Numbered from the whole stretch's first letter, positions 1 to 63,665 are shown. The stretch: 63,665 bases of DNA, filler included, from Olpidium bornovanus S191 (GCA_017911155.1; 31 parts of 31 records of this genome joined end to end with filler, not necessarily neighbours in it), one strand, 5' to 3'. The notes: generated by a model from the sequence alone, not told the origin. Numbers and translations are program-made.

Positions 1-152
1 AAGAGAGGAGAAGAACTTTTCTCCTCGCGGTTCCTTTTTTGTTTTTTTTTTGTCTGGTTTTTGTGTAACGTTTAGTCTCTGCAAAAAAAAAAATAAAAAA
101 ACACCACCCACACCAAAAAACACACAGCGGCCCCCCCAACTTTTTTTCAAAA

Positions 153-199
<47 letters not shown>

Positions 200-372
200 C
201 AAAGCAAAACGGGATCAACCGCCAAGGGCGGCTTGAAAATACGGGGAGAGAGAGAAGGGGAGCGAGAGAGAGCAAGATTCGTTATATTTTCCGTTTCTTT
301 CCTGTTCTCTTTGCGCACGCCCTTCCAGGACCATTTTTTTTTTCCGCAATATTTCTCGCCAGGGATGCATGC

Positions 373-423
<51 letters not shown>

Positions 424-1621
424 AAAAAAAATGAAAAATGAAAAATGAAAAATCTGAAAAATAAAAAATTTTAAACCGGAGCACATCAGGGGAAACCCCT
501 CCACGGGGAGAACCAGCCCACGCGCGAGGTTCGTCCGGCGCGCAGCTGATGCCGAGGCCGTGTTGGCGCGAATCCTACCCGAACGGCCGCTTCCGCGCGC
601 GTGAGGCGAGAGCCGTCTGGATGTTCCTCCCGCGGGAGGCGTGAGAGCTTTCTCGGGGTTTTGCGCATCCGGTCGGGGACCGGCGCTGGAAGTGCTTTGG
701 TGACGAGGTCAGCGCGGGTTGCCCGTAGGCTTCACGCGCTGCAGGTCAATCTCAAACCCGGATGATGCCGGCCGCGTTTGCAAACCCGTCGGGCAGCCTC
801 ATTCGCCAGGCGATTAAAAGGCCGAAGCTTGGAGACCCCTGTCTCAGCTGGTGCCGTGCGTGGGTCCGAATGCATCGTAAAGGAGGATATTCAGCTGGTT
901 GGCGCCATCAACAATTTCTTCTGCACTCTGCGTTGGGAAGGTTGACTCGTCGAACAAGCAGATATCGCCAAACGAGCAAGCGGCAACGCGCCAGATGCGG
1001 GATCCAAGTGTGCGGCGCCACACCAGCACGGACAGAACAGGTGCAGCCGCCGGGTAGCCGGTCCTAAGCAAGCAATTTGTCGCACCACCCGCGGGATGCT
1101 CGAATGGGCCCTTAGTCCCGGCGTTCATATCCGGTTGCCCGACGGTCACCCGCTGTCCGGCTCGCCCGCGAGCGAGGCGGCCGCGGGGAAACGGGCAACC
1201 GGCGAGGAGCGAACGTCACAGCGAGCTGCTCCCAGCAGCGGAAACGGCGACGGCGGGTCGACGAGGTGGCGAACAGCCGAACGCTCCGGCTCAGCGCGGC
1301 GAACGAGCGAGCAAGCGCACGAGCGCGGCGAACGCGCGGGCACGGCGAGTATTCTCTTAGGGAGTTTGAGACTTCTTAGAGACTTCTTCAAAGAAGCAGC
1401 GGCCGAGAGGCTTCGCGCGACAGGCCAAAGAAAGGGTCGCACGCGACGGGCACCGACGGCGAACGCTTCGCGCGGAGGAGGAGAGCGCGGGAGCAGGCGA
1501 AGGACAGGCGACGGCGGCGCCCCCGCCGCCCGGTGGCGCCGAGGCGGCGGGCAACGGCGGCAGCAGAAGCTGCGCGCAAGGCCCGGAGGGAGCAAGGTGA
1601 CGCGCGTGGGTTTGGCGTTTG

Positions 1622-1631
1622 GTCACGTGAC
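1622..1631. promoter_or_regulatory. Palindromic E-box GTCACGTGAC (Cbf1/USF/CLEAR-type bHLH site)
   Basis: Perfect 10-bp palindrome ~85 nt upstream of the ATG at 1717; the same motif precedes other genes in the window. Confidence 0.5.
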
Positions 1632-1716
1632 TTTATTGTTTTCTCCCCTTTTCCCGGTCGCGCGCGCGCGGGGGGCGCGCCGACGCCCCCGCGCGCGAGA
1701 CGAGCGCAGCGGACCA

Positions 1717-3714
1717 TGGCGGCGACCAGGCTCGTTTTAGGGGAGCTGCCGAGCGCCCCCGGCCTCTACGACTTTTTCCCGTACACTCAGACCGTCTACT
1801 ACGACGGGCAGCGCTTCTACCCGGCCGGGCCGTCCGCCACCGCCTCGCGTTCGCAGTCCTCCGCTCCGCCGCCGGTTTCCGCTGCCGAGCAGCAGCAGCA
1901 GCAGCCGCAGCAAGCGGCGTCATCTGTTTGCGGCAACCACCGGGCCGCCGCTCCCCGCGCCGGCGAGCTGTCCTTCGCCCGCAGCTCGACGCCGCGCTCG
2001 CTTGCGGCGGAGGCGAAGACGTCTGCGCCCGTCAACTCCTCCGCCAGTTTGCCGTCCGTCCTCCAACTTCCCGCTCGCGTTCCGGCTGCTGCCTCCGGCT
2101 TCTCGACACTTCCTCTATCCAACGAGACCGGCACGAGCAGGGTCGCCTGCCCGCCCCACGTCTCCCCGCACACCGCCCTTCCGCCTCTTGGAAACGTTCT
2201 AGCCTCCTCACATGGAGCCCCGACGAACAACTGGCTGACTGGGCCACACGGCGGCGTGATTTCAAGGCGTAACTCTTCCGTTGAGGCCGACAACGAGGCT
2301 GGAGAGTCGTCCGACGAGGACGGGTCTGTGGAGGAAGTTGAGTTTAACCTGGGGGACGTCTACCCCGCGCCGTTCCAGTCCAACCTCACTGGTGAGTGCA
2401 CCGGTCGGCGGTGTCTCTGCACTTGGAGTGCTTGGCACGTCCCAATTGGCCTGTTAGAACCAATCGGTGAAATCGTTTTGCTTCGCTGCTTTCCATTGCG
2501 ATTGCAAAGAGGAACAGCCACGTCCGTCGCAACCGCCCAGGAAGGACACGCAACTGATCGACATTCCTGGTAAGATGTTTACGGGCAGTAGAAAGGCCTT
2601 TAATGCGGCACATTCATTTCTTTGCGCATTATTGTGCGTCGCTCAGCTGCCATAGATAAGCCGAGCGCAGACCGCCGGACCTCAGCCACTTCCGGTTTGT
2701 CCGATATAATTGCCTGTAGCGATTATTGTACCCTGGTGAACGAGGCCTTATTCTTAAACATTTTGTAGAACTGTGTACGACGGAGACGACAAAGGACGGA
2801 CGAGCTTTGGAAATCAATCCAGGGCCAGGGCGTTCGTCCGTTGCCGTTACCGATGGTAAAGCTTTGTTTTACCACAAGACCGGAAGGTTATGTGCTTACG
2901 CTGAACATATGTGCCATGCTCATCCCTAATTCAGCACCAAACAAGGCAGGCTTGTTGCCCGCGTCTAAAACGCCCTTGCACGCGATTCCCGTTTGCGCGC
3001 GCAGACCAGCTGGACCTGTCGCTTTAGGGTTTTTGACAGAGCGTGCACTTGAGAATGTGAGGTTCTACCTTTGCATCGACTGACGGAGAGTGTCTTTCTG
3101 GTGCACCGCGCTGAATCTTTTTCATACGTCTTGCCTGTGGATTCAACCAATGCAGGATGCGCAGCCGGATCTGCGCGGGGAGCCTCAGGTGAAGGCACCG
3201 GCGTTGGACAACGGCGTTACGAACGCCGCTGTCGCGACATTGAAATCGAAGCCGCCGGCGCCGCTGCCGTCGGGCACGACCGGAAGACAGAACAGAGCGT
3301 CGTTCGCTGCCGCCTCCACCTCGGTTGGACCGAAAGGCCTTGTCGCAAGCTGCGTTGTGACTGGTAAGCAGCGGATGGGCTTTCCCTTGTCATCCTCGCG
3401 CCGTAAAACGGCGCCTGTTCCGGACGTAGACGGGTGGGGAATGACCGACGACGAGAATTGGGGTTTCCCACCAACAACGTCAAGCAACGTTACGAACAAC
3501 GTATGGGAGACGTGGACCAGTGCCAAGACGTGGGATGCGAATGGATGGGATTCTAAGGCTTCCAGCTTTGAAAGGAAGGACAAGATTAGATGGAGCACCG
3601 ACAGGTCCGGATGGAGCACACACAGGCCCGCGCGGAACAGATCCGGGTGGAGCGCGGACAGAAGCAGGTGGAGCAATGCCGCGGCGCAGGCGAAGGCTAC
3701 CAAAGGGGCGCATG
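1717..3714 (+). CDS. Hypothetical multi-exon protein, 3'-partial: Ser/Pro-rich N-terminus, Trp-rich (GW/SW) segment near contig end
   Basis: Long open frame from ATG 1717 to a GTGAGT donor at ~2392; further GT-AG-bounded open segments; no family recognised and joining of all exons into one gene is inferred. Confidence 0.4.
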
Positions 3715-3814
3715 NNNNNNNNNNNNNNNNNNNNNNNNNNNNNNNNNNNNNNNNNNNNTTAATTAATTAANNNNNNNNNNNNNNNNNNNNNNNNNNNNNN
3801 NNNNNNNNNNNNNN
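3715..3814. other. Artificial contig linker (N44-TTAATTAATTAA-N44); first of 30 such linkers
   Basis: The same ~100-nt six-frame-stop linker recurs 30 times and splits the window into 31 contigs. Confidence 0.99.
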
Positions 3815-4905
3815 ATAATGGAGAACAGGCACGGCAGAGGAAGACAACTTCAAAGCAAAGGAAAGAGCGGGCGATGCCGTTAGTTTATCGTCGGCGGAGG
3901 TCTCGTTCAAAGAAGCAATCGTAATCGGCGCATGAGTTGGATTGAAAACAATCAGCTCAGTGCCAACAGAGGAAAGAAGAGAATTAAGTTCCTCCAACGG
4001 TTTTTGATTGCAGAAAGAAATGCTATCTAGAGAGGAACGAATTGGCCAACGACGACAACAACGTCAAACGGCTGGTGGGCGGGGCGGGGGTCAGGCGGAG
4101 GGTGCGGCCGGTGCAGCTGGTGCGGCCGGAAGCGGAGGAAGAAGCTCAGCGTGAAGGCGGTAGCAGCGGGCCTCGATATGTCCAAACTGCTGGCAATGTG
4201 TGCACTTCGGCCGATTGGGAGCGGCGGCCGAGGCAGGTGCAGGACGAGCGAACACCGGGAGGAGGGGGTTCGTTGCCTCCGGCGAGGCGGCGGGAGCGCC
4301 GGAAGGGGTGCCACAGTCGGCACTTCTCATCGATGCACGAATCGCCAACGGCACAGTGGGGGACGTTGGTGCTCGTACGGGCCGACGGTGCGAGGCGTTT
4401 CCAGCGTTAACTTGATGGCAGGGCCACAGAGGCGGCGGCCACGGGCGCGTGCGAGCAACGAGAGGCCTGCGGGCAAACGGGCTGGGCGGCGACGGAAGCA
4501 AAAGACGGCGCAACTGATGAAGACGACAGCAAAACGGGGGCAAACTGCCGTTGGACGCCAACAGATCGGCGAAGCATGCGCTTGCAGAACATACCCTAAC
4601 GCTTTGCGCGATCATCCCGCAGATGGGCGAACCGATCCTGAAGTCCGCGAAAGAACGCAGGCATCAGGTAATCACGGGCCCATGAATCGATCACCTTTTG
4701 CTGGCGGCAGTGACGATCCGGTCGGAGATGACTCTCCGCGGCGTATTCAATGCACAGGGCGTTCGCTTTCGCGAGATACGCGGCCATGCTTTTGGCGGGC
4801 TCCTGTCGAAGCTGGGCAACCTTGGAAGCGAAAATCTGTTTAGGATTCAATGCGTAGGACAACGCATACAGATTTGCAAGAACGTCAAGGCCTTCCTGGA
4901 GCGTC
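3815..4905 (-). mobile_element. Degenerate LTR retrotransposon gag (probably Ty1/Copia) with CCHC zinc knuckle
   Basis: CTHCQQFGHIEARC (CX2CX4HX4C) at 4163-4204; upstream gag-like helical segment LRQEPAKSMAAYLAKANAL...FFRGLQDRF; frameshifted. Confidence 0.75.
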
Positions 4906-5245
4906 NNNNNNNNNNNNNNNNNNNNNNNNNNNNNNNNNNNNNNNNNNNNTTAATTAATTAANNNNNNNNNNNNNNNNNNNNNNNNNNNNNNNNNNNNNNN
5001 NNNNNCCAGAGGCGGAGAAAGAGAAACCGCCGGACGGCAGACCGCGAACAGGGCGTCGACGGCGAGACTGCTTCGAGCACTCGCGACCTGGCGAATCCAG
5101 GTAAACTGACCCTGGTCCCTCCATGCGCGCACGCACGCATGACCGGGCAGGGTAGACGGGATACCGCATCTGTTTCATATATTACCCGAAAATCTACCGG
5201 GGGGGGGGGGGCTAGGGGGTAAAATACCCGCCGAGCAAAACAGGT

Positions 5246-5829
5246 TTAGCGGCTCTTGAAGTACTCCAGGAGGACGTTCATCGCCTCGCTCTCTTCGCCG
5301 TAGTCCCTGACGACGACGCAGGAGCACGCAACGACCTTGCGGGCGTTGCCCTCGCGGTCGATCTTGCAGAGTCCGGCCCATTCGCCGAGCTTCTTGGCGT
5401 CGGACACCTTGATCAGATTGATGTTGTGCTCGGCGCAGAGGGCCTCCACGAGCTTGATGTATTCCTTCTCCTCGCAGGTTTCGACCAGGACGGCCATGTG
5501 AGCCTGGCGCCTGAAAAACAAAAAGAGCGGACCCGTGATATGATGAACCTCGCTGCCCAACAGAGAAAGAAAGCTTGCGAAGCCCCGAGTTCCCCCTCCA
5601 CCTCTCCCTCCTCCACGCCAACGTTCCGAAATTTCCAGGCGGTTGATATGTCTTACCGGTCAAGAGCCTTGGCGCATTCCCGGAGGCCTCGCGCGAGTCC
5701 GTCGTGGACGAGCGCGCGCTTCAGCACCTCCTGCAGCGCCCCCTCGACGGTCATCTGGCCGCCCCGGGCGGAGCCGGCGGCGACCTCGACCTCCTCAACG
5801 GCCGCGACTTCGTTTCCGGCGTCAGACAT
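5246..5829 (-). CDS. RPS12: 40S ribosomal protein S12 (eS12), complete; exons 5657-5829 and 5246-5510, 145 aa
   Basis: [32 protein letters not shown]...[27 protein letters not shown]; GTAAGA...TTTCAG intron splices in frame. Confidence 0.97.
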
Positions 5830-6326
5830 CGCGAGGTGATTTCAACTGGGGATGACTTCCGCCGTGGCCGGGAGAAAAAAAAAAGCAAGAAAGAACCAAA
5901 ACGCAGGGTTCGTGGCCGGCGCGAAAATGTTAGCACGCGGCCCGTGGAAAACGCGGAACAAAAAAAAAAGAAAAAAAAAACAAACCACACGGCCGAACGG
6001 GAAGAAGGCGGGTGGGGAGGTTCCGCCCGGCCGCCCTACCCGGGACAGCCGACTTCCGGTCTACCCGGACCGCTTTTTTCGGAACTCCAATCGTGACCAA
6101 CTCTCCCAGCGCCGTGGGGGGGGAGCCATAGCAGACGGGGGCGACAAACCACGCAAGGGGCTTCTGCGCGGCGTGAGGACGAGGCGGGAGGCCGGCGACG
6201 GGGGGCGGGGCGGGGCGGGATGGGGGGCAGGACGGGATGGCTGGTGGGGAAGCGGGAACGCACGTGTGAATGGGCGGGGCGCTTCGTTCCAGTCGCGGAC
6301 GAGAGGTCAGCAAACCCCCCTTCTTT

Positions 6327-6371
<45 letters not shown>

Positions 6372-6432
6372 CCCCGGGCCGGGGGTTGTGGGTTGTGTTT
6401 TCCCCTGGGTCCCCCCCCCCCCCCGAAAAAAG

Positions 6433-6465
<33 letters not shown>

Positions 6466-6826
6466 AACCACNNNNNNNNNNNNNNNNNNNNNNNNNNNNN
6501 NNNNNNNNNNNNNNNTTAATTAATTAANNNNNNNNNNNNNNNNNNNNNNNNNNNNNNNNNNNNNNNNNNNNCTCATGACGGGGGGGGTGGTTAATACGGG
6601 GTAACTCTCTTTCCAATGTAATTACACAATAAATTTAAAGTCGAACTTTTAACAATTTAGGACGAATGCAAGATGTGTTTTACATTTGATATTTTTTTTT
6701 TCCAGTCGAAAACACCCGGGGCGTGGGGGCGGGAGGGGAGGGGAAGGGGGGGCAAACACCCCGGGGTATTCTGCCCGCGGATTTTTTTTTCAAAACGGGC
6801 GGGCGGGGACGACGAATGACGACGAC

Positions 6827-6857
<31 letters not shown>

Positions 6858-7119
6858 CGGCGCGGGTGAACGGGCGCCCCGGGGGTGGCCCCCCTCCCCC
6901 CCCTTCTTCCCCCCCCCCCCCCAAAAAAAAAAAAAAAGGACGCGGGGTATGGGGGGGTGGAAGGGGACGGCCGGACGGTGCGCCGTTAACGCGGGCGTCA
7001 AAAAGAAAACCCGGCCGCTGCAGATTTTCGCGGGTCCTCAAGGGCCAGCGCGACCAGCGACCGGGACAAGGAGAGGGCCGGAAAAACCGGGCACCCTCCC
7101 CCCTCCCCCCTCTTCCCCC

Positions 7120-8386
7120 TGTAGAGGATAAAGGGGCAAAATAAAGGGGGAAGCTTAGACACTGCGCACACCAGCCCGCGTTGCCCCTTTGTAGAATCCC
7201 CAGCTCCCGTGGTATAAAATAGGGCTAGAGCAAACTAGTAAACAAACGCCCAGGACACAGAATAAAGTTCTCCTTTCTTCGTCTTCGTCTTCGGCCCGGC
7301 TCCAACAGGTTATGAGCCCAAACCAACGACTCCCTGTCCAAAGCAAAGAAGAGGAAAAGGAAAGGCCAACCATGGAGAGCCGCCAACTCCCGAGACGCAG
7401 CAGCCGACTGCGGCTGCGCGACAAGACCGCAAGTATGCCGGGAGCACTGGCGCGCCCCGAAAGCCACGACGGCGACGCGTCGACGACCTCCCGCCTCTCC
7501 CGCCTATCGGTAGCAGATTCCCTCCGGGTGCTCAAAGAGCGCCACCAACTGGAGGACGAATGGAGACAGCGAGAAAGAAAAATGGAGGACCTCTGTCTGC
7601 GTCTTTCCCGAGCAGAGGAACGCTCCAGAATGCTGGAAGCGGTGCTCGAGGCGCAAGAGGACGAAGGAGAAGGCGTCAGGCCAGAAAAAAAGGACGCGGA
7701 CGCCGACCGCGACCGCAACGAGCAAGCCCGCCAAGAACGTGTCGAGAGATTCCTCCGGGAGGACTTGAGCACACGAAGGCTTCACGGCTGCGCCGAAGAC
7801 GAAGGTGACCCCAAAGAGACCAGAAATGGTCTACTGGCAAGAGCCATGCTGGGGGCGGTCCCCAACTACTCGGGCTCAGGAGGGGCTGCTGCGCTCACGA
7901 ATTTCGCCAGCAAACTTGAGGCTGCTGCGGAACAAGCAAACCTATCAAGCCAAGAAACGCTCGCTCTGGCAAATCACCGCCTGACAGGGCAGGCGGCGAT
8001 ACTGTGGCAAAGCCACGCAAACGAACACTGCCGGGGCGACCCTCACCGCTGGACAGCTGGGAACAACTACGAGAAGAACTGGAACGGCTTTTCTTTCCCC
8101 GCGAGCACCTCCAAGTCGTAATGAACGAACTCATGGAGCTCACACAACGGCGGTGCGACGACGACCTAGAGAAGTACATAGAAACCTTCAACTCCCTGTT
8201 CATGCAACTCCCGAGCCCACCAGACACAAGGCTGTGGACGACAAAGTTCCACAACGGCCTCTCAGGCGACAGAAGAACCTGTGTGTTGACCATGGCGCCC
8301 AATCTCGACGACCTCGGCACAGTCCAAGCGGCAGCCCGACGGGATTTCCGCTTGACGGACAAGCCCAAGGTTCACAACCCTGGACC
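7120..8386 (+). mobile_element. LTR retrotransposon 5' end: LTR (~7120-7307), PBS and Ty3/Gypsy-type gag with one frameshift
   Basis: TG...CAACA LTR with TATA-like and AATAAA motifs; ATG 7372; gag motifs VPNYSG, LTGQAAILW, SWEQLREELERLFFP, ELMELTQ, KFHNGL; frameshift near 8050. Confidence 0.85.
7308..7319 (+). promoter_or_regulatory. Primer-binding site GGTTATGAGCCC (half-tRNAiMet, Ty5/copia type)
   Basis: Directly follows LTR-terminal CAACA; reverse complement GGGCTCATAACC is the initiator tRNA-Met anticodon arm. Confidence 0.85.
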
Positions 8387-8486
8387 NNNNNNNNNNNNNN
8401 NNNNNNNNNNNNNNNNNNNNNNNNNNNNNNTTAATTAATTAANNNNNNNNNNNNNNNNNNNNNNNNNNNNNNNNNNNNNNNNNNNN

Positions 8487-11130
8487 CGCGTCGCCTCCGA
8501 GCGTTTTCGCTCTTCTTCAAAGTCGGCAATCCTCTCCTCCAACGCCGCTCGCTGCGACTGCAGCTCCGCCGCGGAGGCGTTGACCGCGTCTCGCTCGCCT
8601 TCCATGGAGCCGAACTCTTTTATAAGGCCTTCCAGCGCGCGCTCGGCCTCCCGCTTTTCCTTTCTGAGAGCCTCGACCTCCTTTTGCGCCTCAGACTCCC
8701 GGGCGTCCAGGGCGCTGATCACTTTCTCCAAACCGGCAACCCGCTCCCGCTGCTTCTCGAGCTCCCCGGTTCTGCTGGCCAGCTCGGCTTCCAGCCTCTC
8801 GGACTCCGCCGTAGCTTCCTCTACGCGGCGTTCTAACAGCGCGTTCCTGACCTCCACGTCGCCTCGGTCGGCGGACCGCAGCTCCAAACTCTTCCTTCGC
8901 CGGTCCAGGTCATTCTCGGCCTTGATGCGCCGCTTCTTTTCGGACGCCAGTTCGGCGCCCACGGTGCGAAACTTTTCCTCAAGGTCGTCCTTTTCCTTCA
9001 GGACCTCCGCAGCTTCCTTCTCGGCCTCCGATGCCTGAGTTTCGAGAGATCTGATTAGTCTCTCGAGCTCTTCTACCTGCTTCTGGCGTTCCTCGAGCGA
9101 TCTTCGTCTGCTGGTCAAGTCGGCTTTCAGCTTCTCGGCCTCTTCTTCGGTCTCCGCCATGCGGCGCTCCAACTCGGCCTTCTCGGTGGCCGCCTTCTGC
9201 GCGTCATAGGCCGCTCCCCCCACACCGGCAGCCCTCTGCCCCGCGTTCTTCTTCTTTCCCTTCGCCAGCTCCGCCTCGGCTTTGACCCGCCGTTCCTTCT
9301 CGCTCGTCAGTTCGCTCTCCAGGCCGGTCAGCAGGGTCATGCACTCGTCACGCATCTCCGACATCGCCTTCGCGTAGCCCTTGTTCTGCTTTTTCAAGTC
9401 GGCGACCTTCTTCCGAAGGTTGGTAATCGTCGCTACGGCCTCCTCGGGAGGGGGTGTCGTCGGCGGGGAAGAGAGCGCCGACTGCGAGTTCGGGGAAGCA
9501 GCAGATGCGATCGAGGCTTTGCGGTTCTTTAGCTCCCCGCGGAGGTCCCGTTCCCGCGCGGCGCTCTCCTTGATCGCATCTACCGCCTCCTTCAAGTTAG
9601 CTTCCGCCGCCTTGAGGTCGGCCTGGTATTCCAGCTCCTTGACTGAAGCCGAAAACGCGTAAGCGGTTAAGAACAACGCTCAAAAACGGGTGCCGTGGAA
9701 GCGGACAGTGCGTGTCGCGTCGCCAGTGCGGCAGAGATGAGCTCTGCAAAAACCGGCAGAATCTTACTTGAGAGCTCCTCGACATCCATGAGGGCTTTAT
9801 CCCGTTCGGCGGCCAGCGTGCGCTCCACTTCGGCAGCGGTTATCAATCTTTCGAAGACCATGTCAAAAAGCATGTCAGGTCCTTCCGGCACATTCGCTGC
9901 ACCCTCCAGGTAGCTCGCAGCATCCGGCAGCACTTCCAACAATCTTCTCTTCCGCTCCTCTTCCCGCTCCAGGAATTTCCGCTCCGTATCCCGGGAAGAC
10001 AGGGACACCTTGGACACCTTGGACGACAAGTCCTGCAGCGTCTGCGTGTGCTGCTGGACGAGCCGTTGCGTCGCCGCTTTGTGCTCGGCGGCGAAATCAG
10101 ATCGTAAGCGCGACAGTTCCTCCTCGTGCGTCACGTTGACAGACGCCAGGTACTCGGAAAGGAAAGGGTACCTCTGGGACAAGGAGGAAATGTCGGAGGG
10201 TTCCAGGGTCAGCTGGTTGACGGGAGCGCGCAAAGCCTCCCGCACCGGCTTGTCGGATCGACCGGCCATGGATTCGTACGCAGGACTCGGCTGTTCCTGG
10301 GACAGCGGTGCGCGAGCGGCCGACTGGGACGCGGCTGGAGACGATGTCGGCGGTGGGCCGGTAGCTTCCTGCACGTCGCCAGACGCGAACCCGGATTCCT
10401 GAAAGAGCCGGTCCATGTAGTCCTCCGGCTTCGCGGAGACCTCCGGGGGGCGGCCTTCGAGGATGGCGGCGGTTGCGGCCTGGCTTCCCAGCCTGTTGTC
10501 GTATTCCTCGACAGTCTCGTTCGGCCGCCTTCGGGCGCCGCTGCCGGAAAGCGGGGCGCGGGGGTCGTCGGGCGTCGTCTGCAGCTGAGAGTCGAACTCG
10601 GGAGTCGTCGGCGCCGTCCGGGCGGATTGAGACGGCGGCTGCCGCCGCGGCGGGCGGAGCGGCGCGGTCGCGTTGCTGTCGCCGGCGCCGGCAAGCCTGC
10701 GCGGATCGGCGTTCCTCAGCGGCGAGGGCGGGAACGGTGCCAGACCGTCCGGGTCTTTCGGCCGCAAGCTTTCCAGCAGCGGCGGGCGGCGGCTTCCGAC
10801 AGGGGGCGACCCGCGTGGCGCCATCCGGGACACGGCCGGCTTGCCGGGCGCCGGCGCCGACAAACTTCCGGCGGAGAGGCCGCTCCTCGCCTCTGCCGGC
10901 GACGAAAGGTCTGCCGGCGCACGGGAGGTGTCGTCGTACCCGCCGAGAAACGGGACCGACCCGGCGCGGTCGCGCTGCAGCGGTCCCTGTGTGGCGGAGC
11001 GGGCGGACGGCCTTCCTGCCAGCGTCGCCGAACCATAATCGCGCAGGTCCGGGGGCGCTCTCCTGGGGTTCCGCGTCGGTCTCGTCGGGTAGCCGGCGTC
11101 GTCGTTCCTGTTGTAGAGTGGGTCACCCAT
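8487..11130 (-). CDS. Large coiled-coil protein of unknown family, 3'-partial; disordered N-terminus; intron 9643-9767
   Basis: Two long ORFs (487 aa and 413 aa) join in frame through a GTAAGA...TTCAG intron; E/K/R/L heptad-rich C-terminal part. Confidence 0.75.
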
Positions 11131-11326
11131 GCCAAGCGGACATCTGATCCCGCCCTGCCGTCACGCAAAACGGTGCAAAAAACAAAAAGCAGCGAGGTCA
11201 GGAGACAGGGAGAGAAAGCGGGACGGCCATTGCGGACCGCCTAGCGCAGACCACGGGGGGGCAGGGTTCTCTATTTCCTTTCGCCGAAGCCGCGAGCCGG
11301 CCCCGACTTTTTTTGCCGTTTCCCCC

Positions 11327-11371
<45 letters not shown>

Positions 11372-11630
11372 CCGCCCCGCGGCNNNNNNNNNNNNNNNNN
11401 NNNNNNNNNNNNNNNNNNNNNNNNNNNTTAATTAATTAANNNNNNNNNNNNNNNNNNNNNNNNNNNNNNNNNNNNNNNNNNNNCGGTAAAAATGCAGGTG
11501 AACCCTCCCCACTCCTATCAAAACAAAGAGATTCACCGGTGCCCCTCGCCCGGTGACTTTTTACAATGCCGGAGCCATACCCCTCTCCCCTCTCCCCTCT
11601 CCCCCCCCCCCCCCCCACCCCCCCCCCCCC

Positions 11631-11662
<32 letters not shown>

Positions 11663-11946
11663 CGCATTTAATGCACCCATCTCCACGTGGAAAAAGATTG
11701 GAAAATGTACAAATAGAGCAAGCCGCCCGCCAAACACCGTCGTACTGAATCCGACACCACCACCGCCCCCCCCCCACCCCCTCTCAAAAAACACCCTTTC
11801 AACTGCCCACAGCCCACCGCCCAAACCGCCCACCCTCATTATCCCTCCCCCTTGCCACAGACTCGTTCAATCTGACCGGTGATGATTCCGCTTTCCAATG
11901 TCGCAGCCGATCTCGCGGCGAGCAACAAAAAAAAAACCTTGCTCAC

Positions 11947-12624
11947 CGTGAAGAATAAAAGGGTGTTCATCCGGGCGAGGTGGATATAATCCGCCTTCCA
12001 CCTCTGCTTGTCGTCCCCGGACTGGACCATGAAGGGGTCTTTCTGCTCCTTATCGAACTCGACCTTCTCCGGGTCGGGCTTTTGGCGGTAGGACCCCCGC
12101 CATTTCTTTTTGAACAGATTCGCCTTGTCTTTTGGCGCGGTGTTGCCGTACGGGGCGACGGTCGGCTGCGGACCGGGTTTGGGAACCGCGTCAGCGGCCG
12201 GCGCCTGCGCCGCCTGCGCGTTTTCCGCCTTTTGCCCCGCGAGCTCCTGTTCGCGCGCTTTGCTCGCCTCCCGCGCCTCCTCCCTCTCCTTCTCGGCTTT
12301 GGTGAACGCGCTCTTCCGCCGGAACCAGACCGGCCGCGCAAAAGTGCTGATGTCAATCCCCTCGGGCAGGGAGGTCCTAAAAGAGGCGATCTTCTGCTGG
12401 TTGGACACCTTCCCGGCGCTCCGCAGGCGGATGGCGTGCACGACCGGGAGGGTGGAGCGGGGCTCCCCCTCGGGACCGTAGGTGCGTTTCTGCAGGCTCG
12501 GGCGGGGCAGGAAGGGCGGCGGCGGGGCGGCGGGGTTCGCCGGCGCCGTCGGCTGCGCAGTCTTCCTCCCCAACGCAGCAGCAGGGCCCGCGGCGGCGGC
12601 CGCCGCTTTTTTGGCCTCCGGCAT
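11947..12624 (-). CDS. TFG1: Probable TFIIF large subunit (Tfg1/RAP74), first exon
   Basis: Motif order resembles fungal Tfg1: ...DISTFARPVWFRRK, VAPYG...NLFKKK, DPFMVQSGDDKQRWKADY...LLFFT; GTGAGC donor at 11946. Confidence 0.55.
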
Positions 12625-14029
12625 GGTTCGATTTTCCGGGCGGAGATTTCAACCAAGGACACGAAATATTTTTTTTTGTTGTTGTTCTGTGGTTCGGCTG
12701 GTCGCACGCGGCCCTTTGCTAAACGAGAGAAGAAGGCGCCCGCGCCCAGCGTAACCCGAGGTTTGAAAGGGGGCCGGGGGAGGGGGAAGGGAAAATTCGG
12801 CCGGTCGGGGTCGTTCGGTGCCGGTGTCGGTCGGGTTTACGCGTTTGGTGTTCGGGGTGGGGGCGTTCTCTTTTTTTTTTTTTTTTTTTTTTTCGCTGAG
12901 CGCGACGCGGCACGTGACCTCGCCAGCCGCGCGGCAAAAAAAATAACAACAAAAAAAAATCTCAGCGGGCCTTAAATGCGCAACCAGAAAACTGTTTATT
13001 TCTTACCCGCGCAAAATCAAAAACGGATCGACGTGCTCAACTGACAGCCGGTCGTTCACAGCCCAAACAAACCCTCTGTGTTTCCCCACGCCCAGCTCGG
13101 CAAAAACCGACTTGCTCGTCCCTCTAAGCCCTCCCCCTTTCGCCCCCCTCCCCCGCCTCCCATAAAAAAGAAAAATAAAGAAGTCGGAAGAGAAAGAGAC
13201 ACACACACAGAGAGAGGCAGAGAGAAAAGGTGAAAGGCAGACGGAAGGAAAGAGCGGAGTGCTTGAGCCTAGAGCCCCGCCCAGGCGGTCGATCGCAACA
13301 CCAGGAAGCGCCGGGGGGAGGGGGGGGGGAAGGGGAGATTGACCGGGGGAGGCGCGCGGGTGGGGGGCCCGGTGGTGGTGGTTGCGGCGGGCGGGTGCGT
13401 GCGTGCGTGCGTGCGCGTCAAAACGGGGCGACGAGAGGGGTTTTCGGGGGAAGGGGGGCGGAAGGGAAAGGGGGGGGGGGGGGGTCTGGCCGCGTGGGCA
13501 GAGAGATTGATTATGTCGTGCCACACATCATTACAATTATTCATCTCTCCCCTTTTCCCTTTCCCTTTCCCCCCCCCCCCCCCCGTTTCACACCTCTTCC
13601 CATTCTCCACCCCCGCCCCCCCGCCCCGCCCCTCCCCCCCCTTTCACTCCTTTCTTTACCCCTGGTGTGATCCCAATCGCGAAAGAGCACTCGCCCTCTC
13701 TCTCGCTCTCTGTCTCTCTCTGCCTTTCGCCCCGCGCGTTCTCTTTTCTCTCGCCGCTCTCTGATCGCTTGTGAGAGAGCGGGAGGAATAGGGGGGGGGG
13801 TGGGGTGACTTCGGGTCAAGGGGGAAGGTGGAGGGGAAATAAAGGGGGGGGGGGGGGAGGGGGCCCGTCAGTGTCAGGCCCGCATCGTTGCCAACGCCGG
13901 CCGTCTGGTAAGCAACGACAGAGAAGGAGNNNNNNNNNNNNNNNNNNNNNNNNNNNNNNNNNNNNNNNNNNNNTTAATTAATTAANNNNNNNNNNNNNNN
14001 NNNNNNNNNNNNNNNNNNNNNNNNNNNNN

Positions 14030-16297
14030 CCATGGCCGGGGAAAGAGATATGCCGCGCTTTGCCGCTCTTCCAGTTGCGGCGGATGATGAGCTTGCGTTT
14101 GTAGATCAACTTGTACGGGTGACAGTGGGAAGGGGGTAGCGGCAGGGGCAGCGAGGCCGTTGCCGCCCCGGGTTCTTGAGCCACGTTTTCATCCCTCTCC
14201 ATCGAAACAGGGGCGCCGCCGCGCGCGTCGGCGGAAGGCCCAGCATCTTCCGCCGCGTGTACGTTGGCTGACCGACCGGCGTACTTGTGCCGTACCTTAG
14301 CCGGTTCCCGCTTCACCGGCTGCCCGCGCTGAGGCACCTGCTTCCTCGAAAACGCCGGCGAGGCCGCGATGCCTACAGAGCCGTGAGCACGTTCCTCCGC
14401 CTTCACGAAAAGCCTGGCGCTTCGCCGGAGGTGCCGCGAAGCTAAAGACGAAGATCGTAGTGCTCCGGACCCGGTGCCTCTCTGTTCGCGACGTGCACCC
14501 TCCTCCGATGCGAACTGCGAGGTATCTTGCGCGTCGTCCTCGTCCTCGAATTCCACGCCGTCTTCGACGTCCCCTTCATCGTCCACGGACATTGCGTCGT
14601 CCGCCTGCACGGAGGCGCCGCCGCTGCCACTAAGCCCGAAATGTTCGACCATCCGCATCTCCTCTGCCTTGTCATCCACCTCGAACCCGTCCATCTCGAG
14701 CCTCCTCCGCCACACGCCGGCGTCCCCGTCAACGACGTTCCGCCACCGCTTCGACACGCACGCCGCGCGGCACATGCTGCTTACATCCAGGTAGCGGAGG
14801 ACGTGGTGCGAAAGCTCAACGGGCAAGCATCCCAAAAAATCCCTCTTTAACGTCGGGAGGATTATGTTGCTCATGAACTGGAGAGTAGGCCCAGAACTGC
14901 GCCGCATAAACTGGAACATCAGGTATGACTGTAGGTTTGGCGGCAGCGTATCGAAAAGCTGGATCATCGTGGGAAGGTTTGCCAGCGACGGGATATAACG
15001 GTATCTTTTGGGCAAAACTGAAGCGGCCTCGGATGCGGCGCACTGGTCGTCGTCACTCGAGTCGGAGGTCGCATAGAACGGCGAGTTCGGTGCCAGGGCA
15101 GCCCCGGATGTCGGCGACAGCAGCGGGGAGGGAAGTGTGGACGAGCGCGCGCTTAATGAAGACTTCCTCGGCTCGTCCCCCCCTGCGGCTGCACATCTAG
15201 CTGACGAGCAGACGCCCTCGCCGTGACGCTTGGTGCATGCGCCACCAACTCGTTCTGCTGCTATCGCGGAAGCAGCCTTTAGCGCCGCCGGTCGCTGCTT
15301 CTTGTGCGGAGGCGACTTCGCCAGCTGCGCTACTGCTGAAGGTACGGTCTGAAAGGCCTGCAGCGCGCGGAGTTCAGCAGGAGGAGAGAGAGCCTGTATG
15401 GACGCTGGCCGCTTGCGCTGCGAACCGCGCGTCGCCGGCGTCTCGGCACTGGACGACTCCTCGACGTCTGCCGGACAAGCGATCCGGGCGTCGACCCTGC
15501 CAGTCTTCGCGAGTTTCTGGAAAGCGGCGTGCAGCTGTGAGAAGCGCGCCCAAAACCCGGTTAGAAAGCACGTGGGGCCCGAGACAAAACGCGAAATTCT
15601 TTTAGGCTTTCCACGGTAGTGCCTCCCGTAAAACCGTCTCGGCTCGCGCGTCAACGGCCGTGCCGCTAACCTTGATGGACGCATCTTCCCCGGGGTCGGG
15701 CTCGTCGAAGAAAGTCGTTTGGCCGTCCAGGTCAAAGCTGAACCGCTTCAGCGACGGAGGCGTTGGGGCGCCGGCGAGTGGGTACCGTGCTGGATCAAGC
15801 AGGAGGTCATCCGGGGGAGGCTTGATCGGCAGAGACGGAAACGTTGTAGTGGTGGTCGTCGTCGTCGTGACGACGGTCGTCGTCGTCGTCGGCCCAAGAG
15901 AAAGCGTCGCGTTCACGGCCGAGCTCCGCCTCTTCGCCTTCGGATGCTGGTGACGGTGGTGGCGGTGGCTGTGCCGCTGACCCGCGCGACGTCCTCTGCT
16001 GATTTTGCGGTCTTGTACTTTTGACGACGAGTAGAAATTGTCGTCCTCCGTAGCGGGATCCCCTCGCCGCTCCTCGTCACCGTTGAAGTGACCGTCATCC
16101 TCATTCTCGGCCTGCTCTAGCTCGAGCTCCTTAGCCTCGTCCCCCTCAAGTGTCGGCGTCTGCACGACGGAAGCCGAGGGCAGGGAGACAGCCCCCCGAC
16201 CCCACTTCCGCGCTGCCGTTCCCCAGGCGTCGGCGGCCCCGCCGGCAGACGGGAAGAAGTCCACCGCTGGGGGCAAATCGTGCTTCCGCGGTTTCAT
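14030..16297 (-). CDS. CDC4: F-box/WD40 SCF substrate receptor (Cdc4/Fbw7), 3'-partial; intron 15535-15670
   Basis: D-domain LPPNLQSYLMFQFMRR; F-box DFLGCLPVELSHHVLRYLDVSSMCRAACVSKRW; RRNWKSG...SFPGH start of WD40; fungal N-terminal PTTTTTVVTTTTTTTTTFP...LDPARYPLA...PTP motif. Start codon uncertain. Confidence 0.88.
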
Positions 16298-16798
16298 GCC
16301 TGTCGCCACAAACGCCTTCGCAGCTGCGCGTACCAGAAGGTTCGTGGGACGAGACCTCCGCCTCTCGGAGGTCGCCAAGCCGGCCCGCCCCGCCCCCTCG
16401 AACCCCGACCTCGGCGAGCGCCGTCTTCCGTGCGACACGACGCGCAGGCGAAGAAGAGTCAGTAGGCCGAGAGGAGGGTGGTAGGAAGCGGGGGAGAGCG
16501 GGCCGGGGCTGCGGGAGGGGGGAGGGACACAGGAGCGCGATCCGTCCTCGGCGCGGGCAGCGCAGGGGCAGAGGGGGGAAGGAGAGGAACAACGGGGCGA
16601 GGGGCGTGTGCGCTTGGCCGAGTGACACCGCGCGCGCCCCTTTCGCCCGCCGCTTCGTTCCGCGGCTTCTTCGCCGGCCTGCGCCCACGCGGCCTCGGCG
16701 CCCTCGAATCCTCAGGCTCGGCCGGTCGGGCGGGCGGGTCGACCGGGGGGAGGAGCTCTGGAGGGGCGCGAGGAGTGGGGGGGGGGGGGGGGGGGGGG

Positions 16799-16897
<99 letters not shown>

Positions 16898-17118
16898 NNN
16901 NNNNNNNNNNNNNNNNNNNNNNNNNNNNNNNNNNNNNNNNNTTAATTAATTAANNNNNNNNNNNNNNNNNNNNNNNNNNNNNNNNNNNNNNNNNNNNCTC
17001 TGGTGGACCCCCCCGGGTTCTTTGGCGGCAAAGAGCGAGGCCACAAGCAACTTTATATATCTTCGGAGCATACCCGCGATAAAGCCCTTCTAAAAAGGCA
17101 AGTTGGCACGGCATTATA

Positions 17119-17155
<37 letters not shown>

Positions 17156-18229
17156 TTGCCTCCCTATAGGCGGCAGGACCGGATTACTGTTAGGAACGTC
17201 CGGCAGCGCGGTCGGAGCTTGTGCTGCGGGTGACGAAAGCTGACCGCTGCAATCAGGCAGACTTCTCAGTCGTTTCATCAGCATCGGAAACTTTCGGCGC
17301 GAAGATCAGAAGGCGGCTCCGCAAAACAAAAGAACCCACAGACTGCCCATTCCGAGCGGCGAAATGCCCGCCGTCGGAGAAAGCGTCCCCGGGTAGCCCA
17401 CATAGTTCGGGTGTCCCGAGACGGCCGGCAGCCCGTAGCTCATGGGCAACATCGGCGCCCCCGGCGGCGAAACCAGCGGCGCGCCGTGCAAACCGAACGC
17501 ACCCCAGCACGGTCCTTGAGTGCCGGCGGGTTGCGCGTGCTCACTGGGCGCCTGGAGTGGATGCTGGAAGCTCGACTGCTCGGCGGGCCTCGGCGTGTTT
17601 GCTGACTTTACCGGAGTCGATCGAGCAGAACGCGCCGTCAGGTCTATCTGCCTGGAACAACACGGGGCTTCCGAGTGACGTCTTTTACCATTTCTGCCAA
17701 GTACGCTTTCGGGTTTACCACGACGCTCCCGTCGCCGTGCCGCAGCGGCGCACCTGCGCCGGCCTTGCCCCAGGGATTGTACGGGGAGAGCTCCTGTTCT
17801 TTCTACGGCGAAGACGAGAAAAAGAAGACGGGAGAACTTCAACGTTGACTCGCGGGAGGCGCGGCAACACACACGAAGCACTGCAACATTCCGCACCTTT
17901 TCATCCTCGCGCTGGCCTTTCGTCATTTGGTCACGCTCCCGTTCCTTTTTGCGTCGGACTTGTTCATCTATTCACACACCGCGTTTGGCAGTTCTGTCGC
18001 TTTAGTTTAGCATGTGCTTTACGTCACAGCCCCGAGGGGCTCCGGCAAACGCTTTTGCGAACGACACGCAATCAAACGCACCGAGTTCACGGTGGTACGA
18101 TGATTTCTTTTCCGCGTCCCGGTCGGCGANNNNNNNNNNNNNNNNNNNNNNNNNNNNNNNNNNNNNNNNNNNNTTAATTAATTAANNNNNNNNNNNNNNN
18201 NNNNNNNNNNNNNNNNNNNNNNNNNNNNN

Positions 18230-20318
18230 CATGGCTTTCAAAGATCTGCCGGATAGCGAATGCGCGGGGTGTCCTCACGAACATTAAAAAAATGCTCTGC
18301 ATACTTTCTCTTGGTTCCTACCAAACTTCTCGCTGATGCCAAGAGCAAAGGCTGGCGCTTAATTGCTCACCCGATAGTTAATAGGCTTGGCTTTAAAGCT
18401 GTTCGCCGCAAATTTTGCTTCGCGAGCCAGCCTTTCCTCTGTAGGTTCGAACCTGCTCCAGGATGGGCCGGGTTACCGAATACATTAGAGGTGCACTGTA
18501 TCCCGTATAATCGCGGCCGTAGGCGACGTGTACGAAGCTCACCTCGACGGCTTTGCTCGAAATTTCGTTGCGAACTTCGGCGACTTAGGCTGAGTTGGTC
18601 CCGCATCTAGATCAATGATGCGTTGGAGCGCCTTGCGGGCCAGAATAACGGCAAGAAGGCGCTAGAGTCAGCGACGCGTCTTACGGAAAAACCAAAATCA
18701 CCAGCGTGGTGCAGGGCCACTTCAATCCGCGACTTTAAAAGCGCGACGTACCTTGTTTGCCGCCTTCCTCGTCGGCTTACTTTTAAACCTGTCCGGTGTC
18801 TTGTCAAATTCCTTCACTTTGACGGCGAGAGGTACGAACGGCGACCGGACCTTTCCGTCATCGTCGCCGTCTGCCTTGCGGGCCCCCGATCTCGAACGCC
18901 CCGAACGATGGAACGTGAACGGCTTGAGGACCTCAAGGTTGGCCTTTTTGGACTTGCGCTTGGTGACCCCGCGGGAGGTTCCAGCCTTCCTCCTGAGCAT
19001 CGCCAGGTCCTCGTTTTCTCGTTCTCGGCTGCGCCGCAGCCGTTTGTCGGTCACGAAATTCGGCTGTGACGGGACAGCCTTCGTCGAAGTCCGTGCCGGC
19101 CTCGTTATTAATGCACAGGCTGCGGCGACTGATGAACCACACCGCGGTTCTCGCTCGGAAATGACACCACTGGAATGAATGCTGCTGAGCTGTTGTGAGG
19201 CGTGGGCACCTCTCTTACCCGTCCCTTCCGCGTTTTTATCGCCTTCCCAAACTTGACCCACGGGCACCCTCTGCGGAGGTGAGGATATGGACGCGACACT
19301 GTAAGCCGTAGGCTCTGTTATTGCCAGCGATCTCAAGAGCATTCCGTCCTTAGACCCCGTCGATCTGGCCGCCGCTATGGACAACGATCTCGACGGGGTT
19401 CCGTGCTTTGGTCCCGTCGACCTCTGCGTAGCAGCCGGCTCCCCTCCTAATTCCCGGGGAGGGATTTCCGCCGGCACGTCTGTTCTTAGACAAGACGCCT
19501 GCCGGGCCCTCCACCCGTCAGTTTCCCCCTCGACGTCGGGCCGGCGCGTCGTCGGGGAAGTGATCCGGCCAACGACGGTTCGCGACCCGTCGTCGTCGTC
19601 GCCGTCCTCGACCTCGCTCTCCGACTCGCCCTTGGTCGGGACGGTGCATTCGGCGACCCACGCGTCGTGGTCGTTGTCGCCGTTCGAGTGCGCGCCCTCC
19701 TCGTCGCCGGAGCCGAGGAAGCTATGGTTGCCGCCGTCGGAAAACACGGAGCTGTTGTCGTCGCTTAGTGATTCCCGGTCGCGGAACCGGACCTTGGCCG
19801 GATCCAGAGGCGTGCCGTCTAAACCAGCGCGAAGCGGGGACGCGTCAGGGAACTCGTCGTAAACGCACGGCGACGGTCGCGCAGGCTGCAAGCCGGCGGG
19901 GCTTGGCTTCCCTACCGTGCGTGTCGCTGCGCTGCGCGCCGAAACTTAAACAAGCTGGGGCCGCGAACGCGTTCGGCGTGGCGGCCGTGAAGTCGTGGTA
20001 TCTGGGAGCGCGGAATTCGTACGCCTGGCTGGGCGTGCCCGGCGCTGGATGCAGATAGTGCGGCGCGCCGCCGTCATCGTCTTCCCATCGCTTCTGCCGC
20101 TTCTGCCAATCACTGCCCCTCGACGCCGGTTCCGGGGAAGGAGGGGCGGGATCCGCGGCGACGGGCCTGACGGTGATCTCGGTTTTGGCAGCGAGAACGC
20201 CGGCAGCGACCGCCGTGCCCGCGGCGGCCTGTTCCCCCGCGCCGCCGCCCGAGGATGACGAGGCGGTGGAGGCCGCCGACGAGGAGGCGCGCTTCTTTCC
20301 CAGTCTGCGCTTCCCCAT
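18230..20318 (-). CDS. TPX2: TPX2-like spindle assembly factor, multi-exon, 3'-partial
   Basis: YEFRAPRYHDF (Aurora-A-binding-like, 19989-20021); KPFTFH...SPFVPLAVKVKEFDKTPDRF; PTQPKSPKFATKFRAKP; FKAKPIN, in TPX2 order. Confidence 0.7.
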
Positions 20319-21713
20319 TCGGCTCTCGTCGCCGGCTTTCGGCGCTGCGGGGGCCGGAGTGGGGTTGTTCTCGCGCGCCCGTGTCGCCCGTGCCGCCCGT
20401 GCGCCTTTTTGCGCCTTTGAAGTTTTTTTTTTTTTTTTTCCGCCCGCCCCGCGCCCGCTCTTCCCTTCCTTTCCCCTGCGCCGAGGCGACGACACCGGGG
20501 CCCAGGCAAGGAAGGAGCCCAGGGGAAAAAAGAAAAAAGGAAGGAAAAAAAACCCCCCACCATTCGTCCTCGCAGAACCCCCTGTTTGGCCGGACTCCGC
20601 CTGATGTGCGTATATTCCGAGTACTGCGCAGTACGCGATGTTCAGTGACGGGTGGAACGGCCATGCGTCGGCCTCTTACGCACGGAGCATCGTGGCGGTT
20701 GCGCACCTCCCTGATCGGCGGGCGCAGTGCTCACAGATCTCGCGGCGACATGAAAGTCTAGCCTCTGATGCCTCACACGAGGTTGCTGCACGACATGCAC
20801 GCGGGAGCGTGGGGGTCCCCCATTACGGTAACGCCCCAGAATCCATTTGGAAGAGAAGTCCGGGCCAAGCGTTCCCGCGAAGGTCTCGACGAGCGCTGTC
20901 GCACCGCAGTGTCGACGGATGAGATGACAATTAAATGCGCCTCCGGCCCGCTTGATCACAGCACGAGGGAAGGCTGTGGTGTTGCAACGTTGCTATACCG
21001 GTTTGCGGGCACCTAGCTGACAATACAAGCAAAATGCGACCTTTGCGCGAGGTTGCGTTGCGGCAACAAGGAGCAACCGTCAACGACGCAGAAGAAGAGC
21101 GGGTCGATGCGTGCCCCGCAACCTCAGACATCTCAGACATCCCGTGAGTGCAAAAAGGCGACTGGACGGCTTCACGGATAGCACACCTCGAGCTTGACAC
21201 GCAGTCCGCGTCACGTGGCGCGGTCCTCCCGGCCGGACGTGGAGGTCCCGGTACGCGGCCTCTGATTATCATTTGTATTGATTGCATTGTGTTCAGTCAT
21301 ATGCTCGTGTGATTACACGCCCATGCNNNNNNNNNNNNNNNNNNNNNNNNNNNNNNNNNNNNNNNNNNNNTTAATTAATTAANNNNNNNNNNNNNNNNNN
21401 NNNNNNNNNNNNNNNNNNNNNNNNNNCATGCACCTAGCGCGTTTCTGATATTATTACTTTTTTTACTTGTCGTTTGCATTTTAAAATTTCTTGATTTTTC
21501 CGAAAACCGGGAAGGAAAGTGTGTTTGTCAAAAAGCCGCTTTTTGCGCCGAGAGCTTCCCTGGGAGCAAATCTGTATCCCGAAATCTGCATCCCGTATCA
21601 ATTTTTTTGTTAATGATTTTTTTTATTTTTGATCTGGGGGTAACTTATGTGCAGTAACTGCGCTCCGGTGGTTTTCGTTCTCTCAGAAAAACGAACACTA
21701 TGTCTCAATCTTG

Positions 21714-21803
21714 GACTGGATCGTAAGCAGCGAAATCTTCTGCCTCACAAATATGCCTGACTGGATCGCAAGCAGCGAAATCGTCTGCCTCACAAATATG
21801 CCT
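21714..21803. repeat. 45-bp tandem duplication (2 copies, 2 mismatches)
   Basis: GACTGGATCG(T/C)AAGCAGCGAAATC(T/G)TCTGCCTCACAAATATGCCT twice. Confidence 0.95.
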
Positions 21804-23706
21804 GCCAGTCTACTTTCTGATTCTGTCAAAGTAAGCAAAGATGTACGTCCGCTCGAGTTCGAAACCGTCATCCTGGACAGCAGCCAGAGCTTCTCCTCAG
21901 CCTTGCGCCTGCGTCGGAGAGAAGCCGACCGGCGCAGCCTTCAAGCATCAAGGGCCGGGACAGTGCGCCGCCGTCGGTGGGAGAGGCGGAGAGGAGCGGC
22001 TGGGCAGGCAAAGGCGAGTGCTTGGCTTTACTTTTGCGGTTCTTGGAAGGTGCGGGACTTTGGAAATCGTAATTCGGGGATGCGGAAGCCCCTTTTTTTC
22101 CCGCTCCGTTCCCTTGTCCCGCTTCCGCCCCTGCAACTGCCCCGGCCACCGCCCCGCCCTCCCTCCTCACTTTCCCCCCACGGTAATAAACCTCTGGTAA
22201 ACAAATCCCTCAGCGGAATTTGCACGTACAAAGAATGCGACGGACCCTTCTTTTCTTTCTTTCGTTTCTGCCCTTCCGTGGTTCGTCGGCGGCCGCGGAC
22301 ACCGCGGTAACTGCTGCGGAAGAATGTCCTTGTTTTGGGCGCAAAACTCCGTTGCGCAGGACAGTGAAAGCGCGCCGGTTGCGCACAGCGCGTTCTACCC
22401 AATTCTTTACCCTGCTTCCTCAGTTCGGCGAGCGCGCAGGGGGGTTTTTTTCCTTGCTTTCTCGCGCGCAGCCCCTTATTTCTAAGATTCGGAGATTTTT
22501 TTTTTGTCCATTATTCTTTTTGATTCGCCCTACGCGGCTTTCCGATTCGCCGCGCACGCATCCCGCGAACAAAAGACAAAAAACAAATCATCCCACAGCG
22601 CACTATCCTGCGCCGGCACCCCGCTTCCCCGCCCAGCTTCTCGCCTGCGCACCCCTCGACGTTAGAACTACTTGCATCCTTCCATTCCCTCCCACTCCCC
22701 CACCCTTTCCCCTCCGAAATCGCCCGACAAACGCAAGCCCGCTTTTCTCCTCGTTTGGTTTTGCCGCCGGGCAAAGTGGTTTTACGGAGCAGTAAGCCTT
22801 TTGATTGTAAAACCCGCCCCATCTCAGGTTATTTCCGTTGGTGTTACCGGCACGAGCGTGTCGCACTTCCCTCAAATAATTAAGCTGGTTTTGGACGGGG
22901 CTTTGCTGAGGTTAGAAGTGGCACAAGCCAGTTTACAAATTAACACTTCCGTGGTGACAGTTCTGGGTGCGGCGTTTCCAGGAATTTTTGTTCTTTTGAC
23001 TCGGTGAATGCCGTACTTGCGGGTGGTTCGACCATGCCTGGTCAGCTCCACCACGTGTACGTTCACCTTCGCCACTCGACAGTCTCTTGGCCGAAGGAGC
23101 GTTCACTGAATATTTTATCTTTTTTTAATCTCCCTCACACATTTTTAAGGCACTTCGTCGTCAAAACGTCGCGTCAGGTCCATGAGCCTAATCTGACTGC
23201 AAGCCTAAGTCGTTCTTGCCCAGCATGGTGGGCCAAAGGTGCCTCTGTATTGTAAACCAAGAACCGCAAGCCTTTCTCTCTCTCTTGCATCGCCGTGTAA
23301 GGAACAAGGGCGGCGGTGCAGACGAACTGGTGCGGAGGTGAAAAAGTTGCACCAANNNNNNNNNNNNNNNNNNNNNNNNNNNNNNNNNNNNNNNNNNNNT
23401 TAATTAATTAANNNNNNNNNNNNNNNNNNNNNNNNNNNNNNNNNNNNNNNNNNNNCATGCCCAGCGCAAAACCGGCCACCGTTGCGGACGCGGTGGGGGA
23501 ACCTATCACAGCGGCTTTTATTGGTAATTGTGCCAAACGCCCCCTGGACCTCCTCTACGAGAAACTCCGGAGGGACCATAGGGATCTGCCCGCTCGCAGG
23601 CATAGCAGGCGTGCCGGGGCCTGCGGGGGTGCGCTTCGGCTGCTCGACCGCAAAGTTGCACCAGCAGCAAAATGACGAGGGCAGGGCCCTGCTTCAATAA
23701 TCTAAA

Positions 23707-24895
23707 TCATGTTGTCTGCGGTGCCTCGGCGTCCAGGATCGCAAGGCCGTATATCCTACGAGCGTTGGCGGTGCACACCTTCAGTACCTCATCCAACTCG
23801 ATACCCCGGAGCTTCGCTACCTTCTCTGCAACGTAGGGGATGTACCCGCTGTGGCAGATCTTGACCCTTTCTTCGGCGGACCTCTTCCGCGCGTTCACTT
23901 GCGCCGGCACCATGTAAGGTGAGTCGGTCTCCAGCAGAATCCGCTCCAGCGGCAGATCACGTGCGACTTTCTGCGTGTTTTCGGCAGATTTGTACGTTAC
24001 GACGCCGGTAATCCCGATGTATAAGTTGGGGAAGTGGGCAACGAGCTTCTCGGCCAACTCGGGTGACGACGTGAAGCCTGCCCATCGGAACCGAGCGGCC
24101 GAGTAAGGCACAGGTAGAATCAGTGAGGTGGGTCAGCGGCAAAGTTGAATATGCTGCTGCTCTGGCGAATACATACAATGCACATGGATAAACCAATTCT
24201 CTGGAATATGCTCCTTCATGAGGTCCCAGGTGTCGTCTTCCGCCTCGCGGGTGTGCACAACTGATAAATTTTACCGATTGAGCAAAGTCAGGTGCACGGA
24301 GAACACGAGATATAGGTTTGGCGTAATCCTCATACCGATGGGTTTGTTACAACGAACGGCAGCCCGGATCTGTTTCGCAAACACAATGCCTTGGATATCC
24401 CTTCGTTTGCGGACTCGGTCAAACAGCTGCGCGCTGTGGTTTCCGCCAGTGGAAAAGGCTCGGGACCTGGTCCCAACCTGCCTCCAAACCTGCAGAGGTT
24501 TCTTACCTTGGGGAGTTATCGTAGTAATAATCAAGCCCGATCTCTCCCCAAGCGACCACTTTTGGGTGGCTCATGGTCATTTCTATCTTAGCTTCAAGCT
24601 CGTCAGTGTAATCTTTGGCTTGTTGAGGATGGACGCCGAGGGATAACGTCATCCAGTCTATATCGACGAGCGTCTGGAACAGGACCTCGTTCTCAATGTC
24701 TGCAACGTCGCACAGAACGTTCACGCATTTATCGAAGTTGAGCGGGAACCTTGCACGCAGGTCTTGAACCTCCACGCAAAATTTCTCCGCAACCGCGTGG
24801 TGGTGGACGTGCGTGTCAACAAACGCCACGGACGAGAGGGGATGCGGGTGAAGGGCAGCGCATATGTCCGGCGAGGACTGCGAAGAAGACGCCAT
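23707..24895 (-). CDS. TatD-family metal-dependent DNase, apparently complete, multi-exon
   Basis: DTHVH, GVHP, WGEIGLDYYY, VHTREAEDD, YIGITG, LERILLETDSPY motifs; stop at 23707. Confidence 0.92.
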
Positions 24896-25451
24896 TGCTG
24901 AGTCCCTTGTCGCTGCGGTCAGCAAACGCCCAAATCAAAACAAAGCGCGAGACACTTTCTTCCACTCGACCCCCTCCCCGCGCCTCCCCCGCGGCAAAGA
25001 AGCGGGCCGCACGGAAAAATCTGTAAACCTGCGTGACAGTTCCGTTTCGCAACGGTCTTCGATACAGCGGGATAAGCGGCGGCACGGTTTTGGATCCTCG
25101 CGCAGCAAACGGCTACGGTCGATGGTGGTGGCCTGGATCCGAACAGCGCGCGACCTGCTGCAAAACACCCGGTTCTCAACATTCAGCCATGAAATCTGCC
25201 TAAGGACGCCGTGCGGTCAGCACTTGGGAAGAGGTCGTTCGAGCGCGCGAGGTTGCCTTCTCCCCGAGGGACGCCGCGCCATTAATAAGTATGGTTTGTA
25301 TTCATATAGCAGTACATTTGCATTCAAAGTAATGTAAATTATATACACATGNNNNNNNNNNNNNNNNNNNNNNNNNNNNNNNNNNNNNNNNNNNNTTAAT
25401 TAATTAANNNNNNNNNNNNNNNNNNNNNNNNNNNNNNNNNNNNNNNNNNNN

Positions 25452-25485
<34 letters not shown>

Positions 25486-25549
25486 CCGTTTTGAATCGTC
25501 GGAGGGCGGTGTGTGGCGCTCGCGGAGGAGAAGAAAGAATTGAATTGCG

Positions 25550-25559
25550 GTCACGTGAC
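25550..25559. promoter_or_regulatory. Palindromic E-box GTCACGTGAC
   Basis: ~150 nt upstream of the DUF4336 gene ATG. Confidence 0.5.
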
Positions 25560-25705
25560 GGGCTCGAGAAGAGAAAGCCCCCGTTGCCCACCAACCGGCG
25601 CGAGGCGGACAATCTCACAGAAACGCGCAGGAGCAGCCGCTGACCAACGACGCCGGCACCATTTCCCGAACCTCCTCACCCCCCCCCCCGCGCACCTCGA
25701 ACCCA

Positions 25706-26799
25706 ATGGACATTTCGTTCGTCGAGGGCCGGGACAGCCGGCTGCGCAGCCTGGGCACCGACCTCTGGGGCGTCCAGGGGTACGTCCGGTCGCGGCTCCT
25801 GGGCAGGACAGTCGACATGTCGGTGCGCATGGTGGTCGTGCGGCTCGCCGCCGGGTCGCGCCGGGACCTGCTGGTCGTGTCCCCCTTCCCGCCGACCCGG
25901 GCCCTCCGCGCGCAGCTCGCCGACCTGGGCGACGTCAAGTACGTGTTTGCCCCCAACGCGTTCCACTACGCTTGGGCCGGCGAGTTCAAGCAGGCGTACG
26001 ACGCGGCCGTCCTGCTCGGCGTCGCGAGCCTTAGGAAGAAGCTCCTGAGGGACCGCCCGAAGGATTACCTACTCTTTGACAGGTTTCTCGACGGGCCGGA
26101 GGACGCGCCCGCAGGTGTGTTTGTGTGTGTGCAAGTGCGCGCTTGTGCGTGAACTGAGAGTGGGTACGGAGGTTTCGCTGGGTTGGACGTGGCCCAGGGC
26201 TGTGACCCGCTGGGCGAGGGGGAGAAACATATTATTACCCTTCCGACGACGACAACGACCCCGTCGCACCGGTCTCTACCCCGAGCAAACGACTCAGAAT
26301 CCGCGGTTACTTTCCAGAATGGGCCGCCGCCGGCGTCGACATCCTCAAAGTGCGCGGTTTCGATGTCATGGGCGAGTACTGGCTCTTCCACGCGCCGTCC
26401 CGAAGCCTTCTCGTGGCGGACCTGATCTTCAACTTCACGGGCGACGCGAAGTACGCCCTCCAGGCCCCGGCCTCCTGGCTCGCCGCCGCGGGGGGCCTCA
26501 ACGTCCCCGGGACCATGAACCGCGTGTACTACTACTGGATGGAAAACGTCCACGAGGTCGCGGCGTCGTTCGAGGAGGCGCTGGAGAGGTGGGATTTCGA
26601 CCGCGTCGTCGTCCTGCACGGCGACGCCGTCTCCGGCGACGGGAAGCGGTTTGTCAGGGAGGGCGTCCTGAAGCAGCTGTCCGAATGGAGCGCGAATCCG
26701 CCGCCGTCGCCCATGACGATTTTCGCGAAATCCGTCGCGGTAGTCAGCATCGCGTCGGTCTTGGCCTTTTACGGGCTGAGGGCCCTGAGATGGAAATAG
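25706..26799 (+). CDS. DUF4336-family (metallo-beta-lactamase-like) protein with C-terminal hydrophobic tail; exons 25706-26114 and 26318-26799, 296 aa
   Basis: VRMVVVRL...LLVVSP...LGDVKYVFAPNAFHY; FHAPSRSLLVADLIFN; WDFDRVVVLHGD; GT-AG intron splices in frame (PAEWAA). Confidence 0.82.
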
Positions 26800-26948
26800 G
26801 AAAGTTTTGGAGAAAATTCCCCGTTTGGCAGANNNNNNNNNNNNNNNNNNNNNNNNNNNNNNNNNNNNNNNNNNNNTTAATTAATTAANNNNNNNNNNNN
26901 NNNNNNNNNNNNNNNNNNNNNNNNNNNNNNNNCATGTCCGCTTTCCAG

Positions 26949-28270
26949 CTTACTACGGTTCGAGGACAACCTCCGGGTGCAGACATATTTCTTCGAGGCT
27001 GCTCAGGGTGCAGTCAAGGTGAGCAGGAGTTTTGGAGATTAATTTTCTGTAGACGCGCTTTTGCTGTTTTCGTCGGCGGTGGGACTAATCGGGAGTCCCG
27101 TCCGCCCGTAAGACGTATCTGGCATTGTTTGATGCTCCGCACGTGGATAAGCTCGAGAGCTGTGAGTAATTACGGGGTTTGTGGATACTCACAGGACCCG
27201 CGGTAGCGTCTGACTGCTCTAATTATCAGCGAGAATTTCCGAGGCCGAACTGAAGAAGGCTCGGAACAAAGCGAAGAAGGCCGAAGCGAGAGCGCGGAAG
27301 GGTGCGGAAAAGAATCAGGGGAAACAGGACGACTCGGAACCGTACGCGAAGGTGCGTCCGTTGTGTTGGTCTCGGCAAAGTTCTGCATGCCTTAGCGATT
27401 CCCCTTTTGACAAGGCTCACGACCACTAGATCGAGGATCCGCTGGCGGAGGCCCAGAAGTTCTTGGTCTCGCTTCATAGAATGGGTGGCCACAAGGTCGA
27501 AACTCACCTCCTCAGTTTTGAGGTTTACTTCCGGCAGAGTACGACTGGGGACACTGAGAAGAGCAGGTGCAAGTCCTGCGTGTTGTATTTCTGACGCTCC
27601 TTTCTGGTATTCGCAGGGAGGTACGCACTTGCCATGAAAGCCCTGAATGCGGCACGCTCCATCGACGCGGATCACCCGGAGGCGAACCGCGACGTTGTCC
27701 GTTTGTACATGCAGTGTGAGTACCCGGTGTTAGCAGGGAAGGAAACTCAACGCGTGGAAATTCACGAATGCTCGCGCGTGCTTTTTTTTTTTTGATAATC
27801 TTCAAGTGCGTGCGGAGCAGTGCGACGCGCACCCGGCTGTCAAACTTGCAGTGGGCGAGGAGCTCAACGCGATTCTCGGCAATGAGCCGCAAGCGCTTGA
27901 GACCTTCATTTTGTCGTCCACGAGGAAGAACCGGTCCGCCGCGTCGCTGATTGCCGGTAAGTGATTCGGGTCATCCCTCCCTTCATAACGCACAGCGATT
28001 GATGCTCACCTTCTCGCTGGAACGTTTGACAATCAAGCTGCGCGGAGCCTCCTCTGCATCAGCGAGACCAAACGCCCCGAAGCGGTCGCGCTGCTGATGT
28101 CAGTGCTCACCGGGGAGCGGAATTCCAAGCCGTCAGTGGCCGAGTGCGAGACCGTGCTGAACTGCCTTCTCCGGGAAGCAAAGGCGAAGGAAGACGCGGC
28201 GGCCTTCCGAGCGAAGGCGGCGGAGCTCTACCCGTACGCCACGGCGTTCCGCGCGGCAGAGCCGAATTAG
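26949..28270 (+). CDS. NAT1: NatA auxiliary subunit (Nat1/NAA15), C-terminal exons, 5'-partial
   Basis: LLRFEDNLR...YFFEAAQGAV; ELKKARNKAKKA; EDPLAEAQKFL...ETHLLSFEVYFRQ; ALAMKAL; ELYPYATAF before TAG 28268-28270. Confidence 0.85.
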
Positions 28271-28948
28271 AGGAACCCCGCCGAGAGCTTCCCAAAGCCT
28301 GGTTTTACGGAGGGTGGCGAAAAGTCTCTTAAATGTACTTTTTGTTTTTTTTTTTTTCCGTCGCTACCGAGTAATCGCGAAACCGAGTTTAGTAGAACCG
28401 GAGCGGAAAGGCGGGTCGGTTTTCTGGCGGGGAAAAGAAACCCAGCACCTTGCTCTCGACTGTTTTTAATGACGTTCAGCGGCGGTTTGCTACGTGCGGA
28501 CCTTTCCCGGGAAACCCGAACGCATGGTGTCGGTTGGACTGAACTCAGTTTCGGGAGGAACCACTGGGAAAAGGCTGACCTGCCACCGATTTTCCACCGG
28601 GCCGGCCACGCGCCTTGCCCCGCGCGTCCTGCAACCCGAAATTCGCCAGGAAGCATAGCCCCCAAGGAGAGGTTGCACACCGTCGGGTGGTTTTGATTCC
28701 GGGCGTATCCGGGACTCGACGGCTTCAGGACACGTAACCGCGGAGGAGCAGAGCTCCCCCGAGATCAGTTCCTGAAGGTGCCGGGCGCTTTACGCAGGCG
28801 GCGCGGGGCGATAAAGAGACAGTGCGCTCACCGGGCGGCCGCACTCGCCACACGCTCGTCGGAAAACATCTGCGGGCGCGCGAAACAGGAACAGAAGAGG
28901 AAAAAAAATAAAAAAAAAAAAAAAAAGAAAAAAAAGGAACAACAACTA

Positions 28949-29030
28949 GGACGCATAAAAACACGGGACGCGTAAAAAACAGGACGCGTAAAAAACAGGA
29001 CGCATAAAAAACACAGGACGCGTAAAAAAA
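28949..29030. repeat. Minisatellite, 5 copies of GGACGC(A/G)TAAAAA(A)C
   Basis: Copies at ~28949, 28966, 28982, 28998, 29016; three contain ACGCGT. Confidence 0.85.
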
Positions 29031-29182
29031 AAGAAAAAAACCGGAGGAGGGGGTAACCCCTTGCGCGCGCGTCTTTCAGCCTTTCGGGGATCCGGGGATC
29101 CCCGGGTTGTACGTCCGCGACGCGTGTTTTTCCGGCGCTTGATGGTCGCGGCTTTGCGGATTCGGTGGGGGGGGGGGGGAAA

Positions 29183-29218
<36 letters not shown>

Positions 29219-29876
29219 CGCGGCTTGCATCTTAAACCCGCGGTGGGGCACGGAGGGCCCGAAGGGGGGGGGGGGCGGTGGACTCGGGTGACGCCGCGCG
29301 CGCGAGAGGATTTTCGTTGCCCACGTGACTTCCGCGTGACTTCTGCTCCTCTTCTTTCGCTTTTCTGTTTCACACTCTGCCGAACGGCGCCGTCTAGAAA
29401 CGAAGAGGATTAGACGTGTTCACCTGGTGGTAGCGCGGCTCACCACGTTTTCCGCGAGTCTTGTCAGCTCCTCCTCTCAGTTTGTGCGGAAATCTTTCTC
29501 CTTGAAGCACTTTCACCTCATCAGCGTCAGGCACAAACGTGGCTGAATGATTCGCTCGCCTTCCGGTTTGGCCGGCGCGCAGAGCCCCGGGACTCACATT
29601 TACACGCGCAAGCTTTTCGACAGGCGGGCGTTACGTAACATGTCGGGCCTTCGTGGGGGAACGGCGAGAGCAACGTATTTTTTTTTTTTTTTTTTTTTTT
29701 CGCTGCCTGCTTGGTGGAGCCCGCCGGCGAAACAGCGGGAGGGTTTGGGAACACCGCGGNNNNNNNNNNNNNNNNNNNNNNNNNNNNNNNNNNNNNNNNN
29801 NNNTTAATTAATTAANNNNNNNNNNNNNNNNNNNNNNNNNNNNNNNNNNNNNNNNNNNNCCCCCCCCCCCCCCCCC

Positions 29877-29934
<58 letters not shown>

Positions 29935-29949
29935 AAAGGGGGGGGGGGG

Positions 29950-29985
<36 letters not shown>

Positions 29986-30021
29986 AACGAAAAAAAACCC
30001 CCCCACGTCGCGCGGAAAACA

Positions 30022-30990
30022 ATGTACTGCGCCGCCGCTCTGGCCGGCCTCAACGCGCTCGTCGCCCGGAGGGCCCCTCCGGCCGCCCGGGCCGTCCGCC
30101 GCCTCTGCCCGCGGCCCAGGCCGCGCTCGGCCTTCGCCGGCGCCGCCGCCGCGCGGGCCCCGGGACGTCGCTCGTTTCCCGTCGCGCTGCCGCCTGCCGC
30201 CGGCGGCGCGCAAGCCGCCGCCGCCGCCGCCCTTCGCGGCCGGTCGGCAAGCTCGCACAGTGCCTCCGCGGTTCCCGCCCCCGCCGCCGGGACCGCACGG
30301 CCACCGCCGCCGATCGACGTCAAACGCGTTTTGATTGTCGGCAGCGGGGGGCTCTCCATCGGCCAAGCCGGCGAGTTTGACTACTCCGGTGAGTGGCGAA
30401 CGGGATGGGGGCTGGGGGAATTGGGGGTTTTGCACTTTCAGTTTTCACACGCTCCCGGAGGCTGGTGGGTTCAATTGCAATACGCCTCTGCTGTCGCCTG
30501 CTTCGCGAGTGTTCCGAGGAGCTGTCGACTCCAATAGTCGCCTCTTGTTGCTCATCTACGCTGTCACCTGAACGCGCGGGGAGGCTGGTGACTTCAATAA
30601 ACTCGTCGTCACAAACGCCATCTCCGGCTCAACAACTGATTGCAGTCTCCTGCGCCGCTTCGCCAGGATCGCAGGCGATTAAAGCGCTCCGAGAGGCAAA
30701 TGTTGAGACCATCGTAATTAACCCGAACATCGCCACCACACAGACGTCCGATACGCTGGCGAGTGTGATATACTTTCTTCCCATCACTCCGGAGTACCTC
30801 ACTTACGTCCTGGAAAAAGAACGGCCTGACGGCATCCTGCTCACTTTCGGTGGGCAGACGGCGCTCAACTGCGGTATCCAACTTGACAAAATGGGCGTCT
30901 TCGACCGGCTCAACGTCAAAGTCCTGGGAACTCCCATCAGAACTCTGGAGGTCAGCGAGGATCGAGATCTATTTGCGGCCGCCCTCAAAG
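30022..30990 (+). CDS. CPA2: Arginine-specific carbamoyl-phosphate synthetase large chain with mitochondrial presequence, 3'-partial; exons 30022-30388 and 30667-30990
   Basis: Arg/Ala-rich N-terminus, then [24 protein letters not shown]|SQAIKAL...NPNIAT...[19 protein letters not shown]; no glutaminase or CAD domain upstream. Confidence 0.92.
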
Positions 30991-31208
30991 GTTCACATTC
31001 GGCTGGGGACCGATCTCTTGTGACGCTTTCTTCCGTCGCGCATGANNNNNNNNNNNNNNNNNNNNNNNNNNNNNNNNNNNNNNNNNNNNTTAATTAATTA
31101 ANNNNNNNNNNNNNNNNNNNNNNNNNNNNNNNNNNNNNNNNNNNNGCTTGTTGCAAAAATCTGGAAACAAACGAAGGACAGAAGAAATAGTAAACAAAAA
31201 ATACGTAC

Positions 31209-33199
31209 CATTTTGCTGAGATTAGCGGGGTTCCTGTCCTCAAAGTATCCTGGGTTGGGAATCATGCGCGGCTTCCACACGCCCTTGTAAGCCGGATTGT
31301 CGATCATCGGCGGCTTCCACTTGCCCTTGTAAAGAGGGTTCCGCTTCATCGGAGTGCTCCACTTGCCGCACCCGGCTGCCTTCTCGCACTTGGGATTGAG
31401 GATCGTCGGAGGCACCCACTCGCCGTCCTCCTCATCGTTCCAGTCATGCGGTTTGACGGCATCTATGAAGAAAATTCCGCAATCAGAGAAATTCAAACGC
31501 GCGTCAATCCATTCGCGGCACAATTGGAAAGAAAAAGTATTTGAGGACTAACCAGGGTCAGGAATAGTTTCCGTCTCATCCTCATACCAATCGTCGGGCT
31601 TCTTGGCATCCACGTCCAGGATCTCAAACGGCTCATCCTCGTCCCAATCGTCCGGCTTTTTCGCGTCTATATTCGACAGCGGCGACGCTAGTCACTCAAC
31701 TGTCCGAACAAACCGCGAAGATTTAGACAAGTCACATACCGGGATCAGGTATCTTCGCCTCGTCAACCCAGTCAGCCGGTTTGGTGTCGTTGGAATCGAC
31801 GACCTCTTTTGGCGGGTTAACGGGCGGCTTGAAGTTCTCGAGCAGGCTTCCTGACGACACCTTATCGTCATTGACACGGATCTCATATGTGTTGTCAGGC
31901 CTGCGCGAACAAACAATACGCTAGTAAATTGGTATACTTTTCGCAGCACAAATGGCTCAAACGCAAAAGACCCCCTCCCTCCTCCGGCTCCCGAGGCGAA
32001 CAAGTGCAAAATCGTACCGGACAATGAGAGTGTACAGGGTGCTGAGCTTGTCAGTCCGCGCAAAAGGAGGGGACTCGAGTTGCTTCTCCTCGGACTCGCC
32101 AGTTATCGGGTTCTTGTGATGGAAAATGAAGTGCACCTTGTTGGTGGATCCACACTTGTCAGGACCGAACATCAGACTGCAACGGCGGAGGGCAAAATAT
32201 TAGGCTCCGGGTTAGCCAAACCGCAAACGAAAAATTTTTGAGAAAAAGCGTGAAAAAATTCTCGCTTGTTGCAGGCGCAAAACAAAGAAAAAATCCACGT
32301 AATAAGTCAAAAAACTGTGAGAAAGTGGTATATAAAGGCGCACGTGTAGGGAGTCTCGTTGGTGAAATCCTTGGCTTGGAAGCTCTTCGCGTCGTTCGCT
32401 TGCAAGAGCTTGAGATAAGCACCGCCGCATTCCAGACCTTGCTGCATCTTGACTTCGTACTGAACAACTAAGTCCTTCCCCGCTGGGTCGATGGGCGCAG
32501 CAAAGGGCGCGGATATGGCGTGGAAGGCGGCGGCAGTCTTGAGCACAAGTCCCCGGTCGTGTTTGAGGCCCGGGTAGACAGTGGCCTCCTCCACTGCCCA
32601 CCTGCCCCGGTACCTCCAGAGGTCCGGGTCGTTCCCAGAGTCTTCGCCACCGGACTTCTTGGTCGCCTCCGACGGGCTCCAGCGCTTATCCCAGTCATCA
32701 AGGAATTGCTCGACAAAAAGAGCTTTCCGCGTCGAAGGCTGGGTTGCAAGGCAAGATATAAAACAAAGTTTTTGGAAAACGTATACGGCGCGGACGAACG
32801 CAAAAAAGGCAAGTTTGCGTATAGCGAGGGTAAACGGGCGCGTCTTTTCCAGCTTCAAGTTCATGTCTGCCCGAGCTGGCTTTCTTCTGCACCGCGGAAA
32901 AAGAGAGGCTTTCTTCGCAACGCGAAAGAGGCCTCGGTCGGGCCCCCAAGGCACAGATGTCCCCTTTCGCCCTTCTGCCCGCTTTTTCGAAGGTCCCCTC
33001 GTACAATCTTGCCAGCAGACCCTTTTCCAAGACTCACGTTAAACTCCGCACGCGGCTCGTCGGCCTTCGCGGCGGAGTCTGCGGGCTCCGGCCCTGCGGC
33101 TGCTGCTTTTGGACTTCCCTCTTGGTGTTCGGCAACCGCGGCCGAGACCGCAGCCACTCCAAGGACGACGGCGGCCACGAGGGTAAGGGACGAGCGCAT
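31209..33199 (-). CDS. CNE1: Calnexin, multi-exon, 3'-partial
   Basis: Signal peptide [20 protein letters not shown]; LVVQYEVK...[11 protein letters not shown]; MFGPDKCG; KPxDW P-domain repeats; [18 protein letters not shown]. Confidence 0.96.
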
Positions 33200-33353
33200 C
33201 GTGCGGTTAAGGCCTTTGGGTCGTCCTCGTTTTGGCGGGGGGGGGGGGGGGTTGGGGGGGGGGGGGGAACGCTGCGGGGAGCGGGAATTTGTTCCAGCAT
33301 GATCGCAGGCTGCTCGACGCGTTATTGGCATGAAACGCCAGTCACTAAACGAA

Positions 33354-33403
33354 ATCAACTAGGTAGCGCAGTCCGAATATCAACTAGGTAGCGCAGTCCG
33401 AAT
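33354..33403. repeat. Perfect 25-bp tandem duplication upstream of calnexin
   Basis: ATCAACTAGGTAGCGCAGTCCGAAT twice. Confidence 0.95.
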
Positions 33404-35070
33404 TACCTACACCTCGATGAGCTTCGCTCCCTCAGAGATGTCACCAAGANNNNNNNNNNNNNNNNNNNNNNNNNNNNNNNNNNNNNNNNNNNNTTAATTA
33501 ATTAANNNNNNNNNNNNNNNNNNNNNNNNNNNNNNNNNNNNNNNNNNNNTCTCTCTCTTTCTCTTCTCTCTGTCTTTTTTTTCTCTCTCTCTCTATTGCC
33601 GGCATCACGCTCCCGAATACCTCTTTTTTTTTTCTCTTGCCGCCACCGCTCCTCTCTCTCTCTCTCTCTCTGTCGACACCCCCCTTCCTCTCCGCCTTCC
33701 CTACGTCATCATCCACCCCGCGACAAGGCGGCAGCATTACGTGTTTTCCTGGCCGCGCGCGTTTGCCGGTAGCGGCACTGGGTTGACTCGGAAGACCAGG
33801 CGCCGACCGCATGCCCTCGGCCTACCCTGGGAATTGCAAAAAAAAGTCACATAAATAATATGAATAATATATATAGTATTAATTATATACATAATAATAA
33901 ATAAATAGTTTTCAGACGCAGGGCGGGAACGGGGATTGATCTGGAGGTTCCGCTTGTGCCAATTCGCCTAGAAGGATCTCTTTCTCTCTCCCCCAAAAAA
34001 AAGAAAGAAAAAAAAATTGACCCGAACGCCGCGCAAACGGAGCGGAAGAAAATCTTCCCGTTAATGCATTTTGCTCGTCTCAATGGCGGGGAAAAAAAAA
34101 ACCAGCAGGAGTAAAGTGTTCGTCCAACAGCAGAAGAAAACAAGCGAATTTTGCAAACTCAAAACGGGGGAGGGGGGAAGCTCGGACCGTGACCGAACGG
34201 GGAGCGCCCGTGCTTGCAACGCGCGGGAAGAAAACGGGCCCGCCGCCCTTCCTTATGTCCGGCGGCGGGGCGGTGGTGGTGGCGGTGGCGGTGTCGGTGA
34301 TGAACCCGGAAGGAACACGGCAGCGCGGCGAGTCCGCGAGAAGAAGGTAAAAACAACCGAAATCTTTCTTTGTTTTGTTCAGGAGCCACTTGCCACATTG
34401 CCGAGCACAGCGCACTATTATTCCCCCAATTGTCTCACGTCGTATCTGTGTGCCGTATCTGTGGCAGGCCTCTTTTATATGGCGGGAAACGAAGGACATT
34501 ACGGGAAGGGGGGCAACGGGGGGGACTGGTGCGCGCTGTGCATTATATCCAACAAGGAGGCGGCGGGGTGAGGTGGCGGCTGCGGCGGCGGGGTGAGGTG
34601 GCGGCGGCGGCGGCGGGGTGAGGTGCCGGCGGCGGCGTTTTGCTGCCGCGTTTCTTCGCCTTTCCTCCCCTTTTGCGGTTTTTTCTGCCCGCCCCGGGAG
34701 AAGGGAAAAAATCCCACCCGCCGAAAAGCCAAAAAAAAAAAAAAAAAAAAAAAAAAAATTCCCGCGCGGGGGGCAAAAAGCCCGCCGCGCCGAAGGGAAA
34801 CGGGAAGAGAGAGAGAGAGCGAGAGACGAGAGGCAGGCGCCGACACGCCCCGAGGCCCCGCATGGTCAAGAAGAGAAGAAAGGCGCGCAGGGCCGCCGCC
34901 GCCGCCGCCGAGGAGGAGGAGGAGGCCGAAGACCCCAGCACCGGCGGGACTACGCCCGCCTCCGCAGACACCGCCGGCGAGCACGACCGCGGCCGCGGCG
35001 GGGACCACGACGCCGCCGCCGCCGAAGGCCTCCTCCTCCTCCGGTCGGCGGGAGGCGGCGGGCCCGCGGG

Positions 35071-35106
<36 letters not shown>

Positions 35107-35249
35107 CCGGCCGCCCCCCCCCCCCCCCCCTCCCCCCACANNNNNNNNNNNNNNNNNNNNNNNNNNNNNNNNNNNNNNNNNNNNTTAATTAATTAANNNN
35201 NNNNNNNNNNNNNNNNNNNNNNNNNNNNNNNNNNNNNNNNTCGGACATA

Positions 35250-35860
35250 GCCATCTTCTTTGCCGCCCCATCAAACCGGGCCGGCCATAATGAAATTCCC
35301 TTGGTCATCAACTGATTGACAAAATTGGATCACCCTGATACCCGCTAGCTCTAAAAACATGACAGAGAAGGTTGCCAGTCAGTTCGTCAGCCACTACGTC
35401 CGGCAGTTTAAGTTTCTTCGCCGAATTTCACCGACCGGAACTGGACGTCTCGCTTCTGGACCGCCGTCTGCAAACACTTCGGTGTCGCCCTAGACATCAC
35501 GACCGCCCGCCACCAGCAAGCCAATGGCCTGGCAGAAGTCTCCGTCAAGCTTGTCAAGCACGTCCTTACAGTTGCTCTTGCTCGTGCAGGGGACTGGTTA
35601 GATGCGTTGACAGTGATTAAAGCAACGCTAAACGACACACCGCACTCCTCCACATGCCAGTCGACATTCTTCCTATCATACGGTGAGAAAACCAACCTCG
35701 GCGTCAACCCTTCTCCCTCCACAGTCCCGTTAGCATACCAGCTCGCCCGTAGATATCATCACGTCAACACGGGAGTCGCTACGACACACACAGCACTGCC
35801 AAATAGCGGCATGCAACAAACGCAGAATCCACCGATCCTTCCAACCAAACAACTTGGTCT
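35250..35860 (+). mobile_element. Degenerate Ty3/Gypsy integrase core remnant
   Basis: SRFWTAVCKHFGVALDITTARHQQANGLAE...DWLDAL...NDTPHSST...FLSYG matches the integrase core pattern; frameshifted. Confidence 0.75.
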
Positions 35861-36423
35861 TTTTGTTAGGGGAGGGAAAAACGTAGCAGAGGGAGCCTAG
35901 TCGTGCCCTTTTTTTCTGGCCCCTTCTGCTGCCCTTTGCCCGCCCCACCCCCTTCCCCGCCCTACCCAATCCACACAAGAAAACGCCAGGGGCCCGGCGG
36001 CACCCCGCGCGCGGGTAAACAGGGCCACCCGAAATAACTTCGTCGAAGGAGAGAGCTCCACCACACTCTGGTGCTGAGTGGCGATCGCCGCGAAACGAGA
36101 AATACGAACCCGCGGATATGGCGACGCAAAGCTCATAACCCGGTGGCAATTGCACAAGACCAGCTCTCGACGCAACTTCCGCCGGATTCCCGCCGCGCAA
36201 AAAAGCACGTTGAAAGTTGGAAACTGCCCCCTTCTCTGGTCGTCAAACCTGCGGCTGCTCACTTCCCCTCGCCCGCGCTGTTTGGGCCGGTTGTGCGCAG
36301 CCATCGACGATCTGCTCGGTGCGCAGTCGTTTCAGTTTTTTCTCCTAAATTTGACCTATTACTATCTTTCCTATCATAATTTCTCGCATTTCAAACGTGT
36401 TATTTACTGGGACTAATAAAATC

Positions 36424-36705
36424 TCAAACCGGAACCTGGAACCTTCGCCTGTTGATGCTCGCGGAAATATTCTTTCCCATGAACTCTACTCCGTCGATTT
36501 TCGCGGCGACTCTCCGTGCGTCCTCCCGCGTGGCCAGTCGCACAAAGCCGTGGCCCTCGGCCAGATTGTTCCGCATGTGCATAGAGACGCCCTCCACCGG
36601 GCCGTGTTCCGAACAAAGCAAACCAAGCGCCTTAGCGCCGCAACCGCCGGAGAGGTTGCGAACGAACACGACGGCCGCGCTGTCTTTCCACACGAAATCG
36701 ACCAT
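36424..36705 (-). CDS. Single RRM domain (small protein or last exon)
   Basis: RNP2-like VFVRNL, RNP1-like GHGFVRLA, followed by EDARRVAAKIDGVEFMGKNI. Confidence 0.65.
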   Translation of the reverse strand: MVDFVWKDSAAVVFVRNLSGGCGAKALGLLCSEHGPVEGVSMHMRNNLAEGHGFVRLATREDARRVAAKIDGVEFMGKNISASINRRRFQVPV

Positions 36706-36918
36706 GAGTTTCCGCCCAAGAAAATTCGCCTGGTTGGTGGTATTCTTGGCTTCCTGCGCTGCGCGCCTATTCTTAAATCGTACGAAACCAAAGCACCAGT
36801 TTCGGCCTTGATTTGCAANNNNNNNNNNNNNNNNNNNNNNNNNNNNNNNNNNNNNNNNNNNNTTAATTAATTAANNNNNNNNNNNNNNNNNNNNNNNNNN
36901 NNNNNNNNNNNNNNNNNN

Positions 36919-37788
36919 AGGACGTCACCGCGTTCAGTTATGGACGTGTTCCACGGCCAGCGAGCGAGAGCAACGGCCGTCAGGCAGGCCTCGGCGGAGT
37001 TCACGAGCGTGCGGGTGGAACAGAACCAGTTCCACCATGAAGTCAGCTGCAGCACCAGGGCGAACTTTGCGATCCGATGGTTCCGAAATAGATTGAACGC
37101 CAACATGTACACGTTCCAGTCCCCGACGGCCGCGACGGCGGCTTGGGTTAGCATCGGGACGTAGATCTTTAAGGCGAAAGTTCCGACCCGGGCGTTATTG
37201 GCGTTCTCTCGAATCGTTGCGCAAGGTTATACACCTGTATAAATTGGCCACCCGTCCTACGTACGAGCAACTCCGTATCGTCAAGGCGACATATCTGCAA
37301 CAGCTTATATCCCGCCGCAATCAGCAAGGGGTGCGCATAGCCGCGGATACCTTCAGCCCATTCCCAGGTTAGGTAACCGAATGTGTTTTGCAAAATGGCG
37401 CGAAGTGTCAAAGAAGCTTTTGGCAGCGAGCTCCCGGTCACTTCTGCGGGCGGACGCGCCCCGCAACAGATGATCAGAAAGGATATCCAAAAACCAGCCT
37501 GTGTGCGACCTCAAGCGACTGCCAATACTCGTCAGGAACGTAGAAGGTTTTCAGGGCGAACGCGTTAAACACTCGGAAGGCCAGCAGCATAGCAAACGCG
37601 CGAGTCCGCGGTGTCACAGAGAACGGCGTTATTGCAGGCCGTTGGCGGAGCTTTGCTGTCGTAGGCGTCACGCTCACAAAACCGTTGTCGTCGGCAGGGT
37701 CTACGGACGCGGCTGCAACGAAACGGTCCCGGATGTGCTGGGTCCGTTCCCTGCGCAAGCCGCGCGCGCGCGCGGCGTCGTCGCCCAT
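36919..37788 (-). CDS. GPI10: GPI mannosyltransferase 3 (PIG-B/Gpi10), 3'-partial, multi-exon
   Basis: FRVFNAFALKTFYVPDEYWQSLEVAHRLVF; GYLTWEW...IRGYAHP; SWWNWFCSTRTLVNSAEACLT. Confidence 0.93.
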
Positions 37789-38174
37789 TGCACACCAAGA
37801 ACGGCAACGCAGAGAGCGCGAGAGGGGGATTGGGGGGAACAGTTCTTGGCGCACCGCAGCGCCAGCGGCGCAGCAGGACGGGACGAACTGCGAATGCCGC
37901 ACGCGTCCGGTCGGTGCGCCAGGCGCGGGTGACAAGGGCTGGGAAACGACGCTCTGCGGCCGGAGCAACGCGCCCCCGCGCTGGAGAAGGGATAGCCGGA
38001 GGGGCAGCAGGGCGCCGCGTGGGAGTTGGCGGCGGCGGCGGCGGCGACCCAGCTGGCGCAACGGAGCCTAATCCTCTTAGAGTCGGGTGTGGTCGTCGGG
38101 GAAAGATCGTCCTGCTGGCCGCCGCCGTCAGCGTCGGGGGTTCCCCGCCGGTCTGCGCGCTTCGCCCTTTCTGC

Positions 38175-38391
38175 CTACGCCGGCTCCACCCGCACCCACA
38201 CCCACCCTGCCCACACGATAGAATGCGCCATTGTATAGCGCCCCTCGGTACCCTCTGGATGAGAGAGTACCGCCGTCCCGTGTACGACGGCGTTGCCAAA
38301 AAACCAGAGGAGGTTATCCTCCTCGGGCCAGTACACGTCGTACTCTGGCAGTACAAATTCCCCGCCCGAAATCGGGCCGCCGCGCTCCATG
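38175..38391 (-). CDS. C-terminal half of a 2OG-Fe(II) dioxygenase, possibly TET/JBP-type; 5' part cut by contig end
   Basis: GGEFVLPEYDV...LLWFFGNAVVHGT...RYTMAH fits the distal His and 2OG-binding Arg strands of the DSBH fold; the HxD motif is missing because of truncation. Confidence 0.55.
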
Positions 38392-38491
38392 NNNNNNNNN
38401 NNNNNNNNNNNNNNNNNNNNNNNNNNNNNNNNNNNTTAATTAATTAANNNNNNNNNNNNNNNNNNNNNNNNNNNNNNNNNNNNNNNNNNNN

Positions 38492-39010
38492 ACACGCCAG
38501 GCAAAACAAACCTGGTCGCCGACATCTTGTCCCGGCGTCCGGACTTTGCACCAAACTGTCCAAGATGCCGAACCAAGATCCCCGTCTCTGAGCATGAGCG
38601 GGCCGCCGGTATCATCGAGATTAGTGACGTCCGTGACACCGTGCGTCAATACATGGACGAAGACGCATACGCCAAGTTCGCCCGTCACCATGTGTCGAAC
38701 CAGCCGAATTCGCGCAGAGCGCGACAATTCGTGCTGAAGGGCCAGCTCCTTTATCACGGAGAACGGCTATACGTACCAGACTGTTCGAGCGTATGGCAGG
38801 AGGACGGCACTGAGGTAGGACAGGTGGAATCGCCAGACAGAGAACAGACAGTCCAGTTCCAGGTCGTGGACCCCGCAGACACCAGGCACCGCGTGTGCCT
38901 GCGTCAGAGGCCGAGAGAGGTCTCGAAGGGGCTCCAGGAGGAGTTGCGCCGTCAGGAGGAGGCGGCCGGTTTTCAGGCGACCGCCCCCTAGCCTTGGAGG
39001 GGAGGGGGTC
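38492..39010 (+). mobile_element. Ty3/Gypsy pol remnant (RNase H end to pre-integrase region), apparently internally deleted, ending in a purine tract
   Basis: PGKTNLVADILSRRPD; GQLLYHGERLYVP; PPT-like GGAGGGGAGGGGG at ~38996-39008. Confidence 0.75.
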
Positions 39011-39093
39011 AGCACGGGAAAACCCAAGGAGGTGTCCGGACGGGGAAGGAGCTGGAGGGCCGAAGAGGCAAGGAGTAGTCGAAGGCGGGTTCG

Positions 39094-39578
39094 AAAAAGA
39101 AGATTCGCACGTCGCAAAAAAAAGAAGATTCGCACGTCGCAAAAAAAAAAAGATTCGCACGTCGCAAAAAAAAACAAGAAGATTCACACGTCATAAAAAA
39201 ATGAGGACTCGCACCCTCCAAAAAAAAGAAGATTAGCACTCGCAAAAAAAGAAGATTTGCGCGTCGTAAGAAAAAGAAGATTCGCACGTCGCAAAAAAAA
39301 AGAAGATTCGCGCGTTGCATAAAAAAGAAGATTCGCAGGTCGCAAAAAAAAAAAAGTCGCACATCGCAAAAGTCGCAAAAAAAAAAGAGATTTGCACGTC
39401 ACAAAGAAAAGAAGATTCGCATGTCGCAGAAAAAAGAACATTGCACGTCCCAAAAAAAAAAGATACGCACGTCACCAAAAAAGAAGATTCGCACGTCGCA
39501 AAAAAAAGAAGATTCGCAAAAAAGAAGATTCGCAAAAAAGAAGATTCGCACATCGCAAAAGTAAAGAAGAAGATTCGC
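39094..39578. repeat. Minisatellite of ~22-26-bp units, consensus A(5-9)GAAGATTCGCACGTCGC, roughly 20 copies, running into the contig end
   Basis: Core GAAGATTCGC repeated head to tail with variable A-runs; no unique spacers. Confidence 0.92.
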
Positions 39579-41243
39579 NNNNNNNNNNNNNNNNNNNNNN
39601 NNNNNNNNNNNNNNNNNNNNNNTTAATTAATTAANNNNNNNNNNNNNNNNNNNNNNNNNNNNNNNNNNNNNNNNNNNNCATGGCAAAACGGCAACTTTCG
39701 CGACGACGGAAACTGCAAGTACGGCACGCACGACCACGACGACGACGCGCAGGATTAAGTCCGATCCGGACTTCGAGGAAATCCCGCCGCCGACCCTTGA
39801 ATCGTTGATGCTGAGGATGCAATCGCGAGTGGAACTCCCTGTCCCGGCCCATCAACGGCAGCGTTGTCCGGCGAAATACGACGAGAAGCTGATGACAGCA
39901 ATGTCAACAACACGCGCAACCGGGCACTCTAGGTCGCCGAGGTCGTTGACGGCGGGATGGCGGCCTGCTTTTTTTTTTTTTCGTTTGCGACGACAGCAAT
40001 GGATTTTGAGGGCGATAAGTCTCGCGACCATTACCAGCCGAGCGCAGATCAAAGAAGCGGCAGTCGCCATGTGAGACGGTGGCTGCGAAAAAGGCATGAT
40101 CTCTGGCCCCATGTAATACGAGGCAGTGCCCGTGCTCAACGTGAGGGGAAAAATGGGGGACCCAAGCTTGATTCGAGGTACTCGACATTATCGAGCCGCC
40201 ACCGTGAGTGCAGGGAATCACCGTAAGTGCAGGGGGTCTCCAGGTCGAAGACAGAAGTCATCGAGGGTAGCGGGCGAAGGGAAGGCGGATTCGTCGAAGC
40301 CGAACGCCGGCTGCAATAGTCGGCCAGCCGTGTGGTCGCAGGGAAACGCGGCTCGTGACCTGAAGGGCGCAAGCCTGTCTGACTTGCGCCGCATGATCGT
40401 CAATTAGATGAACGCGGCGTAAAAGCTTGCGAGATAAAGGCAGATGTGGAAGAAGACTTCTGAGTATATCGGTGCGGCGCCTGCTGAGAAGTCAGTTGAT
40501 TTAGCTTGGGGCCCTTATCTAATCAAGCGAAAGGGATCAGCATGGACTGGGCCAGAGTGCGCCTGGCAGAAACCACCGAGCCTCCAGCTAGCACTGCAGG
40601 AAACAAACCGGCGCCTGGCCCGGCTCAGAGGAAGAGCTTGCGGAGGGAATCCAAGAGCAAGTCGCTGGAGGAGGCGAGCAGGGAGAGTCGGGAGAATACC
40701 GCCGCCTGCCTCGAGGTCGTGAAGCGAGAGCCAATCTTACACGAGCGCCCGGGGATTCCTGAGAGTGGAGAATGCCGTGTACTCGAGCCAGTTTTGGCAA
40801 CGGACCCTCTCGTGGGAACCGGCGTTGCCAATGTCGGGGCTCGAAAAGGGGGGTCACGCGGAAGTCAGGCTCGGCGTGGGCGTGGAAGCGATCCAGCAAC
40901 AGCCGCGGCTAAGGCAGTTTCTGTCCCTAAAAACGAGAATCCTTCCGGGAGCAATAGGAATCGCGGTCTTAGATGACTGAGCCGGCCTTGTCATCTGGCA
41001 CAATCAACATGTCCCCCTCGGTCATGCATCGAGTTGAAGCTGAGACTGCCAAGATCGTAATAAAGTCAAGCAGCTTTACCGAGAACGACAGATGCACGCC
41101 CGCAGCCTGCAACGGGCCCGGCGTGTCAGGGAGACTCGCTGCANNNNNNNNNNNNNNNNNNNNNNNNNNNNNNNNNNNNNNNNNNNNTTAATTAATTAAN
41201 NNNNNNNNNNNNNNNNNNNNNNNNNNNNNNNNNNNNNNNNNNN

Positions 41244-42247
41244 CGATCTCCGCCTATCAATCCTTCGCATCTCCGACTGCTATTCGTTCAGGGGTAACCC
41301 CGCTGACCACGCCCGCCAAATGCGGCGAAGCACATGACTTCGGGACGGCCGATGTGCGCCAGATGCAGCCTGTGGATTCTGCTGCGAACCCCTTTTTGGT
41401 GCAGGAGAGGGAAACGGCACCCTGGGCGCCTGGCAAGATTGGCCCCGACTCGGGCGCTCGTCCCTCCCCCGGGCGTACTGGATTAGGGACTCCGAGGAGG
41501 ACCCCTCGCCGGACGCGAAGGACCTTTGCCATGTTGTTCGGGATGGACGAGGACGAAGTGAACAACCTGGGATTCTCCATATCGAGCGCAAATAGCAGGT
41601 GATTGTTCATAGCCGTCCCGCCGGCTTACTGTGTTGCCCCAAAAGACGGGCCTCCTGCATGGTCCGTGTCCCGCGCTCAAGTGGGACATTTTTATTTGTC
41701 AGCCTTTTCCCGGCGCGTTCCGGACTGCCGTCGCGAAGCAACAACCCGTCCGCGGGAGCGGAAGAAGACGAAGAGGACGTCATCGTTCCCGCGAACTTCC
41801 ACTTTGTTGCGCCGTCGCGGGCGTCCAGCCGACCTCCGCCCGAGCCTGAGACAGAAAGCGTCGAGGAGGAGGAGGAGAGCGACGAGGACGAAGATTTGGA
41901 AGAAGAGAAACTAGATGGTGACAAATGGTTGGACGACTGGGAGGAGGCGCTGCTCATCGAAAATGGCAAGGAGACAGAGACGGCCGAATCATCAGCGCCG
42001 TCAAACGGCGCCGAGCAAGTCGATGCCAAGGCCCATCGTGTGCCATCTGGAACGGACGAAAGCAAGTGCCCGGCAGCACATAATGTACTGTTGCTGGGCT
42101 TCAGTCCCCTTGCGGTTACGTTCAGCTTAAGCGTACTTAGCTGACTGTTGTATGTCCTGCAGGTGTATCCCACGGTAGCGGAAGTGGAGGAAGAATATCA
42201 TGACGACGAAGGAGGGCTCTTCCCGGCGGACTTCGTCCACGTACACC
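41244..42247 (+). CDS. Internal exons of an unidentified acidic, low-complexity protein
   Basis: Open frames with E/D-rich tracts (EEEEESDEDEDLEEEK) bounded by GT/AG; no family recognised. Confidence 0.4.
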
Positions 42248-42347
42248 NNNNNNNNNNNNNNNNNNNNNNNNNNNNNNNNNNNNNNNNNNNNTTAATTAAT
42301 TAANNNNNNNNNNNNNNNNNNNNNNNNNNNNNNNNNNNNNNNNNNNN

Positions 42348-44942
42348 CCACGAATCCTTATTTTGACTTTCCCGCTTGAATATCAAAGGGTTGAGAATCA
42401 ATTCCTTTCGCTGGAGCCGGTACTGGCGCAGGAGAGAGAGCACCTGCAGAATCTTGTGGATCGCCTGGGTGCGCTTCGGCCGACGTTGGTATTGGTCGAG
42501 CGGACTGTTTCACGGTTGGCGCTCGAGTTCTTGTTGAAAGCGAGAATTCCGGTGGCATTTAACATGAAACCGAGCGCCATATCGCTGATCGCTCGGTGCA
42601 CACGAGCGGACGTGTTGCAGAGCATCGACAAGCTGTCGTTATACCCGCGGCTCGGGACCTGCGGATCTTTCACCGTGCGAACGTTCGTGCATGAGTACAT
42701 TCCCGGCCGGAGGAAGACGTATTTGTTCTTCGACGACTGTCCTAAAGAGCTTGGCTGCTCGCTGGTACTGCGCGGCGCCGAGAATGGGACGCTAAAGAAA
42801 ATTAAGCAGATTGTCGGCCTACTCGTGTTCGTTGTGTATAATCTAAAGCTGGAAACGTTCCTTCTCAAAGATCAATTCGCGAGCGCGCCAATCGACCACG
42901 CGGTGCCTGTGCCTCTCCACAATGACGCCTCATCCAACCCCACTTGCGTCGGCGCCGCCCCGGCAGGAGATGCTTCCGTTGCGCAGAACGGTAAAGTCGA
43001 GGCTGGAGTCGTGCAGACATTTGAGTTGGTGGCGGAACCGGCTGTGGCGGATAGTGAAGTCGTTCAGGGAGGAATAATGGCGCCGAATTCAAGTGGCATA
43101 GTCGGCGTTGTTCCTGAAGCCCGCCCAAGTATCCGCGAGTGGATCGATCAAGTCGAAAATTACTTCGTGAACAACGAAGTGTCTGATCACATTCAGCTTT
43201 CAACGGCCATTAGCCAGCTTGCCGGCGCCCCTGCCCTCTGGTGGAACAAGCACGTTGAGAACACGCCGGAGAAAGAACGGGTTCAGGCGTGGGCAGAGTT
43301 GCGGGAAAAGCTGCTACAAAGTTTGTGCGAGCGGTCGTCGCGGGCCGTGGGCGAGAAGGCAACGGACCAGCCTACGGTAACGAACGAGGAAGCGCGCCCC
43401 GAGACTGTGGCCGGCAGCGGTCAAAATGGCAAAGAGCCTGTCATTAATGTGGAGGATTCGGAGAAAGCCAAGAACGGACCGGTGCCCCCCATGCTTACGC
43501 TGCTGTCTGCCAGCCAGGCGAGAGCCGAGATGCGGGCGTACATACGCGAAGGCAATAACTTGGAATCCCGGGTGGAGACGGCTCTTAGGCCATATGAAAT
43601 TACCATTCTTTCCGCTTCGCCGTACGTCGAGTTTCCGGCCCCGTACGTGCTGACGCGAATGCGCAAAATCCTCAACGAAGAGGAAGAGCGCGACGCGAAG
43701 GGTGCGGCCGCGCTTTGTGCGACAACCGGGCAGGCGGTCGCGCAGAGATCTTGCGACTTTTACGAGCGCCTAACGCAACTCAAGGCCGGCGAAGCTTACC
43801 TGCAGGAGAACTCCGACAACATCACTCCCTACGCCCATCAAAGCCTCGTCGTTCTCTACTTTATGATATCCACAGTGGTGAACGTTCCATGCAACCCGCC
43901 GGAATTAATGGTAATCGAGTATTACCGCGGAAATGACATTACCCTCGGGCAGTATCTCGAAAAAATGTGCTTTGAGTGCCTTAGGCCCTGTCCCGTCAAA
44001 TCATGCGAAGCTCTCCTTCGTGACCATTACCAGAGCTACGTCCACGACGGCGGCCGCGTGAACGTCAAAGTTCGGCAGCTGCCCACCCAAATTGCTGACA
44101 TGGAGGACACCATCCTGATGTGGAGCTACTGTAAAGCGTGCTCCAGCGTCACGGGTGTGGTGCCTATGTCTGAAGAATCGTGGAAGTACTCGTTCGGCAA
44201 ATACCTTGAGCTGTCATTCTACGGCGGCCAGATTGGGTTCAGGCCAGAAATCTGTCCGCACAAACTATATCGGGACCATGTGCGCTGCTTCGGCTTTCAC
44301 GGACTTGTTGTCCAATTCGAATACGAGACGGTTGACATCTGCGTAGTGGCCGTGCCGCCGATGAAGGTGTTCATCAATCCGGAAGCCAACGTGAAGTGGA
44401 AGAAGAAGGACCGCGATACAATTCGAGGGCAAGTCGTCAAATACTTTGATTCCATGCTGGCGAGGGTAAAGTCGTTCAGCGTTGAGAAAGAAATCCAACC
44501 GGTAAAGCAGGAAGCATGCCGCGCGGAGCTGACGGAATTCACGCGCCGTGCGATGGCTGACAAATCCAGCCTGCTGCAACTGTTGGCACGTGTCGACATG
44601 AGCACGCCGGCTGATGACACTCTTGCGCTACACTCAGTGCGCCGTGTCCTGCAGAAGCTCACGGAGGAGTACGAGGCGGACTTCGCCGACTTCGTCCGGC
44701 GATTCATTCAGCCGGAGCGAGACCTCAAGCGACTGACCGCCGGCCAGTTGAGAAGGCTGTTCGCGGATCGAGACTACGACCAGACACCATACCTTGCCGT
44801 GCGGGCGACACATGCTGCATTCATGCAGGACGTGCCTTTGGTCAGCCACTTCGGGGACGAGTACACGTCGGAAGAGTCCATTCCCGAGCACTGTCTGCCC
44901 AAAACGGGAACCTCTCCGACGACTTCGTCGTTCGTCTCACCG
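42348..44942 (+). CDS. FAB1: PI3P 5-kinase Fab1/PIKfyve, internal part (TCP-1-like domain end, linker with Gag-like insert, Cys-rich CCR region)
   Basis: EPVLAQEREHL...KTYLFFDDCPKELGCSLVLRG...YNLKLET; HQSLVVLY...DITLGQYLE...YVHDGGRV...ILMWSYCKAC...MSEESWKYSFGKYLELSFY...CPHKLYRDHVRCF; 875-codon uninterrupted ORF. Confidence 0.96.
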
Positions 44943-45042
44943 NNNNNNNNNNNNNNNNNNNNNNNNNNNNNNNNNNNNNNNNNNNNTTAATTAATTAANN
45001 NNNNNNNNNNNNNNNNNNNNNNNNNNNNNNNNNNNNNNNNNN

Positions 45043-45991
45043 CATGCAGCAGCGCCTCGGCGGGGTGCGTGCCGCCGCGTCCGGCAGCCTGGGGAGCCTG
45101 GGCGTGGCTGTCGGGTCCGTGGCTGTGGGCGGGCCGGGGACAGTGACCCACGGGACCGCGAAAGAGACCTCGCCCGTCTTCCACCAGTTCCTGGACGCCG
45201 TCTTCCAGATCCTGTCGCAGTTCCCGACGCAGTTCGAGTTCGACGGGCGACTGCTTGCCACCCTACACACGCACTCGTACTCGTGCCAGTTTGGAAACTT
45301 CTTGTACAACACCGAGCGGGAGCGCACGGAGGCCCGCGCGACGGCGCGCACGCACTCGCTGTGGGACATGATCAACTCCGGGCCGGCCGAGTTCACGAAC
45401 CCACTCTACCGGCCGGACGAGGACGGCGGCGAGGACGGCGGCGTGCTGATGCCGGACCCGAGCAACCTGCGGTACTGGGCGGCGCTTTTCAACCGCAGCG
45501 ACGCCGAGCTCAACGGGCCGGCGTCCGCCGGCGACGGCGACGCCCGGACGGCCGGCCCCGGACCGGCCGCTCCGTCGGAATTCCAGGCGCCCGGGGACGC
45601 GGCCGGCGCCGGACGCCGGAAGTCGTTGAGGGCAACCCGAGAGCGGCACCTGCAGCCGCATGTCTCGAGCTTCACGTCGCCGACACCCGCCCGCACGCCG
45701 GACGGCCGGCACCTGCTCGCCGTTGCGGACCTGGAGAAGGAGCTCCCGCACGTCCCAGGCGGAACCGGGCCGCCGCCGCCGCCCCGCGCGCCAGGGCCCG
45801 CGCCCGCGGCGCCCGCGGCCGGCGGCTCTCCCGGTTCTTCACCGCAGGCGCGGGCCCTCCCCCACGACGCCACTGTCGCGTCTCCGCCGGTGTCCCCAGT
45901 CGCGGACCCGGACCCGCAGCCGTTCGCACTGGTGGATCCCGACAGCAGCCTGCTGCGAGAGTTGCCGCATCCACTCTACGTCGGGGACTGA
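45043..45991 (+). CDS. YMR1: Myotubularin-family PI3P/PI(3,5)P2 phosphatase, C-terminal part
   Basis: SPVFHQFLDAVFQILSQFPTQFEF...YSCQFGNFLYNTERER...SLWD...FTNPLY...LRYW; stop at 45991. Confidence 0.92.
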
Positions 45992-48339
45992 TACTTCCCC
46001 CAAATCCCCCCCCCCCCCCCCAACCAAAAAAAAAAAGTTGAAAAACGTTCTCCCCGCGGGAGGACTCCGCCCTTGTTCTTGTTTTTGTCGTTTTCTCCCC
46101 ATTTCCTTGTCTTTCGACCCATTCTTTTGCGCGAGAAGGCACTATTCCGCACGCCCCATCGCCGTCCCACGTCAGCTATATAGCGAAGCGTGCTAGGAAG
46201 AGGGGGCAGGGGCGGGTCGGGGTTTTGCCCGCGCAACTTCCACGGTCAGCGACCGACTGAAAATCCCTGAGGGGTATTCGCGTGCTGGGAGCGAAACGGA
46301 CGTCAAAACGCCGCATGTCCCAGGGGGCGCACACCAGTCGCAACGTGATCGCTGGGGCAAAAAAGGCTCCACCATTGTGCGCTTGGTTTTGGCGTCGGTG
46401 CCCCCGGTAACCCCGACCATCGTCCGCCACCACGNNNNNNNNNNNNNNNNNNNNNNNNNNNNNNNNNNNNNNNNNNNNTTAATTAATTAANNNNNNNNNN
46501 NNNNNNNNNNNNNNNNNNNNNNNNNNNNNNNNNNCATGAATAATCTGTATTTGGAGCCGTCCCGTTCCCACCTTTCCTGCACCCGGGGAGCGGTCGACTG
46601 GTCGGTTGATCGGCGCGTGCGTGCGGTCGGTCGGTGCTGAGGAGAAAGCGGTGGCCGCCGACCTCGGCCGAGATTTATACCCGCAGCGATTGGTGGATTT
46701 TACCCGTTTGAATGGCCGCCTCCATTTGCCGGCACGCCGGATGCCGGCTAAGGCAAGAGCCAGATCACGTCAAGCTTCCTTTTTTGAAGCAAAAGACCCA
46801 AAAAACAGTGGCCGTTTCGCCAATCGCCGCATCGAGAACGGACGGGGCGGGGTAGGGTTGCCTCCTACCAAAACAACGGAAACGACCGCTTATCACGCCG
46901 TCCGCGGTGCCCCTTGGAGCTTGGATTTTCTCGTCCTCCACGAAGCAAAACTTAAATTCCTGCTTGCTCGCCTGCGGCTCCCATCGTCTGGCTTTTGCCC
47001 CGCTGGGCTCTTTGTGCGGATGGGTTTCGTGCGATGCCCCGTTTTAGGGATGGCGCGCACCGGCGCAACAATGCTGCGTTCTTCGGTTGCGACCCCGAGT
47101 TTCCCAGGCCAGCAGGGGTAGCATCGTTCTGCCAACGGGGCCCGGAGGCGGTGAGACGGGGAATAAGAGCTTCTGCGTCTCCTGCGTCTGCCGCCACACA
47201 GCTGGAAAGGAAGAGACTCGCCACGACCTTTGTCGAAGCGGGGCGACTGCCAAACGACGGGGGTGGCGTACGTGTCGCGAAAAATAGCACTCTTATCTGG
47301 ACAGCTAGAGGGAGACAAGGGCGGTGGAGGAGGAATGATGGGCTTGCGGCCTGAAACAGAGAAAGGGCGTGACGATGCGCGGCGTTTAACAGTTAGGAAA
47401 AGCGCTGCGGCGGACGTTTGTCGTTCCTTACTTGGTTCCTTCGTTCACAGTGCGTGGGCGCCCATTCTGTCTATTCCCCGCGCGAATCGGTTGCAACTCC
47501 TAGTGACGGGCGCAGTATGAGGCTCTACAGGAAGTAAATTTCCGGCAGGTTTTCGTAAGGTTGAACGTACAGAACTCTCACTGCTGGGCGAAAAGGTTTT
47601 TTTTTTAATGAAGGCCGACCGTTCGTCAGCAGACTTTTTTGGCAATCACGCGCCCTCCGACGCAAACAATCGCTTTTTTTGAAGGTCGGAATGACGCAAA
47701 GGGCGGCAGCGGGAGGGTTGCCGGAGGGGGTTCCTTTTATGGTCGAATCAGATCTTGCCGCTCGCTGCTTTTTTCCCCTGAGACTTTTCCGTTTTTCCTG
47801 CATCTCCTCGTTGCCCTCCCTTTGTTTCCGGCTTCGACTGCACCTCCGGCTGAAACCTTTGCAGCCACGCGATCTGCCGCTGCACGGTCGTCAGCCTTTC
47901 GACCAAGTCAGAGTACTCGAACGGCGTCCACGGCTTACGCACGCCGGGTTCAATAGCACAGGTGTTTTCCGCGGCTGCACGCAGCTCATTGGTGCGGCGA
48001 ATCCACCGCCATGCCCGCAGCGAACATCGCCTTGTGTCAGCGACGATCCTAGTGACCACCTCGGAGAAACGGTGCCCCGCGCTGCCACGCGTTCGTGGTC
48101 AAACTGATTTCAGAAAATCTTGTTTTATTCNNNNNNNNNNNNNNNNNNNNNNNNNNNNNNNNNNNNNNNNNNNNTTAATTAATTAANNNNNNNNNNNNNN
48201 NNNNNNNNNNNNNNNNNNNNNNNNNNNNNNCATGACCTTAACCACCCGTCCTTCTGCTGGAACTGGAACTGCTGGGGCACCACTACGTGGAGAGTAGCTA
48301 GTTGTAGACACGTGAACCACACACACAAAGGGACTCTGC

Positions 48340-49230
48340 ATCACGGGCAGGTAAACCATCTTCCCCAGCTCAGAAGTGGACGAAGGAAATAAAGCCTTGC
48401 GGTTGTTCTATATGGATGATCTGGCGAAGGCGGCCCTTAAGAAAGGCGGTCACAACATCACACCGAGAAACTTTCCAGCCATGCCGTGCGACAAGGGCGA
48501 GCAGCATGCGAGCAGCAACATGACCGACGACAGGGGGCGGAAATTTCATCGTAGTCGACGCCCGGGGCGTTGGGCGTAGCCTCGAGCCACGTAGCGAGCT
48601 TTGAACTTGTGAGCATGAAGTTTTAATTTGTAAACCCAGCCGGCCTTGAAGATCTTGCCCTGGGGCCCGCCGGGGGACAAAGTTCGTAGACACGGAGGGT
48701 GGTCATAGAATGGATTTCGGCTTCCGTTGCAGCATGCCGTTTCTGCGGCACACGCAGAGGCCACGGCCTCATCATAGGAACGCGGGTCCGGAAATCGTAA
48801 CGCGGGGAAGCAGCCGGAATGCCGGCGCCGGAAAGAATCACGGCTTCTGCCGTTGCCGCGAGATGCGGGGAGGGGGGTATGGGCCGGCGCTTACAGCGAC
48901 AGTAAGCGCGGATTTTGGACGGGCAAATCAATGAAAGATTCAGGCTCCCACGAATCGTCCTCAGGACTTATTTACCCTTTTGAGGCGCACGAGGTATTTC
49001 AGTCTCGGATCCTGGGACAAAAACGATGATTCATAAATGCGATCAATGACAAAATGGCCGTCATGATCCATGGGAGGAGTCGAAGTGGGCAAGGATCGAT
49101 AAAATCTTGAGGATCAAAGAGACGGGATTCGTCAAACACAACTTTGCAAGACTCAATGACCTTGCCCCGCCACTGGGTCCCACAGCTTGTGCCCTTCCTG
49201 TCCGCGATCAGAGTAACCGAGCATGAAATA
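48340..49230 (-). mobile_element. Degenerate Ty1/Copia pol (integrase C-terminus, then truncated RT)
   Basis: KVIESCKVVFDE; VYKLK...KFKARYVARGYAQRPG; LLALVARHGWKVSRCDVVTAFLKG...IEQPQGF; Copia order IN before RT. Confidence 0.85.
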
Positions 49231-49429
49231 TCGCTTGCCTGGTGTGGGACGGTTTGGGCCGCCGGTAGTCCCATGTTACCTCTCCCCAGCCCTCAAACCC
49301 CCCCCTCCCCACCCCCCCCGCCCCGTTTTCCCCGTACAAAGTCGTCCCTCTCATACTTTATATCCCGATACTTAATAATCTCTGCTATTTTATATGTTTT
49401 CGGATTTTCGGATCCAGGAAGCCAGAGTG

Positions 49430-49566
49430 CGTTGAGTTACGGACGCATGGCGGAGCTTTGTGAGCATTGCGGTGCTCCTCTTTGGATAGATCAAGAAGAG
49501 ATGCAGCAACTCCCGAGGCTCTGCAGCTTTTTCAGCCTTTGTAATCGTCACGACCTGCTCCTTTCC
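49430..49566 (+). mobile_element. Possible Helitron Rep/Hel N-terminal zinc-binding remnant
   Basis: GRMAELCEHCGAPLWIDQE...FFSLC resembles the Helitron GxMxxxCxxCxAxxWxxE...FxxCC pattern. Confidence 0.45.
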
Positions 49567-49945
49567 NNNNNNNNNNNNNNNNNNNNNNNNNNNNNNNNNN
49601 NNNNNNNNNNTTAATTAATTAANNNNNNNNNNNNNNNNNNNNNNNNNNNNNNNNNNNNNNNNNNNNCATGTACAGGATTACCGCCGTGTCTGTGTTGGTA
49701 GGTAGTTCCTGGTATTTGAAATCATTCAGGATCAGGCGGAAGATAATTTTGCCGGCGTGTGCGATCGTCCTAAAATTTGTCTTCCTGAACCCACGTCCGA
49801 GGGCATCACAGAGGTTTTGAATATTCGTCTTGTCGACGTTCGATGGCTTGATGCCGAGCAGCTTGATAGCTTCTGGCGACTATAATAACGCAAAGTCCTT
49901 TTGTTCAAATCTAAAACATGTGCGTCAATGTAAGTTGTCTTGATG

Positions 49946-50947
49946 TGCTCGACGAGTCACGTGATCATTGAAGACGCAACCGATCAGGTGGGGAGCTCTC
50001 CGAGTCTCCCCCACCTCTTCAAACGCAAACAGGAGAAGAGTCGTAGCACGTTATCAGCACCATTGCACTCGTCACCCGTGCCCCAACACACACTCCGGTC
50101 CACATCCTCCTCGTCCTCGTCCTCTTCGAAAGTCCTCCTCGACGACCGCTGCCGCCGACGCCCTCGTCGCCCTTGTTCGTTGCTCGATCCGCTCGCCGCT
50201 TGTCTGACTTGCCTGTCAGCCAATTTTAAAGCTCCCGATGAGAACCGTCTGTCCCGACGAGAACCGAACTGGCCGAACCGTACCACTGTTCGCCGTCAAC
50301 CCTTTTGAGTTATTTCTTTTCTGCTCCCCTCTCCCGTCGTTTTTCCTTTGCCTCTGTCCGGAAACTTCCTCGTCGCTCGCTCGTCTTCAGCCTCCGAAAT
50401 TCCAAACTTCCGATCCCATGGCTCACATACCTTCTCCCTCTGCGCATCCCAGCCTCGCCCCCTTCCAGTTCCCTGCTCTTGCTGCAGACAGCAGTAACTA
50501 CCTCTTGTGGGCAATGCACGCCCAGTCCCACCTGGTTGCCCAGGAAGTGAATGCAGCGGTCGCGATCCCAGGAGGAGCTGAGGCTCAACTGGCCACGTCG
50601 ACATGCACGCCCGCCCAGCGGGCGCGTGCGCTGAACCTTTTGGTCCACCACCTAGACTACAAGTTTCAGGCTCACTATGTCCTTAAGAGGGACCCCGCCG
50701 CCATTTGGGCTACGCTTAAGGCGAGGTTCGACAACCAGCGTGTGCTCCCGCTCCCGCAAGCAAGGCATGACTGGCTCAACCTGCAGCCGATGGATCGGCG
50801 AGTACGACGCGAGGCTCCACGGGATTGTCACGACCCTCATCTCTGCGGGGAACAGGTCACCGAGGGCGACATGATTGAGAGACTCTGACCTCACCTCCTG
50901 CAGGAAGTGCGGTCTTGGCGGAACAATACCGCCAACGGGGTTACGTC
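49946..50947 (+). mobile_element. Bianca-like Ty1/Copia element 5' end: short LTR (~49946-50048), PBS and degenerate gag, interrupted by a nested LTR at 50948
   Basis: Near-perfect LTR termini TGCT(A)CGAC/GTCGTAGCA; gag ALAADSSNYLLWAMHAQSHL...KARFDNQ...LPQARHDWLNLQ...LCGEQVTEGDMIE...EQYRQRGY resembles plant Bianca gag. Confidence 0.75.
50049..50060 (+). promoter_or_regulatory. Primer-binding site CGTTATCAGCAC (half-tRNA type, matches the tRNA-Ile(IAU) anticodon arm)
   Basis: Directly follows LTR-terminal CA; reverse complement GTGCTGATAACG versus eukaryotic tRNA-Ile GTGCTAATAACG. Confidence 0.7.
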
Positions 50948-51666
50948 TGTTGAACCCGGAGAATCCGGAGGCCTTCTCGGAACCCCTGAATGTTCTCTGT
51001 ACTATAACGCGTAAATCTCCCAATAAACTGCCTTCTCTCACGGAGGCGAAAACCACAAAAAAAACCAACAGGTTATGAGCCCAACTCGGACTTGAGCCCC
51101 GCCGCCGCCGCTCACCGGCACCGGCCGCTTTCCACCGCCCGCCGCCGCCGCTCACCGGCACCGGCCGCAGCCCAACGGGACGCCCCTTCCTCTCCCGTTG
51201 ACCGTTGACGCGTCTCCGGCAGCTCACCTGCCGCCGCTCATCACCGGCCGAGCCGCCATCTTTCCGGCCTTCGCCGCCAGTCCTCCGCAGCCCGCCGCCG
51301 CTCACCGGGCAGCCGCTGCTCTCACCGCCGCCGCTGCGCTCACCGCCGCCGCTGCGCTCACCGCCGCCGCTGCGCATCCGCCGCCGCTGCGCTCTTAGCC
51401 GCCGCCGTCGCTGCGCATCTGCGTTTATTTTTCCGGCAGCCGCCCCCGCCGCCGCAGCCGCCGCTCACCGGCCGCTGCGCTCTTAGCCGCCGCCGAATTT
51501 GCGCTTTTTCCCGGCAGCCGCCCCCCGCCGCCGCAGCCGCCGCTCCCCGGCCGCTGCGCTCTTCGCCGCCGCCGCCGCTGCGCATCCGCTGCTGCGCTCT
51601 TCGCCTCCGCCGCCGCTCACCGGCAGCCGCCGCTCACCGGCCGCTGCGCTCTTCGCCGCCGCCGTC
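50948..51666 (+). mobile_element. Nested LTR retrotransposon 5' end: 123-bp LTR (50948-51070), PBS GGTTATGAGCCC (51071-51082), GCC-rich repetitive leader
   Basis: Perfect TGTTG...CAACA termini, internal AATAAA, half-tRNAiMet PBS; cuts the host gag frame exactly at 50947. Confidence 0.85.
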
Positions 51667-51795
51667 NNNNNNNNNNNNNNNNNNNNNNNNNNNNNNNNNN
51701 NNNNNNNNNNTTAATTAATTAANNNNNNNNNNNNNNNNNNNNNNNNNNNNNNNNNNNNNNNNNNNNCCCCCCCCCCCGCCCGATCCCGGACCAGA

Positions 51796-52336
51796 TCATT
51801 GAACCACCGCACCAGCGGCATTCTGGGCGGCCGCGGACATCTGCTGAAGCTGTTCGCCCACGAGCTTGTTGACGTCAAAAAACTTGGCAGTGCACCGGTC
51901 AATGCAGACCGACTCGCCCTTCGTCAGCTCCCCGTCGCGGTACGTCACTGGTATGCACTTTCGGTGGCAGCTGCTGACCATGCTAGAAAAAAACCGGAAT
52001 GCCCGGCGGAGTAACGGCGGGCGTTCGTTTTCCGCCCGAGTAAGAAAACCACGTCAAGAGCAGCTCCCCGACAGAGTTACGGGCCCGGCTGCCGCCGAAC
52101 CGCTTTTTTTATTTTTTTTTTTTTTTGCGTGCGACAACTTCGCAACGTTTTCAAAGCACAAAAAAAAAGAAGGAAAGAAAGAAACGTTGGACAGATTCAC
52201 CGGAATAACGAAGGGTGCGCCAGACGTACCGATTATACATATCCGAGAGCATTTCAATCTCCTGCTCCATGGCCTGCTGCTGCAGCGCTTGTTGCTGCTG
52301 GGCTTTCGCCGCCGCCCCCCCGCCAAAGAAACTCAT
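51796..52336 (-). CDS. TIM10: Mitochondrial small Tim chaperone Tim10, complete; exons 52230-52336 and 51796-51982, 97 aa
   Basis: [22 protein letters not shown]...GELTKGESVCIDRCTAKF twin CX3C; in-frame GT-AG intron. Confidence 0.95.
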
Positions 52337-52935
52337 CACCGGGCGGCCGCGTTCCCGCGCAGGGTTTCGTCTGTTCTCCTTGGTTCGGTAAGACGCTGAG
52401 GAGGCGGAGCGGCGCGCGGGGTTAGCAGGAAAAAAAGAAAAGGCGGTGCCGCGTCGCTTGTACGTCGCGCACAGGTGAGAAAGCGGGGTGGTGGGGGGAA
52501 GCATTGGGCGAAAGTGGACGGGGCGGCGCTGCGCGGTTGGCGGCCGGCGTTGTCGTCCCCCGCGAGTTGCACCCGAGCCCCGCGTCAGACGGGCCCCTGC
52601 CGCCGGCAGCGACGACGACCGGGGCGCGGCGCCGGCCGCCGGCGAAGTAACGCAGCCGGACTTCGCGGGACCGGGGAGGGGGGAGCCGCTGGGCTCGGAC
52701 GCAAAGGCATGACGGCGCAGAGCTACGCTCACCCCGCAGACCACGACGCCCCGAGTCCTGCCAAATTTCAAAGATCCGGCCGGTGCCAGACGCTTCGCCT
52801 TTTTTATTTTTTTTTTTTTTTTTTGGGACGGAATTTTCGGCGGCCCATGCGCCGCACCGGCACGTGACCCGTTGCGCCCCGCAGGGAAGGGGGGGGGGGG
52901 AAGCGCCCCGCTTCCGCCCCCACCAAAACGCCGTT

Positions 52936-53193
52936 GCGGTACTTACCGTTGCTGCTGAAATGCGTCAGCCGTTGTTGTCAATGTAATAATGGAAGGCCTG
53001 AGCAGAAACAAATTCAAAGCGAGAAACCCATTTCATGACTGCGGTACTTGCCGTTGTTGCTGAAATGCGTCAACCGTTGTTATTAATGTAAATAATGTAA
53101 GGGCAGAGCAGAAATTGCCGTTGTCGCTGAAATGCGTCAGCCGTTGTTATTGATGTAATAATGTAAGGGCAGAGCTGAACCAAATTCAAAGCG
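52936..53193. repeat. Three imperfect ~60-bp direct repeats upstream of TIM10
   Basis: CCGTTGYYGCTGAAATGCGTCARCCGTTGTT...ATGTAA(A)TAATG at ~52946, 53051, 53118. Confidence 0.88.
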
Positions 53194-53559
53194 ATCAAGG
53201 CGTCACATGAAAAAAAAAAACATTTCGCGATTCGGCCAGGCAGTGTAACCAGTGGGAAATCCTCCCGGGAAAACACCGCGACTTTGCGTTACAGGGGAGC
53301 GGCATTTTTGCCGTAAAGCAGGAACTTAGCGGGCCGCCGGCAGTAATAAAAAAATATGCCATACACGACAGGCGTGATTGCAGCAGGCCTCCTTGTTCGA
53401 GGCGGGGGTCAACCAGGGCGGCAGGCCTCAGATGGTCTTCACGGCCTCGAACACCATGANNNNNNNNNNNNNNNNNNNNNNNNNNNNNNNNNNNNNNNNN
53501 NNNTTAATTAATTAANNNNNNNNNNNNNNNNNNNNNNNNNNNNNNNNNNNNNNNNNNNN

Positions 53560-55050
53560 GGTTACTCGGTCAGAGTCCCTAGGTTGGGGCGACGGGGTCG
53601 GCACCGCTCGCGGCGTCGAGAGTCCCATCGCCGATTCTAGTTTTTTGACTTCTTCCGGATCTTTCGTTTCTTCGGGCATGCTGACGTGGTATGGTTGGCG
53701 CTCAGAATCCTGCAGTATTGGCAGGCATTTCAAGCCCTCAGAAATTTGCGCAGCAAATCCGTCAGGAGTGGAAACACCTGGAAGTCGTTGTAGTTGCTGG
53801 TTGTGGGGGTGGTCGAGATTGGTTTCAACGAGACAGGCCCGATGCCCATGGGGACGGGTCTGTCGTTCGGAGCCGGGCGGCGAGCCTGTCTGCTCTGCGG
53901 ATGGCCCTGTGAGCGCCCGGCGCCTTTGCTACGCTGGCGGTCAATCTCGTCGAGTGCCTCCATCTCGTTGGAGGCCATCGTTCAGTCCTCGCTTATACGC
54001 GAAGAACTTGTCGGCTTTCGTGATGTCAGGGAGGAGGAGGACCAGTCTCCGTAATTCCTCCGTGTAGAGACGGGTGGAGCCCGTCTGTTGCAATGTCGTG
54101 AGCTTGCGGCGGGCGTTCTCTTCTTCCAGGGGGGCGCCCCAACGGCGGAGGAAAAGTCGGCAAAACTCGGTGAAGTTTGGCACTGAGCCCGCCAGACTTT
54201 GGTTCCACGCAGCTGCTTTGTCCGCAAGCATGGCACCGACGGCCACGACCCTGGCCGAGCGTTCCAGGCGAGCGAAGTCGGCGTACTGTTCGAATTGCGC
54301 CAAGAAGTTGCGCACCTGGTGGGAGGCTCTGTTGCGACCGGTGAAAGGCCGTAGCTTATCGCGAATAAGTTTCGCGACTGCATGGTCGGACTCCAACAGT
54401 TTCCGAACGGAGTCTTTGGAAGCGGCCATGGCGGCGAAAGCCGCCTGCAGTGAATGGTCGCGCTGCGCGGTCACCTCTGCCAGGCGGGTCTCCAGTTGGC
54501 GGATTGCCATCTGGTAGTCCGCCTCGGTTTGCAGGAGGGTGGGTCCTGCGGCGGAGGTGACGGGGGAAGTTGGAGTCTGGTTGCGAGCCATGTCAGAAAA
54601 ATGAAAGGCGTTGCTACCATGTACTGTGGAAAAATATGAAGACGCCACTCGCGCGGTGTAGTCCTTCGACAAAGGAGGTCGTGGAGGAAGTGTCTTTTTC
54701 TATTGCGTGTCGAAAACAATAACGATAACTTTTTTCTGGTTTCAAAGTACTGGGAAGGAGTGTTATTTATGCTCACGGCTGCACGCAATGTGCCGTGCAG
54801 TGCCCGTTGCCCTTTGTGGGCGCGCCCGCGCAGGTCTTCCACGCGGGCTTTGCCCATGGTCGCGCGTCGCCGTTCCTCCTTCTGTTGCGCCCGCGTGGGT
54901 CCCGTCTTCGAGTATGTTGACTAAGTGGTTGCGCACGCGGGTTCGAAGGGGGATTTCGGGAACGAAGGGGGTTTGGTGGGGTGGCATCCCGGGTCACGTG
55001 ACCTGGGTCCTTCCAGCGCGCTACGGGCGCGCGGCGCATCACAACATAGC
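53560..55050 (-). mobile_element. Ty3/Gypsy element 5' end: LTR (~54620-55050), PBS TGGTAGCAACGCC (54607-54619) and frameshifted gag from ATG 54591
   Basis: LRPFTG...VRNFLAQFEQY...LADKAAAW...EFCRLFLRRW...ARRKLTTLQQTGSTRLY...YKRGL; PVPMGIG motif; TGGTAGC complementary to the tRNAiMet 3' end. Confidence 0.85.
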
Positions 55051-55300
55051 AACATGTAATTGTTCACAGACTCTTCCAGTAATTGTTAATGCACTCTTGA
55101 AGACGTCCGTAAAGAAGTGGATGTTGTTGAAACGTGTGTGCTTAAAATGCAGTAGTTTTTTGGGGATCTGCGTGTCATATTCTGCGACATAAAAATGTTT
55201 TCGGAGTGCTTCTTGAAGTTGTGGCCATCTTGTCCAATGACTTGTATGACCGGGTGCGTACTGCTTCTCATGGTTCAACCAGAATGATGTGGCCAATTTT
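55051..55300 (-). mobile_element. Older Gypsy gag fragment abutting the LTR above
   Basis: HWTRWPQLQEALRKHFY...KKLLHFKH...FTDVF parallels the gag at 8050-8250. Confidence 0.6.
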
Positions 55301-55809
55301 GTTCTTTTTACAGCTTGGCGACTACTTTCGACAGCTGCCTAAGATGAAAGCGACTTATCAAAATAAAATGGATGTTACCACCTGATTACNNNNNNNNNNN
55401 NNNNNNNNNNNNNNNNNNNNNNNNNNNNNNNNNTTAATTAATTAANNNNNNNNNNNNNNNNNNNNNNNNNNNNNNNNNNNNNNNNNNNNCATGAGACGGC
55501 GTGCTATTGCGGCTGTAATATGGTGCAAGTCTTCCGGTTTTTTTGTACATATCCGATTAAATAAAAAAGATGCAAATTTGCCCTTACCCCTCTCCCCCCG
55601 CCTCCTCCCGCCCGTGCCGGGCCGCGCCGCCAGGAATTTTGCTGCTTCGCATCATCAACCACGTGTCATCACGCAATCCGTCCTTTTCCCCGGCCAAGCA
55701 AAAAAATCTTTCTTTTCTATTTCTCTTTCTCTCTCTTTTTTTATTGTTTTTTGTTTATTTATTTATTTATTTTTCTAGCTGTGTGACCTCTGGGCCGGCG
55801 CGCAGGCGC

Positions 55810-56054
55810 TTCCTGCCGTTTTCCCCCGTTCTCCCTCCCACCGCCCACGAGCGCCATGCTCAAACCGGACGGCGGGACGGTGATATGCCACAGATCTCCG
55901 AAGGAGTTGGAAGCTTTCACCAAAGAAGGTTTCTATGTAACATTCCTGCCGTTCCCCCCCGTTCCCCCCCCTCCCACCGCCGACGAGTGCCATGCTCCAA
56001 ACCGGAAGGCCTGAGGGTGATATGCCATAGATCTCCGATGGAGTTGGAAGTTTA
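55810..56054. repeat. Imperfect tandem duplication, period ~133 bp, downstream of CDO1
   Basis: TTCCTGCCGTT...GCCATGCTC...GGTGATATGCCAYAGATCTCCGAWGGAGTTGGAAG at ~55810 and ~55943. Confidence 0.85.
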
Positions 56055-56326
56055 GCCAAGAGAGTCCCCCGCGAGTAGTGAAAATCGCGAAAACCGCCGG
56101 ATGATTTCTTTTTCAACAAGAAGGAAAAGAAGGAAAAGAATAGAAAAAAATGAAAAAAAAAAAAATTCCGTTCCTCACCAGCGCTCGCGTTCTACTGCGA
56201 CAATGCCGTTACGAATAAGGGATGCCGAGAACTGGTTTGGGAAGCGGGTTGAAAAAAAAAAAATAAATCCCACCCCCCTCCCCAAAAAAATATGCCGGCC
56301 TGACCGGCGGCCGCGTCGCCTACGTG

Positions 56327-56942
56327 TCAAAAGTCACGCTCGATTTTCTGCCCCTTTACAGAGTAGTAAGACATGATGCCGCTCCTGCGGGCGACTCCCG
56401 ACTCGGTGAAGGTGCGCACTTCCGAGAAGGGCGGAGTGTAGAGGCTTTTCGAGATAACGGCCGGGTCAGAAATTGTGGGAACCAGGCCCGACGAAGCAGC
56501 TGCGGTGCAAGCTTGCTCGCGCGACTTTCGTTCTTACTGGAGGGACACAGCCGGTTTCGACGCCGAGGAGTTGGCGACGCGGTGAAGACCGATCTTGTCG
56601 TGGATGTACGCGACCTCGTCTCGGTTGTACTCCCTGACCCACTTTTTCTTCAGTCCGCAGGGCATGGCCCTAGGGCCGCCCGCGATGGCACAGACGTCGT
56701 CGGAATCGGACGAGTTGTCACTGGTGGGGGGCAGTTTGACGGTTTCCCCGTTCCCGTCGATGACGGCACAGACGTCGTCGGAGTCGGACGAGTGGTCACT
56801 AATAGGGGAAACGTTGTCGCCGTTCCTGAAGGCGCTGCACGGTTTGCCGGCGTCGGTCTCGGGCCACTCGAACGTTTCTTCGATCAGCGCGCCGTCCAAG
56901 ACTTTCATGAGGCAGTGGCAATTGGCATGGTCGTGGATCGAG
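56327..56942 (-). CDS. CDO1: Cysteine dioxygenase, 5'-partial; exons 56538-56942 and 56327-56444
   Basis: SSIHDHANCHCLMKVLDGAL; VAYIHDKIGLHRV; AVSLH|LYTPPF formed by an in-frame splice. Confidence 0.93.
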
Positions 56943-57146
56943 CTGGCCAAGTTATGGTATTTAAAAAAAAGAAAAGAAAAATAAGAAAAGAACAACGAAA
57001 AGGAAAGAAAAAAAAAACCAACGGAAAGGAAAGAAAAAAAAAATAGNNNNNNNNNNNNNNNNNNNNNNNNNNNNNNNNNNNNNNNNNNNNTTAATTAATT
57101 AANNNNNNNNNNNNNNNNNNNNNNNNNNNNNNNNNNNNNNNNNNNN

Positions 57147-57237
<91 letters not shown>

Positions 57238-57287
57238 AAAAAAAAGGAAAAAAAAAAAAAAGAAAAGAAAAAAGCGCGGGCGCGTAC

Positions 57288-57330
57288 CTCCCTTTCCGAG
57301 CCCCTTGCCTCCCTTTCCGCGTCCCGACAT
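57288..57330 (-). CDS. HHF1: Histone H4, first exon only
   Basis: MSGRGKGGKGLGKG followed by a GTACGC donor and a poly-T intron running into the contig end. Confidence 0.9.
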
Positions 57331-57579
57331 TGTCGCTCTTGTCTAGTTTCCGCGCAAACCCGGGGCGGGAGGGGGAGGGGGGGGCGCTGTCCTCGGCGGG
57401 CGGGATATCTGGGCACTGGGGAGAAAGGGAGGAGGACAGGCGGAGGAGGAAGGAAAGGAGGACGGGTTGAGGGGGAGCGGGGAAAAGGGGGAAAACCCCT
57501 GCCCTGCTCGTGCTCCTGCTCCTTGCCCTGCCTTCCGCTCCGCCCCCGCGCCCACCTCTCCGGTGCGCATGAAAGGGCA

Positions 57580-57591
57580 GGTCACGTGACC
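57580..57591. promoter_or_regulatory. Palindromic E-box GGTCACGTGACC
   Basis: 12-bp palindrome ~250 nt upstream of the histone H4 ATG. Confidence 0.5.
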
Positions 57592-58305
57592 GCCGGTCGG
57601 GAGGGCAGGGAGGAAGGAGGAGCGGGAAGGGTTCGGGGAGAGAAGGGGGCCCGGAACTGGCTGTGGTCAGCCAGGAAGCTGCGCAGCCACTGGCAACACA
57701 TTCCCCAGATCCACTCGAGGCCAAGAGCGCGCGCGTTAAGCTGAATGCCGCGGCGGCCTCGTGTGTTCTGGCGGAGTGCGTGCACGACGTCGACGGGCAG
57801 GTGGAATCTCTTGACGAGCAGTCTGTAAAAAGGTCGACTGCGACGCTGTCCAGCACTTGCACTAAGTGCAAGAGAGACAGCCGTGAAATCAGCAGGCCAA
57901 ACGTGTGCGCCCGTTACGGAGCTGCGCGCAGGGTTTCGGTGTGCTGAGAAAGCCTCTGTAATTTACAGACTCTGCGGGAAAACGCGGTCCGCGGGACCAG
58001 GAGCGAACTCATGTTGTTATGCTGCCGTCGATAGCACAGGCCGCACGGGGCTTCAGGAGAACGGAGGCGTAGGCGGCCAGCGGGCAGGTCCGTTCCGCCT
58101 CACCCCTTCGCTCGTCGGCTGTTGCCAGCGGAGCCCGCGGGTTGGCGACGGGGGAACTGCCGGGAACAGCAGCTTTGCAGTTTCCCGTGGAAGGGACAGT
58201 GTGTGCGCCCGACTTTTGCGAATCGTTGCTGCCCGGTGCTTTGCAGGCGGGCGCTTTTTTCTTTCGCGGGAGCGGCGGCGCAAAATCTCGGAGCTGTCCG
58301 CGCGG

Positions 58306-58344
<39 letters not shown>

Positions 58345-59031
58345 CGGAACGCGTCCCGTGCGTTCGAGCGACCCGTCACGGCGGCCGCGCGCTACCGTCG
58401 TTCGCGTCCGCGGTGTCGGCCGGAGGCGTCCGCGGGCGCGGGGGTGGAAGGGAGGGAGGGGGAGGAGAGGTCGGACTCGGACGAAGAGAGGCCCCGCGTC
58501 CGCGATGTCTTCGGCCCCGCTCGCTCGGGCGGAGGAAAAGGAGCGTCCGTGGGAACGGAAAGCGCCTCCCGGCAACCAGGAAGGGGCCCCGTCGTCCACA
58601 CGGAGGAACGCCTGCGTGGCCCGCGCGCCCGTTGCCATGCCAATCTGGGCCAACCCGCGACGCGAGCGTTAGCGGGCGCGCGGTCGACTCTCCCGGCCAC
58701 CCCGGGGCTCTTCCCGCCCAGCCTTCCCCCTCCGGCGCCGACCGTCCTGGCGGACCCTGTCCCCCGCGTAACGGCGGGAAGAGACGCACCGCCGCCAAGC
58801 ACGAAAACGCCGTGACGCCGAACGCCGCGCAGCATGCTCGCTTTGGAAAAATCAAGCAAGGTGACAACTGCCCCGCTTCCGGGGTGCAGACGTCGGCGCG
58901 GACCCCCGCGGGAGTGTGTGTTTCGTGAACGGGGGATTTTGCCCGGTGAACACCAGCGATCTCCAATCTTTACCGCGTCCAGATACACAAAAAGAAGCTG
59001 CTCTTCCGCTCTGCGAGCCTTCTGCTTCCAG

Positions 59032-59560
59032 CCATCGTGCTTGCGACGACCCCGACGGCCGGCCATGGCTGCCCCCACGTCAAGCGGGATTCGCCCGACT
59101 TCCACCAGAACTATCACATGTGGGCCGTCGATCTGGTGGACCCGGAGACGCGGCAGCCAATGACGGAGGAACAGGCGGCAAAGCTGGCCGAAGAGCGCGG
59201 GTTCCACCACCTGGGCCGTGTCGGCGAACTGGAGGGGGTGCACGTGTTCGCCGCGCTCAAGGAATCTTCGACCGTCCCCGACGAGGAGGAAGGCGGCGAC
59301 GCGGGCGGGCCGCGCGCATCCGGGCGCAGCAGAATCATCAAGCGGTCCGTTCAGGAAGCAGAGGCGGACCTGTTCAACACGGCCCACGTTAACTGGTTTG
59401 AGTTGCAGATCCCGCGGAAGAGGCACAAACGAGGCTTCGAGGAGGCGACGCCTGCGACGGCCGAACCGGCGCCGGCCGCCGCGAGCGGACGGCAACCGGC
59501 CGAGCAAGGCGCCGCCGACGGCGGGAAAAACACGCAGGATTCTCAGTCGACCCGCTCGTC
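59032..59560 (+). CDS. KEX2: Kexin/furin-type proprotein convertase, prodomain exon (partial)
   Basis: AAKLAEERGFHHLGRVGELEGVHVF...VNWFELQIPRKRHKR prodomain with dibasic autocleavage site (~59414-59432); first exon not located. Confidence 0.75.
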
Positions 59561-59823
59561 CGATATTTTTCGGAACGGCGGGCGGGGAAGCCGCCCCGGC
59601 GACATGCCTACATTGCCCTGGAGTATATGCGAGCAGCTGTCAGACACAGACACTACGCGCGCACATCCCGCTCAAAGAAACTCACATCTGCGATGGCATT
59701 GTCCGGATGGACGGATCCCGAGANNNNNNNNNNNNNNNNNNNNNNNNNNNNNNNNNNNNNNNNNNNNTTAATTAATTAANNNNNNNNNNNNNNNNNNNNN
59801 NNNNNNNNNNNNNNNNNNNNNNN

Positions 59824-60852
59824 GGGGCCACACCGCGGGGTAGGCGCACCTTGGTGTGTCTAGTGGCAAGGCACGTGACTAGAGCAGCCTGCAGGCGTGC
59901 GCCTGTGAGCAGCCTGCAGGCGTGCGCCTGTAACAAATGCCGGCTTGCCGCGGGTTTCGGTACGCTGCATTGGCCAGAGAAGGATTGTCATATTACGTCA
60001 AGGGGAAGCCACTTCGCACAAAGCATACCGCAGGGGTAAATAGATTCCTTTTGGAGGACGTCCTTTGCCAGTATGGGCCTTGCGCTCGAATCAGAGCCCA
60101 CAGGGGGGGGCTTCGCCCCCGAGAAATCAAGGAATTCATTCGGACGTTTGGGGTCGACCTCCAACTGACAGTTGCGTACAACCCCGAAGCAAATGGGAAA
60201 GTGGAAAGGGGCCACCAGACCTTGGTGACTGCCTTGGTGAAGGCCTCCAAGTTTTAGTTCCGGGTTGTGGGTGGAATTGTTCCCTTTTGCTTTGTGGGCA
60301 GACAGAACAGTGCATTGGACGACGGGATACGCCCCGATTGAGCTGATGCTGGGGACAAAGCCGTGCCTGCCCATCGAAGATGTCGTCGAGAGCTGGGCGG
60401 TGTTGCCGTGGAAGAAAAAAATGGGACGGGAGGAGTTGTTGGAGGTCAGGGTCCGTCAGCTTGAACGACGCAAGGAGGATGTCGAAACTGCGGCGGAGGT
60501 CCTCTGGGCCACCAAGTTGAAGGAGAAGGACCGAATTGACGCCAGACAGGGGAAGCACCCGCGCCCTCTCGTCAATAGAGATTGGGTCCTACGACGAAAC
60601 GACAGGGTGGAATCGGAACTTGGGACGCATCGTAAGTTCGTGCGACGTTGGTTTGGGCCGTACATGGTTTTGAAGGCGTTCTCGACGACGGGGACGTACG
60701 AGCTCCGTGAGTTGGATGGGATGCGATTGGCCGGACGTGTGGCCGCAAAGCACTTAAAGCTGTTTAGGCAGCGAGATGGGAAGGAATATGAGTTAGGGAC
60801 CACTGGCGATGGAGGCCTTAGTAACAAAGAAGGGCAGGAGGGGAGAGGCTGA
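59824..60852 (+). mobile_element. Degenerate Ty3/Gypsy integrase (core and GPY/F C-terminus)
   Basis: LTVAYNPEANGKVERGHQTL; FALWADRT...TTGYAP; RWFGPYMV...YELRELDG; disrupted by a stop/frameshift near 60255 and a 25-bp tandem duplication (59882-59931). Confidence 0.9.
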
Positions 60853-61135
60853 AGGATCAACCAGACGGAACTACGACGACCCTGATCCTCCTACGTTGGG
60901 AGTACGTAGGCAACCTAGGATTCCCGACCGGCGGGCAGAGGTTCGGGCGCGCAAAACGGAGAGCCGCTCTCTGCGAGAAGGGAAGGGGGGTTAGGAGGCT
61001 GCGAAGGACACACCCGGGACCGGTCCGTACCTGACACCCTGCCACGTCGCTGTCAGAGCGTGGGCATGTTCGGAGACGGTCTGGCAGGGGAGAGGGGGCG
61101 GCGCCCCGGGGCTCCCGTTTGCGGCGTTGTTTGGT

Positions 61136-61529
61136 CCGAAAAAGGGGAGTTCGCGTGAGCTCCGACCGTCTCGTTTGTGGGTCTAACCGTCTCGTGGTGT
61201 CCGAAAAAGGGGAGTTTGCGTGAGCTCCGACCGTCTCGTTGGCGGGTCCAACCGTCTGGTGGTGTCCGAAAAAGGGGAGTTCGCGTGAGCTCCGACCGCC
61301 GACGAGGCGGGTCCAAAGGTCACATGGTGCGCGAAAGGGGAGTTCACGTGAGCTCCGACTGCCGACGTGGCAGGTTCAACGATTCGCGGTTACCTAAGGG
61401 GAGTTCGCACAAGCTCCGACCGCAGGCAGCAGGTTCATTGTGGCAAAAAGGGGGGCTCGCGTGAGGCCCGACCGCCGACGTGGTGGGCCCGACAGTTCGA
61501 AGAAGGGGAGTTTCCACAAGCTCCGACCG
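61136..61529 (+). repeat. Array of 7 hairpin-core repeats (AAGGGGAGTTCGCGTGAGCTCCGACCG), period ~57-65 bp, with diverging spacers
   Basis: Copies at ~61136, 61201, 61266, 61331, 61396, 61444, 61503. Confidence 0.92.
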
Positions 61530-61756
61530 CCGGACGGCAGGTCCCATGGTCGACGAAAGCCCTGACGGCGGTTCTGCTATTCGAGGGGAGCTCGCCTCGT
61601 GGGGAAACAAGCTCGCGCAAGACTGCGGGGAAAGCGGTTGAGAAATTGTGGCGTACCTGAGCCCTGAGGGGGGTTTGGCAGGATAGAAGAAAGCCTGCTG
61701 CGGATTGGACGAAAGGCAGGCCACTCAACGCTTCGAAGGCGAGGGAGAGGAGCACA

Positions 61757-62755
61757 ATGAGTCGCCGCTGCGAGCGTGCAGCGGAGAGCGAAGAGGGCTT
61801 CGAACGCGCGAGTGCGAGCAGCCGAGGCTCCGAAGCTCTTGGCGACAAAGGCCTCCACGTTGAGCAACAGGGCCCGCAGACACCACCCATCCTGGACGTG
61901 GACGTGAACGGAGAGTTCTTCAAGTGTTTCCCTTTGGAACTCCAGAGAGAAGTCCTGGCGGAAGTGGAGGGGAGCGAGGGGACTGTGACCATGGAGGTTA
62001 ATAGCACGTTTCTCTCCGCTCTTCCGCAAGAAGCTCGTGAGGAGGTCACGGAAGGCCATCAAAGGAGCCGCAGGCTGGAGGAGCGGAGCGCGCTGGAGGC
62101 AGCAGGAGAGGCTGTAAGGTCAGACCCCTGGGCGCGCATCCCTGGGGAAGCGGGAACCTACGAGCAGTCTGGAAGAGCTGGTGGGCCAGCACCGCCTCTT
62201 GCGCCGCCCCGAGGGCACCATGATGAGCACCTCCGTGCTATCGTGGACGACCTGAGGAAGGCCGGAAAGGAGCGAAGGGCTGCGGCTAGAGCCAAGAGAA
62301 TGGCTACGCGGACAGGTGACACGCTCGGCCGAAAGGTGCAGAGGGCACCAGCCGAGGCCGCCGGCGAGACGGCGCCTGGCGAGCCGATCCGGGCGGAAGT
62401 GCCAAGGGTGCCAGCCGAGGTTGCCGGCCAAACAACACTCAGCGAGCCGATCCGGACCGAAGGGCCGAGCGAAGCATCCAGGATCATAGTTCGTCTGGCG
62501 GAACGAGGGCGGCTGTTGCGGAAAAGGGCAGTTGAGCAGGGAAGAAGGTTCCCGGACCCGTTCTTGTCTATTACCGGCGAACCGTCGAGCAGCAACGAGG
62601 GGACGGCGGGAACAACGAAGATGAAGGAAGCCAGGCGGAAAAAGTGGCAAAGGGGTCTTCGAGCCCGATCGACGACGAGGGTGTGGAGGCCAAAAGCGCC
62701 GGGGGCAAAACTGAAAAACCGGAAGATGAAAGAGAGCCATTCGTGCCACTCTTGA
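61757..62755 (+). CDS. Intact 332-aa ORF with two UBM-like ubiquitin-binding motifs, lying between two Gypsy elements
   Basis: ATG to stop without interruption; DVNGEFFKCFPLELQREVLAE and EVNSTFLSALPQEAREEVTE; 21-aa internal repeat; basic C-terminus. Confidence 0.6.
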   Translation: MSRRCERAAESEEGFERASASSRGSEALGDKGLHVEQQGPQTPPILDVDVNGEFFKCFPLELQREVLAEVEGSEGTVTMEVNSTFLSALPQEAREEVTEGHQRSRRLEERSALEAAGEAVRSDPWARIPGEAGTYEQSGRAGGPAPPLAPPRGHHDEHLRAIVDDLRKAGKERRAAARAKRMATRTGDTLGRKVQRAPAEAAGETAPGEPIRAEVPRVPAEVAGQTTLSEPIRTEGPSEASRIIVRLAERGRLLRKRAVEQGRRFPDPFLSITGEPSSSNEGTAGTTKMKEARRKKWQRGLRARSTTRVWRPKAPGAKLKNRKMKESHSCHS

Positions 62756-62769
62756 GAAGGCGAGGCTTG

Positions 62770-63665
62770 CCAAGGAGTGCTGCGAAAAGAGCTGGGGGGT
62801 GAACGATTTCTGGGGAGGGAGGCAGACGCAACGACGCGGGGCCACAGGTATCACCTTCGCCTAAGAGACAGCGCTCGAAGAGGTCTTCGACGCTGAGGTG
62901 CAGAAAACGAGCACTCGATGGCCCGAGTTTTCTTTAAGAAGATGGCGAGTTCGTTGCTTTTATTGCGTTTGATTCTACGTTTGGTTTCGTTCGTTTGGTG
63001 CGTTCGAGCTTGGGGGGGAAAGAAAATCTATCTGCGTACAGCCGTCAAACGCGTAAACTATTGCCACGCGTAAATCGAAATCGAGAAGCAATAGACGGGC
63101 GACTCGAAGGGGACAGACTCAATCAAAGGCTACAGAATCAAACTGGAATAGAATGAAATCAAATCGAATAAAGTACAATCGAAATCGAAACAAAATAAAA
63201 TCGAAATCAAAACGGAATAAATCAAATCAGAAGCGAACAAAGTTCACAAATTGAAATCGACCAAAGTACAATCGAAATCGAAACAGAATAAAATCAAAGT
63301 AATGAGGGAAAATCAAAATCGAAATGAACAAAGTTCACACCACATCCACCCCCCTGATTCGACAGGATGTAAGAATCAACCACACCGGAGAACCTGATAC
63401 TTTTGCTCTCAAGCCGGAAGCTCGGTCAGCACAAGCGTTTCTTCTACTGTCAAGTCTCGGCGTCAAAAGATCTTGACTCGCTTGCCAGCAATCCGACGCG
63501 GTAAAACGACATTATCAAGCATTCGCAGGCGATACGTGAACAAATCGTCGATATCTACAACAACGAATGGTCCGTTCCATCTCTCATCGAATTTCGCGCG
63601 TGTATCATGCTGATTATCGAGCTGCGACTTCCAAACCAACACCCAATCTCCGGGCGAAATCGGTA
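62770..63665 (-). mobile_element. Second Gypsy element 3' end on the minus strand: integrase C-terminus, PPT (63345-63357), 3' LTR starting at 63344
   Basis: Minus frame YRFRPGDWVLVW...KFDERWNGPFVV...YRLRMLD...IAGKRVKIF*; CAGGGGGGTGGA then TGTGGTG; distal LTR end uncertain. Confidence 0.85.

Follow-up and report, generated by a model that had tools for sequence, protein, structure and literature searches.

The Fab1/PIKfyve gene of Olpidium bornovanus S191, a zoosporic root parasite (PMC7865070), contains a stretch of retroelement origin in frame between its TCP-1-like (CCT) and Cys-rich (CCR) domains. Profile and alignment comparisons identify residues 247-332 of the open reading frame as a homologue of the capsid N-terminal lobe (N-lobe) of Ty3/gypsy Gag. 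As read from the sequence, this is a real and tidy capture of a retroelement domain, in a single fragmentary genome. The likelier account, in our judgment, is a lineage-specific, in-frame capture of a gag fragment in Olpidium Fab1, carried as a tolerated passenger rather than as a proven co-opted part.

Identification of the Fab1 Fragment

The window analyzed is a 63,665-nucleotide stretch of DNA, filler included, in which 31 parts of the S191 genome are joined end to end. Positions 42348-44942 form one open frame of 865 codons encoding Fab1/PIKfyve, and this piece was identified by exact sequence match as contig JAEFCI010002705.1 (2595 bp) of assembly GCA_017911155.1. The ORF is read in the frame of position 42348 and is truncated by the contig at both ends. 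It had been described in the original prediction as an uninterrupted ORF of 875 codons; the frame is indeed uninterrupted, but the count is 865 codons without the N and the artificial linker. The S191 assembly was built with MEGAHIT on short reads from non-axenic zoospores and subsequently binned, and RNA-seq exists for this strain (PMC7865070).

A protein search returned Fab1 homologues down to E 1e-152. The nearest Fab1/PIKfyve proteins are those of Glomeromycota, chytrids, and Mortierellomycota, with identities of 35-46%, and this kinship fits the position of Olpidium in the fungal tree. The order of domains in the piece, CCT followed by the Cys-rich domain, is that of the Fab1/PIKfyve PI3P 5-kinases. 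Pfam Cpn60_TCP1 (PF00118) matched residues 1-163 (E 4.5e-16). Alignment of the CCR with fungal Fab1s begins at residue ~411, and the invariant Cys and His columns are kept (C515, C548, C553, H560, H566, C595, C598, C636, H638, and H644). The FYVE and PIPK kinase domains must be located on other contigs of the fragmented assembly. The features of the piece are listed in Table 1.

Two antisense ORFs overlap Fab1, one of 156 codons at 42398-42868 (-) and one of 136 codons at 44297-44707 (-). They may simply be a product of the G + C-rich coding sequence.

Table 1. Features of the Fab1 piece of O. bornovanus S191, in window coordinates.
Feature	Position	Strand	Evidence
Fab1/PIKfyve CCT (TCP-1/Cpn60-like) domain, C-terminal part, residues 1-180, left-truncated	42348..42887	+	PF00118 and gap-free alignment to fungal Fab1s
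Linker A, residues 181-246, Ala/Val/Gly/Pro-rich	42888..43085	+	No counterpart in 11 Fab1s; aromatics 1.5%
Homologue of Ty3/gypsy Gag capsid N-terminal lobe (Arc N-lobe-like), residues 247-332, in frame with Fab1	43086..43343	+	phmmer, hhalign, gag profile, AlphaFold/Foldseek
Linker B, residues 333-410, acidic, hydrophilic	43344..43577	+	No Fab1 counterpart; GRAVY -0.80; aromatics 1.3%
Fab1 Cys-rich CCR and downstream sequence, residues 411-865, right-truncated	43578..44942	+	Alignment with fungal Fab1s

Homology of the Insert to Ty3/Gypsy Gag

When residues 245-340 were searched by phmmer against 1.84e9 representative proteins, Ty3/gypsy gags were recovered with E values from 9e-9 to 9e-4. 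The two top matches, P0057 and P0058, were rejected as gag relatives because they are repetitive, non-gag proteins whose scores are summed over short repeats matching the start of the query. Apart from these and the query itself, all remaining matches were Ty3/gypsy gags according to Pfam. The single-copy matches P0067 and P0069 gave E values of ~4e-4 to 9e-4. Several plant-like gags among the matches (P0059, P0061, P0062, P0066, and P0068) are predicted proteins with two tandem copies of the N-lobe, which doubled their phmmer scores.

The 240-residue linker between the two Fab1 domains was then compared by hhalign with a gag alignment that excludes the insert. Linker residues 67-152, which correspond to ORF residues 247-332 and window positions 43086-43343, were aligned with a probability of 97.3% and an E value of 2.4e-11. 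A profile of the insert-free gag alignment gave the segment 60.5 bits, compared with at most 9.0 bits for 2000 shuffled sequences and -1.1 for the reversed sequence. A chance resemblance to gag is ruled out by the hhalign E value and by this distance from the shuffles. The peptide on which the original prediction was based is present in the sequence, in the Fab1 frame and between the TCP-1-like and CCR domains, and its likeness to the Ty3/gypsy Gag capsid N-lobe is borne out by phmmer, hhalign, and the profile score. The location given for it (43110-43330) also holds, except that the homologous span is slightly wider on both sides.

In Pfam, the Retrotrans_gag model scored 14.5-18.5 bits (E 0.0024-0.04), below its gathering cut-off of 24.1, and its match covered only model positions 3-39 of 97. 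Arc_capsid_dom gave E 0.13 against the segment. This shortfall fits a fragment that ends at the end of the N-lobe. PDB sequences searched with the insert by phmmer yielded no match.

The nearest gags are P0069 and P0070 of Calcarisporiella thermophila, both of which lie within retroelement remnants. In helix 1, P0070 and the insert share 12 identical consecutive residues, REWIDQVENYFV, and P0069 agrees with the insert at 12 of 14 residues. Overall, the insert is 19-27% identical to individual gags, and identities between fungal and plant gags fall in this range too. P0069 is 236 aa long and includes a CCHC knuckle; after it comes a separate RVT_1 fragment of 224 aa. The locus of P0069 (L002:10001-12218, C. 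thermophila MU987583.1) lies between ordinary host genes and resembles a degraded Ty3/gypsy-type element. In the N-lobe alignment A4, seven columns reach a conservation of at least 90%, and the insert keeps every one of them (G6, W21, E26, A43, W54, W55, and W71), which amounts to the Gly, the Trp..Glu of helix 1, the Ala, the Trp-Trp, and the Trp of helix 4.

The Retroelement Piece Is Limited to the N-Lobe

The gag profile matched the piece in frame +1 only, at residues 248-331 and model positions 13-92 of 181; outside the insert, this frame encodes Fab1. Over the six frames of the 2.6-kb piece, there was no second gag-profile match that could represent a C-lobe, and the CCHC motif (C-X2-C-X4-H-X4-C) was absent. 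LTRs, LTR-like, junction, or flanking repeats, target-site duplications, and tRNA-like, Rfam, or tandem-repeat features were likewise not found in the piece. The six-frame profile and motif scans, the repeat scan, and the open frame thus agree with the original prediction, in which the C-lobe, the knuckle, LTRs, and stop codons were reported as absent.

A profile that includes the insert reached dArc1, dArc2, and mammalian Arc in the PDB, and it covered the whole of the 73-residue dArc2 N-lobe chain 6SIB as well as Arc N-lobe chains. The full-length coverage of 6SIB, together with the absence of a second gag match, indicates that the segment is a complete N-lobe and nothing more. It is not a complete, capsid-forming retroelement Gag.

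Predicted Fold of the Insert

Helices were predicted at residues ~262-276, 280-290, 294-304, and 315-333. An AlphaFold model guided by an alignment of gag sequences consists of four main helices with a core pLDDT of 78-89. In a Foldseek search of the PDB with this model, the top eight matches were all Arc/dArc N-lobes or capsid domains (probability at most 0.99, target-normalised TM 0.68-0.75, rmsd ~2 A), with weak E values of 0.06-5 for this small domain. The Ty3 capsid NTD dimer 6R22 was ranked 10.

The single-sequence AlphaFold model (pLDDT 66) had no capsid match by Foldseek against the PDB, and the structural support therefore rests on an alignment made of gags. No match was found in the BFVD viral fold library. 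Of the comparisons with capsid that the original prediction proposed as a check, the profile part gave a match by hhalign, while the structural part gave one as a gag-guided prediction, with the alignment-guided model and not with the single-sequence model.

Open Frame, Splicing, and Assembly

The 230-codon linker is open over its whole length, for which composition-matched shuffles gave P ~3e-4. For the gag part alone, the probability of being open by chance was ~0.02. The five other frames of the 258-nt fragment all contain stops. Codon usage and GC3 of the insert, compared with those of the host gene, gave no clear signal either way, and the composition of the insert agrees with that of the host gene.

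These figures bear on the alternative that mature Fab1 lacks the insert or the entire additional linker, as an intron or in another way, and that this sequence owes its open frame only to its youth and coding origin. Such a reading draws on the modest P value of the gag part, which itself derives from an ORF, on a linker far longer than in relatives, and on codon usage in linker A and the insert that does not score as clearly host-like. It does not sit well with 230 open codons out of 230, nor with the splice sites. The GTAAAG near 42990, proposed earlier as a donor by which the segment might be spliced out, lies at 42991 and is without an in-frame YAG acceptor. No canonical strong donor (GTRDGY) is present in the linker outside the insert, and those in-frame GT..YAG pairs by which the insert could be excised all use the poor donor GTTGGT and lack a branch motif. 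A scan of splice sites accordingly gave no convincing in-frame intron around the insert. In addition, alignment to fungal Fab1s showed that the conserved Fab1 parts are intron-free across the whole 2.6-kb stretch. We regard an intronic insert as quite unlikely, and the open frame and splice-site scan suggest with good probability that the insert is translated.

An assembly artefact, in which a de Bruijn-graph mis-join placed repeat-derived sequence into the Fab1 contig, is highly improbable. The contig was seen once, in short reads assembled by MEGAHIT from a metagenome-like sample, and such an origin could favor a mis-join. However, two mis-joins would be required, with a return to the same gene in unchanged orientation and frame. 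Approximately 200 nt of unique open linker flank the insert on either side, the junctions are without repeats, and the agreement in composition between insert and host gene also argues against a foreign join.

The CCT-CCR Linker

The spacing from D175 to Y416 is 240 residues in Olpidium, compared with 32-96 residues in 11 other fungal Fab1s. The CCT and CCR of these proteins align with those of Olpidium throughout, invariant Cys and His included, but they have no insert. Even without the 86-residue gag lobe, the Olpidium spacer would be ~150 residues, still longer than in the 11 aligned proteins. The insert is absent from all of the other Fab1s retrieved (55/55) and from all other matches in the 1.84e9-protein library.

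Linkers A and B had no detectable homologue in the Fab1 alignment (n = 11), in Pfam or a word-indexed linker search for A, or with the gag profile for B. They may have arrived partly with the insertion, or the native linker may be unusually long. The aromatic fraction of the insert is 7%, near that of the folded Fab1 domains, whereas it is 1.3-1.5% in the flanking linkers. This composition is what a small folded module held on flexible tethers would show.

Both neighboring domains have assigned roles. The CCT domain is required for binding of the Vac14 scaffold, the CCR touches and restrains the kinase domain, and the Fab1 complex contains one molecule of Fab1 (PMC5385934). The spacer between CCT and CCR is ~140 residues in yeast and ~280 residues in human (PMC5385934). 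As these lengths are very unequal, an additional compact domain at this position is likely to be tolerated.

Passenger or Co-opted Domain

A possible route to the present gene begins with the capture of a piece of retroelement DNA or cDNA by a broken exon, or with a larger insertion that was later reduced by deletion or trimming. Either course would explain the lack of LTRs and of a target-site duplication. In yeast, Ty elements are known to supply fragments that are captured at breaks. The fragment would have survived as one that was in frame and folds by itself, and it would be translated as a small four-helix module with disordered linker on both sides. It could persist as a passenger, since little harm would come from a compact domain that folds on its own within a flexible linker of variable length. 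If the module acts at all, its likeliest activity by analogy with Ty3 and Arc N-lobes would be protein-protein contact, either self-association or the binding of short peptides.

The passenger account is weakened by its dependence on one MEGAHIT contig, which is 2595 bp long and was built from short reads of a non-axenic sample. A second Olpidium Fab1 or linker fragment was not found by the Fab1 homologue search, in the 1.84e9 proteins, by a word-indexed search with the 250-residue linker, in JGI metagenomes searched with the protein, or with an exact 23-mer of the insert.

The other reading of a translated insert is that the N-lobe is a selected, working module. By analogy, it might change PI(3,5)P2 control through dimerisation or clustering of Fab1 complexes or through docking of a peptide ligand. 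In favor of this are an intact frame, a complete domain that retains every family-wide conserved residue, and a position between the Vac14-binding and the kinase-regulating domains; the gag-host fusions Crtg14-PEX14 and Crtg10-KELP provide precedents (PMC8321522). Among the co-option criteria of that study, an intact open reading frame was found here (865 codons) (PMC8321522). The insert scored ~61 bits against a profile of 12 gags and true divergent fungal gags scored 20-39 bits in leave-one-out, although the 12 gags had been picked as matches of the insert, which inflates its score. Taken at face value, the difference could point to constraint and away from a decaying passenger. The limits of the segment, running from domain end to domain end, are somewhat cleaner than expected of a random fragment, which is mildly suggestive of selection at least for foldability.

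Other points speak against co-option. The five other frames of the fragment contain stops, so only the sense frame could survive in an exon, and the in-frame state is therefore not evidence of selection for capsid function. As the fragment derives from coding sequence, its intact frame is no proof of selection, and a young insertion would look equally intact. The high profile score is biased by the choice of profile members, and an orthologous insert was found in no other Fab1 searched. Co-option is thus rather unlikely in our assessment, and a tolerated passenger remains the preferred reading. The original prediction of a domesticated capsid module is accordingly supported in part, for the capsid N-lobe and its place in Fab1 but not for domestication. 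The host enzyme had been called an essential lipid kinase, which overstates its status in fungi; yeast fab1 deletion mutants are sick but viable.

Comparison With Known Gag-Derived Proteins

Host capture of retroelement gag pieces is already known from Arc, dArc, SCAN, PNMA/RTL, and gag-PEX14. The present case is that of a single capsid lobe, cut almost exactly at the domain limits, which an early-diverging fungus has within a conserved lipid kinase. The insert resembles the capsid NTD of Ty3/gypsy (Metaviridae) Gag in its homology over the whole N-lobe, in the conserved G, W..E, A, WW, and W, and, according to the gag-guided model, in a predicted four-helical fold. Unlike that Gag, it is without C-lobe, knuckle, pol, and LTR and is embedded in a host enzyme.

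The animal proteins Arc, dArc1, and dArc2, which are co-opted Ty3/gypsy gags, gave the best structural matches of the model and the PDB matches of the N-lobe profile, and the insert has the same limits as the crystallised N-lobe constructs. These proteins differ in being two-lobed, free-standing, capsid-forming, and conserved across lineages, whereas the Fab1 insert is a lone N-lobe in one genome. The binding of PI3P by Arc (PMC11363301) was considered as a parallel and rejected, since the paper makes no mention of the N-lobe and assigns capsid assembly to the Arc N-terminal domain.

With the gag-host fusions SCAN, Crtg14-PEX14, and Crtg10-KELP (PMC8321522), the insert shares the joining of a piece of LTR-retrotransposon gag in frame with a cellular protein; the SCAN domain is listed among the co-opted gag genes in the same work. 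Fusions of the Crtg14-PEX14 and Crtg10-KELP type are conserved across families, under purifying selection, and expressed (PMC8321522). In comparison with them, the Fab1 insert is an N-lobe alone and is internal, between two enzyme domains. Three cases of gag co-option in fungi have been described, and they derive from Copia and Bel-Pao, not from Ty3/gypsy (PMC8321522).

If the insert is translated and conserved, it would mean that a lone capsid lobe is fit for reuse as a protein module, and it would extend the co-option of Ty3/gypsy gag to fungi. Should the less likely reading of a selected, working N-lobe apply to Olpidium Fab1, it would represent the first reported co-option of a Ty3/gypsy gag in a fungus and the first capsid-derived domain in a phosphoinositide kinase, where by analogy it might mediate self-association or peptide docking. 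As a passenger, the insert would still be a clean example of a foldable retroelement fragment tolerated in a flexible linker, which would be the first step of domain capture.

In the literature searched, no paper linked gag to Fab1/PIKfyve, in agreement with the original prediction, in which no described Gag-Fab1 fusion was known. An old domain survey does include Retrotrans_gag, without detail, among the domains that co-occur with FYVE or PX proteins (PMC2837644).
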